DNA of 64,000 bases from Raillietiella orientalis (lineage: Eukaryota), in contig JAYWIR010000023.1 of the NCBI GenBank assembly GCA_036172245.1, forward strand, positions 1,922,001 to 1,986,000, written 5' to 3'. The translations under genes were made by a program, and so were the position numbers. Each line of letters starts with the position of its first letter. Position 1 is the first letter of the stretch. The notes beneath the pieces are model-generated. The model did no database searches. It saw nothing but the letters and a program-made list of their open reading frames with translations, and was not told the DNA's origin. Shown one piece after another: positions 1-64,000 of the stretch.

Positions 1-330
1 CAAGAACACATGAGTGAAGTGCAAGGGAACGGCAGAGGGGAGAAGACGCGATTACATTGAGGAGCTGCTCGACTTGCCTCTGGTAGCAGAACGTGGTGCC
101 GTTTGGAACTGCATGATCCTCACAAGCAATAAATTGTGGCTGATAAGACATGATCATGTTGTGCTCGAGGAGCAATGCCTTGTACCAAAAAAAAAAAAGG
201 ATGGCTCAACTCTATTTTACCACCAGTCTTCAGTCGATGGTGCTGATACAGTGCTGCCAGGTGAGAAAGGCTTGTTTTTCTCACTTGGCAAGGAAGTAGA
301 TTAGAAACCTCAGGACAGAAAGCATCCTCT
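1..330 (+). mobile_element. possible 3' end of a degenerate L1/Tx1-like LINE ORF2, cut by the window edge
   Basis: ORF 14..304 contains ILTSNKLWLIRHDHVVLE, resembling the C-terminal 'lW..RN..vf' segment of L1-clade ORF2. Only one weak motif. Confidence 0.3.
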
Positions 331-3300
331 AAAAGCACGCACCGCAGGGTATCAAAAAGGCCAACCTTGACAAGAGCGATGCTTCTATTATCACAAACCT
401 AGCATCAAGCTCGTTTTCCATATAATTAAATTTCTGATTGATTCTTGATCTGTTTCTGATTACGAAACTAATCATTTTTAGCGTAAACGCTTTTGTTTGT
501 AACATGTTCATCGGATGAGCCATTAAAACAGTCCATGATATTTAAAAGTCTACAAAATCCATTTGATTTCTACTGTTTTTAACTATTCTTTTCCGAACAT
601 TACGGAGTGCAAGTTTGAATAAGTTTGGTATTTTAATTAAGGAGATGATTTATGGCTTTCATAGATATTTTCGACTAGCAAATGTATCAAACATCATATT
701 TTTGTGTAACTTTCAGCATCCAATTTTTTTGCTTATCCCTTAGATAAGCATTGCTTGCAGGCAATTAAATTCATATTATGTGCAAAATTTCATGTAAGTA
801 CTAGTGGCATCAAGTATCAGCTAATGAAATTCCTCAGCCCAAGCTGACCATCAGAAAACTTAATCTCGTGTGAGCAAGGTATGCATTGTGGATTAATTTG
901 CTACGTTGATGTAGGTATCTAATTTAGCATATGTAGCATGTATATATGTAGGTGCTATGCATTTTGCATGATGAATTACGAGATCCAACTGTGATACTGT
1001 GTGATCCGAAAAACTGCCTGATTGCTGTTTTGTTTTGAATACAAAAATTCTTTTTATTGTGCTTGACTGTGATTTCTTCATCAGATGCTGTAAACGCCTT
1101 CATTACAAATCGATGTCACCGAATAAAAGTTTTTTTATTCTGCCCTGAAGAAATGTCAATGAACTTCTCTTCCATGATTGACATGGATATCAATCATGCT
1201 GAGCCATCAAATTATTATAAGAACATTGTAATAGTGTTTCAAGTTTTAATTTCTTAGAATGAATGAGTTAGGGTAAGTTAATCTCAGCTGAGGTATCAAA
1301 TGTAAACATGTTTGAATTTCATTACAGTCATCTTCCAGCATGGCTGTAATAAGTATTACAGAGATTGAACAAGAATGCAGTGAGAGTGCACAAGAATTAA
1401 GTGTCTCTGACTGCCATAGGGAAGAATCTGTTGCTTAAGCTAACTATTCAGCTAATTTTACGTACAGTGTTGAGTCTGTTTTGTATGTACTTGTTTGGAC
1501 CAAGGGCTGAACTGTGTCCACAAATATGCTATTCTTTTATCAGTTTTTTATATCAGCACAAGATTCCAACTTACATCCAAAAGAAAATTATTATCAGAAG
1601 TCATTTAGAATTTATAACATCAATAGTATTCTTACTAGTGATTTCATAGTTTGCAAATCTGATGAAAGATTTGCTGTGCCTTACAGAACGTGGATTTTTC
1701 TGTATTTAAATACAGAATTCTGTATTTATGAAACCTAATGATTTCAGGATTTCTCTGTAAGCTGGAAATCTCATGCTAGGATTACCTCGAAGCTTAGCCC
1801 TTTTTTGCCCATAATTCTTAGGACATTTAATTGTGTAAATCCACTGTGGAAGTCTAGGCCTTAAATTTAATTAATAATTAACAGGAAGAATTATTAAATT
1901 ATTTAATTATGAATTCCTGATTGGTTATTGTTTTCAGAAAGAAAGAACATTCACACTCAACAGTGACCAGAGTTCATGTTTATTAGGTAAAGTTCTTTCA
2001 GCAGCTGGTGGAAAAAAACATTTAAGCCGGATTAGATCTGGGATCACCATGTAATTTTCAAGTTTGCGTACACACATAATGAGGTCACTTGAATGAATGA
2101 ATGCGAAGTGTGCCAACATAGTTGAATTTGCATTTCTCATTAATAATGTAGTAAGAGTTTTTTTTTTTTTGCCTTGTCGCATTTTAGAGTGGAGTTTACG
2201 TTTCGATCGAAAAAGTGGTAAATGTAAAAAATCATGACCACAGCAAACTTTCATTCAAAGGTTCCAAGGATTGCACTTCACATCCTTAATCACCTCCCGT
2301 GGTTTCTGAGATTTTGTTTAGTAATCTGAGTTTTGCTTCCTGATTGCAAACCAATATGTTGAAAAAAAATATTATACGATATGTTATACAACCGATATAT
2401 AGTTTAGATTAACCAATATGTTATATTCCTTATCACTCTTTGAGTAACATTGAATCAAAACATATGAAATACTTTGCTTTCTACGAAATTAATTGGGCGA
2501 GTCATCCTACTCGAATATTGGATTGAATGAATTTTCAACGGGATGAGTCGAGATTTATCCTAGTTTCAATTAACAGAAACGGTCATCATCAGTAATGTAA
2601 CATGTCATATAACGATGACAGTACTGCGTTACATTAATTTTACAGTAATTTCCAACCAAAACAGAAATTTGGGGCAGCAGCGTTTGTGCAAGTAAAAAAA
2701 AATCGGCCGATCAAATTTTGCTGACGAACTTTGATGGGCCGATTTCTTTTACTTGCTGCCCTTGCCCTTTGCAGACAGAGGGAGCCGCTAATTGACCAGC
2801 GTCGTAATCACCGGCTTTGACCAGGTGGAGCCTGGTCACTATTTGTGAGAGGACAGGCTCATGTCTTCCTGTTTTGGCTGCTGCGTTTTCCATTCAACTT
2901 GTTCTCTTCATTCGACATCGGAAAAAAGCTGTACAGAGAATAGATGCCATTACACAGTTCTTTTTTCTTGAATCCTACTTGTCATGCAAGTTTTTCAATT
3001 AAATGCATTCTTGGGACCAGAGCAACGTGTACGAAATGCATAATTAGGAGGGCATTTTTTTTTTCATTTGGACGACAAGCAGGTTGAATGCCTCATTTCC
3101 GTCAGGGCACCTCTGGAAAGGCATCCCAGGCGGGTCCATGCAAAAAGGTAAAACTACTTCGATCCAGATTTTGGAAATTGCAGTCTGGAATTCCTGGATT
3201 TACCTGAAGAGAAGAAAATTCAAGAAAAATTACGAAAGATTCAAGAAGTAGCACTGAAGAATTGGTGAGCCAGGAAATCTTCACTAGCCAATTCTTTTAC

Positions 3301-4289
3301 ATAGGGAAGAATGAGTTACCTTCATGAAGGAACTGTCCCGATTCTACCGTACCTTTCTTCTGCTTTTGGCATAAATCCCAAATTAACAATTATTTAATAT
3401 TAAGAACGCTTACTTCTCGTAAGTAGACGCCATTATAATAACGTAGATCACATGGGACGAGATATGTTGGTTATTAAGGGTTTGTAATGTAAGATATGGG
3501 CATATTTGTCACGTACTTGGATATGTAGACGTGTGGTGCGTAAATGAGTTGCAGTTGGAACTTTTACATTGCATCCAAATTGCATTCAGCCGTTTCTACA
3601 AAGCCTACTTATTTTTAGATCATACGAATGCTTTGATCACTGTGGTCATTAACTGTTTGTTGCCTCCTGGAGTACATTAGATCACAAATGAAGTATAGAT
3701 TCTAGAATGAACGAGAATTTGAACTTAATGATTTCATTCTGAATTGAACTCCGGTGTTGGACAATGACCATCATTCTGTTTCGTTTGCTTAATCGTCATA
3801 TCCTTTTGGGAAGAAGGGATAGGGCTGTCATTTTTCTGCTTTCTGGAGACCTTTGGCTCACATGAATAATGTTTACTTCGGTTTATCCACTGTTTCCGGT
3901 TTAGTGTTGGAACCAGTAGTTGGCCGTATCCTACCACCGCAATCCACCAACCTGTCCAGAAAACACTGTTCCTGCAAAGAATTGAGATCCTCTGTTGCCA
4001 GCCGAGATTTTCCGGTAACTTGAGCGAATAAAATAAAATATTAACTCGCAGTCTGTACACTAAGTAGTGTTTAAATATGGTTTGTTCCTTTATTTTATTT
4101 CGCATCTCAAAGCTCATCCATTTCATTTCTCTAGCGTTTTTCCGGATCAGATCCCAAGTTAATAGCTTACCTCCTTAGGATAGGTGCATAAATGGTAGAA
4201 TAAATTAACCAATTTATTCTACCATTCTACCGAAGAGTAACCTTTTGGCACTGAATGCCACTATCACGACTGTTAATGAAGCAAGATAT

Positions 4290-7200
4290 TTATTTCAAGT
4301 GAACACCTTCCTTCATTAACATTCGAAATAGTGCGTCACACCCAAGAAGGACCTCTTCATGAATCTTTAAGAAGAATCTCACCAACTTTCTAGCATCCAA
4401 AGGCCAAACAATTGGAGCTCCCATCCTAACAGAAACTCTCCTTTTGAACTTTTTCCGCAGTCTTATTGTGATTCCAAGAAACTTCCGCTTCAAGATAATA
4501 TGATATGGCGCAAGTTTTTAGGCCGTGTTCTAGAGTCACTGGGTTTGTCGTTTCCGGTGACTTCATGCTGTTTCCATTTACCGACAAGAGTTCCTCTGTA
4601 GCTTGTGGAACAGGAGGATTTCTTCCTCGTTGCCACAGTAGATAATCCCGATTTTCTCTCTCGACTCCTAGAGCATAGAATCCAGAATAAGTTGGTTATT
4701 ATCTTGACCTGTCTGTCATTCTTGACCATCTACCTTTCCATTTCTTCGTGCATTGTTCGTCCTTTCTGGTGGTGAGGTCCTGTTGTTCCTTGAGAATTGC
4801 TTCCATATCAGACAAGAATTCAGAGTATACGGATTTCTTGTGTGCCCATGCCGGCTCCAGACAACTCTCGTGCAAGCTGCTCCTGTGAGGCGGTTTGTGT
4901 CTGCAATTTCAAGAAAATGCCTCAAGGAACTTTCGTTTCCTGAGTATTTTGTGGTCTTCGTCTTCCGTCCCCTTGTCATAATAAACCTTTCTTGAGTTTC
5001 TTAATCACTTTTCTCTTCCTGCAGCCACCCCCAAGTATTCGAATAGGAAGCTTGGTGGGCTCTCCAAAAGCGAGCCATAGTAATGGGATCGAGACCACAA
5101 TTACAAGCTTCAAGATGCAGGAGTCCAGGACTTCAAAAGAAAGAAGACACGTGGGAGATCCAGCTTTCTGCAGATGCAAAATTATCCTGTTGGCAAATCC
5201 GGGAGAATGATGTCGTACACTGCGTTCACCTCATACTCTGCGTGCGTCGATTAGAGTCTTTTAGAGAGTGAGCGGCAACGACCAGCGGGCAAAATGTGCA
5301 AATCCAACTTGGCTCATTTTAGCACGCGAGGCTTCTGGAAGTCCTCAAACCACGACGATGCATGCCGACCAAAAGTAAGGAAAGTTCAGATTCTGCTGGC
5401 AAACTGTACTTAGGAGGGAATGCTCGATCAGCACTTGGAGGCTGGAAGAGCAGCCATAGGATTTTCTTGTTTTTAGTGACCAGATGTTCTGTGCTCAACT
5501 TCGCCTCTCTCGAGCTATGCTCGAATCCGCTTTCCAAACTGGGGGGGGGGGGGGGTAGGAGGGAGGAGGAGGAGGAAGAGGGGGAGAAGCAGGCTTAGGA
5601 TTCTGGGGTGTACAAGGGAAAAAATTTTTGCCATTATAAATCTTCATTCATGTCAGGAGTGTTCTGTCAGTTGTTCAATCATGAGCGACAACTTCAATTT
5701 AGGATCGGAATAAATCCGAACTTCAAGAGGATGCTCCCTCCCATCCGCCTCTTCTCGCCGTCCCCTTTGAAAAAGTGGCTTCCCTGAAATCTCTACCGAA
5801 GAAAAGATCCAAGGGACAAGCGACCTGGAATAAAAGCTCGGAGCGACAAAAAAAAAGTAAAAGAAAACATGGATATCATCCGTCTGAGCATGTCCTCGCC
5901 ATCCACAAGGCGGCAGAACTTTTTCAGATGGGTGCACCACTTCTGAGTTCTGCTGGCGCTTTTCGTTGCTTCGACTGATGCTCTGGGAACGACGGCGCAT
6001 GTAAATTTCGATAGCCCGCGGTCACTTCGCGAATCCTGATACACGTGGGTCGACGAGCGTCGTTCTAACCCGGCACCATCTCGTCCCGGAAACGTCCATG
6101 CAAGTAGAGGATGCGGAGACCAGGTTTTCTTTTGCGAAAGTTTCCGCTGCTGAGGAAACACTGCGCGAAAGAGATCTTCGTTGCTTCCAGACGGTGGCAT
6201 TTCTCCTGCTGAGCTCACATCGTCGTGTTCTTCACGCAAACAGCAAGTCTTTGCTAGAAGAGGGTTTCATCAATCCGCTACGTGCAGTTTCCATCCACTC
6301 TTAATTCCATGCATCCCTCGATGTTTGGTTCAGAGAAACAGAAGGTTCCAGTAGGGATTCTGGATTCATTGGACAAGATTGAACATTTGCTCACGACAGT
6401 GTCCGTTCACAACAATTTTGTGGATGAGACTGCTGGGGCAAGCTTTCCGCCCATGGTCAACTCCGAATGTTGGGAGTCAGCGGTCACTCGCCAGAGGAAA
6501 CGGATCCAAATAAACACGGTCACGTCTGGAAGTTTCTACAAGCGCACCAGCACGTCTTCCCACGCTCGTGGCCGTCTCCTCCAAGTGGTGATAAATCTTC
6601 TACCAAGGAGGACATGAGGACGACCTCAGATTTCCCATATCCGCTGGCATCGGTGTGGTCGCTCCATACTTTCAGCATGTGAGCGCAATGTGCAGACATT
6701 TTAGAGGAAACGCGCGTGCGCGCGCGCCCTGGACTGCGGTCCCCACGGAATCCGGTATGAATGACAATTCTGAGCTATTAATAGGCGTTCGCATCCGGGC
6801 ATTCCTATCTCCAGGAACAAGTCCACTGTTTTTTGTTCTGCTTTTTCCTATCGCCGTCGGATCGAGGCCGTTCTCTCTCTCCCTCTCTCTCTCTCGCCGG
6901 AAGTTCACCCATAAGAGGCGCTCATTTTTGCACAGAGAAGCTGTCCGATGTGATGTGCCTCTTGGAGCACTCGAAGGAGGCGGTTCGTGGAGGAGCATCA
7001 CATAGACTAATAGGACTGAGAATCAACGCAATGGAAGTTTGTTCGATGCAAAAGGATAGTAGCAGGTTTACTGTGCCTTTGCTGTGGTTGTAGGATGGTT
7101 CTTGAGCGAATAGGCGCAGCGCCACATTGTGACGGAACGCCTCGAGCATGTGCAGCTTGGGCTTTCGCTGAGCAACTGCCGCTCATCATACAGGGAAACC

Positions 7201-8050
7201 TGAAATCAGCTGTCCGGAGAAACGGGACGTTTTGTGTACATGCCCTTTTCTATGTAATTGCCTGCTGCTCCTGGCTAACTATAGCAGTCATCGATTGTAC
7301 ATAGAAAATAATTACATGAACAAAGTATCTCATGAGATGAGTGGCTGTTCCCATGGGAAACAACGAAGGAGAAGATACACACACGCGCACACGCAGCAGA
7401 TCCGAAGATCCCTTTAAAGTGGCGTTGGTGACTACCGGAAAATTCCAGACGAAGAGTTTCGACAATTCGCGCACTGCTTGAGGATTCCAGATCGTTCCAG
7501 GGCGATGCGGAGTGCTTGCACTCGAGCTGCTACCGACTGGCTGATCTCTTTCTAGTTAGGCGGAGATCGATGGGGTGAAAGCACAACCGACATTCCTTCC
7601 GTGGAAAATCGTAGAGAACACTTGAGAATGGAATCCGACGAAGACGTTTCTTCCTCGAAGGAGCCACAAGTCGTTTTTTCTGCACTTTAAGCGGACCTTT
7701 GGCGATTCTCCGCCAAAGAATGGAGAGAGCTAGAGCACCACAGGAGAAGGGAGAAGGGAATCCTTAAAGTTACCTTTCTCTTCGCTGGAGGAACCAGCGA
7801 AGCACCGAAAGAACAGAACCTCTTTCGTTGTTCGACTGGGGATCTGCTGAACTCCACAAGTAGAGACGTCCACGAGGGCCGGGGAGCTGACTCCTGTGTG
7901 CGCATGATGTACGCGTCGATGACGCTCAGCCCGAATGAAACACCTTGGAACGAAGCGTCGAAACTTGTCGTAGGATCCTCTGGCCGGATCCTGAACACCC
8001 TAGAGAAAATCCACCGAGGAAAGGTTATGACCATGACACCAAGAAAACCT
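4290..8050 (-). mobile_element. degenerate L1/Tx1-like non-LTR retrotransposon (APE endonuclease + RT remnants)
   Basis: Motifs occur in L1 order across frames. APE-like GLSVIDAYIMRTQESAPRPSWTS..SR (~7850-7930). RT-like RMRTPINSSE (RPIsll, ~6770-6800), RRDRVYL...FG (KAFDRV, ~6470-6540), IVVNGH (~6400-6420), HDDVSS (YADD, 6219-6227) and RKLSQKKT (iN..Kt). Many stops and frameshifts. Confidence 0.6.
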
Positions 8051-8234
8051 CAGGCCACAACGCTGCTGTTGCGCGAAGTGGTTTAGCTTACAATGTTTCC
8101 AAGAAACAGAATGCTCCCATGTATAGACCGTGTTTTTAAGGGATAGAACATGCAGACCTTGGAATAATGAAGTTATTGGTCGTTGCTACAGCCTGCAAAA
8201 ACCAATGACCTGCAAAGAACGACCTGCCCGTGTT

Positions 8235-8711
8235 GGCGGCCACGTGGCTGCTGCAGTCTCCGCACGCGGTGGCACCAAACGTTGCGGATTCGAATCCTAC
8301 CTGGGGAAGGATCGACGCCGAGAACGGAGTGGGGTGGGGTGCGTCATGGGTTTGGAGTCACCTCCTCCTCAGGGTGACGTTGGTTGATCTGAAGGCTTCA
8401 GGTGAGGCAGCTTTGGAGGGAACCGGATGCCCCTGATGAGTGGCCGAAATTGGAAGTTGCCCCTTCAGGGTCCTTCCGAAAATCAAGGAGTCCTTCGGGG
8501 TTCCCGCCGGTTGTGAAAATTGAGCCATCTGCCCCTCAGGAAGGAGGGGGTCCTCATCGCATACCAAGGAGCTAGTTGGTACCCTCCACGGGGGTTGCCT
8601 CTCCAGAGTGTTAGTAGCGCGCTTCTCCCTTCGGAGAGCGCCCTTCAGGGAAATGGGGAAACGCCCCTTCGAGGTTCTCTGTTCCATCGATGTTTTGATG
8701 AACAAAAAAAA
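8235..8711 (+). mobile_element. tRNA-derived SINE-like element, copy A
   Basis: The head GGCGGCCACGTGGCTGCTGCAG...GGATTCGAATCC has A-box- and B-box-like motifs. Head and body align with the reverse complement of 58262-58866 (e.g. GGGGGTTGCCTC, CTCCCTTCGGAGAGCGCCCTTCAG). Ends in an A-run at 8701-8711. Confidence 0.75.
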
Positions 8712-8994
8712 GCCTGCGTAGTAGCTCTTGGTTTGTGTATCAATAATCTCTTATTTGTTTGCATATTTAAATAATCATTTTGTTATTATTTTCACATGAT
8801 ACAGCTTTGTGACTTTCAAATCACAACGAGCTATAATGGTGTATCAACTGCCGTGGATTAACAGTTAGAAGAGATGAAGAAAAGGGAAACAAGTGCAACA
8901 CTTCCAGTCGAAAAATGAGAAAAGATGAAATCGCACATTGGCCAATCTTTTCGGATAGATACGCCCGCGTCGGAGGCCCTGTGGTTGCCGAGTT

Positions 8995-9135
8995 CCTGCG
9001 ATCTGCTTCTGCAGCGTCAAGTTCCAAGATGGTGGCATCCCGGTTCATGCTCTTCCTGCTTCCCACGTCCTTCCAGCTTTTTCTTTTTTTTCCCACCCGG
9101 TTCACTGAGAGCCGTTGCCCCGTCCCCGCCATGGA
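8995..9135 (-). repeat. dispersed ~150-200 bp repeat, family 2, inverted copy
   Basis: The reverse complement reads GGCAACGGCTC..GAACC..AAAAAAAAGAAAAAGCTGGAAG..GGATGCCACCATCTT..GACGCTGCAGAAGC, collinear with 10165-10345. Confidence 0.5.
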
Positions 9136-9539
9136 GATGTCGGAGACGGCTCGACAACGCGGCCACGTGGGGGCTCGCAAAAGTGTAGTCAGGCGTTGCC
9201 GTCACCGTGGTTTCGTGTGTTCTCTCCGTCCGATGCCAACTTGGATGAACTACGGTCGGGAGTGGGATCAAACAGGATCCGAAGGCACAAGGAGGAACAT
9301 CGTCACTTATTTAGCAAAGGATGTCCTCAGTTGATCCACGGACGGCGCGATTATCGTACTCTGCAAGTAACGCACCGCAATTCGTACTGTCCAAGCGTGT
9401 ATCTTCGACTGCTTCCACGTGGTTCCAAGTCGTGGATCGCAGAGCTTTTTTTTTTTTTGCTTTTCTGGACCGAGGTTACGTTGCTCATCTCTTTCCCCTA
9501 CATCGTCCTCTGCACCGATTCGTGGTTGCAGTGCGTCGT

Positions 9540-10097
9540 GGGTTAGAGTTCTTCCTGCGAGATGGCGCTGGCCGTCCTCCTCCATTCATTCGGGTACCGC
9601 ACCGGTAGCTGTTTAAACAGGATGCCCCCGATGAGGGCCGGGAAAATGGGAATCGACCTTCGGATTCTTCCAGGAATCAAGGATTGGGGGGGGGGATTCC
9701 CCCTCCGGTTGTGCAAAGGAGTGGACCCCCTAGTGTGTCGTAGTGATGGAGTCGGTGTGTCGCGACCTCTCCAGAGAGTGCAAAGAAGCGAGCCGATCCC
9801 TTCTTGGAAGCTGCGCCCTTCCGGATTTCGGAAGCGTCCCTTCGGTGCTCCCTTCAGAGGAGGAATAAACAGAAGCGGTTCCCTTGCAAGAGTTTCCTCT
9901 GGAGAAGCCATTCTAGGAGCAGATCCTTTTCGGATGTTCTTCGGAAAAGAAAAATGGAGCGGACCCCTCCGGGGGTCCCTCCGGAAAGAATAAGGAACGA
10001 GATTCCCTACGAGGTTCCCCTACGGAGACAACCAGGGTGGAGATGAATCTCCATTTCTGGTGATCCCTGCTCAGTTGCCGGGCTCCGTGCCCTTCCT
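9540..10097 (+). mobile_element. SINE-like element, copy B (head missing or unrecognisable)
   Basis: The body matches copy C: GGAAGCGTCCCTTCGG, AGCGGTTCCCTTGC, GGAAAAGAAAAATGGAGCGG, CAACCAGGG, GTGCCCTTCC. Confidence 0.7.
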
Positions 10098-10157
10098 GCA
10101 CCCCTCCCGGGGTGTCCCCTATCTTGAATTGCACATACCCTCAGGTGGCGTGGAACA

Positions 10158-10345
10158 GAGTTAAAGAGCTGCGTGGGCGGACAGGCGCGCAGCGGCTCAT
10201 GAAGTAGCGAACCAAAAAAAAAAAAATCTGGAAAGAAAAAAAAAGCTGGAAGAAAAAGAGCAAAGAACAAAGAAGAAGAGGAATCGAAAGGATTTCCATC
10301 ATCTTTCTTTCGGGGACGCCACAGAAAGCCAGGATGCAAAGGAGT
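10158..10345 (+). repeat. dispersed repeat, family 2
   Basis: GAGTTAAAGAGCTGCGTG...CC(A)nTCTGGAAAG(A)nGCTGGAAG...GAATCGAAAGGATTTCCATCAT. Direct copy at 10629-10775 and inverted copy at 8995-9135. Confidence 0.6.
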
Positions 10346-10628
10346 TCCAAAACTAAAATGTTCGAAATGCAACGTACATCTACGTACAACGCCAAGCACA
10401 AACATGGAAATTACACATTATGGAATCCCATGCTTGAGCTTTATTTTACACGCACAAGTGGGTTGTACGTTGTACGCCGTTGTAACCTCAAAGACACAAT
10501 GCATATTCGTTATAATAGAATCATTTTAATTACGGAATTCATTATTAATTCGTAATTAGAGGTTGACATTTGTTAATTTCACGTTACACACATTCTTGTA
10601 AAGCTGTAAACAAAATTCGGGCTATAGA

Positions 10629-10775
10629 GGGTTAAGGAGCTTCGTGAGTCAGCCCTAAGTGGATGAACGAGCCTTCAGGACTTGGTGAGCCAAAAAAAAA
10701 AAAAGAAAACCTAGAAAAAAAAAAAAGAACTGGAAGGGCAGCTGAAGAACCCGAAAGAATTCCCATCATTCTAGG
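10629..10775 (+). repeat. dispersed repeat, family 2
   Basis: GGGTTAAGGAGCTTCGTG...CC(A)nGAAAACCTAG(A)nGAACTGGAAG...GAACCCGAAAGAATTCCCATCAT, collinear with 10158-10303. Confidence 0.6.
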
Positions 10776-11779
10776 CTCATAGTAACGACCTCCCCACGAG
10801 GTCGCCACTGACCTTTTTTCCAAAAAAACACAAAAAAATTCTGAACCAGGATCCGCTGTGCTGGTTGCCACCCTCCTCAATCTGTCTGGGAAAGCGCGCG
10901 CTCAGCCTTCTGTCAGCTGCCCTGAGGCAAAAACTTCCGAAAGTTGCGGTGCTATCATAGGAGCTCCATCCTCGTTACAGGGCCTGGAATGCTGATCCCA
11001 TGACCAGATCTGTAAACCGTCCATAAACATGAACCCTCCATAAACTCCACAGTTCTCTCCAGATCATGGTGTTGTCAGCATGCACGGAATGATGACGACT
11101 GGTTCCATGCAGTGCGGTTTACTTTCCGATCTGAACACCACGATCGAATGCCCAGTGGACCTCTTCCCGTTCGAATGGATAATACAACCTGAAAACTTTT
11201 GACGAAAGAACGTCTTCAATGTAGGACACTTCTTTTAACAGACGGTTTCCGAATGCGGTGGATCATCTTAACAGTTTGCTGTGGAACTCTACGCATTCAG
11301 TTCGATCTCATGCATCTCAATGTCAACAAAAAACAAGAGGCGACCCACATAATTGAGCTTCGGCATTTGACCATCTTGGTCCTCTGGCAAGAATGCGCGC
11401 CGAGACTACTCATGCATTGACTTTGCAATTGGTCCGCATTAACTGAATTCTCTGTTCGGCTCTCACCTTACTGCATGCTCGTGGCATTCATAGCGGCTGC
11501 TACAGTGACAACGAAAGCAGCGATCCTGAATCTCTGAAGTAGCGAGGAATGTTTTTGATATGCTTGTTTTTCAACCTTTCTGATTGAGGTCTTCGCCTTG
11601 GGTTTTTCCGAGGATCCAGCACGCCGTTTCTTTAGGGGATCACTCTTCCTTACGTTTTTTTTTTTTCGGACCGCAAGGTGGGCAACGCCATTCTTCTCCA
11701 ATAGAAGGAAGCACTCCTTCTAACACGTAACGAGAATTCTCCTCCATAGGTACGTAGAAGAATTCTCGCCCCTCTTTGA

Positions 11780-14700
11780 GAATGGTCTCTTGAAAGCAGA
11801 CACATGTTTGGGAGCTTCCGAAACAGCGAGGGCACAATAAAAGCCATCGTTACGCATAGGTGCAACCGATTCTTCCGCAGTCCAGTGATGTGAGCTCAGT
11901 GACTCCAGTCCTTCTTTGCTAAAGGATCTTTGTAAAGGAAGAATTTACGACAGGCTCTTTGAGGTGCTCCTAGAGGGACAATCAACTGTTGTGCGTGACC
12001 AGCAGCTCTGTGAACAGCACGGGCATGTATTCTTCATCTCAATACAAGCTGAAAGACATAAGCAAAATGAGCCTCATTCTCGTTCCGCCTGCTTCAAAGG
12101 GCAAGAGTTTTAGATGCGAAAATGTTATTTAGATGTTCCATTTTTATAAGGGAGGAACGCCCTCTTATAAATCGAGGGTAAGGAATGCCCGATTTATAAG
12201 AGGAACGTCAGGACAGAAGCTTCACGGGATGGTACGGACGGCTGCGCAAAATGTCATTCATTTTCGAAAGGACATATATACATATACACACATTCTTCTG
12301 TGGACGAGAACCCACATGAGGAGTTTCCAGGTAAGTGAAACTCAGATGGGACAGAGTGGACTCGGAAAGAGCAAGAACTTTTTTTTTTAGAACAGACAGA
12401 TGAGCGCGCACCTGACACGAACAAAAGGGAACGCATCTGTCGAAGGTCCCTATAAATCCTTTCCTTTCCTTTCCAGGAACAAATGCCCTTCAGCCTGCAT
12501 CAGGGGATATTTCAGGCAGTGCCTCATCAGTGAATTTGGAGTATTTGATGGAGATGACATGTTCAACGGGTACTGCATCATACGGCATTTTTTTGTCCAC
12601 AGGCCGTCAGAATCCGAGAGAAACTTATTGGTGCCACTCTGACGAACGACACTTGTCTGTCCACAGGCGCACTTCGATTAGTATGCTGAGAAGAAAAAAA
12701 GCAACCTCTCATGCATCCCAGAGACAGCATCAGCATCAAGTCTATGTGGAAAGCAATCCATGATGTGCTCACAGATTCATGCTGAGTACTCAAAGAAGTC
12801 TGCAGTTGGAAACGATTCATGTCTTCCTCCATGCTCCCCAAGAGAAAAAGTGCAGCACTCGATGCACAACGAAGAGATCTGTGAACGAGAAGATCTGATG
12901 AGTCAGTCTGATGGACAACGGAATCTGTGAAGACCCTTTGCCATCTTCAATGGAATCAAGAACAACTGTTTTCACATTGGTCTCGGTTTCTTGCACCAGT
13001 GGAAAGAAATCCCAAAATCCGGTCCACAAGCAAGACAAAAAATAGATGCCGAGGGATCATCCGGATGGCTCAGTCGTCTTGAGACGTCCATAAAAGCCCA
13101 GCTAACTCATCTCAGCCTAGTAATCCGTAAGCAACTTCATCCAGCTTTGCATGCAGATCCTTCAGGGAAGTGGAGGAACTTCAGGAAGTCGGCCTCCAGC
13201 GCGCGCGCTGGTGGAGCCTCTGGGCGAAGCAGACCGACCATGATACTTCGCTTCCCGATAGTTTTTCCTTTGAGTTCGCGCGCCGTCTTTCTGCGAAGAA
13301 TCAGAAACTCTCGCAAGCGGCCGACTTTCCTGGTTCTGGTGAAACGCGACCTCCGCGCGGAGAGGACGAAGGACTAAGAACCGGTCTTTGCGTTCCGAGG
13401 TATACCAGGAGCCGAAGAAAATCTGTCCAGGTCTTCCGACGAGCGCGGGCGTCAGCCTGCCTGCCGTCAACCTCAAAGAGCAGACTGGGAATGTTCCAGG
13501 ATGCCCTCCCGACAGATCCCTCGACGACATGAGCCCGGACGCAGAAGACGGCCCGACGCCGCGCGCTCGATGAGGACCAAACCTGCACAGCACCATTGGA
13601 TTCCTCAGGAAGGCAACCCACTCGCACGGACGCGCGCAGTTGGGTTGCCTTCCAGGAGACAAGAGCACACTTCCCATCAGCAGGAATGGAAGACGTGATG
13701 GACAGATCCCACTGGAAGTGGTTGAGCGGGGAAGATGGACTCTGGCTTCAAATGGTGGTGGTTTAAGGGAAGACTCCAAGTAAAATAGTGGACGACGATC
13801 GTCGTCTCTTTCTTCGCGGGGAAAGACCGGAAGCAGAGGGAGCTGACGCTTTTGTTTCCATCTTCTCTTGCAAAAGTTGCTTGCGCCATGCTTTCCCGCC
13901 GACTTGTGCGGCGCGCGACCAGGAAGCACCAAGCTGTCCTCCCACACCTTCATAGCGGTGAGAACGCCATGCAGACCCATTGCAAGGGTGCTCCGGAAGC
14001 GCTCTCAGCTTTCCAATCAGCCGAGGCAGCTCTCCTCTTTCGCTTTCCCCTATGATCCCTGGGTCAGTTCTGCAGCCCCACACCCCTTCCACCTCTGCTT
14101 TCTCCCTTCAGTAAACAGCAGTGCAAGGTCAGCAGGAAGGTCGTGGTCCACTCGCGTCCACGCTTCCCCACCCTTGGTGCGACCGGCAGTTTGTAGAGGA
14201 CTCGCAAGCTGGAGGAGGAGCCACCCTGGTGGGGCGACCCGTTCGGTTCCAGACGTCGCAGGCGGGCTTCCGGAGACCCTCTAAACTCCCTCAGGCAATG
14301 TGCGTCTTTCGCGCGACTTCAAGTCTCCTTGTGCAAACTCTTCCGGTCTCCGACGGAGGCAGACGCCTTGCCTGCGCAGGCGCACAAGGCGTCTCCGCTC
14401 ACAAGAAATCCCGACGCTTGGTGGTGTCCCGTGGGCGCCCTCCCTCGCGAGAGCAAGCACAGGCCCCTGGACCGAGTGAAAGGTTGCGCTTCCTGCATGC
14501 GCGCGCTTTCGGTCCTTGTGTACATTCCAGGTGCTCCCAGCTCCCTGCCTTCCTCACCCCGCGTTTCTTCCTTTCGCACCTACTTGTCGGCGTCCATCCA
14601 GATGCCTGCTGATGCGCGTCTCGGCTTCTGCAGCCAGGCAGAGAGACGCCGGGCACCTTGCCTCCGGCTCCTCCTGCAGTACTGGACTGACGGACGAGCG

Positions 14701-15700
14701 TTCCGCTGAAGGAAGTTCCTGGTTTCGGGAATCCGAGATCTCCTGGGTGCTTCCGTCGGGAACGAATGGAGGAGAGGCGAGAGACGCTAACAGCACATCC
14801 TCCATCAGTCCCGGCGGATTCTTTGGTTGTCCTCCCCCCCCCCCCCCTGCCGCTGTCGCCGACCGGGCTCTCGTCGCGGGCGCAAACCGCCCGTCGCTCT
14901 GAGGTTCCTTGCGCGCAAACACCGCGCGCCTTGGAGGCGAGCATGACTCCCTGAAGGCAACGTTTCCTCCTGTTGCAAGCAGGAAGGAATTCGGGCGGGG
15001 CTCCTTGAGGAGTCCCCGGGTCGCGCTTCTCGATGCCGTGAGCGTCTCAGGAGGTGCGTCGGGGAGCTGTGAGCACCCCTCCCCCTCACGCGGACGGGGA
15101 AATGGGAAGGGAAGTGGGAAAGAATCGGCTGACGTCGCGGCGTCCTCCGATTCCAAGCTCATCCAGCGAGCTTGGCAGTTCCCACAGCGGTGCCAGCCAT
15201 GCACCACTGCGGGAACTGCGAAGCCTTGTCGCTGTCCCCCTGCCCCCGCCCGGAACAGGAACGCTTGCGCTCCAAGCTGAAAATGGACGCATCAGTATCT
15301 GTGGTCGCATCCTGAAACGTCCTTCCCAGCTGATGTCGTTCCCTGCCTCCAGGTGCACCTCCTTTCTCGTGGCAGACCCAGAGCGTGGAACGCCTAGGGA
15401 GGAAAGCGCCCTCTGAGGACAAAGCAGTCCAGCCGGCCATCCCTCCAGCCACAAGTTTCGATGTGATGTGGCGTCACAGACGGATTCGGCAACGGGCCCT
15501 GAGGGACACGATGATCAGAGGGAAAGGCCTCGACGACAGGTTTTTTGTTCCTCCGAAGGGCGGGTTCGGCCTGGTAGCCGGACGTAAAGTTGGGAGACGA
15601 CCAGAGAGGAAACTTCGTGCAGCATGATAAAAACGATATCGCGATGACTGCCGTGGTGAGTTGCAGAAAGCAGGCAATGATGGCGCTCTCTGATTTGATT
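11780..15700 (-). mobile_element. near full-length degenerate L1/Tx1-like LINE (ORF1, APE, RT, zf-RVT remnants)
   Basis: Order on the minus strand: ORF1-like segment with decayed knuckles (SCSGRGQGDSDKASQFP / WHRCG, ~15180-15260) and a Pro/Ala/Glu-rich tail. Then APE-like RGVRKAG..ARMQEAQ (LQET), EGVWG, SHRY, GKAWRKQLL. Then RT-like LLSPG, NQES (DQEKAFD), GRLPEVPPLP (QGcPLS), HPDD (YADD, 13056-13067), ETNVKT. Finally AEESVAPMRNDG (~11850-11880), resembling the decayed CCHC finger. Confidence 0.65.
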
Positions 15701-17797
15701 GGTCAGTCGTATCTCATGCCTCCCGTTTATGGCTTTTCTTTGTCTCTAAAGAAACCAAAGCATGTTGACAGCTGTAGGCATTCATCCGGTTTACTTTTCC
15801 CACAGTTTTCCACTTCTTCCTTATTGCCCCGTTTTCAAGATTTTCTCTTCTGCTTCCTCAGGAAAAGTTCACAACGAGGTATCACTTTGTTTTTGCCTTC
15901 ACCCATCAATAAGAAATGTCGGGTGGTTGAATGATGAATTAGGTGATTCTTATTTTCTCCTCAGGCTGCAACCACCGCCTCCCCATGGTATTCAGAAGGA
16001 TGAACGTCTCAGGAGCAGTTTCAGGAACGGTCAACATCCTTCCCACTGTCCGTTCCTCATCAGGATCTTCGTTGATCCCAGCTTGAGGAACGGGTCTTTG
16101 ATATAATAATGCAACAAATGTCAAAGAATATCTCATGAATCACTAAAGACGCAAACGAATTCGACATTACGAGAGTACCCGCCATTTTTATCAGTCTCAT
16201 TGAAAATGCAACTCTCGCATCGGAAGAGGCAAACCATAAGAAATGGGAGCGGCAATGGAGGCGTCGGAGGGAGCGCGCCCCCTGTCGTAGGGGCAAAGGA
16301 TGTGTGGGATCGGGGAAAGGACGGAGTACAGGAGGAGGATTGCAAGTTCCCTAGAGGTCGGGTGAGTTCGTCGAGATTGCGTGCCAGGACGCGCGTCCCG
16401 GGATACGAATCTGAGACATCGGAGTGGCCACCGCCTGTAGTGGAAGAATATTACGGGAAGACTTAAGGACAAGAGCTAGATAGGACCCGTCTAGTAGCTC
16501 TTGTGATTTTCAAAGTGCAATGTAATGGAATCTTCTCCCTCTTATGTGTTTATTTACCCCCTTTTTGAAACCACTTTGCAAAATTTTGAATAAATTCGAC
16601 TAGTTCACAAATTACTTTCGCGGAAGCCATTTTTTCCCATCTCTTCTAAAACAACGCGCTTCGAATACGGCGATTCGCGGCGAATCCAAATCCCGTTATT
16701 CCAGAAGCCAGGTAAGTTCGCGGCGATTTTCTGTGAATCATTAATCCATAATTTCTGAACACATGTGCAGAACTGCCTTCTTTTTGTTTTTGGTTCTGTT
16801 TTCGATGAAGGGCAATCGCTATTGAGGAAAAGCATGTAACAGCAATTGCTTAGAAACACACCAATCATTTTCAAAATCATTTCTACTTTCTTTGTTCTGG
16901 AAATGCTCTATTTCCTTATCCTCCCATGTTACCAAGTGTGTTTTGGTTCTAATCAATTCATGATCTTGACGATGAACTCAAATAAGCTCTTGGGATGTGC
17001 CAACAGTTCATTTGAGCACGCCTTCTTGAAGTCTCACTTTCCTGACGTATATGTATGCTCGTCTTCTTTTTGGAAAAGATGTTGTCATTTATGCGTCTTT
17101 TATGTGTCTTTTGGGAAAGATATGCAATAACATAAGCGATTTTTTCCTGTAAGACATGTTTGCTGAAGACTGAAAAGTCAAACCACGCACAAATATGCTC
17201 ACTTCCAGCTTCCAGTTCCAATAATTTAGGACCTGACTTTTAAAATTAGGTCTGCAAGCGACCTACCCCATAAAACTGTTTTCTTTAAGATTCACACTTG
17301 TTCTTCCGTTTCAATAAAGCAGATGAATGTTAACAGTAGTAACGAAGTTGTTCTTTAATCATGGCTTGCAAAAGTTATTTCACCGATTACAGAAGGAGCG
17401 TTCACAGAGAACAGTTTGAGCATCCCTTAGGCCCCGAACTTCAAGAATGCCAACCAGCGAGCCGATGAAAGAGAGAAGTGCCTTAGAATATGAAAGCAAA
17501 TGTTTATCCAAACTCGCATATCTTAAATGACATGAGATTTAATGGACTGCCTTCTTGAGAATAAAGCATGATTTTACAGATGACGTGCACAACAGTCTGG
17601 AGAGATTTCGCCATTACAGTTCTGAGTGAGGTATGAATTTTTGCCAAAGAGTTCCAGATCTTCTAGGTAAATGAAAAGGAGACTAAGTGATCGGTTAAAA
17701 AGAAGGAAGTAAACGCGAGCAATTTGAATATTCAAAAAAAAAAAAAAAAAAACTCACAGAAAATTGGACTTTTCCCTTTGGCTAAAAACCACGTATG

Positions 17798-17836
17798 CTT
17801 TTTTTTTTTTTGTGTGTGTGTGTGTGTGTGTGTGTG
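17798..17836. repeat. poly(T) joined to a (TG)n microsatellite
   Basis: Read directly; a ~20-nt poly(A) lies nearby at 17733-17752. Confidence 0.9.
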
Positions 17837-19930
17837 CACGACTTGAAAGTGTTAAACCAGATTAACTTGACAAAACGATTTTCTGTGCGAACTGCAAAAA
17901 GAAATGGAAAAGCTCATCCCAATGCTGCCCATTTGGGATGAGACAAATACGTGGAACTTGGCACAGAGTACTGAGTTAAGTACTGAACGGAAACCCCAAA
18001 TCTTTCCAAAGAGGAACGAGGAAGAACGATGCAAGAAGAAAAATGGGATGACTAATGAAGTATTCCATGAATCGGACAAGTTCAAGTGGACACTGCTTCG
18101 ATGAAACCTATGCTTGAAGCTAGCAAAAACGCGACGATTTTATTCCAAATGGAATTGTGCAAAGCAGGAAGCTCCATGGAAAAATAACAGTAAACCAACG
18201 GTTCAGAAATGGGCAAAATTCGTACCCATCTTCGTTTAACCACGTTTGCCGTTCATCACTTCTTGTGCTGTAGTTCTGCACGATGGCTATCATGAGAAGA
18301 TGTTCTTCGGGAAGCGCTTTTGCCACCTGAAACTGTAAGCAGCTTTTTCCATGTTGAAGACGTCCTAATTGTGAATGTATGCATTTTTGGAAAATACTTA
18401 TGGTGTTGTAAGTGCTTTAGGGGGAGGGGGGAAAGAAAAAAACTCATTATATCTGACACCGTTTGAGCCCATCACACTGCTCTAGAAGCACAAAATCCGA
18501 GACACTCGGATAAATCTTGATGCTTCTCATTTTATGTCATCACATCCAACTAGTGTAGCAAATAATCTCACTTGTGCATTTTATTGAAAATGAAAAAAAA
18601 AAAAAAAAACAATCTCTGTTCTTTTTTATTCATTACAATTTAGTTTTCATTTAGTTTTCATCAGAAAATCTAAGAAAGGATTTCCTTCAGCTGGGACAGT
18701 CCAATCGGATCAACTAAATTTCTTTATTCAGTGTTCAGTGATTGAAGATGAATTTTGATCCAAGGTTAAAGGTGACGGAAACTCTGTGCACAACTACATA
18801 TGCTGGAGGCTCGCACAGGTGGCAAACTTAATTACAGACATTGGACTGAAGGATCGAACTTGGTCTAAAGGAAACGAAAAAATCAAAGTGTTCGTCTGTT
18901 CCAAGTTATGACACTGACTGTGAGGAGTAACTGAACATTCAGATCTCTTAATGGGGATCACCATTTAGTTGTAGTCTGAGATTATTATCACTGCACTAGT
19001 TGCTCAGAAGATAGAACGAAAATACTCTTCCAGGTTTTCAATCTCTTTTTATCAGGGAAAGTGTAACGTACTGCAGCTCATGAGCGCTTAAATCGATACC
19101 GTGACCGTAACTGGTGGTGTTCCTGAACACACTACTGCAGTGACCTCGACATTTTGGTGTCGTTTTTCCCGACAGTCGAGCAGTTTCCGAACACAGGATG
19201 ATCACTTGTAACTCTGGATAGCTTTTAAGTTTGCATGCTGAGTTAATTTCTCCTGAAGAATAATTACGTGCCGTGTTGTTGAGTAGATGTGACAGAACAC
19301 ACACTACATTGAAATAGCATGATCCTCAAACGCTTAGGCACTTGACACGTTTCTTTTGACCACATGCCCAATTACTAAAGTCGAATTACTAAGTCCGTTT
19401 CACATATATGCCGTATTCGTTGAATTCAACATCAGGATAACCTAGAGGCATCTGTACTAAGTGAAGAATCTTCAACTCTAGTGATTATTTTCCAACAGCT
19501 CGAAAATTAAGAAAACAAGAGCTTCAAATGTTATCGTCATTCCTCCAATGATCGAGGTCGCAGCTTTCTTTCGTTCCAATATCTCAGCGTAGCAATTAAT
19601 GGTTATCGCGGCATTCAAGTTAGGCAATAGACAAATGAGAGACATGTGCAATTATAGTGGTCAACATAACACATAATTAAGTAGCTCGAAATACTCTCTG
19701 CTGCATGCCTTTACAAAGGCATTCAAAAATTCACTGCTTTGTCTTTCAGCATGCATATACAATTGTATAAGGTCCTGTATCAGTATAATCCATGTGACCG
19801 TCCTCTGCGATCTTGTGTAATCTAAATGATAATGAAGAGAGGAAATTCTGGATCTTAGGAAATAATCTAGTCTTAGAGTCTAGTGAGAAATCTATCTAAG
19901 ATGTTTTCGTGCTTCTAACTCACGATTACA

Positions 19931-21220
19931 TTAAGAGAAACTGAACTGACACTTGGAGAGAGAAGACAACTTCTGGAAGCCAGCAGAACATTGAAAAATC
20001 TCAGAAGATGGCTTACAGTTTCCTCCTGGATCCAGTACCAAGCCTCTGGAGCAAAGGTACGAGGAAGAAGTTGATTCACGCGTAAAAGCCACTTCCATTG
20101 GAATGACATTTTCCCTGCACTTCCAATTGAAACTTCGTTTCGCTCCCGGTACGCATGGCACCAACGTACTGGCTTCAATTATTCTTCCTTGCTTTTTGAT
20201 CGACTGCTTCTGTTTGAATTTCGAGACAGACTTGCGAAAGGTTTCCGTACTGTTTTTCAAGGATTTGGGGTGTTCCGCTCGCTGGCTAACAGAATGCTGC
20301 CTTTTCCTGAACGTGGTTTCAAAGATACACTGAGGCTGGAAATTAACCAAGCCCATCCGACCTCCTGGGTCACAGACGTCCTCACTTTCATAGTTCACAC
20401 AAAAGCCTTCATATGGAATGAGAAGTTCTTCGCAGAATTGGGGTAAGCACTGGGGCACTCCACCCTCACTCACCGCCCATATGTTGCCCAGGGAACATGG
20501 TCCTCTGGAGAATAGCCTGTAACAAGTACCGGAAACGTCGTGAATATGGCCTTCAGAACAAGCACAATGAACCTCTCCCAGCCAGTTTATGTATGCTTTC
20601 TGATTTGGTTTATTGCACAGAATCCTGTCGTGTGGATCAAGGCAACGCTGCAGAACTGGGACGAAAATCTGATCCTCCTCACAGAGCTGAGGAACACAGT
20701 TTGCCAACCTAGTTTCCTTGTTTCCCAAAATCCATCTTCCCGTTTCACATGGTTGGTTCAGTGCCACACAATCCCCATCGACTGATCTCATTTGATTTCT
20801 AGAACACCCGTCAGGCAGCTCATCCACTCCTTCCAAAGGTAAAGGTATTGCCGATAAGTCAGGGGTGACAAGACTGACTAATAGGGATTCTATTTGGGGA
20901 TTCAGACTTTGAGGGGTTGTACTCGGCTGTAGGCTCGGCTGTAGACTCGGTTGTAGACTGGGTTGGGAGGGGAGATTCTCAGTGATGCAAGATACGGCAA
21001 ACCCAACAGTGAGCATGAACGAATTGATAAGTCCAGTTGTGAACAAACTTACGCGCTGATCAGGGATATTGAGATAAATAAGTTGGTTTTGCATAGAAAA
21101 ATCGTCGTTATCGTTTCTCTCAAAAGACTCTCGGGGAACTCTGATCGCCTCGTATGCATGCTTGGCTGTCAAGAGTCCAGATGCAACAGATATTCCCCCT
21201 AATGCTGGGCACACAGCCAT
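19931..21220 (-). CDS. cysteine-rich DUF4789-like protein, probably secreted
   Basis: 429-codon ORF, the longest in the window. Repeated modules CVALNQPCETGRWIL, CVPQLCEEDQIFV, INWLGEVHCACSEG and CYRLFSRGPCSLGNIW match the remembered DUF4789 pattern CYxLxxRGPCxxG. C-terminal PCVPGAKR..KCR. The hydrophobic segment SLFTTGLINSFMLTVGFAVSC is followed by (PSLQ)n. The true start is uncertain (internal Met or an upstream exon). Confidence 0.85.
   Translation of the reverse strand: MAVCPALGGISVASGLLTAKHAYEAIRVPRESFERNDNDDFSMQNQLIYLNIPDQRVSLFTTGLINSFMLTVGFAVSCITENLPSQPSLQPSLQPSLQPSTTPQSLNPQIESLLVSLVTPDLSAIPLPLEGVDELPDGCSRNQMRSVDGDCVALNQPCETGRWILGNKETRLANCVPQLCEEDQIFVPVLQRCLDPHDRILCNKPNQKAYINWLGEVHCACSEGHIHDVSGTCYRLFSRGPCSLGNIWAVSEGGVPQCLPQFCEELLIPYEGFCVNYESEDVCDPGGRMGLVNFQPQCIFETTFRKRQHSVSQRAEHPKSLKNSTETFRKSVSKFKQKQSIKKQGRIIEASTLVPCVPGAKRSFNWKCRENVIPMEVAFTRESTSSSYLCSRGLVLDPGGNCKPSSEIFQCSAGFQKLSSLSKCQFSFS
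20918..20967 (-). repeat. coding 12-bp tandem repeat (QPSL)x3-4
   Basis: ACTCGGCTGTAG GCTCGGCTGTAG ACTCGGTTGTAG ACTGGGTTG on the plus strand. Confidence 0.85.
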
Positions 21221-23601
21221 GACACAAAAAGAATTGCTATCACCCAGAGACTTTCTTTATCAGACTTCCTTTGTCATAATCATAGTGAATGGAACTGTGC
21301 TGACTCACGGTGATCGGCTGTTCTTAAAAGCTACTCAGATCACTCATCTTGACCCCTGGAAACGTGACCTACACATGACAAAATGAAACACCACCGTTAC
21401 GGTGATTTTCTGTCAGAGAGAGAAAACATTTTGATAAAAGAATAGCATAACCAGTGCCGATAGCTGAACACCCTATGGAATTGAAAACAGGAGTAGCAAT
21501 GGTGGCCGAACAGCATGCTTTCAATTAACACAACTCTTTTGGGGGGGGGAAGGGGGAGGGGGGGGGTGAACAAACTGAGAAATAAATACATTTTGGCTCC
21601 GCAACTCGTACTACAAGCAACTACAAATCCAAAGAACCAATATTATTTAATGTTCTCTCAAAGCCTGAATGACAGAAGAACACGAAAACGTGTGAGTAGT
21701 CGACAAACACTGAGCATGACTGGTCCTCATTGAGGTAAACCGCAAATGATCCAAATAACTGTTCCTCTGCTGCCTTTTTTTTTTTTTTTAATTGAAAGAA
21801 AGAGCAATGAAGATTCCTGGGAGAATTAAAATCTGGGAAAATCAACAAAAAGAGGATAGCTTTTCCTTCCTATTCTTTAGTTTACACGTTTATCCAGATC
21901 TTTTGAGTTACCGTGGTTTCACTGAAATTTCACATTTTTTTTTTCTTTCTCGGAGTTCAAGGCTGATTTCTCAGTTCCAAGACCTTTATTTTACGTACAC
22001 AATTTACTACATGGTTGATTCTTATTAATCAGACACAGAGACCTGTATCTGTATATGCAGACATATACTGAATAGTACGGTGGATTAAAAAGCAAAACAT
22101 TCTTGTACACCTGTAAGTCTCCATAAACTGAATCTTTGTATTTCTTTTCTTCGTATTGATCTTCCTCATTATTGTTTCACTGAACGAAATGCTTACATGA
22201 TATACTTCATCTCATCTGAATCCTCGGAGGCGAATCTTTCGGGTTTTAAAATTACCCTTCAAAATGTTGGAAATATTCCAAGTTAGCTTTGTGCAAAATG
22301 TGAGATTTGCTCTCTGTGCTGTGCTGCTCAATCAATTGTAGTTTCGACTTTCACATCTAAGTTAGGAAGACTTCTAGATATCATTTCCAAATATTTACAC
22401 TTGGACAGGATATAAATGGATGGAGGATGATGACAGGAAGCCACTAATAGAAAATGCTCTGTATTCAAGGTTTTCTTGAAGTGCTGCTGTTTCCTACTGT
22501 GTTTGTGGGATCATTGGGAAAGTTCCCTGTTTCAATGATTTCTCCTTATGACTACTTTGAGCTTTTTAAAACAGAAATACTTATCCATTGATGTGCACTG
22601 GCTGCAATACGGTGATGGGAAACATCACTAATAGACAATTTTCTGCTTCAAGCAATCAAATCCTGATCAAAAATTAACTAGTAACAAAAGCTGCAAGATT
22701 CAGATTTAGTTCAGCATGCTTTCATTTAGCAGCATCTTTTTAGAGAAACATGACCAAAAGCCTTCCCTTAATGTAATTCCATAAATATAAACACTGCAAA
22801 AAAAAAAATAGGTGGGTCATTTGCATCCCCTTGTGCTGTGTATTTATGAAAATACTTACATGTAGACTATAGAGTAATTACTTGCAAATTTCTATTGTAT
22901 GTCTAGCTCATCTTTAAGAACATTAAGTCAATCAAAGTCAACCAAGCTGTCATGTATTTTCTGGCATAATCCTTTCTTCAATGTAGTGTTACAAAACAAT
23001 TTATCATGCATGAGAAACCCCGGATGGAGAAACAAATGTTTCATTGTTAATCACATTTACTGACAAGTGCCATGCTGAACAAGTGCAAATCAACTCCTTA
23101 ATGTCCTTTCCCTTTACTACACTGACCAACAGAGATGCTTAGCCAAGACAAGATCGCACTTCACAATAGCACAAAAGCATTTCCAAACACAAATACGAGG
23201 TTTTCTGCAATTAACGTGATCTACAACGGTTAGGCTTTTTTCTCCAAATTAAATGAACGAAATCAGTCTCCCATTCAAAGCAAGCAACAGAACCAAACAC
23301 GTAGAACCTGCACATGTTGCATGTGTAACTGGCCTTCGTAAGTCGCAATTTAAAATTACATCCTTAAAATGTTGCCGTGCTTGCTAACGCTCTCATACTG
23401 AAACTTCTGCACAGTTTCGGCTATACTTGCTTCAGTTTTGTGTACTGTACCTTATCACAAGGTACACGGTTACTGCAGCATTACTAAAAAGAGTGCAGGA
23501 TGAGAGAAATACATTAGCTGTAATCCCTGTTTTGCACAATTATTGCAATGCATATGAGATGAAATAAATGAAATAAAACATCACACTGTTTCATATAAAG
23601 A

Positions 23602-23607
23602 TTTATT
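23602..23607 (-). promoter_or_regulatory. polyadenylation signal AATAAA of the spliced minus-strand unit
   Basis: AATAAA ~50 nt after the TGA at 23658, followed by a GT/T-rich tract. Confidence 0.5.
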
Positions 23608-24974
23608 TATAATCGAACTACAAGTTCCCCAATGCATTCGCAGGATGCTTTAGGTTTTCAGTTTTCTTCACCATTACCTAAAAAGAGAAAGAATAAAGGT
23701 AAGTCCAGCAGTCTGTAATAAGCAAATATTTTCGAAACTTAAAGATTCAGACGTAAAAGAACATCATAATTTCTCTGTGTAAACCGCGAAGTATTTGAAC
23801 ATTTTCATCAGCTTAAGTCATTTTTTCATAAAACTGCAAATTCCAGGATTACCTTCAAATTGATTACGGGGATGCTATACAACACACAAAGGACAGCCAT
23901 CCACTGCAAGACACACTCCATGACTAACTGCTGCGCCGCGTGTGAACGGAGGAAGTGGAACATGAGCTACGTAGACCAATCCAGTATCGTTCGCGATGTT
24001 GCCAAAGTCAGAGGAATTTTCATCAACACATAACAAAAGATCGAACAAAAACTTGGACGTTGTCATTAATCCTGGTTATTTGTTACACAATAAGCATCAT
24101 CAATTATAGCTTTAATCACAAAACTTCAAAATAATTGCATAAAAGGAAGTACTTTACCTATTTATTGCTAAGTAATAATGATCTGACTTCAGTTACTTTT
24201 ACCTGTTCTCACTCTTTGTTTTGCTTTATAACCTATGAAGTCAAAATAATGAACAATGGTAGTAAATAAATGGCGTTTTTTCTTCATTAAGGGCCGAATT
24301 CCATCCGTCTACATGCTTCATCATAAATATGATTTTCCATGTTGATTTCTTATTGATCTTTTAATTTCTGTTATTGAACTTAAGGTATTCATTGATGAGA
24401 AACGTTTGAATTTTAGGATTTTGTAAGAAAAATTTGATTGAATAAAACATCATCGCATTCTGCTATCCGAAAGAAAGTATTTCATGGCTCCTGTACCTCT
24501 TGATAGAGAATGACATGGATGATCTTACGATAAAAAAATACATCTTTTATTCATTTTTGTTTCCACTTTTTCTTAAACTTTTAATTTGTTTAAATACTTT
24601 GCACACGATTGGTTAGAATCGATAGGAATATCTTTTGTTGTTGCTAATTTTCTTTCAGAATGCCTTTTGCAGACTGATTCCGAGGAAAATTTGTCTTACT
24701 GCTAATTCTCTTACTCTTTATTTCATCGGAAATCATAGCTCGATATTCTCTAAACATTTATTTATTTTTTATTGAAAAACCGGAAATTACCTGTAATTCC
24801 TGGAGACTACTTGCATGGTCTCTTTTTCAGATTATATTTCATTTCGTATTCTGATAAAAAGCTCGAGGAAGCATCCAATGTTTCCGTTGCTGTGGGATGC
24901 TGTGTTTATGCTGTGGGATGATATGATAAAAATAAGGAAAATTTTCCACTTGCATGAAATGCTGAGGCACAATC

Positions 24975-25098
24975 TTTCATAATAAATAACCTCGCAAACC
25001 TCATTCCATCCATCCCCATCATAATCCTAGAAATTACCATAGTCCTCATCCAAGCTTACATTTTCACTACACTAACATCATTATACACAAACAAGTAA
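24975..25098 (+). pseudogene. atp6: NUMT: 3' end of mitochondrial ATP synthase subunit 6
   Basis: The invertebrate mitochondrial code gives IPIMILEITMVLIQAYIFTTLTSLYTNK* (TAA 25096-25098), matching the conserved ATP6 C-terminus LE..VA.IQ.YVF..L..LY. Strongly C/A-rich, G-poor strand. Confidence 0.9.
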
Positions 25099-25103
25099 CC
25101 ACA

Positions 25104-25417
25104 ATAACAAATCAACCCTTCTTTCTACATCCCTACAGACCCTGACCCATCCTCACCTCTCTTTCACTCCCATCAATAACCCTATCCCTAACATGCCTCA
25201 TACACAACATCTACTCACCTCTCACCCTATGCATTACAACAACAATCTTAAATAGACTCCTCTGGGAAAAAGATATAAAGCGAGAATCCTCATTTATCGG
25301 TATCCTCCCAATAAAAATAATAAAAACATTTTAATTTGCAATAATCACATTTATTATCTCAGAATTTTTCTATTTATTTCCTTCTTTTGATCATTCTTCC
25401 ATGCTAGATTAGCTAAT
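25104..25417 (+). pseudogene. cox3: NUMT: 5' part of mitochondrial cytochrome c oxidase subunit 3
   Basis: From ATA 25104: MTNQPFFLHPYSPWPILTS...LLWEKDMKRESSFIG...FAMITFIISEF/LFISFFWSFFHASL (AGA=Ser, TGA=Trp). It follows atp6 in the standard gene order. Disabled by TAA at 25332-25334 and a 1-nt deletion near 25370. Confidence 0.92.
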
Positions 25418-26599
25418 GTTGGAAGAAGACACGAATATTGTTCTATGATAATAACAATTTTAAATCATATCAGTTGGAGCAATTCTTTTTCTAGTCTTTG
25501 GTCATTCTTGTTGTACACTCCTCACCTGAGATTGTTCCTAGGGTAGAATGTGTATCGAAAAATATTTAAATATATGGAAGAAAAGCAAAAGGAAGATTTT
25601 CCACTTGTATCCTAGGTGCACTTCTAGAAATGCAATTCCTTCTTAAGGAGAGTTGAAAGATGGAGTCTTTTCTTTTCTGATGGAGGGATGCGATAAGGAA
25701 AAGTATGAAAATAAGCTTAGAGTGATAAGAATGGAAGTTCTAAGAAAAACTCTCAAGTGTTTTTATCACTTCATTAGTTTTCATAAACGCCGGGGAGTTT
25801 TGATGTGCCGGAGAAATATCAAAAGAGCATAAATAAAAAGAATAAAAGATAGTGATTTTGAGAATACCTTTGAAACAAAGGAAAAATGAAACATTCAATT
25901 GTCATTCATGATAAAACCTTCGATAATGCTTCCTAATGGTAGCCATTAGGATTGCCAAAAATATTCAAAATACTGAAGAAGGAAGGATAAGGAATTTGCG
26001 AACCCAATAAGAAATCGATAGAGAAAATGTCTTAACATACAAAGTCAATGAAAGACTCGGCATACTGCAAGTTACTTGCATTATTACTTGCATCAATGGT
26101 AGAGTTTATGACTGGCAGCAATGCAATCAGCATCCTTGTCTTAGTGTGTGATGTATGGGTATTTTAGATCGTAAAATCGTATGTATCGTGAATGGAGAAA
26201 GTTACGGTTTGGTTATTAAAAACTGAAGGTATTCAAAGGAAACAGAAATCATAGTAATGGGGATTAATTAATTTTGTCTTTTTTGCCATTGTCTCTTTGC
26301 TATTCTCTGGAAATTCTCTTTTGGGTTTGTGAAACAGGATAAATCATCGAAGGAGTAGGCGTGGCAATCACCAAGGCTACCAAATAAATGGTGAAGTAAA
26401 CTTCGGTCATTAAGATTCATCCAGATGTGGATTTAGGTTGTTAAAGCAAATGGAAGGTTTGGAAGAGGAATCAGTGAATAAAGTTGAATATGAGAATGAA
26501 AGTTGATTTTGTGTTGTGAGATTACTTATGCATTTATTTTAGATCTCCGTGAGTTCTTGTTTGTTGTGTTTAGTACCGAAAGTGAGATCGTCTCGTGTT

Positions 26600-27450
26600 C
26601 GATATCGTTGCCTGTAACGTGCATTACTGTCTTCCATACAGAACATTTTACTTAAAATATAGGTTTGACCAATCCTTTGCTTGGTTCTTGGGAGTAGGCG
26701 GAAGGTTTGAAAACATGTACCCAGTTTAAGGTCTAGTAAACCATAAAATGTAGGTTTTCCAATGAAGTTCTAGTTGATTTCAAGCAAATATGTTGGAAAT
26801 AGTTGATGAAACTCTGTTTGCACAACTCTTACTATTCCTGTACTTTGAAATTGTTTAGGTGTTTTAATCATTTATTTTTTGTTTACAGGAATTTTGTGTT
26901 TTGGTAATAAGTGATGGATTTCATGCACCTCATTGAATTCATGAAGTTGTGCTTTGTGTTTAGGTTTTACTTAATGTGAAATCAAAGTATGTTTTGTGCT
27001 TGAGTATGGTTTTTTTTGATTTGTGAACTACTTTTGAACCCCATATGTATTACTGAAATTGTTCTGCATGTTCCAATATTGTGTGATTCATCTTATATCT
27101 TATGTAGTCACAAGTGATTGGTTGCAACTTAAAGGTTATTGAAAGTCTTCAAAGTACATACACTGCTACTTGTACATACACTGCTCTTGATGTACTTGAT
27201 GACTAAAATGTTTTGGTCAGCAATGCAGTCATTTGCTTTTCTTTGTGCACTTTGATTCTTTGTTGATAATCAAAAGATGTTCAGGACATGGTTTTGTCTA
27301 CTCAAGTTTGTAATAGATAGACAGGTAAGTTTTTGAAAAAAGGTAATAAGTGCAGAAGTAGAGATTTGGCTGATTACAACAGAGCTGGATTGTGAGGACA
27401 ATATGAATTCTGTGTACACAGAGCCATCTGAGAGCAGTTTAGCCAAAAGG
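26600..27450 (-). mobile_element. very degenerate AT-rich LINE RT remnant
   Basis: SQSSSVVISQ (PQGSvlSP-like, ~27365-27400), CIADQNIL (YADD-like, ~27205-27230) and YKMNHTILEHAEQFQ.YMG (Y.i....le.v..fkyLG, ~27040-27100), in the expected order. Confidence 0.45.
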
Positions 27451-30400
27451 GAAGTAATAAGAAGAGAGGCTTCAGAAACTGATTGGAATGAAAATAGCAT
27501 GTGAGAACAGATTAGGATCAGAGTATTGTTACTCTGATTGGAAAATGAAGAAAAGCTTAATGATGCAGGTATTCTTGGATTGCTCTGAATGAGTAGCTGG
27601 ACTTGAAATACCATTCTTGGAATACCGTCTTCTAGAAGTCCATGTTGTTACTGTCATAAATACTTTGTCATTTGTTTATGAGTGCAGTGAGGTTGATCCT
27701 TAAATTTCATTTGTTCCAAAAGACAAAGGAACTTCTGTACCAGAGTCACAATTGAAAGCAACAGCTATGGGATGACCATATCATTGGGAAAAAAAAGAAA
27801 AAAAAATCCACAGAGAAGACTAACAGGACCAGACATAGTTTAGAACGGAAAAGTTTTGTGATACAGCAGATTTTATGGAGATCCTGACATTGTTGAGAAA
27901 GACTAATTAGTAAACCATCAGAGGTAGATAAAAGGACAAACAGTTTTCCCCAAAAGATCCTGAAGATAGGTTTTGAATCAAGAGCAGAAAATTTTGACAT
28001 TCTTGGTGTAACATAAATTTTCAGCAAACATTCCATTTTCAATATTTCATGTCTTTGACAGCTAAAACTAAGAAGGGTGAAGGGAAAAGTCTTTGTGAAA
28101 GAAATCTTCAAAAGAAACTGTTAGGGAGATTGTTACCCCAGATTTCCGAATAAGTAAAACTACTGAAACAGAATGGTTGAGTAAACAAAAACAAAATTTC
28201 GCATTACACATGAAGGGAATGGAACCATTGTTCCATTCATCGAATAAAATCATGATCAAATGGTAGTGTAAAACCAAAACTCGTTATTTGTCAGGAAACC
28301 ATGCCCCATAGGACAAGTGATTCAAATTTTCTTGATATTCACTATTTGATATCACGAAAACGCTAAATTGATTTTATAAAGTTCATCTTGAAGCGTGGCT
28401 GCTTCTGGATAACACCATTCTATGTCCATCGTCTCCGGTTTGTATTATCTGGGAAATATTTCTGCTTTAGCGCGCTGCCCCTTCGAAACATGTGAAGGTG
28501 GCTGAGGGTGTTGGGTAGTTGATGTCTTCCATGCGACTTGATTTGGGAATTGTAGCGTGTTCAGCTGTCATCCTTTTTGCTGGCGCACATCCCAGTTGGC
28601 CCATGTGCTATCTGCGTTCTCCTGTTTCCGGATTCTGTTTCACGCTCAGTTCGGGACTGCTCATCGGCTCTCCGTTCTCAGGCAGCTGTTCTTCATCCTC
28701 AACATCAACCTCAGTCATCTTGAGTGGAGAAAGCGTTGCTGGGGCATATAGATCGTCATCGTCTTGACGACCCTGGGCTCAGAGTAAATCCATTTTTAAC
28801 CTCAGAGCGGTGCAGCTGGGACTGGAAGTGTCTGTTATAAGAGTTTGTGTGTCGATCTTCTCGAAAAATCTAGGGACTCCTGAATTCTGCCCTGCTACAG
28901 GAATTTCGGGAAGATCGATTTGATGTATATCCACAGAGCCCTGGAAGTCACCGATCCCACGTGGAAACGTTGGCAGTTAGTGGATCGGATAACTTGAAGA
29001 CGGAGATAGAGAATTCATTACAACGAATCGACTTTCCAACAACAGTTTTGGAAAATTCTCTAAAAGTTTTCCGTTTCATCAGGCTAATCATGTTTTAAGT
29101 GTAGAATCTAGATTTGAGGAATTGTGCAAAACACTGACCAATTTTATTTTTTTTTAAGAAAAAAGCTTGTGATAGATTTTGGTGTCAGTTGGGATTATTC
29201 ACGAAGGGAGGCGAAATTCCGAATTTCTAGGTTTTCAATTAATAGCATGAATTTTTTCTAAAAGCGAGTTGATCATACAAAGGGAGAAAGCATGCTTCGA
29301 AATTCGAAGGTAAGCAGAAAGCTTAATATCTGATAACTTCCTGGTGCAATTAAAGCTTGCTTAGGTGATCCAGAAAATCCATGTGCTTCACAATATGTGA
29401 AGGGATGTTGAAAAGAGTGACGTAACGCCGTCATTTTCTCACCGCGATTGTGCTATAAGCTTACTCTGGCAGGCTATCAGTCGATCATTACAATTTCATT
29501 ACTATTAACAGTTTATAAATGCAGTGATACTTCACTCGATTATAGATTCAGTGTTACTTTCTAACTAGTTATGGAGAATGTGAGATGTCTAAGATCAAGG
29601 ATGTTTTATGTTGATCTCAGAGACATACCATGATCCGAAGATAAATGAAGACACGAAGAGAAGCTGAATATTTAAAAATTAGCAACTTCTATTCGTTTTT
29701 AGAATCCAGCATATATCTGTGAATTGTTATTTTCCTAAAATATTGTTAATGGATATTTCTCCATGGCTAGCATTAGCTGGAAGGCACTGATCTCCCTTGG
29801 CGGTTTTTCATGAAGAGTAATGAACGAAACCACTTCTCTTCGTTTCTTAATATTTGAGTATATTTTATCCACACTACCGATATGTTTTCTCAAGATTTCG
29901 ATTTTGTTGCGAATACCTTTTATTGCAGTTTGCTGCTTTATTTGTAGTTCAATGACGTAATCACAGAAAAGTCTAGCCGATCACCTGTGCTCTCACCTCT
30001 TAAAGCATCTGTTTGTCAGGCGATATTTACCTTAGATCTCTCTTGTTTAAGCAAAACAGGAAGATGACTCATGCTCCATGATTTTTCCCAAATCTCTCCA
30101 CTTCTGATTGATTTTACGTCGACTTGAGGTTTTTGTCTAGGTTTTTCATCAACTGGATCTCCGGATATCGATGTGAATGTATTTCCTCCTAAAATCAATT
30201 TCTGTAGGCAATCTCAGTTCTATGGGGACCACCACTGCGTTTCCAGTTCTAAAATTAATGATAGCCATCCTGTATCTTCATGTAACAGTGGCTAATTACT
30301 GATTTCATAACAACTTGCTGAATTAACCAAAACGGTATTGTAGTTGGTAGGCAAATTTTTACAAAACGTAAAGCCACTTACCATTTTGTTATGGGTGAAA

Positions 30401-32853
30401 TGACTTCTTCCAAGACTCAGATTTACAAACATCATGGTGGCTCCTGAAACTACTTGAATTTCGTTAAAAAATGCATTCCAGCGACTGCATCCTAGCATAT
30501 AATTCTCATGCATTGATATCGAAATGAATTCGTAATACTCATTTCTTGAGTATCAGGACTTTAAGGGGTGAAAGTTGCTAAATTAGCAGGATTTTGCCCT
30601 TTTGAACATAGCAGGAAAAAATCCTCATCACTCAGTAACTGAAACAAAGGATGCAATAACGTTAAATGAAACGCCGAAAAACGTACTTTGGGGATAAGTG
30701 TACGCCTACCTGTATTCGATACGACAAACAAACGTGCGTCGATAGCATACATGTACACATTGCATTATGCTGTATGAAACTAGATATGGCAAATGAACTC
30801 TTCCCAATGCAATGGAAGTGGTACTTCCGCTTGTTTCGGAAACGATAGCAGCATGCCGAGAATTTCCTTAAAATGCTGCTGTGCAGAATGACAAATGCAT
30901 TTTATTGGCTGTTGGGATTTCTCGTTCCGTTATCTCTGACAGATGGTTCAAACCACAAAGTTTCGTCTAATTTTATTACGATATTATTACTAATTGTCCA
31001 TCCTACTTTTCTACTTTTGTGTTTCGTAATATTCATTTTCTGTCATGCTTTCGCCTGGTTCTGGATTTCATGTCTACCTTACCTTCCTGGTTTCCAAAGG
31101 AAGGAATGACATGGAATGACAGATCGGTTCCACGTCAATCCTTGCACTGTTAGATACAAATTCAAGTTTTCCATCCTGCTGCTTGATTTTCTTGCCAGAA
31201 ACCAGCGAACCACGTACCTGGAAACCAGCCTCAACACAAATACAGTCTTTTTTTACCGACTTGTAAGCAAATATATCGCAAACTAATGCCTCCGGGTCAA
31301 AGAAATTTAATCAGAAAAGTTCTGCGCGACAACAACTTTTTAACGTTTTTTCCTCTGCTCATGGTAATGCAGTTTAGGAAGGCCGAGCCGAGGGTGTGAT
31401 CTGCACTTCTCTCACCAAGGTGGAAGTGGGCGTGTTTAACTTGTAAGATTGGTCGCTTCCGAACCTTCCTGTTATCTCTGGAACTGTGACTCTCGGCTGA
31501 TGCTGAGTGAAACTTCAAGGCATTCAGAAGTATGTGAACTCCCAATCGTATTGGGCAAATTAATCAGTTAGTAAACATTAAATGGGGATTAGGCTTCTTC
31601 TAATCTGATAGCTGATGAGTACGTGATTCTCTAGAAAGAAGTCTTTTCAATGGTCTTCTTGTATCCAATGATGAATGTTTCAGTGGGAAATTTAGCCCCA
31701 ATCGGTGGAAAATCAGTGGGATAAAGTAGACGATATTGTGGTGGTCTTCCCCTTACACCATACCTTTGAGGATTCCGTCCGCACTGAAGGTCAGCGTGGA
31801 AATTTTGCATTGCATCTTGGTAAAAAGAAGCAGGGTTGATCTCTCTAGATGAATTCTACATCTAAACCGAAGCGCCATCCAATCCGCAGTTTTTTTTGTT
31901 TTTCTCTCAGCTACACTTCTTGGTCTTGCACATTTCTCGGCACCAGGACCTCAATACCATTCTGATTATTCATTCCTTCGAAACCTGCAGCGAAACGGGG
32001 AATGCCCATTCCGAACGAAAAGAGAACTACGACGGCACGAGGCCCCAATGACATTTGGATCCAGATCTTCGACCTAGGTTTTTCATTGAAAATCTTGATC
32101 GGGGAAGCCTTTCTCAAGGCAGTGGGTAGGAGGGCATAACGGGTGAAGTTCTCATAACGGTAAAATAGCTTCAAGGGCAGAGAGAAGAGTCTGTTCAACC
32201 TCCACGAGATGGAAGAGTTTGCTTCACAGCTAGATCTCACGCCTACGAAGCGAGCGAAAACAGTTTAGGGTCTCAACGGTCCATGCTGATCCCACGTCAT
32301 GCTAACCAGATAAACCGACTCAACAGAGAGCGGAGCTGACCACATGACCACTTCCAACACAACACGCGCTTCACTTCCCAGGTTGTCCAGGTGACCTTTC
32401 TTCGTGTCACCACTGTCAGTAACGCGTCTCTTCCACAATTTTAGGACTCTGGCGCGTTCGATGTTGCTTCATGTGCTCTTTAGTGCTCATGAAGTGCTAT
32501 GGAGCTGAAAGGGACCAACAGCCTGGTCTTTCTAATGTATTGACGAAATTTGTGTTTTGCCCTCGAGTGGTACAGTGTGCGAAGTACTATCATCTTGAGG
32601 CAAGCATCTCTGAAAGGAACAGCGTGATGGCATTTTTTTTTAGAGTTGCGACTGATTTTGCCCCTTGGTCATTTTCGCTCATTCCCGATTCTAGAGGTAA
32701 CTCGGTGGTGTTTGTCTTTCGAAAGGGACGTCGCGTCCCAATCGCAGCTCTTCGCTTTGTTTGTCTCGACGTTCAGGATTGGATATTTCCCTACTTGAAA
32801 TATCATAAAATGTATTGATTTCTATGGATGAAGCGTCCTATTGAGATGACCTC

Positions 32854-32889
32854 ACTTACCCCTTCTGTCTTACTTACCCCTTCTGTCTT
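32854..32889. repeat. perfect 18-bp tandem duplication
   Basis: ACTTACCCCTTCTGTCTT x2. Confidence 0.9.
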
Positions 32890-33249
32890 CTCTGGGACAG
32901 ACACACGGCCACCATCTTCAGAAATCTGTTGACATCGAATGGGAACACGATGCTTCCAGATCCTCAATTCTCAATTTCGTTTATAACTGTTATGTTTGCT
33001 TTATAAAATAATCTTTTCGGCTGCTCACATTTCCGGACAGCAGATCCGTGCTCCATTCTTGTCTAAGAGTGTGGTACATTGAAAAGAAGAAAAAAGAATT
33101 CTTGCTACAATTACATAACTTAAGTACGTGTTCGTCTTCCGGTAATTTATTGTTTTTCTTGATGAAAGAGGTTTCAGAGGCTGAACTTCATTTTCGTCCG
33201 TAGCAGGACTAGGCAATGGGAGCGACCATTCTTGTTCCCAAGTAGATTC

Positions 33250-34000
33250 AAAAAACGAAGCTGTCTGTCTTTTCACTCTCGGTGCTCCCTCATTCATCAG
33301 TTTGGAAATCAAAAAGTCACTCCGTTCCTGGATGTCATGGAATATTCCTTCAAATAGTCAAGCAGTGCGGTAACTTTCGCAAACTCATCTTGAAAACGAG
33401 AATGGTTTAGTGTCCACCGAGATCATTGATTTGATAAGGGTGCAAGCAGTTTTAGAATAACGTCAGAGATCTGGTGATATCGAGATGATTCAGCGGTTTT
33501 AACGGGAATGCCAATCAGGTGTACTTGTTCTAGGACTGTAGGAGTTTCTTGTAAAGGGAAGCACACTCGATCGCTAAGGTTCACCGGAGAGTATCGTTCT
33601 CCAGTAGCCTTTGAGTGCAAATGATGGAATCGCTTCTGATGGAATAATGAAACTCCATCCTGCAAAAGTGGAACCGATGGGTTTCCGATGCCGAATGTCA
33701 AATTGCAAGAACTGTTACACATAAGAGGGTCTAAGTACTTGGAGAAACGCTGCAAACATTGTTCTCCATTTTTCGAGGAATACCTCCTCGTTAGTAGTGT
33801 GCTGAAGGTAAATTTCTGAAAAAGCACCGACAGACATTTACGTGGGAATGTGGTTCTCCCCAGCTTCTTGAAAATATGAGTCGCGTTCCATTAGGCACAA
33901 ATTCTACTGATCACACGAATTTGCCCATAGGTTTCCGTTTTCCAAGACACTTTTTGGAAATGTCTTAGAGAGCAGAACCAATTATCGAGCCATTATCGAG
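33250..34000 (+). mobile_element. degenerate L1/Tx1-like RT fragment
   Basis: ISLEIKKSLRSWMSWN (islD.eKAFD.v.W, ~33296-33345), GVSCKGKHTRSLRF (GvrQG.plS..LF, ~33541) and SSVLKVNF*KS (sglkvN..Ks, ~33794). Confidence 0.5.
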
Positions 34001-34356
34001 CTTTTACTCAGTCTGTAGACCACTGATAATTCAAAACGAAACAAAACTGCATCCGTGTTCACCTTTCCTATAATCCCTTCCCTTTGTTCGAAACACCTTG
34101 GAGCCTCGAAGAGATCATAAATCCGGAACATGGGTACAGAAACGAGTACATTCGAAAGTCATATCCGGAACCTGTAATCAAATCATGTCATGTGTAGCAT
34201 CAGATTTCATTTCCAGATAGTTGATGAAGATCGTTCTCAAGATCAACTCGAGATCGTTCTCTTCTGAAAATGTCTTGCTGAATATGAATGCAGCCCTTTT
34301 CCTTCTTGAGACAACTCAATCACGACGACCATCTGGGTTGATCTTTCTTGACTTCC

Positions 34357-34392
34357 TATAAGATGAGGAATCTTCGATATTCAGAAATCATT
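34357..34392 (+). promoter_or_regulatory. putative TATA + Inr core promoter of cystatin-like gene 1
   Basis: TATAAGA at 34357, with TCAG (34381) and TCATT (34388) Inr-like sites 26-33 nt downstream; ATG at 34424. Confidence 0.45.
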
Positions 34393-34423
34393 GCTTGCGA
34401 TATCGCACAAGGCAAAAGTCAGT

Positions 34424-35901
34424 ATGTCAAACATCTTTGTGCTTCTATCTGTGCTTGCTATTGCTGCATCGCAACCCGTCACTCAGGTACGTTTTTTTCC
34501 TTCTAGAAGTGAATTAAATGTGATTAGGCTGTGTTTGCACAGCACCTGGGAGCCATGATTTTCTCTTTCTCGGAACTCACCATGTTGCCCTTGCGGGCAA
34601 TCCCCTGACCCTTTTCATGCCCTTGAATATCCATCAAAGAAATTTCGCCTTAGCGGAACAAAACTTAATGATGATAATGATTAGAGAAAATAAGTTAGTG
34701 AAACACTTTTTCCACATTAGCGAAATCCGTGATCAAGTTAACAAAGCTGTCTTAGGAATAATCAATTGTGATACTCCTTAGCATTTTATTTCAATTCTCC
34801 TCGCACTGTAGGTAAACAGAGAACCAATGTTGTCCGGGATTCGAAATTTCTTCAGTGATTGGTCTCGTGGGTAACCACGAAACTGGTCAACTTCTGTTGG
34901 ATATTGTTCAGATTTTTAGAACTACTTTTACTGATTGTCTGGCAATTCGAGCTTGATCTTCGTCTGGTACCTGTCTTCAGTTTTGCGAAACACCAAAGAG
35001 GTGCGAAGAACTTTTCCAGTGATTCGCAGCAAAGATACCGAAACACCTCGTCTCTAGCCGCTACTGCTACCGTCTTTTCTCCTTTAGAACGACATTTGCT
35101 TCCAAAATATGGAGAAGATAAACATTTTGCGTAACCCATCCAAAGATGTTTTGATGGATCTGCACAGAATAGAACGAATGTCTCCATCCGCATAGTGCAT
35201 TCGTTCAGTTAATTGAGGATGAACACCCTTGGACACGGTCGAAACTTTTCGAGTTTGTTTCTAATTTTTCAACACACTCTTTAGAAAATATGAAGCTCAC
35301 CTAGATTAGGTTACATTTTTCTTGGGCTCCAATGTATTCAGTACTACCATTGTGCGTGTTTTTTGATGTAGTATACGTTTGATGGAATGCTGCCAAATTC
35401 GTGTCGAAATTTATTAAATATCAATCATAAAAGTCACCCAGTCTGAAGTTGAATCTGTAGTTCGCACAGGGTTCCCACTTCTAGAAATTCTTTACTCTCT
35501 CAACAAAGGTATTTGATTGCTGCTACGCTTTGCAGACTCTCAAATTGATTCCCGGAATCAAAGATCAAAAGAACGACTGAATGTCAATGACAACGTAATG
35601 CCCATTTCAGAGAAACACATCGTCTGACGAGGAGAACTCTGCAGATCACGATGCGGCCAAGAAGGTACTTTCGACTGTTCAAAGTTCTTTGCCTCCAGAA
35701 GTCCGGGACTGCCAGCTTACCAAGATCGATGACTTAATTAAGAACTCACAATCTCTTGCACCGCAAATAGAGATATTGCACATGAAGCCTACTTATACGT
35801 GCTCTGATGGAAAATCTGTCAAGTGCCACTTTCGCGTCCAGCACGACGTCTCTAAAGATGCTTCACAGCTGACTTACAGTCGCTGTGATGCCAACGTTTA
35901 A
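34424..35901 (+). CDS. secreted small protein, predicted non-canonical cystatin-like fold, paralog 1 (exons 34424-34486 and 35611-35901; 117 aa)
   Basis: Exon 1 MSNIFVLLSVLAIAASQPVTQ (signal peptide) ends CAG|GTACGT. Acceptor CCCATTTCAG|, phase 0. Exon 2 reads RNTSSDEENS...AAKKVLSTVQSSLPPEVRDC...KPTYTC...KCHFRVQHDVSKDASQLTYSRCDANV*. AATAAA at 35987-35992. Clear paralog at 38147-38830. Extra small exons in the intron cannot be excluded. Confidence 0.85.
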
Positions 35902-36494
35902 GTTGAAAGCATGGAAAAGAAAGAAAGAAAGAAAGCCCGAGTAGCTACATTGATTTTTGTAGCAACTATAGCTTTGCGAAAATTTCAATAAAAAAGCCGC
36001 AACTTTATCTGTAGCATTTCCTTATTTGTTATTGGGACTTTTCCATCCTTTGTTTTCCATTTTGCCTTCCTCACGTCCCATACTTGATATTCTAAGATTT
36101 GGAGTTTTCCCATTCTCTGCTTGGATTCCGGGCATCTGCATGACTGGAGCAATCTTAATGCACCATCGCCATTTTTTCTTTTACTTAGCTGTTGAAGATG
36201 AATGGCTGATTATTTTTTTTTGAAGACACAAAAAATCGTGGAGTTTCTCTGCTATTGAAAACACCACATCTTCCCTGAGGATTCACAAAATCGTGCAGCT
36301 TTTTCAGCAATTTACCAGTTCTTCATTCCTTTCTCTTTTGTTTCTTTCGAAGGTGACACACAGCTGCACATGGGAAGCGGAAACTAAAACTGCCCCTATT
36401 CTCATGGTTCCCCCCAAGAGATCCCTGCACTGCGTTAACCGTGAGGTGCAGGCGGTCGTCCACTAAGGAGCAAAAGAAAAATAAGCAAAAGATA

Positions 36495-37000
36495 CATGCT
36501 GACAAATAAACCGCGATCGACTGATCCGCTGACCACGAATTCTGCCCTTGGCGAGAATGAACTTTTCAATCTGGCCCTCTCATGTGTCCGGCTTCCACCC
36601 GTTACCCAGCGGCAAAAGAAACCTCCACGACTGAGCTCATTAGTGTGAAACGCACACCGCACGATCCGCGGGCAGATCGAGTGATCCACTGGCGGAGGAG
36701 CAGTTTCGGTGGTTGTCAGATCACACCACAACGCCGGGAATTTCCACGGGTATTTGTGCCACTGATGGCCTGTCTTTTAATTGATCCATTGCATCCCATT
36801 CGGCCGTGTATCTTCCGTTACTGCGCCTGGCGAGCAGATGTGCAGAGCCAAATGCCTTGCAAGAGCTGACAAAGTGATCGGCAAAGGGCATCTGCAGCAT
36901 TTCCTAGATACCATCGTTTGTAATTCCTGAATGAGTGTAGCAAGTACGGGATGTGGCATGCATGTGATGAGAAGCAGACCGGTCTCCGGGATCTACCGAG
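36495..37000 (+). mobile_element. degenerate L1/Tx1-like RT fragment between the two paralogs
   Basis: NKPRSTDPLT/HEFC (nKspG.Dglt.EFy), TELISVKRTPHDPRADRVIHW (i.li.K...d...yRpIsl) and KGHLQHFLDTIV (KAFD.v). Confidence 0.45.
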
Positions 37001-38084
37001 AAGGGAAACACCCGTTGCATCTTACGAATTTGTCTCTTGCATCATGTTTAGTAGTTAGGTAACCTCTTGACCTTATGCAAGAACCAGCATCGAGCTGCTT
37101 CCTGCTAGGCATTTTGCAGAGTACAGGAAGATACGGAGAATTTGTTACACGTCTTGAAGAGTGAAATCTCCTGAACTGTGGCGCTAAACCAAGAGCTCGT
37201 CATTCCTGAGCAGCATGGGCACCGCTAGCAGTGCCAACTCTTCGTGGGTCACTGTTTCAGTTCTTACAGGCGCTTTCTGATTCACTTATATGAAACCAAT
37301 CTCGTTTTGTAGGGATCACATAGACTCTACGGTAGCATCATATCGGGTATAAAAGCAATTACAGATCTGCTCACTTCGTGACCTTTGACCATTCATGAGA
37401 AATCAAAGGCACCGTATGAGAGACCGCACCCACAAGAATCCCTATTTGAAGAAATGCTATCATAATATGAAAAAAAAAAACCATGTAAATACAAAAGGAC
37501 GGACCAACAGACGCTACTAGCAGGACAGCCGCATCACTGGTAGTCTATTTTACGGACGTCAGAGTAAAACTATAGATACACGACAAACGTCAGGATGGGA
37601 CGTGAGCGCCATCTTCCCAAAGGAAAATACAACACGTTCGGTACAGAGAGGATCCGCTTGCTCTGCCGTTGGATCACCGCTTTCGCTGTCCCGGCGAAGT
37701 CGGCTTTCCTAGGTCACAACCCTATTCGGAAACTCGCGTTTCCGGCGCGCACGAATCTGATTGGACGGCGCCCTAGCTGCCAAATCCGTTTCAGGGGTGG
37801 GACCCGGAAAGTTCTGGACCTTTCTATCATGATACATACAAAAAAACAAATCCGGGATTCGTGTTTTTTTTTTTTCCCAGAAAGTTGAACGACCTCTTGC
37901 ATCTCGTCTGGGGTTCATCGAACTTTCTCGCCAGCACGAGCGACACACGAAAGACCTTTTGTCCATAGGGGAATAGCGAAAGGAGGAGAAGGCGGATTGT
38001 CCTCCCCCAGCCCCCCGGAACCAAACCCCTTCCTCCTTAATGAAGAGTGCGGTTAAGGGTCAACGTTTCCTTTCTTCAGGATGG

Positions 38085-38117
38085 TATAAAGTGTGGAGGC
38101 TGTGGAAATGTTTCAGG
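38085..38117 (+). promoter_or_regulatory. TATA + Inr core promoter of cystatin-like gene 2
   Basis: TATAAAG at 38085, and TCAG with its A at 38115, exactly 30 nt downstream; ATG at 38147. Confidence 0.65.
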
Positions 38118-38146
38118 ATCCTCGTAGCTGAAGAAGGAGTTGCAAG

Positions 38147-38830
38147 ATGAACATGTTACTCGGCGTTTTCGTGTGTTTGCTCAGCCTGTCCCTGGCGGAC
38201 GAGGATGTGCCCAAGGTTCGTAGGGGGCGGGAGTGGAGCAGGGTCGTGCATGCTTGCGGGAGGGTAGTCGATGGTGTGACGAAGAAAGGAGTGAATGAGG
38301 GTGACAGCTGAAAGGCGTGTTTCCTCCTGTGCGGAGGCTGGGATCGGGAGCGACGGCGGACGAATGTGGTGATTGGAGGGTTTTAGGGATGTGGTGATGA
38401 TGGCGCCGTGAATGGGTTGCGTGAATGGGCCTCGAGTAGCGCGATTGAACTAATGAGACGTCCATTGCAGGAGACCGGACCTGTGCAGGATCCCCTGCCT
38501 AGCTTTCAGGTGAAGGATGAGAACAGCGAGAAGAGCGAAAGCAGCGAAAACAGTGAGCACAGCGAAGAGTACAGCTCGGCCCGGAAGGCGCTCCTGGCCG
38601 TGCAGACTTCCTTGCCCAGAGAAGTCCGCGAGTGTGAGCTGCAGAAGCTAGAGGAGATCACGAAAAACACCATCGTACCACAACTGACGGTTTACAATTT
38701 GAAGCCAACTTATTCCTGCGCCAATGACATTTCGACGAGATGCCACCTGAGAATTCAACAGGACAGCTCCAGCGAAGTTTCCGTGTTGGCGTACGCCCAG
38801 TGCGGAGAAAGTTCTGCTCCGATCTTATAA
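38147..38830 (+). CDS. secreted small protein, predicted non-canonical cystatin-like fold, paralog 2 (exons 38147-38215 and 38471-38830; 142 aa)
   Basis: Exon 1 MNMLLGVFVCLLSLSLADEDVPK ends AAG|GTTCGT. Acceptor TCCATTGCAG|, phase 0. Exon 2 has an acidic Ser/Glu linker, then SARKALLAVQTSLPREVREC...KPTYSC...RCHLRIQQDSSSEVSVLAYAQC...*. All four mature Cys align with paralog 1. Confidence 0.88.
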
Positions 38831-38999
38831 GCACGTCAAACTGATCCGAAAAACGTAATAGCCATGTAGTTATCTTCGAAATACAAACAGAATCGGTTTG
38901 GCTTGCTCTTGACGTGTGCTTAACGCTCTCAACGACAAGGCGCTGAGGGGAAGAAATAGGGGGGTTCGGCAAGGGCACTAGGCATGCGTTCGGATGCTC

Positions 39000-41300
39000 G
39001 AAAAGAGCAAACAAGAGTTGCCTCTCGACGTCTGCTGGGTGGTGCCATTCATATTCTCCGTTCAAGCTAAAAAGGGTGGAAGTAGACGAAGGGGAATCTG
39101 CAGCTTTGAAGGACTCATGAGAATCGAGACCACCTACCGATTGTCTACATCACCAGACCGAAGCACAGGGGTAAGGGACAGGGAATTAAGGCATGGAAGG
39201 GATAGGGGTCATTGGTGCAGGACGATACGTGTCTTCTGCATCCTCGAGACGTCTGAACTCGGTTGAGGCCATCTCGCTGTCTTCATCAAGAAAGCTGCAA
39301 TGAAAGTGGCTTCCCGTCGCTGCTGGCGGAGCTGAAGCTGGCAGCAGGTCTCGCGATCACATCTGCGGCCGAGAGTATCCTCCCCCGCGCGAAGGAACGA
39401 CGTAACGAGTCCCAAGGTGCGTGGACCGGATTCAGGAGCGCTGTGTGTGTGTGTGCTTTTTTCTCCTGTCCATTCGCGTGCGCATGCAGCCGAGAGCAGC
39501 TCCATCAGCAGATGTCTGAACGACTCGATCGCCTACGAGCTGCCTCCAGAGTACTTGCAGAACTCATGGAAACGTTTATCTGAGACTGGCTGCTTCTGTT
39601 TCTCGTCGCTTGGCACTTCGGTTCCTTGCATTGGGTGGATTCCATTGTATGCTTCTAGCATAAAAGGTATAAGCTTTGTAGAAAGAACGATGGCATGGAT
39701 GATAGTTTATCAACCTCCATCATCTCTCCATGAAGAGATCACAGAAGTTAGAGATTATTTTTAAGGAAACGGGACCTGACAATCGCTCGCTTCAGTGAGG
39801 GTATCATTCCTCGGCAAAGATTCCTCAGCATCCCTCTCTTCATGTGTAATAGAAGTGTTTGCAAAGAGTTATTTAGTCCCGACATTGAGCATATTCAATT
39901 TAGAACCTGCAAGGAGGAGAAAAGATGATTTGGGAGGGGGAGGGGAATCGTGAGAACATTTCAAGGGTAAGACCATTCCTGGTTCTTTGACAGCACTCGC
40001 CTATTACCGCATTCGCGAGTGAAGCCCAGTGGGTTCGCATCTTCACAAAGATGAAGCATGATCCGCAGACTGACTGACAGCAGCTGCAGCCACGGGCACA
40101 CTCGATGTTCCCTTGATCCAAAAGACAAACCTGCAGCAAAGTCCAAACCGGAATTCTCCTGCTGAGGTCGGAGACCATATTGGGCCACCTGATATCGAAC
40201 ACTGGCGTGCCACGTTTGGTACACCAAGTAGCCGGAAAACGAGAGTCAGAAGCAGCCCCTGAGATCAAGGAGGTGGATCTAGAAGCCATGTGGATCGAGC
40301 GAGTGTGAGCGGATATTGGATAAGGGAAGAGTTCTCGGCTCAGATTGTCAGAGACAGCGTCAGAAACTCTAACTTCATCGCTAAGGGAGATGACCGTTTG
40401 GTCACTCTCATCCAGGACGATAAGCCGGTCAATACTGGGGTTGCCTCAGGAAGTCGACAGCCAGATGTGGAGCCACGCAGCCAGAGTCGACTCTTCATAC
40501 TGTCTCAATCTGCTAACATGGAATCAGGCGGTCACGATTCTGTCAAGGGTTGACTCGGAACTTTGAAAGGAGGACTTAACACCCCAGAACCAAGGTCGAG
40601 ACACCTTTACTCGAGGTTTCTCGTCCATGGGAGCAGGCAGCGACAGTATTGGAAGGGACCGAACACAGGAATCTGTCTTTCCTATTTGTCGACACAAGGA
40701 TATTGCTTCCGGTGAGAGCACTGGCAGTGGGATCGAACCCTAGGAGTCTGGAATGTGAGGAACGATGGGGTGCTTGATCCCTGGCATGCAGGCAAACAAC
40801 GAAGAAGAGGGCAGTAGGTGCCGATATTCAGCATAGGTGGGACATTCCTGGAAATGGAGGAAGCTGCAGCGATTCCCGTGCCCCAACATTTACTGTGGGC
40901 ACCAAGAATGAACACGAAATCAGGCCACTGTCCACGAAGTCGATCCGTGAAGAGTGGACGTGGAAAAAGGACGCGGATAGATGAATGCTCATCTTCGTTT
41001 CGAGAAAGTTCGGAGTTACAGAGGTTCCACGGCGAGGCTGCCTCTGCTTTTACCTGGTGGTGTCCAGGCAAAACGGCGGATGTGGGTTGCGATGCTAGGG
41101 ATCTTCTAACATCTGGTGTTTTCCTCCTCCCTCTACATGACGGATGCACGTGGAGTAGTGATCTATCTGATCCTTTGCCTCACTATATCTTGGTCTTTAG
41201 GAGTAGCACTGCACGTGCTGCACGGCAACTAGAATGCATTCCTACCTGCTCACTAGAGGAAGCTGCTTCCTGCTGCCTACGAAGAATCTCCTATGCTCAG
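39000..41300 (+). mobile_element. degenerate L1/Tx1-like ORF2 (end of APE + RT)
   Basis: RDHLPIV...GIKAWKG*GSLVQD (SDH.pv...Wk.n.sll.d, from 39125), KETGPD (~39765-39780), SPITAF (RPIsll-like, ~39995), GVASGSRQPDVEPRSQSRLFIL (GvRQG.PlSp.LF, ~40437-40500) and HLLWAPR...SVKSGRG (F.W...GGlg). Confidence 0.7.
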
Positions 41301-41799
41301 CAGAGCAGCGAACAGATTAGCCTATGGTAGGCGCACCGACGGAACGCTCCCATTTCGGTTCTCGGAACGTGGGGAAATAGGGAGAGATGGAAAAATGGAC
41401 GGGAATGGGGCGCATCTAGATCCAGGGTTTTCTTCAGCTTCTCCTGGACACTCACTCGACTCCTTGATCCTTTTTTGGGGGACTCGAAAGGATCCTTCGG
41501 GATGATCCGAATGGAATTTCGCAGATCATTCGCTAGCTAGCAACGATGCCAGTCATCCAAAGACTGCTGTTGTCGACTGTCCACTACGCGTCTCACGTGG
41601 GACGCGTTCACGGAAGGAAAAAAAAATGGTTGGACAATCATCCAGGAAGGGTGCTCTCCCCTCTAAGCAATATTCCATCAGCGTCTCCATGAAAATTCTA
41701 AGAGTCGATCTGCGATTTTATCGATGGTAGATGGTCAAACGTTCCTGTGAGTCCCGTTAGAAGTCCGATGGAGACTCACAAAGAATCTTAGTGAGCAGC

Positions 41800-44700
41800 G
41801 TGAACCCTCCCTCTGGAGTGAGACTCACTTTTCAGGATGCAACTATGGGGACATCCTCCAGGTACTAGGGCGCTTTTTGCTCACAGGATACATGGTCGAG
41901 AGAGACCCGCTTTCACGACACACCCTTAGAATTTTTCCGCCTACCAAAGGTCACCTCTAGAATGGCCTTTTCCCGGCAAATCAGGAACCCGCCTGCACTC
42001 TGTGGATCCTATTCTGGAGATCTCTGTTGGATCACAATCAAGATGAGCCGCAGGCGGTTTACCTCTGCTTTCTACCTCGATTCTACAGAAGAACATCCTG
42101 GAAGTGGGAAGAGATCTTGTAGGAGAAGATGCAAAGAGCGGGGGGCGAGAGGCGCAGTCGCTTCGTCCCCGTCCCCCAAAGAGATCCTAGACCTCTCCCC
42201 GCATCGGAGGGAGGTCGGCCTCTCGCAAGATTGACGACAGAGCCGTCTTGTCAGGAAAGAGGTCCATCTTCCCTTCATGACTTCTGTGCTTTCCTGAGCT
42301 CTAAGTCCAGAAGAAGGGGGGGGGGGCGCAGCTATCTTCGAGATGCTCCCCCGGCTCCGCGTGACCAGGAAGAGCTTCCTAGCCACTTCTCCCTCGTTCC
42401 TGAGACCCCGATTGCCTTCTGGTTTTCTGTTCCTCGACATGCTTACTCTCTCTCCTCGTTTCAGAAGGAAAGACAGCAGTAGACCCAGGGATTCAATCCC
42501 TCCGCCCACTCTCGGAACACGTACGCCTCACTGTTGTGTATCCCTAGAATTGGTGCGCCATCGTAGCTGGGGACTGTTCCGCCGCGTGCTATTTGCTCGA
42601 GGACTGCTCCGCCGCGTGCTATTCGCTCGTGCGACCTTGAGTTCCCCGATGGCATTCGCTGGATTCTGCGTGCTGAACTCATAGTCCCCTTCGATTTTCG
42701 GAAGTCGAGCCCACTTCTCATCTGGGGGATCAGTCCAGCTCGTGGGTTCCGTGCTATCTTGTATTTGAGAATACCGCCAAGAATCCGATTTTGTAATCCA
42801 GGTGCAGCTGAGACACTCCTCCTTCTTAGTCCTCGAAGGACGTCCTCATTTTGAGGATCCCGGAAGTCGAATTGAGACGACCGCCAGGGCTCCGAGCGGG
42901 TCCGAGTCCTAGAAGAGACGATTCCCTCACAGCTCTTGGATGCGCTTGTTGCGTTTCCGTACAAACAGGGCAAGTCCTGGATGGTTATATCGAGCTCTGC
43001 TGGAGAAGGGCACGATCAGGCCAAAGGGGAGACCACCCTAGGGACAGGCCGACTGAAAGCAATCCGCTCCCACTGTTGTTTCTGCATCGCCCGCATAAAT
43101 TGAACTGAAGCTCTCCGTGCCTCTGGGTGTAGAGGCGAGAATGACGCATTAGACTCTGCTGCTGGATGTCACCTCACAACCCTGCAACACCTTGCGTGGG
43201 ATCTCTTCTCCGTTTCTTCTCGCGAGGACCCGTGGCGGGCGATAATCCCTGGAGACGAGGAAGTGGTCCGAGTACGGACGTGATCCAGTCCATGGAATGG
43301 CATTCCTCTGGTCCTCATGGTTCCATATCAGGTAGCGGCCGCCACGCTGTTGCTGAATCGTCCGAATTCCAGATGGTAATTCTTGGAGCACCGTCGCTTC
43401 CATCACCTTTGTGATTGTGGCTCTCATGTGGCTCGGACGTGCCAAGACGCATCACGACCCGACATCCAATACTTCGAACGTCGCCACCACCTTGCCCGAC
43501 TTTACGGCCTCTCTCCAGATAGAAAATCGTCTAGTCCAGCATCCGTAGGAGTTGAAATCCTCTTCCCAACTAGGGGATGTAAAGTTGCAAGGGAAGGTTC
43601 CAGCAGAACCACATCGAATGAAGTGGGAAGCTTAAAACGACTGCCAAACACAAGCCCAATGTCTGTCTTTTGGGGAAGGTACCCGAAGCATAGACGTCCT
43701 TTCGAATGTTCCTTAGAGAAACTCGTTGGTTGCAAGGTCAGGAAGGCGAAAAAATTCCTCTACAAGTCTCTCCACGTGGCTATCAACAAATGCACTATCG
43801 CTTTTAGAGAACATTCCAAGTTGTTTTTTTAAAATGAACAAGACTTCGGAAGAACACTTTCCAGGCGTCCATTTTTTGCCATGAAAGTAGTCCAGAATCG
43901 GCAATGGTTTCTGCCTGAACAACTTTTTGTTTTTTAGTGGGTGCGGACTGTAATACTTCCAGATCGATCTGCTCCTATGAATATTTGTAACCTTCACTAG
44001 TGTCCAAGTATGAGATGCCTCTTTTTTTGATGGTAAATACATATGGTCGTGCACCTCTTGGAACAGCAGCTGAAGAGCTCCTGTTCCAAAAGGTGTTGTG
44101 AGATGCTGCGTTTTGAGGGTTCTCAGAAGGACCGGAGCGACGACAGATACTTTCGAGGACCCGAGTCTAGTACAGTCTTCAGGCGAGTCATCATCAGCAT
44201 CAATTTGCCAGTATAACCAATTATGTATACGACAGCATGGGTCCCTTCCATTTGAGCATCACATCCTGAGAAATAGCAGAGTCAAGTGAACGTAAACTCA
44301 GAGGACATCCTTTCTTCACTTTCCTTGTTGTTACGAGATTCCTGGCTGCCTGTTCCTCGGAATGGGCGACTGGAGACTCATTTTCAGCAAGATGTCAACG
44401 CGTGTGCATTCATCTGTGCCGATGACGACGCGACTTTCATGATTTCAAGATAGGAGGCACCGAGAATGCTTGCAAGATCTATGGACAAAATATGGCCACA
44501 TAATGGTCCTTTGAACGACTCCACGAATCGTCCACCAGCGACTGAAGAGCGGAAGCTCATTTCAAGGAGAAAGCCTTCCTGTTGGGGAGCGTGGTTCCAC
44601 TTTCTGGTATGCATGCATGCAGTTGGCGACATGAGCACCTCGCATAAAGTCCATACGTGCTGTCACCAATGGATATTAGTCTCCAGCCGGTCTTTGAAAG

Positions 44701-45350
44701 ATGGAGCAGAACCTTGGAGCAAAATGCATGTGACCACTCTTTCATAGCGAAGCGATCCTCTCGTTCTTCACGCGAATGTTGCAAATATAGGTTGAGAAAC
44801 CTCCACCGGGGACCACGGATCTCCATCCAGGGCGAGTAATGCATCCAGTCTTGGAGCAGAGTTCGTCTCACCTCTTCGTATGGATCCCCCAGCCTCTGTT
44901 GCGAAGGGGCCAGATCTATTGGCGAGATGCTCATCTATTGGCAGATACATATGTGTGTCGGTAAGAAAACGTACGTCTCAGGCTGCTCCTCAAATACTCC
45001 GCCAATTTGTCATCCAGCATCTGAGATGCCAACCGTTTCATCGCTCTCTTTCTGTTCTGGACCTCAAGGTCATCACCGAAATCGCCCGAGACGTTGAAGC
45101 TTGCACTCTCGGAACGCTGAATTTCTGACACCCTCCAAAATTTTCCCAGAAGATCCAGAACCGTTTGATCAACTAATTTCGGTCGAGGTCTTCAGCTTCC
45201 AAGAACACGCTCGAGTGCTGCCAGTCATCCAAAAACTGCCCTCTACACTGTCTGGCTTTGTTTTCTTAGTCTTGTTTGTTTCATCGCCTCCTTCTCTTGA
45301 GGGACAAGTTCACCGTCAGGGGAAACCAGGACTGTCAACGGAACTCTCAA
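41800..45350 (-). mobile_element. degenerate L1/Tx1-like ORF2 (APE, RT, zf-RVT); GC-rich 45400-48200 may be its ORF1/5' region
   Basis: NVSGDFG (GDFN, ~45072-45095), RTFSY..SPIDL (fTy..sRID), GPRWRFLNLYL (g.Wk.N..lL), KPLPIL (RPI), SDSAFV (QsaFv), FGYL...FGSRF, IPQMRSGLDF (pk..GGLg) and GCPHSCILKSES (C..C...Et, ~41820-41860). All collinear. Confidence 0.72.
42571..42630. repeat. 30-bp tandem duplication inside a LINE fossil
   Basis: GGACTGTTCCGCCGCGTGCTATTTGCTCGA / GGACTGCTCCGCCGCGTGCTATTCGCTCGT. Confidence 0.9.
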
Positions 45351-48300
45351 GGGGCGAATCGGACTCCGGCGGCAGGGTCACGGTCATAAACGTGAGGCGT
45401 GTCTCGGCGCCGCACCCTACGATCGCTCCCTCGGGTTCAACACAGTGGCCTTCAGATAGGTGGTCCATCAGACGACAGCTGAGAAGAACCGTATTTGTCG
45501 AAAGTTTTCGGGGATAGCAATCACAGACGAAGGGGTGTATGGGATACGACCCAGCTCTCCGGCTCATTTCCGCGAAGTGCCTCATGGTGTAGCTAAGTGG
45601 CGAGGCAGAGACTCCGATGTTCCTCGCCTTCCGTTTGCGAAAGGTTCACTCCCATCATCTTGGCGGCTCTGCGCCGGTTGCTGCCATTCTGGAGTAGAGG
45701 GCCAGAGGAGTCTCCCGTGAAAACAGACTGCATCGAGCACGAAAGGGCGGTCACGGGTCTGCGACCTGGAGACCGCTCTTTCGTCAAGACCAGGCGCAAA
45801 TCCTCCTTCAGGGTACAGGTAATGGGCAGGTGATCCCGGAGATGCCTTGTCCATGAACGCGTAGGAACTCTCTGGAGGACGCACTGCATTCCTGAAGAGG
45901 GAAAGGAATAGTGGCAGGGGATGGCGAGACTTGGTTCTTGAAGTCTTGTCTTCTTTCATACTTCCGCCCTTCCGCCCGCAGAGATCTCTCATGTCGAACA
46001 AGTGCATCTTTCGTCAGAGAAGGGAAGAAGAGCGGAAGAGAGACAGTCGTCCCTCTCGCTCCTGCTCCTCTTCTTCTCCCAGGAAGTGTGACCCATGCAT
46101 CTCTTCCCACAGTCGGGAGAGGCCGTCAATCCCTAAGGAGTAAAGGCGGGAAGGAGGGGGAGCTTCCAGAACGAGCGGGAGTTTCCTCTCATGCCGTCTG
46201 AAACTTTCCTCCCGCCGAAAGCAGGAACCCTTGCTGACCTCCTTAGGCGGGCGACATAGCGGCGTCCTTCTGCCCGCGCCGCAGGGAAGGTCCGGTCTCC
46301 TGGTCGGAGAGTCTGGGTAACATGTGGAGCTCCCTCCTGCTGCGTAGGGTGGGGAAGGCCCAGGGAGTCTGACCTAGTGTGGAATCGAAAGGAGGACTCA
46401 CCGTTGCCTGGGAGGCTTCACCGGTTTGACCTGACCCGGATGCGAATGAACGGGTCTCATGCGCTTTCGTCTGAAGGGGATGGGAGGAGAAAGAAAGAAG
46501 GAGGAGGTTGCCCTGTGCTTCCGGCTCTCGGCAGTCTTCTGCCAAGGAGAGGAGAGGTCTCAGAGAGGGAGAAAATGAGCGAAGGTGCCCCTTCCCCCTT
46601 CCCTGTCCTTCGAACCGCCAACTAACCGCGCCACCTCGGAGGTCGATGCAACATAAGACCACTTGCCCTCTCTTTCGAGCGATTCGACTCGTCGGGAGTG
46701 CTTCCCTTGACTACCCTTCGGACTCTTTCCCTGTGTCCACGACGCTCCTTCCGTCTTCAGAATGATCGCCACACTTCGGCCCCCTCAGCGAGGCGGTGCC
46801 TGCGTGGGAATTCCTGCCAATCATCATCTTCCAGGTTCTTCCTCTCTGCTCCCGAGGACAGAACTCTTCTTCCTCTTCTAAGATCTTTGTACCTGCCCAG
46901 CACTCCTCTCCTCTCGTCCAGCATTAGCAACCCCACATCTTCCTCTTCGGAATCTCGGCGTGCCGATCGTTTCCTCCGCCCGCCATTCTACTAGTGGACA
47001 CATCGCTTCGGCCCCTCTGTGTCCTTCCACCCCCTGCTGGACAATCCATCCCTCGGGACACCCTCACGCCTCACCCTGTTCCTTCCGGCTCTGGCTTTTT
47101 GAGAGTGCGGCGGCGACGGAGGTGGTGAGGAGGAGGCGTGGTCATCTGAAGCGAAACCTCCTCGTACGCCCAAGGGTTCGGATTTCTCTCTCCTCCTCCT
47201 CTTCCGGGACGCTCCCGTTTCGCACAAGAGGCAGGGGGAATCGCCCCATGAACTGAGGGAAATAAAAGTCTCTTTTTGGCCTCTCTGTCTTGACTCTCCT
47301 GACTCCCTTTCTCCAGACGCTATTACTTCGTTCTCCAGGATGTGGCGTGAGATCTGAGTCTTCATGAGCTTCTTTTGCATCCCTCTCCCTTCGCGGCAGT
47401 ACAAGGATAGACGAAGAGAGGGAAGAGAGGAAAAGATGAGGAGAAAAAGGAAGGAAAGGGAGGAGGTTGGAGAGAAGAAAAGAGGAGAGGGAATGGGAGA
47501 GAGGAGGAAGGGAGGGAACTCCGAGTCGATGGAAACGCTCCACATTTCCTTCCTCATTTTTCTTTCTCACGCCGCTTGTCCGCTGGCCCACGAGCCCACC
47601 CCTGAGTATGTTAGTGAAGGACCCCTCTGTAGGCGGATGAGAGGGGAGGCAAGAGAATCACCCCCAAATATCTCTTCAGTGTCGCGACGATCCTGGGAAG
47701 TGGCGTTCCAGCCGCTGCCGGTCTTCTCCGCTGGCTTTCCTGAGTTTCGCCTTCGTGGTCAGGGAGAACCCAGGCGCGCTGTGCAGCAGAAGTGCTCCAG
47801 GACTGCACCAATTCCTCTAGGAGACCTCCTTGCATTACTGTCTCTCCTATTCCCGAAGCTCGGCAGGCTCTGAGTCGGCTGCTTGCCTCTGCAGACTCGC
47901 TATTCTCGCGGAGAGGGAGTCTCGGATCCCATCGTCCGACCGCTCCAGAAGCAGCCTGCGAGTTTCTGACTACTTGTAGGGAAAGAAAAGAAAAAAAAAG
48001 AAAAAAAATGGTAGGTCATCCTACCGTCAGGACGTCCGACTCCAGCCGCGGCACCTTGGCTTCCCACTGGCTGGTTACATCTGAGAGATCCTCCACGTTC
48101 TAAGGATCCATCTCCTCGGCTACCACTTCTCTCCGTCGGCGCCTTTCCGGATAATTTTCTCCCTACTCCCTTCTTGCTTGCTGCCATCACTGGTCGCTTG
48201 GTGGACGACTCCTCACTCCTCTCTGCTTTATTCGTTGTGTGTTGACCTCGGAATATGACCCAGCATGGCTCTGTGCCTACCGACCAACAGTACCATTTGT

Positions 48301-49199
48301 CGCTTAAAGAAACCCCCCTTTGTCAAGATCCTGGACCACTCGAGGCTGCCTCCCAGGTCTCATACCCACATCATTTCACTTCCCCTCCTACCTTAGTAGC
48401 AACAGATGAGTATCTTTCTGAGTGAGTGGGGGATAGCCTGCTGGAACGCTGGGTCACCGATTCCATCGCGACTGACGCACGAAGAGACGTCCAGGGACCT
48501 CTCTCAGGAATCCCAAGGAAGGATCACCTTTATCGGGATTCCTGATCGACGACTCCATCTTTTCCCTTCGTTACCAGATCGCCTTCATCTTTTCGGTGGT
48601 TGCTGAGGCCTCTTTCGGAACGAGGAGCGCCACCACACCTCAGAGAAGAGAATCCCCAAGCATCATCCGATGGTCCTCACGGAGAGGCTGAGAAATAGTA
48701 GAAATTCTTATCCTCACGTGCTGCTGGAATGCCCCAGATGCTGCAGCAGGAAAACTTTAGCTCTGCTACCATGCCCTTCCCCCAGGACCTTCTCTGAGTA
48801 GAGTTCACCCACTCGAGCTAACCGGTTGCCTCCTCGCTGGCGATCCTCTACCGCGTGCCAGCAACAGCGATCTCCACGATGGAAGAAGGATATGTCCGCC
48901 ATCCCAAGGATCTATCCTCAATCTCCCGATGACAGGTGCGGAGGAGTGGCTCGAATCGGGATGCAAAATGCAAGGGAATCTTAGGGCGATTGTTTTCAGA
49001 GCGGCTGCAACCCATCGCTCCTCTCTCGTCCCTGGCAACTCGAGTCCTCGGGGATAGTAGTACTCACTGTGAGACCGGTTGATCCTATTCTTCTTCCGCA
49101 ATTCATTCATGATCCTATCTCCCTAATTTTGTCTCCAATGAGGTTCGGCTCCTTTCGCTCCAGAGGGGCACATGCGTTGTCTTCTTGATAGTTCAAATT

Positions 49200-50500
49200 T
49201 CATTTATCTCCAAGGAAGGGATCCGACGGTCTAGAATGAGGAGGCGAAGCGCTGTGGCGAGGAAAGAGCTGAGAGCATCCAGCTCCTCACGTTGTGACAT
49301 GGCCAAATGAGGTGTGTAAAGAAGGCCATTGACATGACCATGCCCGCTGGAAGAGACAGCATCTTATGGATTGTTCCGGTATGAAGAACATCCTCTCAGC
49401 GCAGCATCTGAGAGAGTCGTCCTGGAAACGGGCGCCTCTAGCCCAGAAACTCCGAGCCGCATTTTGGAGGATAGGTAAACGACCAGCTTGATGTTGCCGC
49501 AGAGAAAGGAGGGGGAAACTCTTCGTCTCGTTTGCCGAATAGCAACAAGCGCAGCGCAGCGCAGCAGTGCTCGGAAATCCTGCAAGTTCCATCTGCAAGT
49601 GGTCATTTTCCTTCGAGGCATCGGACATCAAAGAGGCAAGAAAGGAGGATGTACCCTCACTGAAGAGGGAGAGAACGCCTCTTGGTCAGCATGGGACAAT
49701 GTTTCTTCCTCTCCTTCCCTTCTCCAACGTGCTGCTACACCGTGTCGGCGACCTCTCAACCAGAGAACGTGACCAAAGATGTCGACACATATTCTCGGGA
49801 TCCTTTTGCTACTTTTCCTTACGTCTTTCGTCCCTTCTGTTACTCCGCGCTTAGAAAGGCAGCGGCAATGCCTTGTCTGGAACAACGAACCTCCGCGCCC
49901 TCGCTGGTTTCTCTCTGGAGGTCATTCCTAGGCCTTTTACGATACACGGATGTCTTGCTCCTGGATCTCTTCCACTAGGTTTCTGCGATGCTTTCTCATG
50001 AGACTAATGATTGACAATGCTCTTTGATCTTTCAAGTAGGTGTGCCTGCAGTAGCGCCGCTCAGGAAGCGACTGCTCCACAAGCTTCCCTCGGTCAGAGA
50101 ACGATCCCTGCTTGACTTTGAGGTTGGAGAAAAAGTGACACTTAGGGAAAAGGACTCATCCTTTTCCTTAAGTGTCACGTTTTCTCTTTTAAAGATCATG
50201 ATTTTTAAGAACAAATCAAGCCGCTGCAGACCTATCACGAATGAAGAAAGAGCGGTTCTACTGTCCCCTGCCAGTAACTGTGGTGCATCTTCAGCCTTCC
50301 AGCTTTCCATGACCTCAGGAGCAGGTGGCTTCCGGTCTTCCTGAAGCCGGGAAAAATCTATCGAGCATGGTGGATTTCACGTGCTTCTGTGGGGATGGTC
50401 GGATGGCACTGCCTAAAATCCTTCGAACTGCCATTTCGAATCCATGCTCCTGCGCTCCAAGCTCCTTCACTTCCGTGCAATCAGGACTGCCCCTCCTTCC
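49200..50500 (-). mobile_element. degenerate L1/Tx1-like APE/RT fragment
   Basis: SSFVIGLQRLDLFL (sRlD.fl, ~50205-50250) and GNIKLVV (giItLi). Two short collinear DNA matches to the reverse complement of 63450-63610 (ACCAGCTTGATGT; AGCATCCAGCT..TCACG). Confidence 0.5.
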
Positions 50501-53500
50501 TGACATGTAACAGTAAGACCGTGATAGGTCTGCAGTGGATTGATTTGTTCCCCTGGATTACAGTGCTGTTCGCATTTATCCTTAAGTAGACAGCTCCTAT
50601 CCTAACACCGTGACCAGAGAGTCCTTCCTAGTAATACTTCATCCAATTTTTTGGACGGCCTACTAAAGCAGTATACTCCTTCCTCCGTCTGTCCCCATAT
50701 GCAGACTGAATCATCTTGCCTAAGCTCTCCCACCTCCTAGTCACCCCTCCGATACTTCGAGACCACCTATGACCACGATGGGTTGTCTGAAAACCTTATC
50801 CTCTGGCTCCTCTCTTCTAGTGGCTTCCGGGAACGAGCAAAGTCAAATTCAATGGCCTTCTTCACACACCTCCTAGCCTCTGCATTCGTTCCATCTAACG
50901 TTATCGACCTCTCTCTTTTACACATTGAAGGTCTTTTCAGTAACTTTGCCTTTCGAAGGGAACGAAACCGGAAGTGAGTCTTTTGCTTCCTCTATACGGA
51001 CGAAACGGTGAAACGTATGGAAACCATTCATCTGGATGCCTCATCAGCAACAACGAGATGCGGATCAAAATGCACGAGACGGACAAACATTGCTGAATGC
51101 GTGTGGCAAGGTTCACGAAGCTGAAGAGCATTTCGTAGCTTCCTTCTGCTTGGCTTGGCATCCTTTGCCCACCAGGTCCGCTCTAATCTTTGTCAGCAAT
51201 GCTCCATGACAATCTGTTTTCTCTGTTTTCCCCTCCTCAAGAGTTCAGACGCTATCAAATAAATGACATTGGCATGTACTGTCGTGAACCGGCTAAGAAC
51301 AGAGGTCCACTCCTGTTGGATTTGGTTCATAATCTGGTCTACACTACAAAATCCTGGACTTTACTACATCATTATTATTACTATTGTTACCACATTTTTT
51401 AAACCACTTTTTTCGCAAATGAATCCTTCTCATCCATGGAATTTGTCCCCGTTCTTCAGATGACCATTCTTCAGCCAGAGAATTCTTCTGCTCAAATCGA
51501 GGAGGGCTCTGATTGTGTGCTACCTCTCTTCAAGGGAAAAGGAATTGCATGAAGATGAAGATTCTTCATAAGATGGAACCCCGAATCACATCACATCAGG
51601 GTTTCGAAGGTCTTTTAAGTTGAAGTTAAGCTACAAGAAGAAAGACGTGGACAAAAGCAAATGCACTCTTCAGCTTAGTTTACAGCAAAAAGAGGCTACT
51701 GGTGAACGATATTTAAAATCAGATTATGGAGCCAGCAAGAGACCGAGGTCCTGGAGTACCCAGTAAGTGTATGTTAAATGATCTACAAGATTACAAAGCT
51801 TAGGGAGATTAGAGACCTTAGTTCTTGATTCAGTGATTACCACACTTTTTTTCCTGAAGCTGAAAAAGAATAGCCACTTTCGGGAGTGGTTTAAAGGCGA
51901 AAAGAAAAGTCAGCTTTTATGGAAACCAGTTCCAAAATGACAACCACATTTCAGATATTCAGAATAAAAAGTGATTACATGCACCAGTGGTAGCACTATA
52001 ATCACAGCAGACTCATAATCACAATGATATTTACAAAATAAGTGAAATAACCAAGTCATGGATGAAAAGAAGCTTCGGTTAAACCCTCTTTATTTCCTCT
52101 GTGTGGAGGGTGCATCTACCTGCCCCTCCATACTTCCTTCGAGTCCGGAACATGTATTGATTTTGCTCCACCTCGCAGTGAGTACCCTAGTCAGCCTACT
52201 TTTTTTTTTTTTTCCAAGTCTTACTCGAAAGCCTTAAGCAGCACACTTGCAGCACTTCAAAGATGGCTTCTACTCTGAGAAGAGTGGTTGTTCTACAACA
52301 CCAGTCCAGAACGACAGACTCAACTTGTGATTCTTTTTTGGTACGATGCCACAGATCATCTCCCTCCCATCAACAAGGGAAAGATCTCCCCTGCTTTCCA
52401 TAATTTCTTCTCCATTCCGAGAGGCCACAATATTTTCCGATAAGGATTTTCGTTTTGCATTTCAAACTTTTGCAATTGGACTGTGGGGAGGCGTAAGAAG
52501 GAATCTGTTTTCCATAGGCTTCGAAATTTCTATTTTCTTGTCTTGTCTGTGCAGTTTAGCTGGATGTCTGAATGCACAAAATTGTTTGTCTTGTTTGCTG
52601 CAGCAGGCTCTGTTTGGCGCATCCTTTTGGTTTTTCTAGGTGCGTCTTGCAGAGAAGGGTTGTAAGTGTGAGGAGTTTGGAGTATCCTTAAAGGTGTTGG
52701 GTTCCTTGGTGGCTTGTTTCTTCTTCAATGATTGAGAAGGATGAGTGATCTTCTAGAAAGTGCTTGCTCTGGTCCGTGTGGTTGTTGAAGATAGAGCATC
52801 AGGATAGGTGTTCTGCCTAAGATTTGGAAGATAAAATTCGGTCAAGTTTGTTGCCTTTGTTTTGTTTTGGTCTTCACGCGTAGCTTAGGTATAGGACAGA
52901 TGGGATGCTTAGATTGCTTGTGATTGAAAGTTAGAGTCTCGGTAGAATTTAAAGAGAGGTTTAGCTATTGATGGCAAGATGCTTGCTGACTCGGTGGCTT
53001 TATACTCGTCGGAGTGCATATAGGGAGCAGGCTCACAGGACCTTGTTGCAGAGATCGTATTGCCTGCCACATAACTCGTGGAACGTGAAAGCAGGGGGAT
53101 GTAGTTCTATGGTACATAGCATTTCATCCGGTCCGTCTTCTCTTGCATTGCTCTTCCCAGAGTGGGGTGAGAATCGGAAAACTGTGACATGCTATTCTAT
53201 TGACGCGGCTTCCAAGTGTCCTTTTTCTCTCTGTCGACGTACCATACACAACTACAGATAACACAGCCATGAGGCATATTTCTTTAGTCATGGGAAATTA
53301 TGCTGGAATTTTTTTTTCCTGTTTTGCACAAGACTTCCTTATTTTTTGGCTATTCTCAAAATTAAAGCAAGACAAGTGGGATTGCATTGAAGAAACGATG
53401 TAATAAGACATAACGGCTTTTCAGTGGTGTCCATCATTTATATGAATACTGACACGTTTTAGGGAGCTCTCTCGATAATTTACCTCTGCAATGAACACGC

Positions 53501-53799
53501 ATGCCCGTGTTGAAAGGTCTCTTCCTGAATTTGTTTTCTTCAAAAAAAGGGTTCTGCTTTTCCCTTGTGATTATTCAGAGTAATCGTTTTGCTACTCTGG
53601 GGTATGAGACCACCACCTTTGGTGGGTGTATCTTGTAATCTGCACACTATCATCTGACTTTAAGGTTATTTCCCAGTTCTCTCTTGCTTTCTCTGGATAC
53701 CGTGTTGGTAGCTCATCAACTTTCTGCACTGAACTTCTTGATCTCCAGATCTGGAAAGGTAAAAATCCTTTCCGTTCTACGAAATCGAAAAATACGCTG

Positions 53800-55850
53800 G
53801 AAGTTCTCTGACTCGTCACTGTTGGCAAAGTCCACCATCAACGACGCACCTATGACACAGAACAATAGCAAGGCTTGCAGAAGGTTTCCCAGAAATTCTA
53901 TTGAGCATATGTTTTCTTCAAAAGGAAAAATTCAAGAAGGGAAAGGTGTCGGTTGCAAACAAAAGTGTGTACGAGTGCTAAAACCTCGCTGTTACTCGTC
54001 TGGCAGCACCTACGATCTCCTGTTAGTCTTTTGGTTCAGCAAAGGTGCATTTGCAGTATCGTTCATTCTGCGCGGCTGAAGCATCAGTCGTGGAAGTCTG
54101 GGCACACCATCAGGACGTTTGTACCTATCACCCAACACATAGATACACTCCAGAGTAATCATTGGCATCTATGTCATCATGCCACTTGTTTCCATCGACT
54201 GAATCTTTGACTACGAACAACTTTAATGATTGCGGCAAACAAACAGCAATTCACTTCCCTCCTTAAGACACTCTGCTGTGTTGTCTGAAGCCTTGGAAGC
54301 ACAAAAAACTCAATCCATGCATCTCTAACCATTATCTCTGTCTAGAATCCATCCCAGAAGCCAACGACTCATTCCTGTGCCACTCTTCAGACGGTTGCGA
54401 CCACCACCCAATGACGTAGACACCTTCTTGTTCTGAAAACCAAACCACTGTCCGTCCACGTCTCTAATCCGATCTCCATCAGCACAGCCAGGGATCCTTT
54501 CAGAATGATGCTGACGGACCATGAATTCCTAGCCACACGTTTATGCGCTGTTGGATTTTCCAAATGGTGTCGCGGGGAATACATCCAGTGATCAGAGAAT
54601 GCTCCATCATCTTCAGCGTCTGGCTGTCCTCTCCTTTCCACCCTCCACTCGCGGCTGCGGTCACACGACGAGTCTTTCACCCACACCGGTGGGGTGTCAA
54701 CCTGTGCCTTGAGTGGATTTCCTCGGAAAGGCGCGTGCTGGCATCCACCCATTCCGTTCCACTCAGTTTCTCCTAGCACTTCCTCGTCGGCCGGATTCCA
54801 TATTCCCTGAGATCCTAGGACATCCAAGGACAGCATCTCTGGCGGACGAAGGTGCCTGTTTATCACGAATCGGTTGGGATCCCCTCCTCTGAACTTCCCC
54901 CTCTCCCCTTTCCTCGGTGCCTCAACAGGAGAATCGTAGGAGCAGGCGACGTCCATTCTGAGAGCAGCCTTCCCGTCTCCGTGGAGCGGGGCCGCACGAG
55001 ATCACGGTTCGGATGTGTTCCAGGAACGGATGGAACCGGACCACCACTTCGTCGCGTCTCCAGATGATCCTCCTCTCTCGTTCCAGGTGGTGCTGTGCTG
55101 GAGGATGTGGTCACTTCCACAGGTGCACACACACGTCCATCACGTGGGCGTTGTGTGCACGGATGTGGAATTGAGCCGCGCCGCGCGGACCGACTTGCGA
55201 TCGGAGGGTCTTGAATTTCCGCCATGGAACAGGAAACGAGCCGATTCCCGATGCGTTGTCGCATTCAGGACAATGGCGCTTCCTTGGATCCCGGATGCTT
55301 TTCAATGAGGGAAAGCCATGCTTCGTTGGGCTGGAGGTGATTTTCTTCTTGCACTGGTTTTCTTTACCCGACCGCAATTCCGGGCTCCCTGGAGGCGTTC
55401 CGAGCCACTAGACGTTGAGCTCGTCTTTGCACCCGGCCTTCCGGCTCGCGTGACCCTCGTAGCGTGGTTGGAATGTTGGCATGGCATGGATAGCAGCGTT
55501 ATGGAGGAGTTGCACATGGAGAAACTGCAAGAAAGCCAGCTGACCAGGTTGATGGTGTTTCACAGAATCCATCACGGCCGGCACATCTACTGGGCTGTCC
55601 GGCTGGGGAGTCCTCCGAGTGACCGAGTGCAGAACCTACATAGTCGCGTCGTGAGGGGTAACCACCGACCTCAAGTCCCTCGGAATCCGGGAACTCAAGC
55701 AAGGGGACTTGGCGTAAGGGCGGGAATCCTTGATGTCGGGAGGGAAGCTGAGGATTTTCACTTAGAGGTGAACGACATTGCCTTCCCCTCGATTAGAAAT
55801 ATCCTCTTCTTAAACGGTGGTCAGGAACTATTTCTCAATCTATGGTGCTG
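53800..55850 (+). mobile_element. degenerate L1/Tx1-like RT and C-terminal region
   Basis: LLVFWFSKGAFAVS (lDf.KAFD.v, ~54020-54060), PNDVDTF (YADD-like, ~54407), QHLWRTK (F.W..k), LMVFHRIHHGR (zf-RVT region) and SIRNILFLNG (W..RN..iF). Confidence 0.55.
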
Positions 55851-56289
55851 AAGATGGACAGATAGAGGGAGCAATGCAAGCTGAGAAAACCGCTTCTCTT
55901 GAATTTCTTTACGTAAACCTGCATCGTTGAAATGAGTCTCCAGGGGTTCAGATCATTCACATGCAGTGGCACTTGTTTGTGTTGATGTATTTTTGGAATC
56001 TAAGCCATTGTCCATCTTAGCTAACGACTGCTTCCACGTTTTCTGTTTGTCCAGTTCTGTCTTTATGACAAATCTTCTGGATTCTGTCACATTTGCAAAT
56101 TTCGCTGTCGAAAAAAGAGATCAAATAAGCGGCCAACAACGAAAATCACTTGGAGACTTTCATGATGCTTTCCGTTGCAGATTTAGGAAAGAGCATAAGT
56201 GCAACAGAATTTTCAGCTTGCTGCAGCTTTTAGCTATTGTAAGCTGAGATGAGAGGCCAGCGACCAAGAAACACCAGTTGGCCTGTTTC

Positions 56290-57150
56290 ACAGGAAAGTG
56301 GGTCGAGGTCTTAAATGCTCCAGCAATCGTTGCAGGGTGGTCCATCGGGATGCTCTCTGTCCCTCCTCAGGAGCCTGCACTGTTGCCTTTATGGTGCCAT
56401 TTTTCGTGAGCGGAGGTGCTGTGATACAGGTGGCACTTCCAAATCGATTCCGATGATAGCCACTCGAAGGGATTGGCAGGAGCTGAAACTGCAAGCCACC
56501 TAGGCGCACTGAATTTCGCAAAAATCCCCGCATTTCTCTACAGAGAATTTCATCAGTGAGGCAGGTTGAATCCGCAGACGCTGTTACCGAGAAATCATCC
56601 CCAGCAGATCACGAGAGCCGCCGAGCTTCTTGCAGCTACTGTGTCTTAGCTTGTTTCAAGGTCAGGAACTCCGGGAAAGAACAAGAAAAAAAGTGGCACG
56701 AGTCCCTCTTTCTGAAGAAGCAAGAATGATATGGCGCTGCGCCGTCGAAATTTCGGGAAAAGAACTTGGCTACCACAAAGTTTCTGCCTCAAGCGCGGAT
56801 AATATACCATCAACGCTAACTTTGGAGAGAAGCGTGGGGGAAAAAGGGAAGGAAGATTTTAGAGGGAATTAAATTCTAAATTACCTCCAAAAGTTGATTA
56901 GATCCGGGCAGCCGAGTGCACTTATCTCCTGGAGAAAATGATAGATAGTGGAAGCTGAATAAACGAAGACAGGGGGGATGGGGCGGGGAATTCCACAAGA
57001 TGGAAAGCAAAAACTTTTCTTGATGGACCTTCTGCAGGAAATAAGCAGTGGCTTGGCATATCTCAAGAACTGAGTGATCAGATGATGCCAGCATAGTTGC
57101 GAGGCTGTGCTGGCATCATTTGACCGCATGTAATGACGGTTTATTAGGGT
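56290..57150 (-). mobile_element. degenerate LINE RT fragment
   Basis: SIKKSF...HFLQEISALGCPDLINFW, then SAGDDFSV (YADD-like, ~56585-56608), then RLGGLQF (sGL.iN). Confidence 0.4.
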
Positions 57151-57789
57151 ACTGAAAAACAAATGGCCCAGAATATCCTCTCAGTTCCCAATCCCCTAAT
57201 TATCTGATTAATGATAGTCGTTGATGCTCCCTGCTTTCCATCTTGACGATTATTTCATCGCTTCGTTCTTCCACGGAGAAATGGCAGTATTTCACGTCCT
57301 TCACCTTCACATAGCTGTCTCTTTCACACTGTCCACTTCACCCGAGGGTGAGTGTTGACTCTTCAAGTTAGGGGGTGCTACGGGTGGGGACCACCCCATA
57401 ATCCAGGAAGCATCTGGAGGAAGGAGTCAATTCCTCTTATGCTTAAGAGGCAACCCCGAAGAGAACCCTCGCCCTGTTTGTCCCTGATTTTCATCTGGAC
57501 GACCCCGGGAGTTTCTTAAAATTTAAAAGAAACTCACAAATTGTGGTAGGACGCGTGGTCCTACCATACTCCATTTGTCCACGGACCTGCCGGGTCGCTG
57601 GTATGCAGGCCGGCGGAGGTCAACTTGGCAGCGGAGGGGAAGGGGAGAAAACAAAAAGAAAAAAGAAAGAGTAAATAAAAATAAATAAAAATCTTTGGAA
57701 GGATCGGGAAGGGGCCCCTGTCCACTGGAAGGACTCTGCATCCTTTCTAGGATGCCAGCAAGGTCCGTCTGAATAGGTCCCAGATGGAG

Positions 57790-58261
57790 CTATCTGGACA
57801 CTATTCGCAGAAAGCGAACTGCTAGCTGGACGGTGTCTCCCTCGTTTCTTCCTTTGTCGGCTTCTCTCCAGGCCGCCGCAATCCCGCGGATGCAGCAGAG
57901 AGCTGCTGGGACTGCGTCGGAAAGAAGGGCAGCCCACGCAAAGAGGGGCCCTGAAACGTTCCCAGGAGTGCCAACCGGAGTCCTAGAGTCTCCCCAAAAC
58001 GCTTTCATAGGGACCGGAGGGCCACACAGTCCACAAGCAGGTGTGGGAGCGACTCCTGTTCCCCACACCTGCGACAGTCCGGGATCGCCCTCTCCAGCGT
58101 CCAGTGGTGTCGGCGTGCATTGCAGGAAAGACCGCTCCAAATGCAAAAGTGCTGATCCCTGCCACTTCAGGAGGAAGGCGCTGCTGTTCTTGAGCACTGA
58201 GAGCCACTACAAGTTCTTCGCTAAGAATACTCAGCAGCTCGACCCAGCGCCGTAGTCCTTG
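57790..58261 (-). mobile_element. L1/Tx1-like ORF2 C-terminus with CCHC zinc finger (zf-RVT)
   Basis: DCRRCGEQESLPHLLVDCVALRSL (~58005-58078), a canonical non-LTR CCHC finger. Preceded by RW..L...RLPPEV...GAVFP and followed by AW....RN. Confidence 0.8.
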
Positions 58262-58866
58262 TGGAAGGGCACTTGGAGTCGGAGGACCCTCGCCCTGGTT
58301 GTTCCTGAAGGGAACCCCTGAGGGAACCTCTTCTTTATTCTCTCCAAACGGCCCCCGGTGGGCACCGCTCCCCATTTCTTTTCCGGAGAGAATTCGCAAG
58401 GGAACCGCTCCTTTTTGTTGCTCCTCCGGAGAGAATCCCGAAGGAACGCTTCCCGATTTTTCTGAAGGGCGCTCTCCGAAGGGAGTGCGTTTCTGATACC
58501 TAGAGGAGGCAACCCCCAGAGGGGAATGCTCCATGCTCCATCAACTAACTCCATTATGAGCGATGGAGGCCGCCCCCCGGGGGGAGGGGAACGGCTTCAT
58601 TTGCACAATCGGAGGGGGAATCCCGAAAGCAACCGGCTCTCCTCGATTTCCGGAAGGATTCCAGAGGGTCCACTTCCAATCCCGGCCAGCCGACGGAGCA
58701 CCTCCAGTGCTGCACCCGAAGCCTACAGATGAACTAAGGTCATCTTGCGGGGGTACTCGAAACTCACAACGCTCTCATTTCTCCGCGTTAATCCTCCAAG
58801 TGGGGATTCGAACCTGGGACGTTCGGTGCCACTATGCGCGGAGATCGCTGTAGCCACGCGGCCGCC
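58262..58866 (-). mobile_element. tRNA-derived SINE-like element, copy C (best preserved)
   Basis: The minus strand starts GGCGGCCGCGTGGCTACAGCG (A box-like)...GTCCCAGGTTCGAATCCCC (consensus B box). The body has degenerate GTTCCCTTC-type repeats shared with copies A and B. Confidence 0.8.
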
Positions 58867-58869
58867 TAC

Positions 58870-61250
58870 GCAGGCGCACTGTCCTTTCTTCCTTGTCGAG
58901 GGGTGGTGCGCTCCGTGTTCAAGCGTCGATCACTTCCCGAATCGACACCGCAGCTTTGCCGTAGCTGAAGCGAAGAGGGAACGGACGGACGGCTGAAGAC
59001 AGGAATCGAATTGGGATCAGGATCGTGCTGCCGGGAACGTAACCAGCTGCTACGCGTAGACTCGTGGGCTACCTTTCGAGCATCGCCGGGCCGATGCCTC
59101 CTGACGCATGTGTGTAGCACGCCTGCAGTTGCAGCGCTGAAGCCTCTAGGGGCACCGGCAGGCCATTTCGATGGAGAGTGTCTCAGCTGACCACACCTGT
59201 GACACATCCCAGTCCTTCGGAGAAAGGAACTGCCCGGATGAAATCATGGCGGGAGTCCGAAAGAATGACCAAACTGAGCACGGAGAACGAGCCGATGGAG
59301 GAAAAGAACGGACACGTGCACAGTCTCCTGCTTGCTCCGGCTGGAGAGTCCGAATCGTCGCAGCCTCGACTCCGGACTGCGAGACCATGAACCAGGAAGA
59401 ATGGTGAACGAGAAACTGAAACCTCCGAATCTGATTTTAATCCTTTCTACGGGGGGAGAGAATCCCTCTATTACGGCGTCGGGAGGTCGTTGGGGCGAGC
59501 CGGAGTAGGGAGGGCTCCAACTGAAACGGAAGCATTCGGCGAAACAGGTGTGTTCGAATTTTCCGTCCTTCACACAGGGTTCTCATGGACAGAACAAGGA
59601 GAGGAGTAACCTCGGTGACCTGCGCTGCACCCCATCACGGGTCGCTTGGATGTCACCCATAACCGGGCCCTCGGGCAGTCATGTACTCTGGGAAGGGAAA
59701 TGGAGGCTTCAAGAAATCCATTATAAGTAGGGTCGAGATAGCGGCGGATGCTCGGATGCAGGGCTGCGGTGGCAGATCTCGAGAGGAGGAGGACGAGGTG
59801 CACGAGGTTTCAGCCGTGCTCTCCATAAGTGATGGATGTGCACTGGCTCCTTTTGACGTCTCCCCACTTCCTCCTCGGAGGGCAGCGCGGCTCCTCCTGT
59901 TCACCCACGGTGCACACACCGTGGGTGAACAGGGTCGGCATTCCGCCGTCGATCCTGCCACGTGAGACGAGCAGCGCTGCCTGCAAGCCAGGGACGAGAA
60001 CGTGGGCTGGGGCGAGTTCGCTGCCCCCTTCTCCCTCCTGCTGGATTTCGAGACACCAATCGGAGCTCAGAAGCTGCCTGGACTTTCTCAGGCTGCACCG
60101 CCACTGTGTGGTGGAACCGACAGCAACGAACGGTGGAACGACGAAGGGACGGAAGGGAAGCCGTCATCCGCTTTTCGATCTCCTTGAATTTTCCAACCTC
60201 CGCAGTCGCGTTGGATCCTTCGCGGGATGAAGCCGCGGCTGAGAAGGTTCGCTGGTGCTGCCTCGGTGCTGGCGTCCTCGCTGAGCGAACGCCAGCAGCG
60301 GGCCGAGTCATGTCCCTCACACCCTGCGGGGGATCCTGAGTAACGGAAACGCTCCGCAACTAATGCGGCATCGCCGACCACGCCACGAACCGTTCACGTG
60401 ACTTCTCCATGCTCCCCCGAAGGGATAAGCAGAGGAGGCGGGGGAAGAGGAGGCTCGATCTGCGCTCTCCTCTGTCTGACGGGATGCCATGAGTCGCGGC
60501 GGAGCGCCCAATCGGGTGCGGCGAGCCCGCTTTGCGAATCTGACTCTGCTGACGTCAGCACAAGGTGGCGCGGGGGATCCCGTCCGGGAAGCTGCGGATT
60601 CGTCGGCGAGGTGCCCACCTCAGTCTCCATGCCACTTGCGCTATCGCCGCACCAGGCGCTTTTGAGTGAGCTCATCTAGAGAGCATGTGACGGTTCGGGA
60701 GAGTCAGAGTCGCCTTCAAGCCGTCTTTTCCGCGACCTCCGGTGCCAATGAGCTCTTGGAGAGCAACCGCTGCAGCTCCGTCTCAGGTCCTCTTTTCATC
60801 ACCCTTTTCCGACGCATGATCAAAGCGAATGTTAGCCCTCCCGCCCTCTTCGAAGAAGCTCCCTGTTGAGATGCTTCTTCTTTCCTTCCCCTTGGGATTC
60901 TCGCTCTCTGAGAGACAGCTTTGCGAACGCGCCAACTCCTGATAGTTTCCTGTTCCTCAGGAACCCGTCGATGATTCTTCCCGATAGATGAAGAATTCGC
61001 CAGCGGTTCGCGATTTTCTGGTTGCGTCCGAACATGCTCCTCATGTCCATGTTCCATTCCTTCGATGTCTTTCCGGCATCCTGAAACGAGCTCTTCCGCG
61101 GGAAGACCACACGAAGTGCGACCAGGGCTCTTCCCGGAAGACGACGTTCCTTCAATCAGGGGTTCGCTTGGCTTTTCGCTTCATGGTGCAGCGACTCTGC
61201 TCTCGAACAAGCTGGCCATCATGAGTTTTGTTCCGAGTTGCATCGTCCAG
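58870..61250 (-). mobile_element. 5' part of an L1/Tx1-like LINE (ORF1-like region + APE endonuclease remnant)
   Basis: A GC-rich low-complexity ORF1-like region at ~59900-61250, then an APE-like series: GFLEASI (fLQETH), DGKF, PYSG, IRFGGFS (GDFN), FHPG, RRHRP (SDH.p), RSSWLR...DPNS (W.lN...Dp.f). Confidence 0.5.
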
Positions 61251-61695
61251 CAGAGCAGAGCCAGCTTGCATTCGGGAGAACTTCCTGGAAGCAAAAATCC
61301 AAGGAATAAGAAAAAGACTGGAACTCCCACAAGCAGTTTGGTGTTTTTTTTCTTTTTCTTTTTTTTTCTCTTGCTTCTCCACAAGATAAATTTCATCAGA
61401 GGCAAGGAAACAAAAAAAAGTGGCTGATAAGTTTTTGCATGCTGAAGATGAGTACAGCGTGCTGGCTGTTTTCAAAATTTGTCATCCGGGTTTGGAAACT
61501 GATTGTCCTGATTGTCCATTGTCCTTGTCCTGATGTCCTGCAACCATGGAGTATAATAATCATAGTTCTTTCTTTCAATCAAGAGCATCTAAAAATGCAA
61601 AAATTTATGATTTCTTGTCGTTGAAGCCATCTTGTTCCATCCTTCCATTAAAAAAAGAAAAAAAACCGTATTTTCAACAGGCTCTGAATCTTCAC

Positions 61696-62200
61696 ACTAG
61701 CCTCAACCAAGAGATCATCGGACGCCCTCAAGACAGGAATTTTCAAGCTAGTAATGCTAGCTGGATCTCTGATGTTACCATCATCATCCTTCAAATTAAA
61801 ACCTTCAAAGCGCTTATCTCTCTCTGTTAGCTTCCAAGTTTAATGATTTTGTCATTTGTAGATAGAAGGAAATGAGAATGGTTCTGGATGTGAACCCATT
61901 TGATTTTATTGATCTTTTCTTCTATTTCTAAACTCTTCAAGTAGTCAAATTCAGCTTCATGGCTTTGGAATATACTGTACAATGTGTACTCTGGATGCCT
62001 GCATAAAGGATTCCATGTCTTTGTATTTGGATATCTTTGAAACACTACCACCCTGCCACCTTTGTCTCCAGTAGCAAGAAATTCACCATCATGATTGAAT
62101 TCCACACAAGATATAAGATCAGCTTCATTTCATTTATCTCTTCATCTACAGTTACTTTAACTTCACAAAAATACCACTGGATCTCTCCATTGCCTGTCAT
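61696..62200 (-). pseudogene. tws: intronless, frameshifted 5' fragment of protein phosphatase 2A B55 regulatory subunit (twins/PPP2R2)
   Basis: [54 protein letters not shown]...[25 protein letters not shown]...[59 protein letters not shown], after which homology stops. A 5-nt duplication (AATGA) at ~62126-62135 and a 1-nt deletion at ~61836 break the frame. Confidence 0.93.
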
Positions 62201-62899
62201 ATCACTCCAATCAGTTTGCTGAATCATGCAGGGGTGAAAATGCAACCTACACCAATTACTTTAAGAGTTCTAATTTTGCATGTACATTGACTACGACTTG
62301 AGATCAAAGACATTATATCTACAGAACTTTATACATCAACTGCAAATACACGGTTTGTATCACATCGTGTTTTTTTTTTTTTTTTTTCTGGGAATTCTGC
62401 TTTTCCTTTGTCAAAATATGCAGACATCTCATGGAGCACCGATTGTTTCTCTCAGTTATTCGCATCGCATCCCAGGAGATAAAAAAGCCTCTCTGCATCA
62501 TGAGATCTGTCAGCAGCTTCTGGTCAGCATCTTACCTACTCTTGCTGGCCCAAGTGTCTGATTGTACAATCAAAGGCAGAAGAATTCCCATGAATTCTCT
62601 ATCTCTGTGTGCTGATCTCAACGCACTGTGCAAGCAGTCCAGTGAAGTTTCCTCGGGATGCCCTATACATGCAACCTTGGCTGGCTGAAGATTCGTCTTC
62701 CACGTTTTTTCATTTGAAGACAAGTGGGAACACGGAGGAATCCATTTGCACCCGATGGGGCAGCTACTGGAGCCTTGACGTGGCCTGTGGATTTCAGCCA
62801 CGTCAGCCGCGGCGTCTTCGAAGCTCCACAAAGCACTGCTGCGCACACTCACCATTTGTGCTAGTGTCTCATGAGTCACAGTGGCGTTATGTAATGTGA

Positions 62900-64000
62900 A
62901 AGGTCGAAATTTTTGCTTCATCGAGCGGATTTTGACTGCGGCCAATTTTGTTCTTTCGGAACAAACGTCATGCTGGAGCGGCCTGCCACTTTGGGTTGCA
63001 TTCCTCCGGGTTCTCTTGGATGCAAACTGCTCCCAACTCATGGCGAGCGGTCCAACGAAAATCGCCGTTCGTGTTTCCTCCTAAAAGACCTCTTGGTATT
63101 CCCCTGTGGCATGCTGCCTAAAGTGCACCCTAGATCGGATTCTAGTCTCTGGATCTCCAAAGACATTGGAGGGTGGAATGGACACGAATCGGCTGCCAAA
63201 GTCCAATCGTACACAGAAAAAAATTTCTGGATTTGTTGCGAAAGACATCGCTTGTGATGTCTGCTTTGGATCTCGGCCTTTGAGAATGCAGAAGTGCACC
63301 TCCAAGTGCTCCATGAAGACGGGCTTTTCCCACCTTCCCCTGACCAGCCCAAAGTTGCATTTCAGGGGAGACTCTTGCACCTTACCTATCATAGGGAGGT
63401 GAACAAATATCTTTGGGAGGAAGCTTGCGTTACCTTCGTGCTCCTGACTTCGACATCAAGCTGGTGAAGAGAGGGAAATTTTATCTAGGAGAACCAGATA
63501 TTCCCCACCAGCAGATAGAGGTTGCAGTCGATGACAGACTGCTATTTCCTGCCCGATGACTGAGGCGATTCTTCCAGTGGACCCTCGCGTGAAAAGCTGG
63601 ATGCTGACCTTCTCCTTTCTGATATGTTCCACCTGGCAGTGCAAGACTCACAGCTTCCTCAACAGAAGACTGGGTCAGAATCCAAAAATCTCAGAATCCA
63701 AAGAACTCCACAACGAATGTTGTATCGGTTCTGCAACTCCGATGGGTCAGCGATCAGAGGTGTGGAGTCGATTCCTTATGTCTACTCTGATTTCATTGCC
63801 TTGCTTTTTCCAAAGCCATCGGAAAACTTTTAAAAGAGCAAAACAGCATCGGAGATGATTCCTCTCTCGCCTCGTAGCATCAAGTGGTACGTGGCTGGAT
63901 TACGTTTCTCTGGACCGTAATTTCATCTCTGCATCCACCAATCTGTCACGGAAAACGGAAAAAAGTAATTGCAATGCTAGCAGGAGGCATGCAAAAGACA
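62900..64000 (+). mobile_element. degenerate L1/Tx1-like RT fragment running off the window
   Basis: VLHEDGLF (KspG.DGl, ~63306-63330) and DIKLVKRGK...VAVDDRLL...LRR (ItLipKg...nvDyKil...Rl). DNA similarity to 49260-49500. Confidence 0.45.

Follow-up and report, generated by a model that had tools for sequence, protein, structure and literature searches.

A dispersed family of secreted proteins with a predicted cystatin fold and no inhibitory motifs in the arthropod Raillietiella orientalis

Type 2 cystatins (MEROPS I25B, PF00031) combine a signal peptide with a single domain of about 90 residues, made of a helix and an antiparallel sheet, with a cysteine pair across the last hairpin. Their first disulfide sits inside the appending loop, between strands β3 and β4. 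Cystatin folds do not always inhibit papain-like enzymes. According to one survey, SQAPI (squash aspartic proteinase inhibitor) and latexin have cystatin folds that were re-targeted to proteases of other kinds, and loss of inhibition with a new function is the prevailing trend among vertebrate cystatins (PMC2784779). In arthropods, the group 4 cystatins of the spider mite Tetranychus urticae are lineage-specific and lack the N-terminal Gly, QxVxG and Trp, while the four usual cystatin cysteines are kept; they are described as having no known paralogues elsewhere, and as carrying YNK/SKPY motifs and, in part, the legumain-binding Asn (PMC3407033). Finally, an engineered L47C-G69C disulfide stabilises the monomer of human cystatin C, in which domain swapping moves residues 1-58 (bioRxiv 10.1101/654772, which also defines the appending loop).

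Here we analyse two neighbouring genes in a 64,000-nucleotide window of the Raillietiella orientalis genome. Like type 2 cystatins, their products have a (predicted) signal peptide, a single domain of similar length, a predicted helix with an antiparallel sheet and a cysteine pair across the last hairpin. Unlike them, they have no N-terminal Gly, QxVxG, PW, legumain Asn motif or appending loop; their first cysteine pair spans β2-β3, and no match is found at the sequence level. The preliminary description saw in them a tandem pair and a candidate for an undescribed system. The two genes are indeed adjacent, but they belong to a dispersed family of at least eight members in this genome, and a third close copy (G000:C23:1988525) lies 2.5 kb beyond the window end, 28 kb from gene 2. 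The family is not a new system, since families of cystatins without motifs are known (spider mite group 4; fetuin, latexin, CRES): the earlier wording was overstated in view of the published arthropod groups (PMC3407033) and of the vertebrate trend (PMC2784779). We favour, with some reserve, an old and dispersed secreted family from the type 2 cystatin lineage that lost its papain-binding wedge and was re-targeted into stable binding modules.

Table 1 Predicted features of the two genes and of the tract that gene 2 has in common with the third copy (positions in the window)
Feature	Position	Strand	Remarks
Gene 1 core-promoter-like words	34357..34392	+	TATAAG (34357) and TCATT (34388, 31 nt downstream); motif scan, consensus match only
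Gene 1 exon 1	34424..34486	+	Predicted signal peptide, 21 codons; ATG 34424; phase-0 GT donor
Gene 1 intron	34487..35610	+	1124 nt, GT-AG; predicted
Gene 1 exon 2	35611..35901	+	Short acidic linker, predicted cystatin-fold domain (~35638-35889), stop
Gene 1 Cys codon starts	35710, 35800, 35824, 35884	+	In exon 2
Gene 1 polyadenylation signal	35987..35992	+	AATAAA
Gene 2 TATA word	38085..38090	+	TATAAA; motif scan
Gene 2 exon 1	38147..38215	+	Predicted signal peptide, 23 codons; ATG 38147; phase-0 GT donor
Gene 2 intron	38216..38470	+	255 nt, GT-AG; predicted
Gene 2 exon 2	38471..38830	+	Ser/Glu-rich linker, predicted cystatin-fold domain (~38564-38806), short tail, stop
Tract common to gene 2 and third copy	37665..38490	+	Third copy at G000:C23:1988525

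Splicing and transcription of both genes are predicted from sequence. The spliced frames, each of two exons joined in phase 0, are open and encode 117 aa (gene 1) and 142 aa (gene 2), in keeping with the proposed shared design of a signal-peptide exon, a phase-0 intron and an intact coding sequence. A hydropathy scan finds a hydrophobic first exon with a phase-0 donor in both genes, and the single domain is followed by a stop codon in each. TATA words precede both genes as claimed; the initiator-like word said to accompany them was found by motif scan for gene 1 and not for gene 2. Across the family, 6 of the 8 members have a phase-0 signal exon no more than 3 kb away, compared with 9 of 92 control windows, at a distance threshold set after the candidates had been seen and with two of the six sharing one exon.

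The exon-2 products of the two genes align locally with a score of 220, the maximum in 1000 shuffles being 54. Counted by hand, 37 of 90 alignment columns are identical, or 34 of 77 if only those from the core helix onwards are taken, close to the 34 of 78 first estimated, and the four cysteines align. Purifying selection, also proposed earlier, is borne out by pN < pS in three pairs (Fisher p 3e-7 or lower; pN 0.32 vs pS 0.75 for gene 1/gene 2); for gene 1 against gene 2 and against the third copy only proportions are given, because dS is saturated. In the family tree none of the six inner branches is starred, and the genome's own canonical cystatin sits on a very long branch. Five further candidates from the same genome (L018, L092, L093, L095 and L096) were rejected as non-members. 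A possible half-domain (L063) lies about 50 kb upstream, and a mitochondrial insert is present near the locus.

Gene 2 and the third copy have nearly the same 5' half. Upstream identity is 255/291 and then 179/181, followed by 69/69 in exon 1, 228/230 plus one 25-nt indel in the intron, and 20/20 over the first 20 nt of exon 2. Beyond this point the linker retains 22 of 67 identical nucleotides, and the domains have diverged. Gene conversion of the 5' half is therefore likely.

The AlphaFold models of both domains (pLDDT 88.4 for gene 1 and 90.1 for gene 2, the latter from an input alignment of nine rows, one of them the genome's canonical cystatin) predict one helix and a four-stranded antiparallel sheet. 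Among 48,161 chains searched, SQAPI (2kxg) is the best structural match of both, with Z 9.2 for gene 1 (rmsd 2.6, 82 aligned) and Z 9.3 for gene 2 (rmsd 2.5, 81 aligned), values slightly higher than the 7-8 given by the tool as usual for models that lack a clear match. Potato multicystatin follows at Z 9.0 for gene 1 (rmsd 2.6, 82 aligned) and 8.7 for gene 2 (rmsd 4.0, 86 aligned), then cystatin F for gene 2 (Z 8.1, rmsd 2.9, 84 aligned) and cystatin E/M for gene 1 (Z 7.5, rmsd 2.5, 82 aligned). Latexin (2bo9) scores Z 7.4 and 7.6 against the gene 1 and gene 2 models, CRES 7.3-7.5 and fetuin-B 6.5-6.7. The three first Foldseek matches are cystatin E/M, cystatin C and chicken cystatin, none at E 0.001 (best E 0.072); a viral fold library gave nothing at E 0.001. 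Models and structure searches thus agree with the helix-over-antiparallel-sheet, cystatin-like fold proposed from the sequence, and the loops fall where they had been placed.

The four cysteines are invariant in 8/8 members. Their spacing is 29/7/19 in gene 1 and 27/7/19 in gene 2, including the noted 19-residue spacing of the last pair as in cystatin C; across the family it ranges over 22-29, 7-8 and 17-20. In both models Cys3 lies in β4 and Cys4 in β5, so that the pair would bridge the last hairpin. Cys1 precedes β2, and the first pair appears to flank the β2-β3 hairpin; the strand boundaries of both models fit the earlier suggestion that an extra cysteine staples this hairpin. In the models β3 and β4 are linked by a 5-residue turn only, and the appending loop is missing. 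We regard pairing of Cys1 with Cys2 and of Cys3 with Cys4 as highly probable. The nearest parallel is stab-1 human cystatin C (L47C-G69C, 3gax), at Foldseek rank 12, whose disulfide ties the swappable N-terminal part. That protein is engineered and keeps both inhibitory motifs and appending loop, whereas the staple of the present family is apparently natural and family-wide, in an approximate register. We found no natural β2-β3 disulfide in a cystatin in the literature within our reach, which leaves out most subscription journals.

The inhibitory motifs are missing from both window genes. The N-terminal Gly, present in the genome's canonical cystatin, is absent from the first 15 aligned residues of genes 1 and 2. 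QxVxG occurs in loop 1 of none of the eight members; the one match, due to chance, lies C-terminally in the C31 member, outside loop 1. PW is found in loop 2 of 0/8 members, and the domains of the two window genes lack Trp altogether. The legumain-binding Asn motif S/T-N-D/S (as defined in PMC3407033) follows the helix in 0/8 members; unlike in T. urticae group 4, YNK is not present there in the family alignment. Motif scan and alignment of the members thus uphold the claimed loss of all three wedge elements, and loss of classical inhibition is likely.

The proteins could nonetheless still inhibit C1A (papain-family) enzymes or legumain, through a wedge remodelled to the genome's own expanded cathepsins. 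The genome holds 124 exon-level PF00112 matches against one single-domain cystatin above the cut-off; 43 of the 124 reach profile position 216 or beyond (a hand count, several on duplicated-looking contigs), and the 12 best are either interrupted by stops or incomplete over the domain. In spider mites, C1A enzymes and divergent cystatins expand in parallel and variant motifs can stay active (PMC3407033). In gene 2 and the third copy, the residue corresponding to the Val of QxVxG is still hydrophobic, and the gene 2 model has a tight loop-1 turn; with many papain-family genes in the genome, some residual inhibition is therefore possible. However, a remodelled inhibitor fits poorly with the absence of all three wedge elements and of the legumain motif, with a loop 1 of variable length (149/196 pairwise positions gapped) and a loop 2 of 11/98 identity, and with a long acidic linker, devoid of a conserved Gly, ahead of the helix. 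We consider it unlikely.

The linker itself could point to binding of extracellular matrix or mineral, as in fetuin-A or Spp24, with a role in cuticle calcification carried by acidic, potentially phosphorylated Ser/Glu stretches. Mature pI is 6.05 for gene 1 and 4.6 for gene 2, the organism is an arthropod, and fetuins, Spp24 and latexin are described as cystatin-domain proteins linked to calcification (PMC2784779). Yet S-x-E sites are few (one and three, respectively). The acidic linker, proposed as a common trait, is seen in both window genes but does not extend to the whole family: in the third copy, the nearest paralogue to gene 2, its place is taken by a Pro/Gln/His repeat. This role seems improbable.

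Descent from cystatins was weighed against convergence, in which a helix-plus-sheet domain would have reached the cystatin arrangement without cystatin ancestry. The family matches neither PF00031 nor PF16845, the latter recognizing the genome's canonical cystatin (type 2, G000:C3:4846535), and no cystatin-clan Pfam is found among seven members; gene 1 has no Pfam family and gene 2 one weak Treacle match. The profile match to the canonical cystatin is weak (hhalign probability 0.3%), and the real score was reached in 48/2000 and 192/1000 shuffles. Convergence would also account for the lack of a significant Foldseek E-value, the non-canonical first disulfide and the unrelated folds, NTF2-like ones included, at Z 5-7.8, such as DCAF15 (Z 7.8) and a viral capsid protein (Z 7.0-7.2) within the top rows. 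On the other hand, the highest-ranking chains in three structure searches over the two models are mostly of the cystatin superfamily. Length, secretion and the last-hairpin cysteine pair fit a cystatin, and the canonical cystatin aligns colinearly with the family, with Cys3 and a β5 Leu in common. Of the proposed cystatin-fold family, the predicted fold thus stands, while descent is not seen at the sequence level. We judge cystatin ancestry very likely and convergence quite improbable.

Other sequence searches found no homologue outside this genome. Of the 30 PDB sequence matches listed, 29 belong to TAL-repeat proteins in which no one stretch passes by itself, an artefact of summing over repeats; a PDB profile search gave two weak, unrelated rows, and the three matches of a profile search among 1.84 billion representatives (Ig-repeat, low-complexity and fn3-repeat) were rejected as repeat artefacts. 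The ESM Atlas gave no usable match for gene 1 or the third copy. A homologue search with gene 2 returned 13 candidates, none scored; since it was also blank for the canonical cystatin and for the DUF4789 protein of the window, it is evidence neither of novelty nor of the lineage restriction proposed earlier. No description of the family was found in the literature consulted, most subscription journals being outside reach.

A role as antimicrobial precursor or effector, after the manner of cathelicidin or anti-lipopolysaccharide factor (ALF), is very unlikely: the proteins are small, secreted and predicted to be disulfide-bonded, a cathelin domain scores Z 5.4-5.5 and the Cys3-Cys4 hairpin presumably bears a loose resemblance to that of ALF, but beyond the last Cys the aligned stretches hold only 3-12 residues (4 in gene 1 and 8 in gene 2, with no cathelicidin-type cationic C-terminal peptide), the domains are near neutral (K+R 11 vs D+E 11 in gene 1, 9 vs 11 in gene 2), and the members have no match to PF11630. 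The structure-search rows listed, which need not name every family, do not include ALF.

We return to re-targeted cystatins. The signal peptide would export each protein, with a low-complexity, variable linker ahead of the domain. With the papain-binding wedge of N-terminal Gly, QxVxG and PW apparently lost, the proteins most likely no longer inhibit papain-family enzymes in the classical tight-binding manner; they would probably be stable extracellular binding modules with other partners. Cys1-Cys2 on β2-β3 and Cys3-Cys4 on β4-β5, both at the base of the sheet, should lock the monomer as disulfides, and the former should prevent a cystatin-type domain swap while permitting variation of loop-1 length. 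The most plausible role would be defence or control of another protease class, as for SQAPI, latexin and CRES, and we see the chances of such a binding or defence role as about even. SQAPI and latexin are plant or vertebrate proteins with 4-11% identity to the family, and their likeness in fold shows no function. CRES, fetuins, HRG, Spp24 and cathelicidins resemble it in lost motifs, secretion and a kept cystatin domain (PMC2784779); they are vertebrate-specific, with other cysteine patterns or several domains and no detectable sequence link. T. urticae group 4, compared by description only, is likewise an arthropod expansion without motifs and with four cysteines. Arthropod multicystatin-C1A peptidases join several cystatin domains to a papain-like one, and such a gene lies on C6, whereas the family is single-domain.

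A bolder and doubtful extension is a natural repertoire of stapled, swap-proof cystatin scaffolds. The two hairpin loops would be diversified for different targets, and gene conversion would renew the shared 5' segments for regulation and export but leave the binding domains different from one another. If true, it would be the natural counterpart of the engineered Affimer and stab-1 scaffolds.

No new mechanism is opened so far. If the β2-β3 disulfide is real, the family holds a natural anti-swap fix comparable to that of engineered human cystatin C, a point of modest value to work on cystatin aggregation and on scaffold design. Altogether, an arthropod family is added to the cystatin folds without an inhibitory wedge. 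As sequence searches do not detect it, more such families may hide among 'orphan' secreted genes.

The preliminary description had placed two tandem genes, here gene 1 and gene 2, in the window, and both were recovered there with open predicted frames and phase 0 introns. Their predicted spliced products comprise 117 and 142 amino acids, respectively, and a TATA-like word precedes each ATG, by 67 nt in gene 1 and 62 nt in gene 2. The exon 2 products align with a score of 220, compared with a maximum of 54 in 1000 shuffles. A hand count on the alignment gives 34 identical residues in 77 core columns, matching the earlier estimate of about 34 in 78. The purifying selection proposed for the pair is borne out as well: the 74 codons compared give pN 0.32 and pS 0.75 (Fisher p = 3e-8), indicating that both are maintained as coding genes.

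Features of the window (L032 is another stretch of the same genome, in local coordinates; C23 is the contig containing the window; G000 is its assembly)
Feature	Position	Strand	Description
Gene 1 exon 1	34424-34486		predicted; 21 codons, hydrophobic
Gene 1 intron			predicted; 1124 nt, GT-AG, phase 0
Gene 1 exon 2	35611-35901		predicted
Gene 2 exon 1	38147-38215		predicted; 23 codons
Gene 2 intron			predicted; 255 nt, phase 0
Gene 2 exon 2	38471-38830		predicted
Shared tract	37665-38490 vs L032 1649-2450 (G000:C23 ~1987650-1988450)		88-100% identical, 5' half of gene 2
DUF4789 ORF	19931-21256	minus	single long ORF, 441 aa stop to stop
Diverged inverted repeat copies	8226-8680 and 58430-58875; 9915-10037 and 58293-58412

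Elsewhere in the window, the DUF4789 ORF has two stretches of that domain and a short SLQP linker that is repeated; a homologue search with the ORF scored no match. The 338-nt stretch at 39205-39534, 90.5% identical to a sequence about 44 kb downstream (L033 8893-9230), is probably a repeat element. The dispersed repeat behind the inverted copies is also present on contigs C5, C31 and C44. Genome-wide, Chitin_bind_4 has 14 matches above cut-off, which together with the DUF4789 gene indicates an arthropod.

Single-protein searches of the 210-Mb assembly identified at least eight family members, scores having been computed for the best candidates only: one each on C31 and C5, two on C44 and four on C23, namely gene 1, gene 2, a third copy 2.5 kb beyond the window end and another some 195 kb further on. 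Five further weak candidates were rejected. Four Cys and one Leu are invariant in all eight. A phase 0 signal-type exon lies within 3 kb upstream of six members and in 9 of 92 control windows, at a threshold chosen after the candidates had been seen and with one exon common to two of the six. The C31 member (L010 1480-1707) and one C44 member (L012 1459-1725) carry four and three N-glycosylation sequons, respectively, the domains of the four C23 members none; this C44 member apparently contains an additional phase 0 linker exon of 57 nt. Separately, a plus-strand ORF at L063 5442-5654 (G000:C23 ~1907440-1907650) resembles the family's three final strands and carries the final two Cys (search of 5514 ORFs, E 0.0086). 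A search for a fitting upstream exon found none, and the ORF may be a remnant, a distant relative or a chance match.

Gene 2 shares an almost unchanged 5' part with the third copy, 28 kb downstream: identities are 179/181 in the promoter, 69/69 in exon 1 and 228/230, plus one indel, in the intron. The match continues for 20 nt into exon 2 and ends there sharply. Beyond this edge, linker (22/67), domain (174/246; dS 1.25, dN 0.27) and 3' end (45/94) have diverged. The simplest reading is that a recent gene-conversion tract probably ends near 38490, mis-assembly being the alternative.

The inhibitory motifs are missing, as first proposed: gene 1 and gene 2 lack the N-terminal Gly, QxVxG and PW, and also the legumain S/T-N-D/S motif. 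PW and the legumain motif are missing from all eight members, and the only QxVxG match among them falls at a C-terminus by chance. The Val position of QxVxG is still hydrophobic in gene 2 and its closest paralogue, and loop 1 is tight in the gene 2 model.

AlphaFold2 models of gene 1 (pLDDT 88.4, 8-row alignment) and gene 2 (90.1, 9 rows, including the genome's canonical cystatin) both contain one long helix, one short helix and four strands. In a comparison with 48,161 chains, gene 1 matched SQAPI (Z 9.2, rmsd 2.6, 82 aligned) and potato multicystatin (Z 9.0, 2.6, 82) best, followed by a tie at Z 7.3-7.8 of DCAF15, MS5, tarocystatin, cystatin E/M, CRES, mialostatin, latexin and cystatin F; gene 2 matched SQAPI (9.3), multicystatin (8.7) and cystatin F (8.1). 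Foldseek ranks 1-3 were all cystatins, none with E below 0.001. Support for a predicted cystatin-like fold is thus good but not overwhelming, since Z 9 is a little above the tool's common range while cystatin-superfamily matches consistently dominate.

In both models, Cys1 immediately precedes beta2, Cys2 immediately follows beta3, and beta3 connects to beta4 by a turn of only five residues; the models thus lack the appending loop seen in vertebrate cystatins. Spacings across members (Cys1-Cys2 22-29, Cys2-Cys3 7-8, Cys3-Cys4 17-20) are those expected of two stapled hairpins with variable tips, and we infer that the cysteines pair accordingly. In human cystatin C, residues 1-58 are exchanged between molecules in the domain swap, and an engineered L47C-G69C bond is described as making the monomer more stable (bioRxiv 10.1101/654772). 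As a Cys1-Cys2 bond would join the same two parts, it could plausibly block swapping.

On C3 lies the genome's single ordinary cystatin, which has Gly, QLVAG and PW. Its alignment with the family is colinear, with Cys3 and the beta5 Leu in common. The similarity is not significant: hhalign probability is 0.3%, and 48 of 2000 shuffles score at least as high as the real HMM comparison, the figure for the summed global score being 192 of 1000; nor do cystatin Pfam models match any member. Descent from type 2 cystatins, whose canonical basal metazoan forms have two conserved disulfides (PMC7913475), is accordingly suggested by fold, size, secretion and the last-hairpin Cys pair. Convergence of the fold we regard as quite improbable.

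Functionally, we lean towards proteins that would be exported via the secretory pathway, fold as monomers, each locked by a pair of disulfides, and bind an extracellular partner by means other than the classical papain wedge. Class switches among cystatin folds are described for SQAPI, latexin and CRES, and the prevailing trend given for vertebrate cystatins is that inhibition is lost and new functions are gained, mostly in innate immunity or involving other proteases (PMC2784779). The main rival, that the proteins inhibit papain-family enzymes of the animal itself in an altered way, is possible though clearly less probable; PF00112 has 124 exon-level matches in the genome, 43 of which extend to the end of the domain, and some lie on contigs that appear duplicated. 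In this large papain-family expansion, the clusters on C3/C141 and C9/C173 look like such duplicates. C6 (~5699800-5703300; L042, L067) holds an apparent multicystatin-papain-like gene with degenerate cystatin domains; its peptidase-like exon seems to have Tyr at what we take to be the catalytic His position. A mineral or matrix role is unlikely, the acidic linker being lost in the third copy, that closest to gene 2. An antimicrobial precursor is very improbable, given tails of only 4 (gene 1) and 8 (gene 2) residues and near-neutral domains.

The family does not qualify as classical cystatins, lacking the inhibitory motifs, or as cathelicidins, its tails being too short for a cationic peptide, and no member matched the ALF profile PF11630. 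No homologue outside the genome was found by homologue search, in the ESM Atlas or by a profile search of 1.84 billion representatives; restriction to one lineage does not follow, because the homologue search used for gene 2 also missed the canonical cystatin. Our literature search listed no account of this family and none of a beta2-beta3 staple occurring in nature. In the spider mite, group 4 cystatins are described as a lineage-specific arthropod group that lacks G, QxVxG and Trp and retains four Cys (PMC3407033), so motif-less cystatins are already known. The two-gene observation is real, and the pair belongs to a new family of a known kind.
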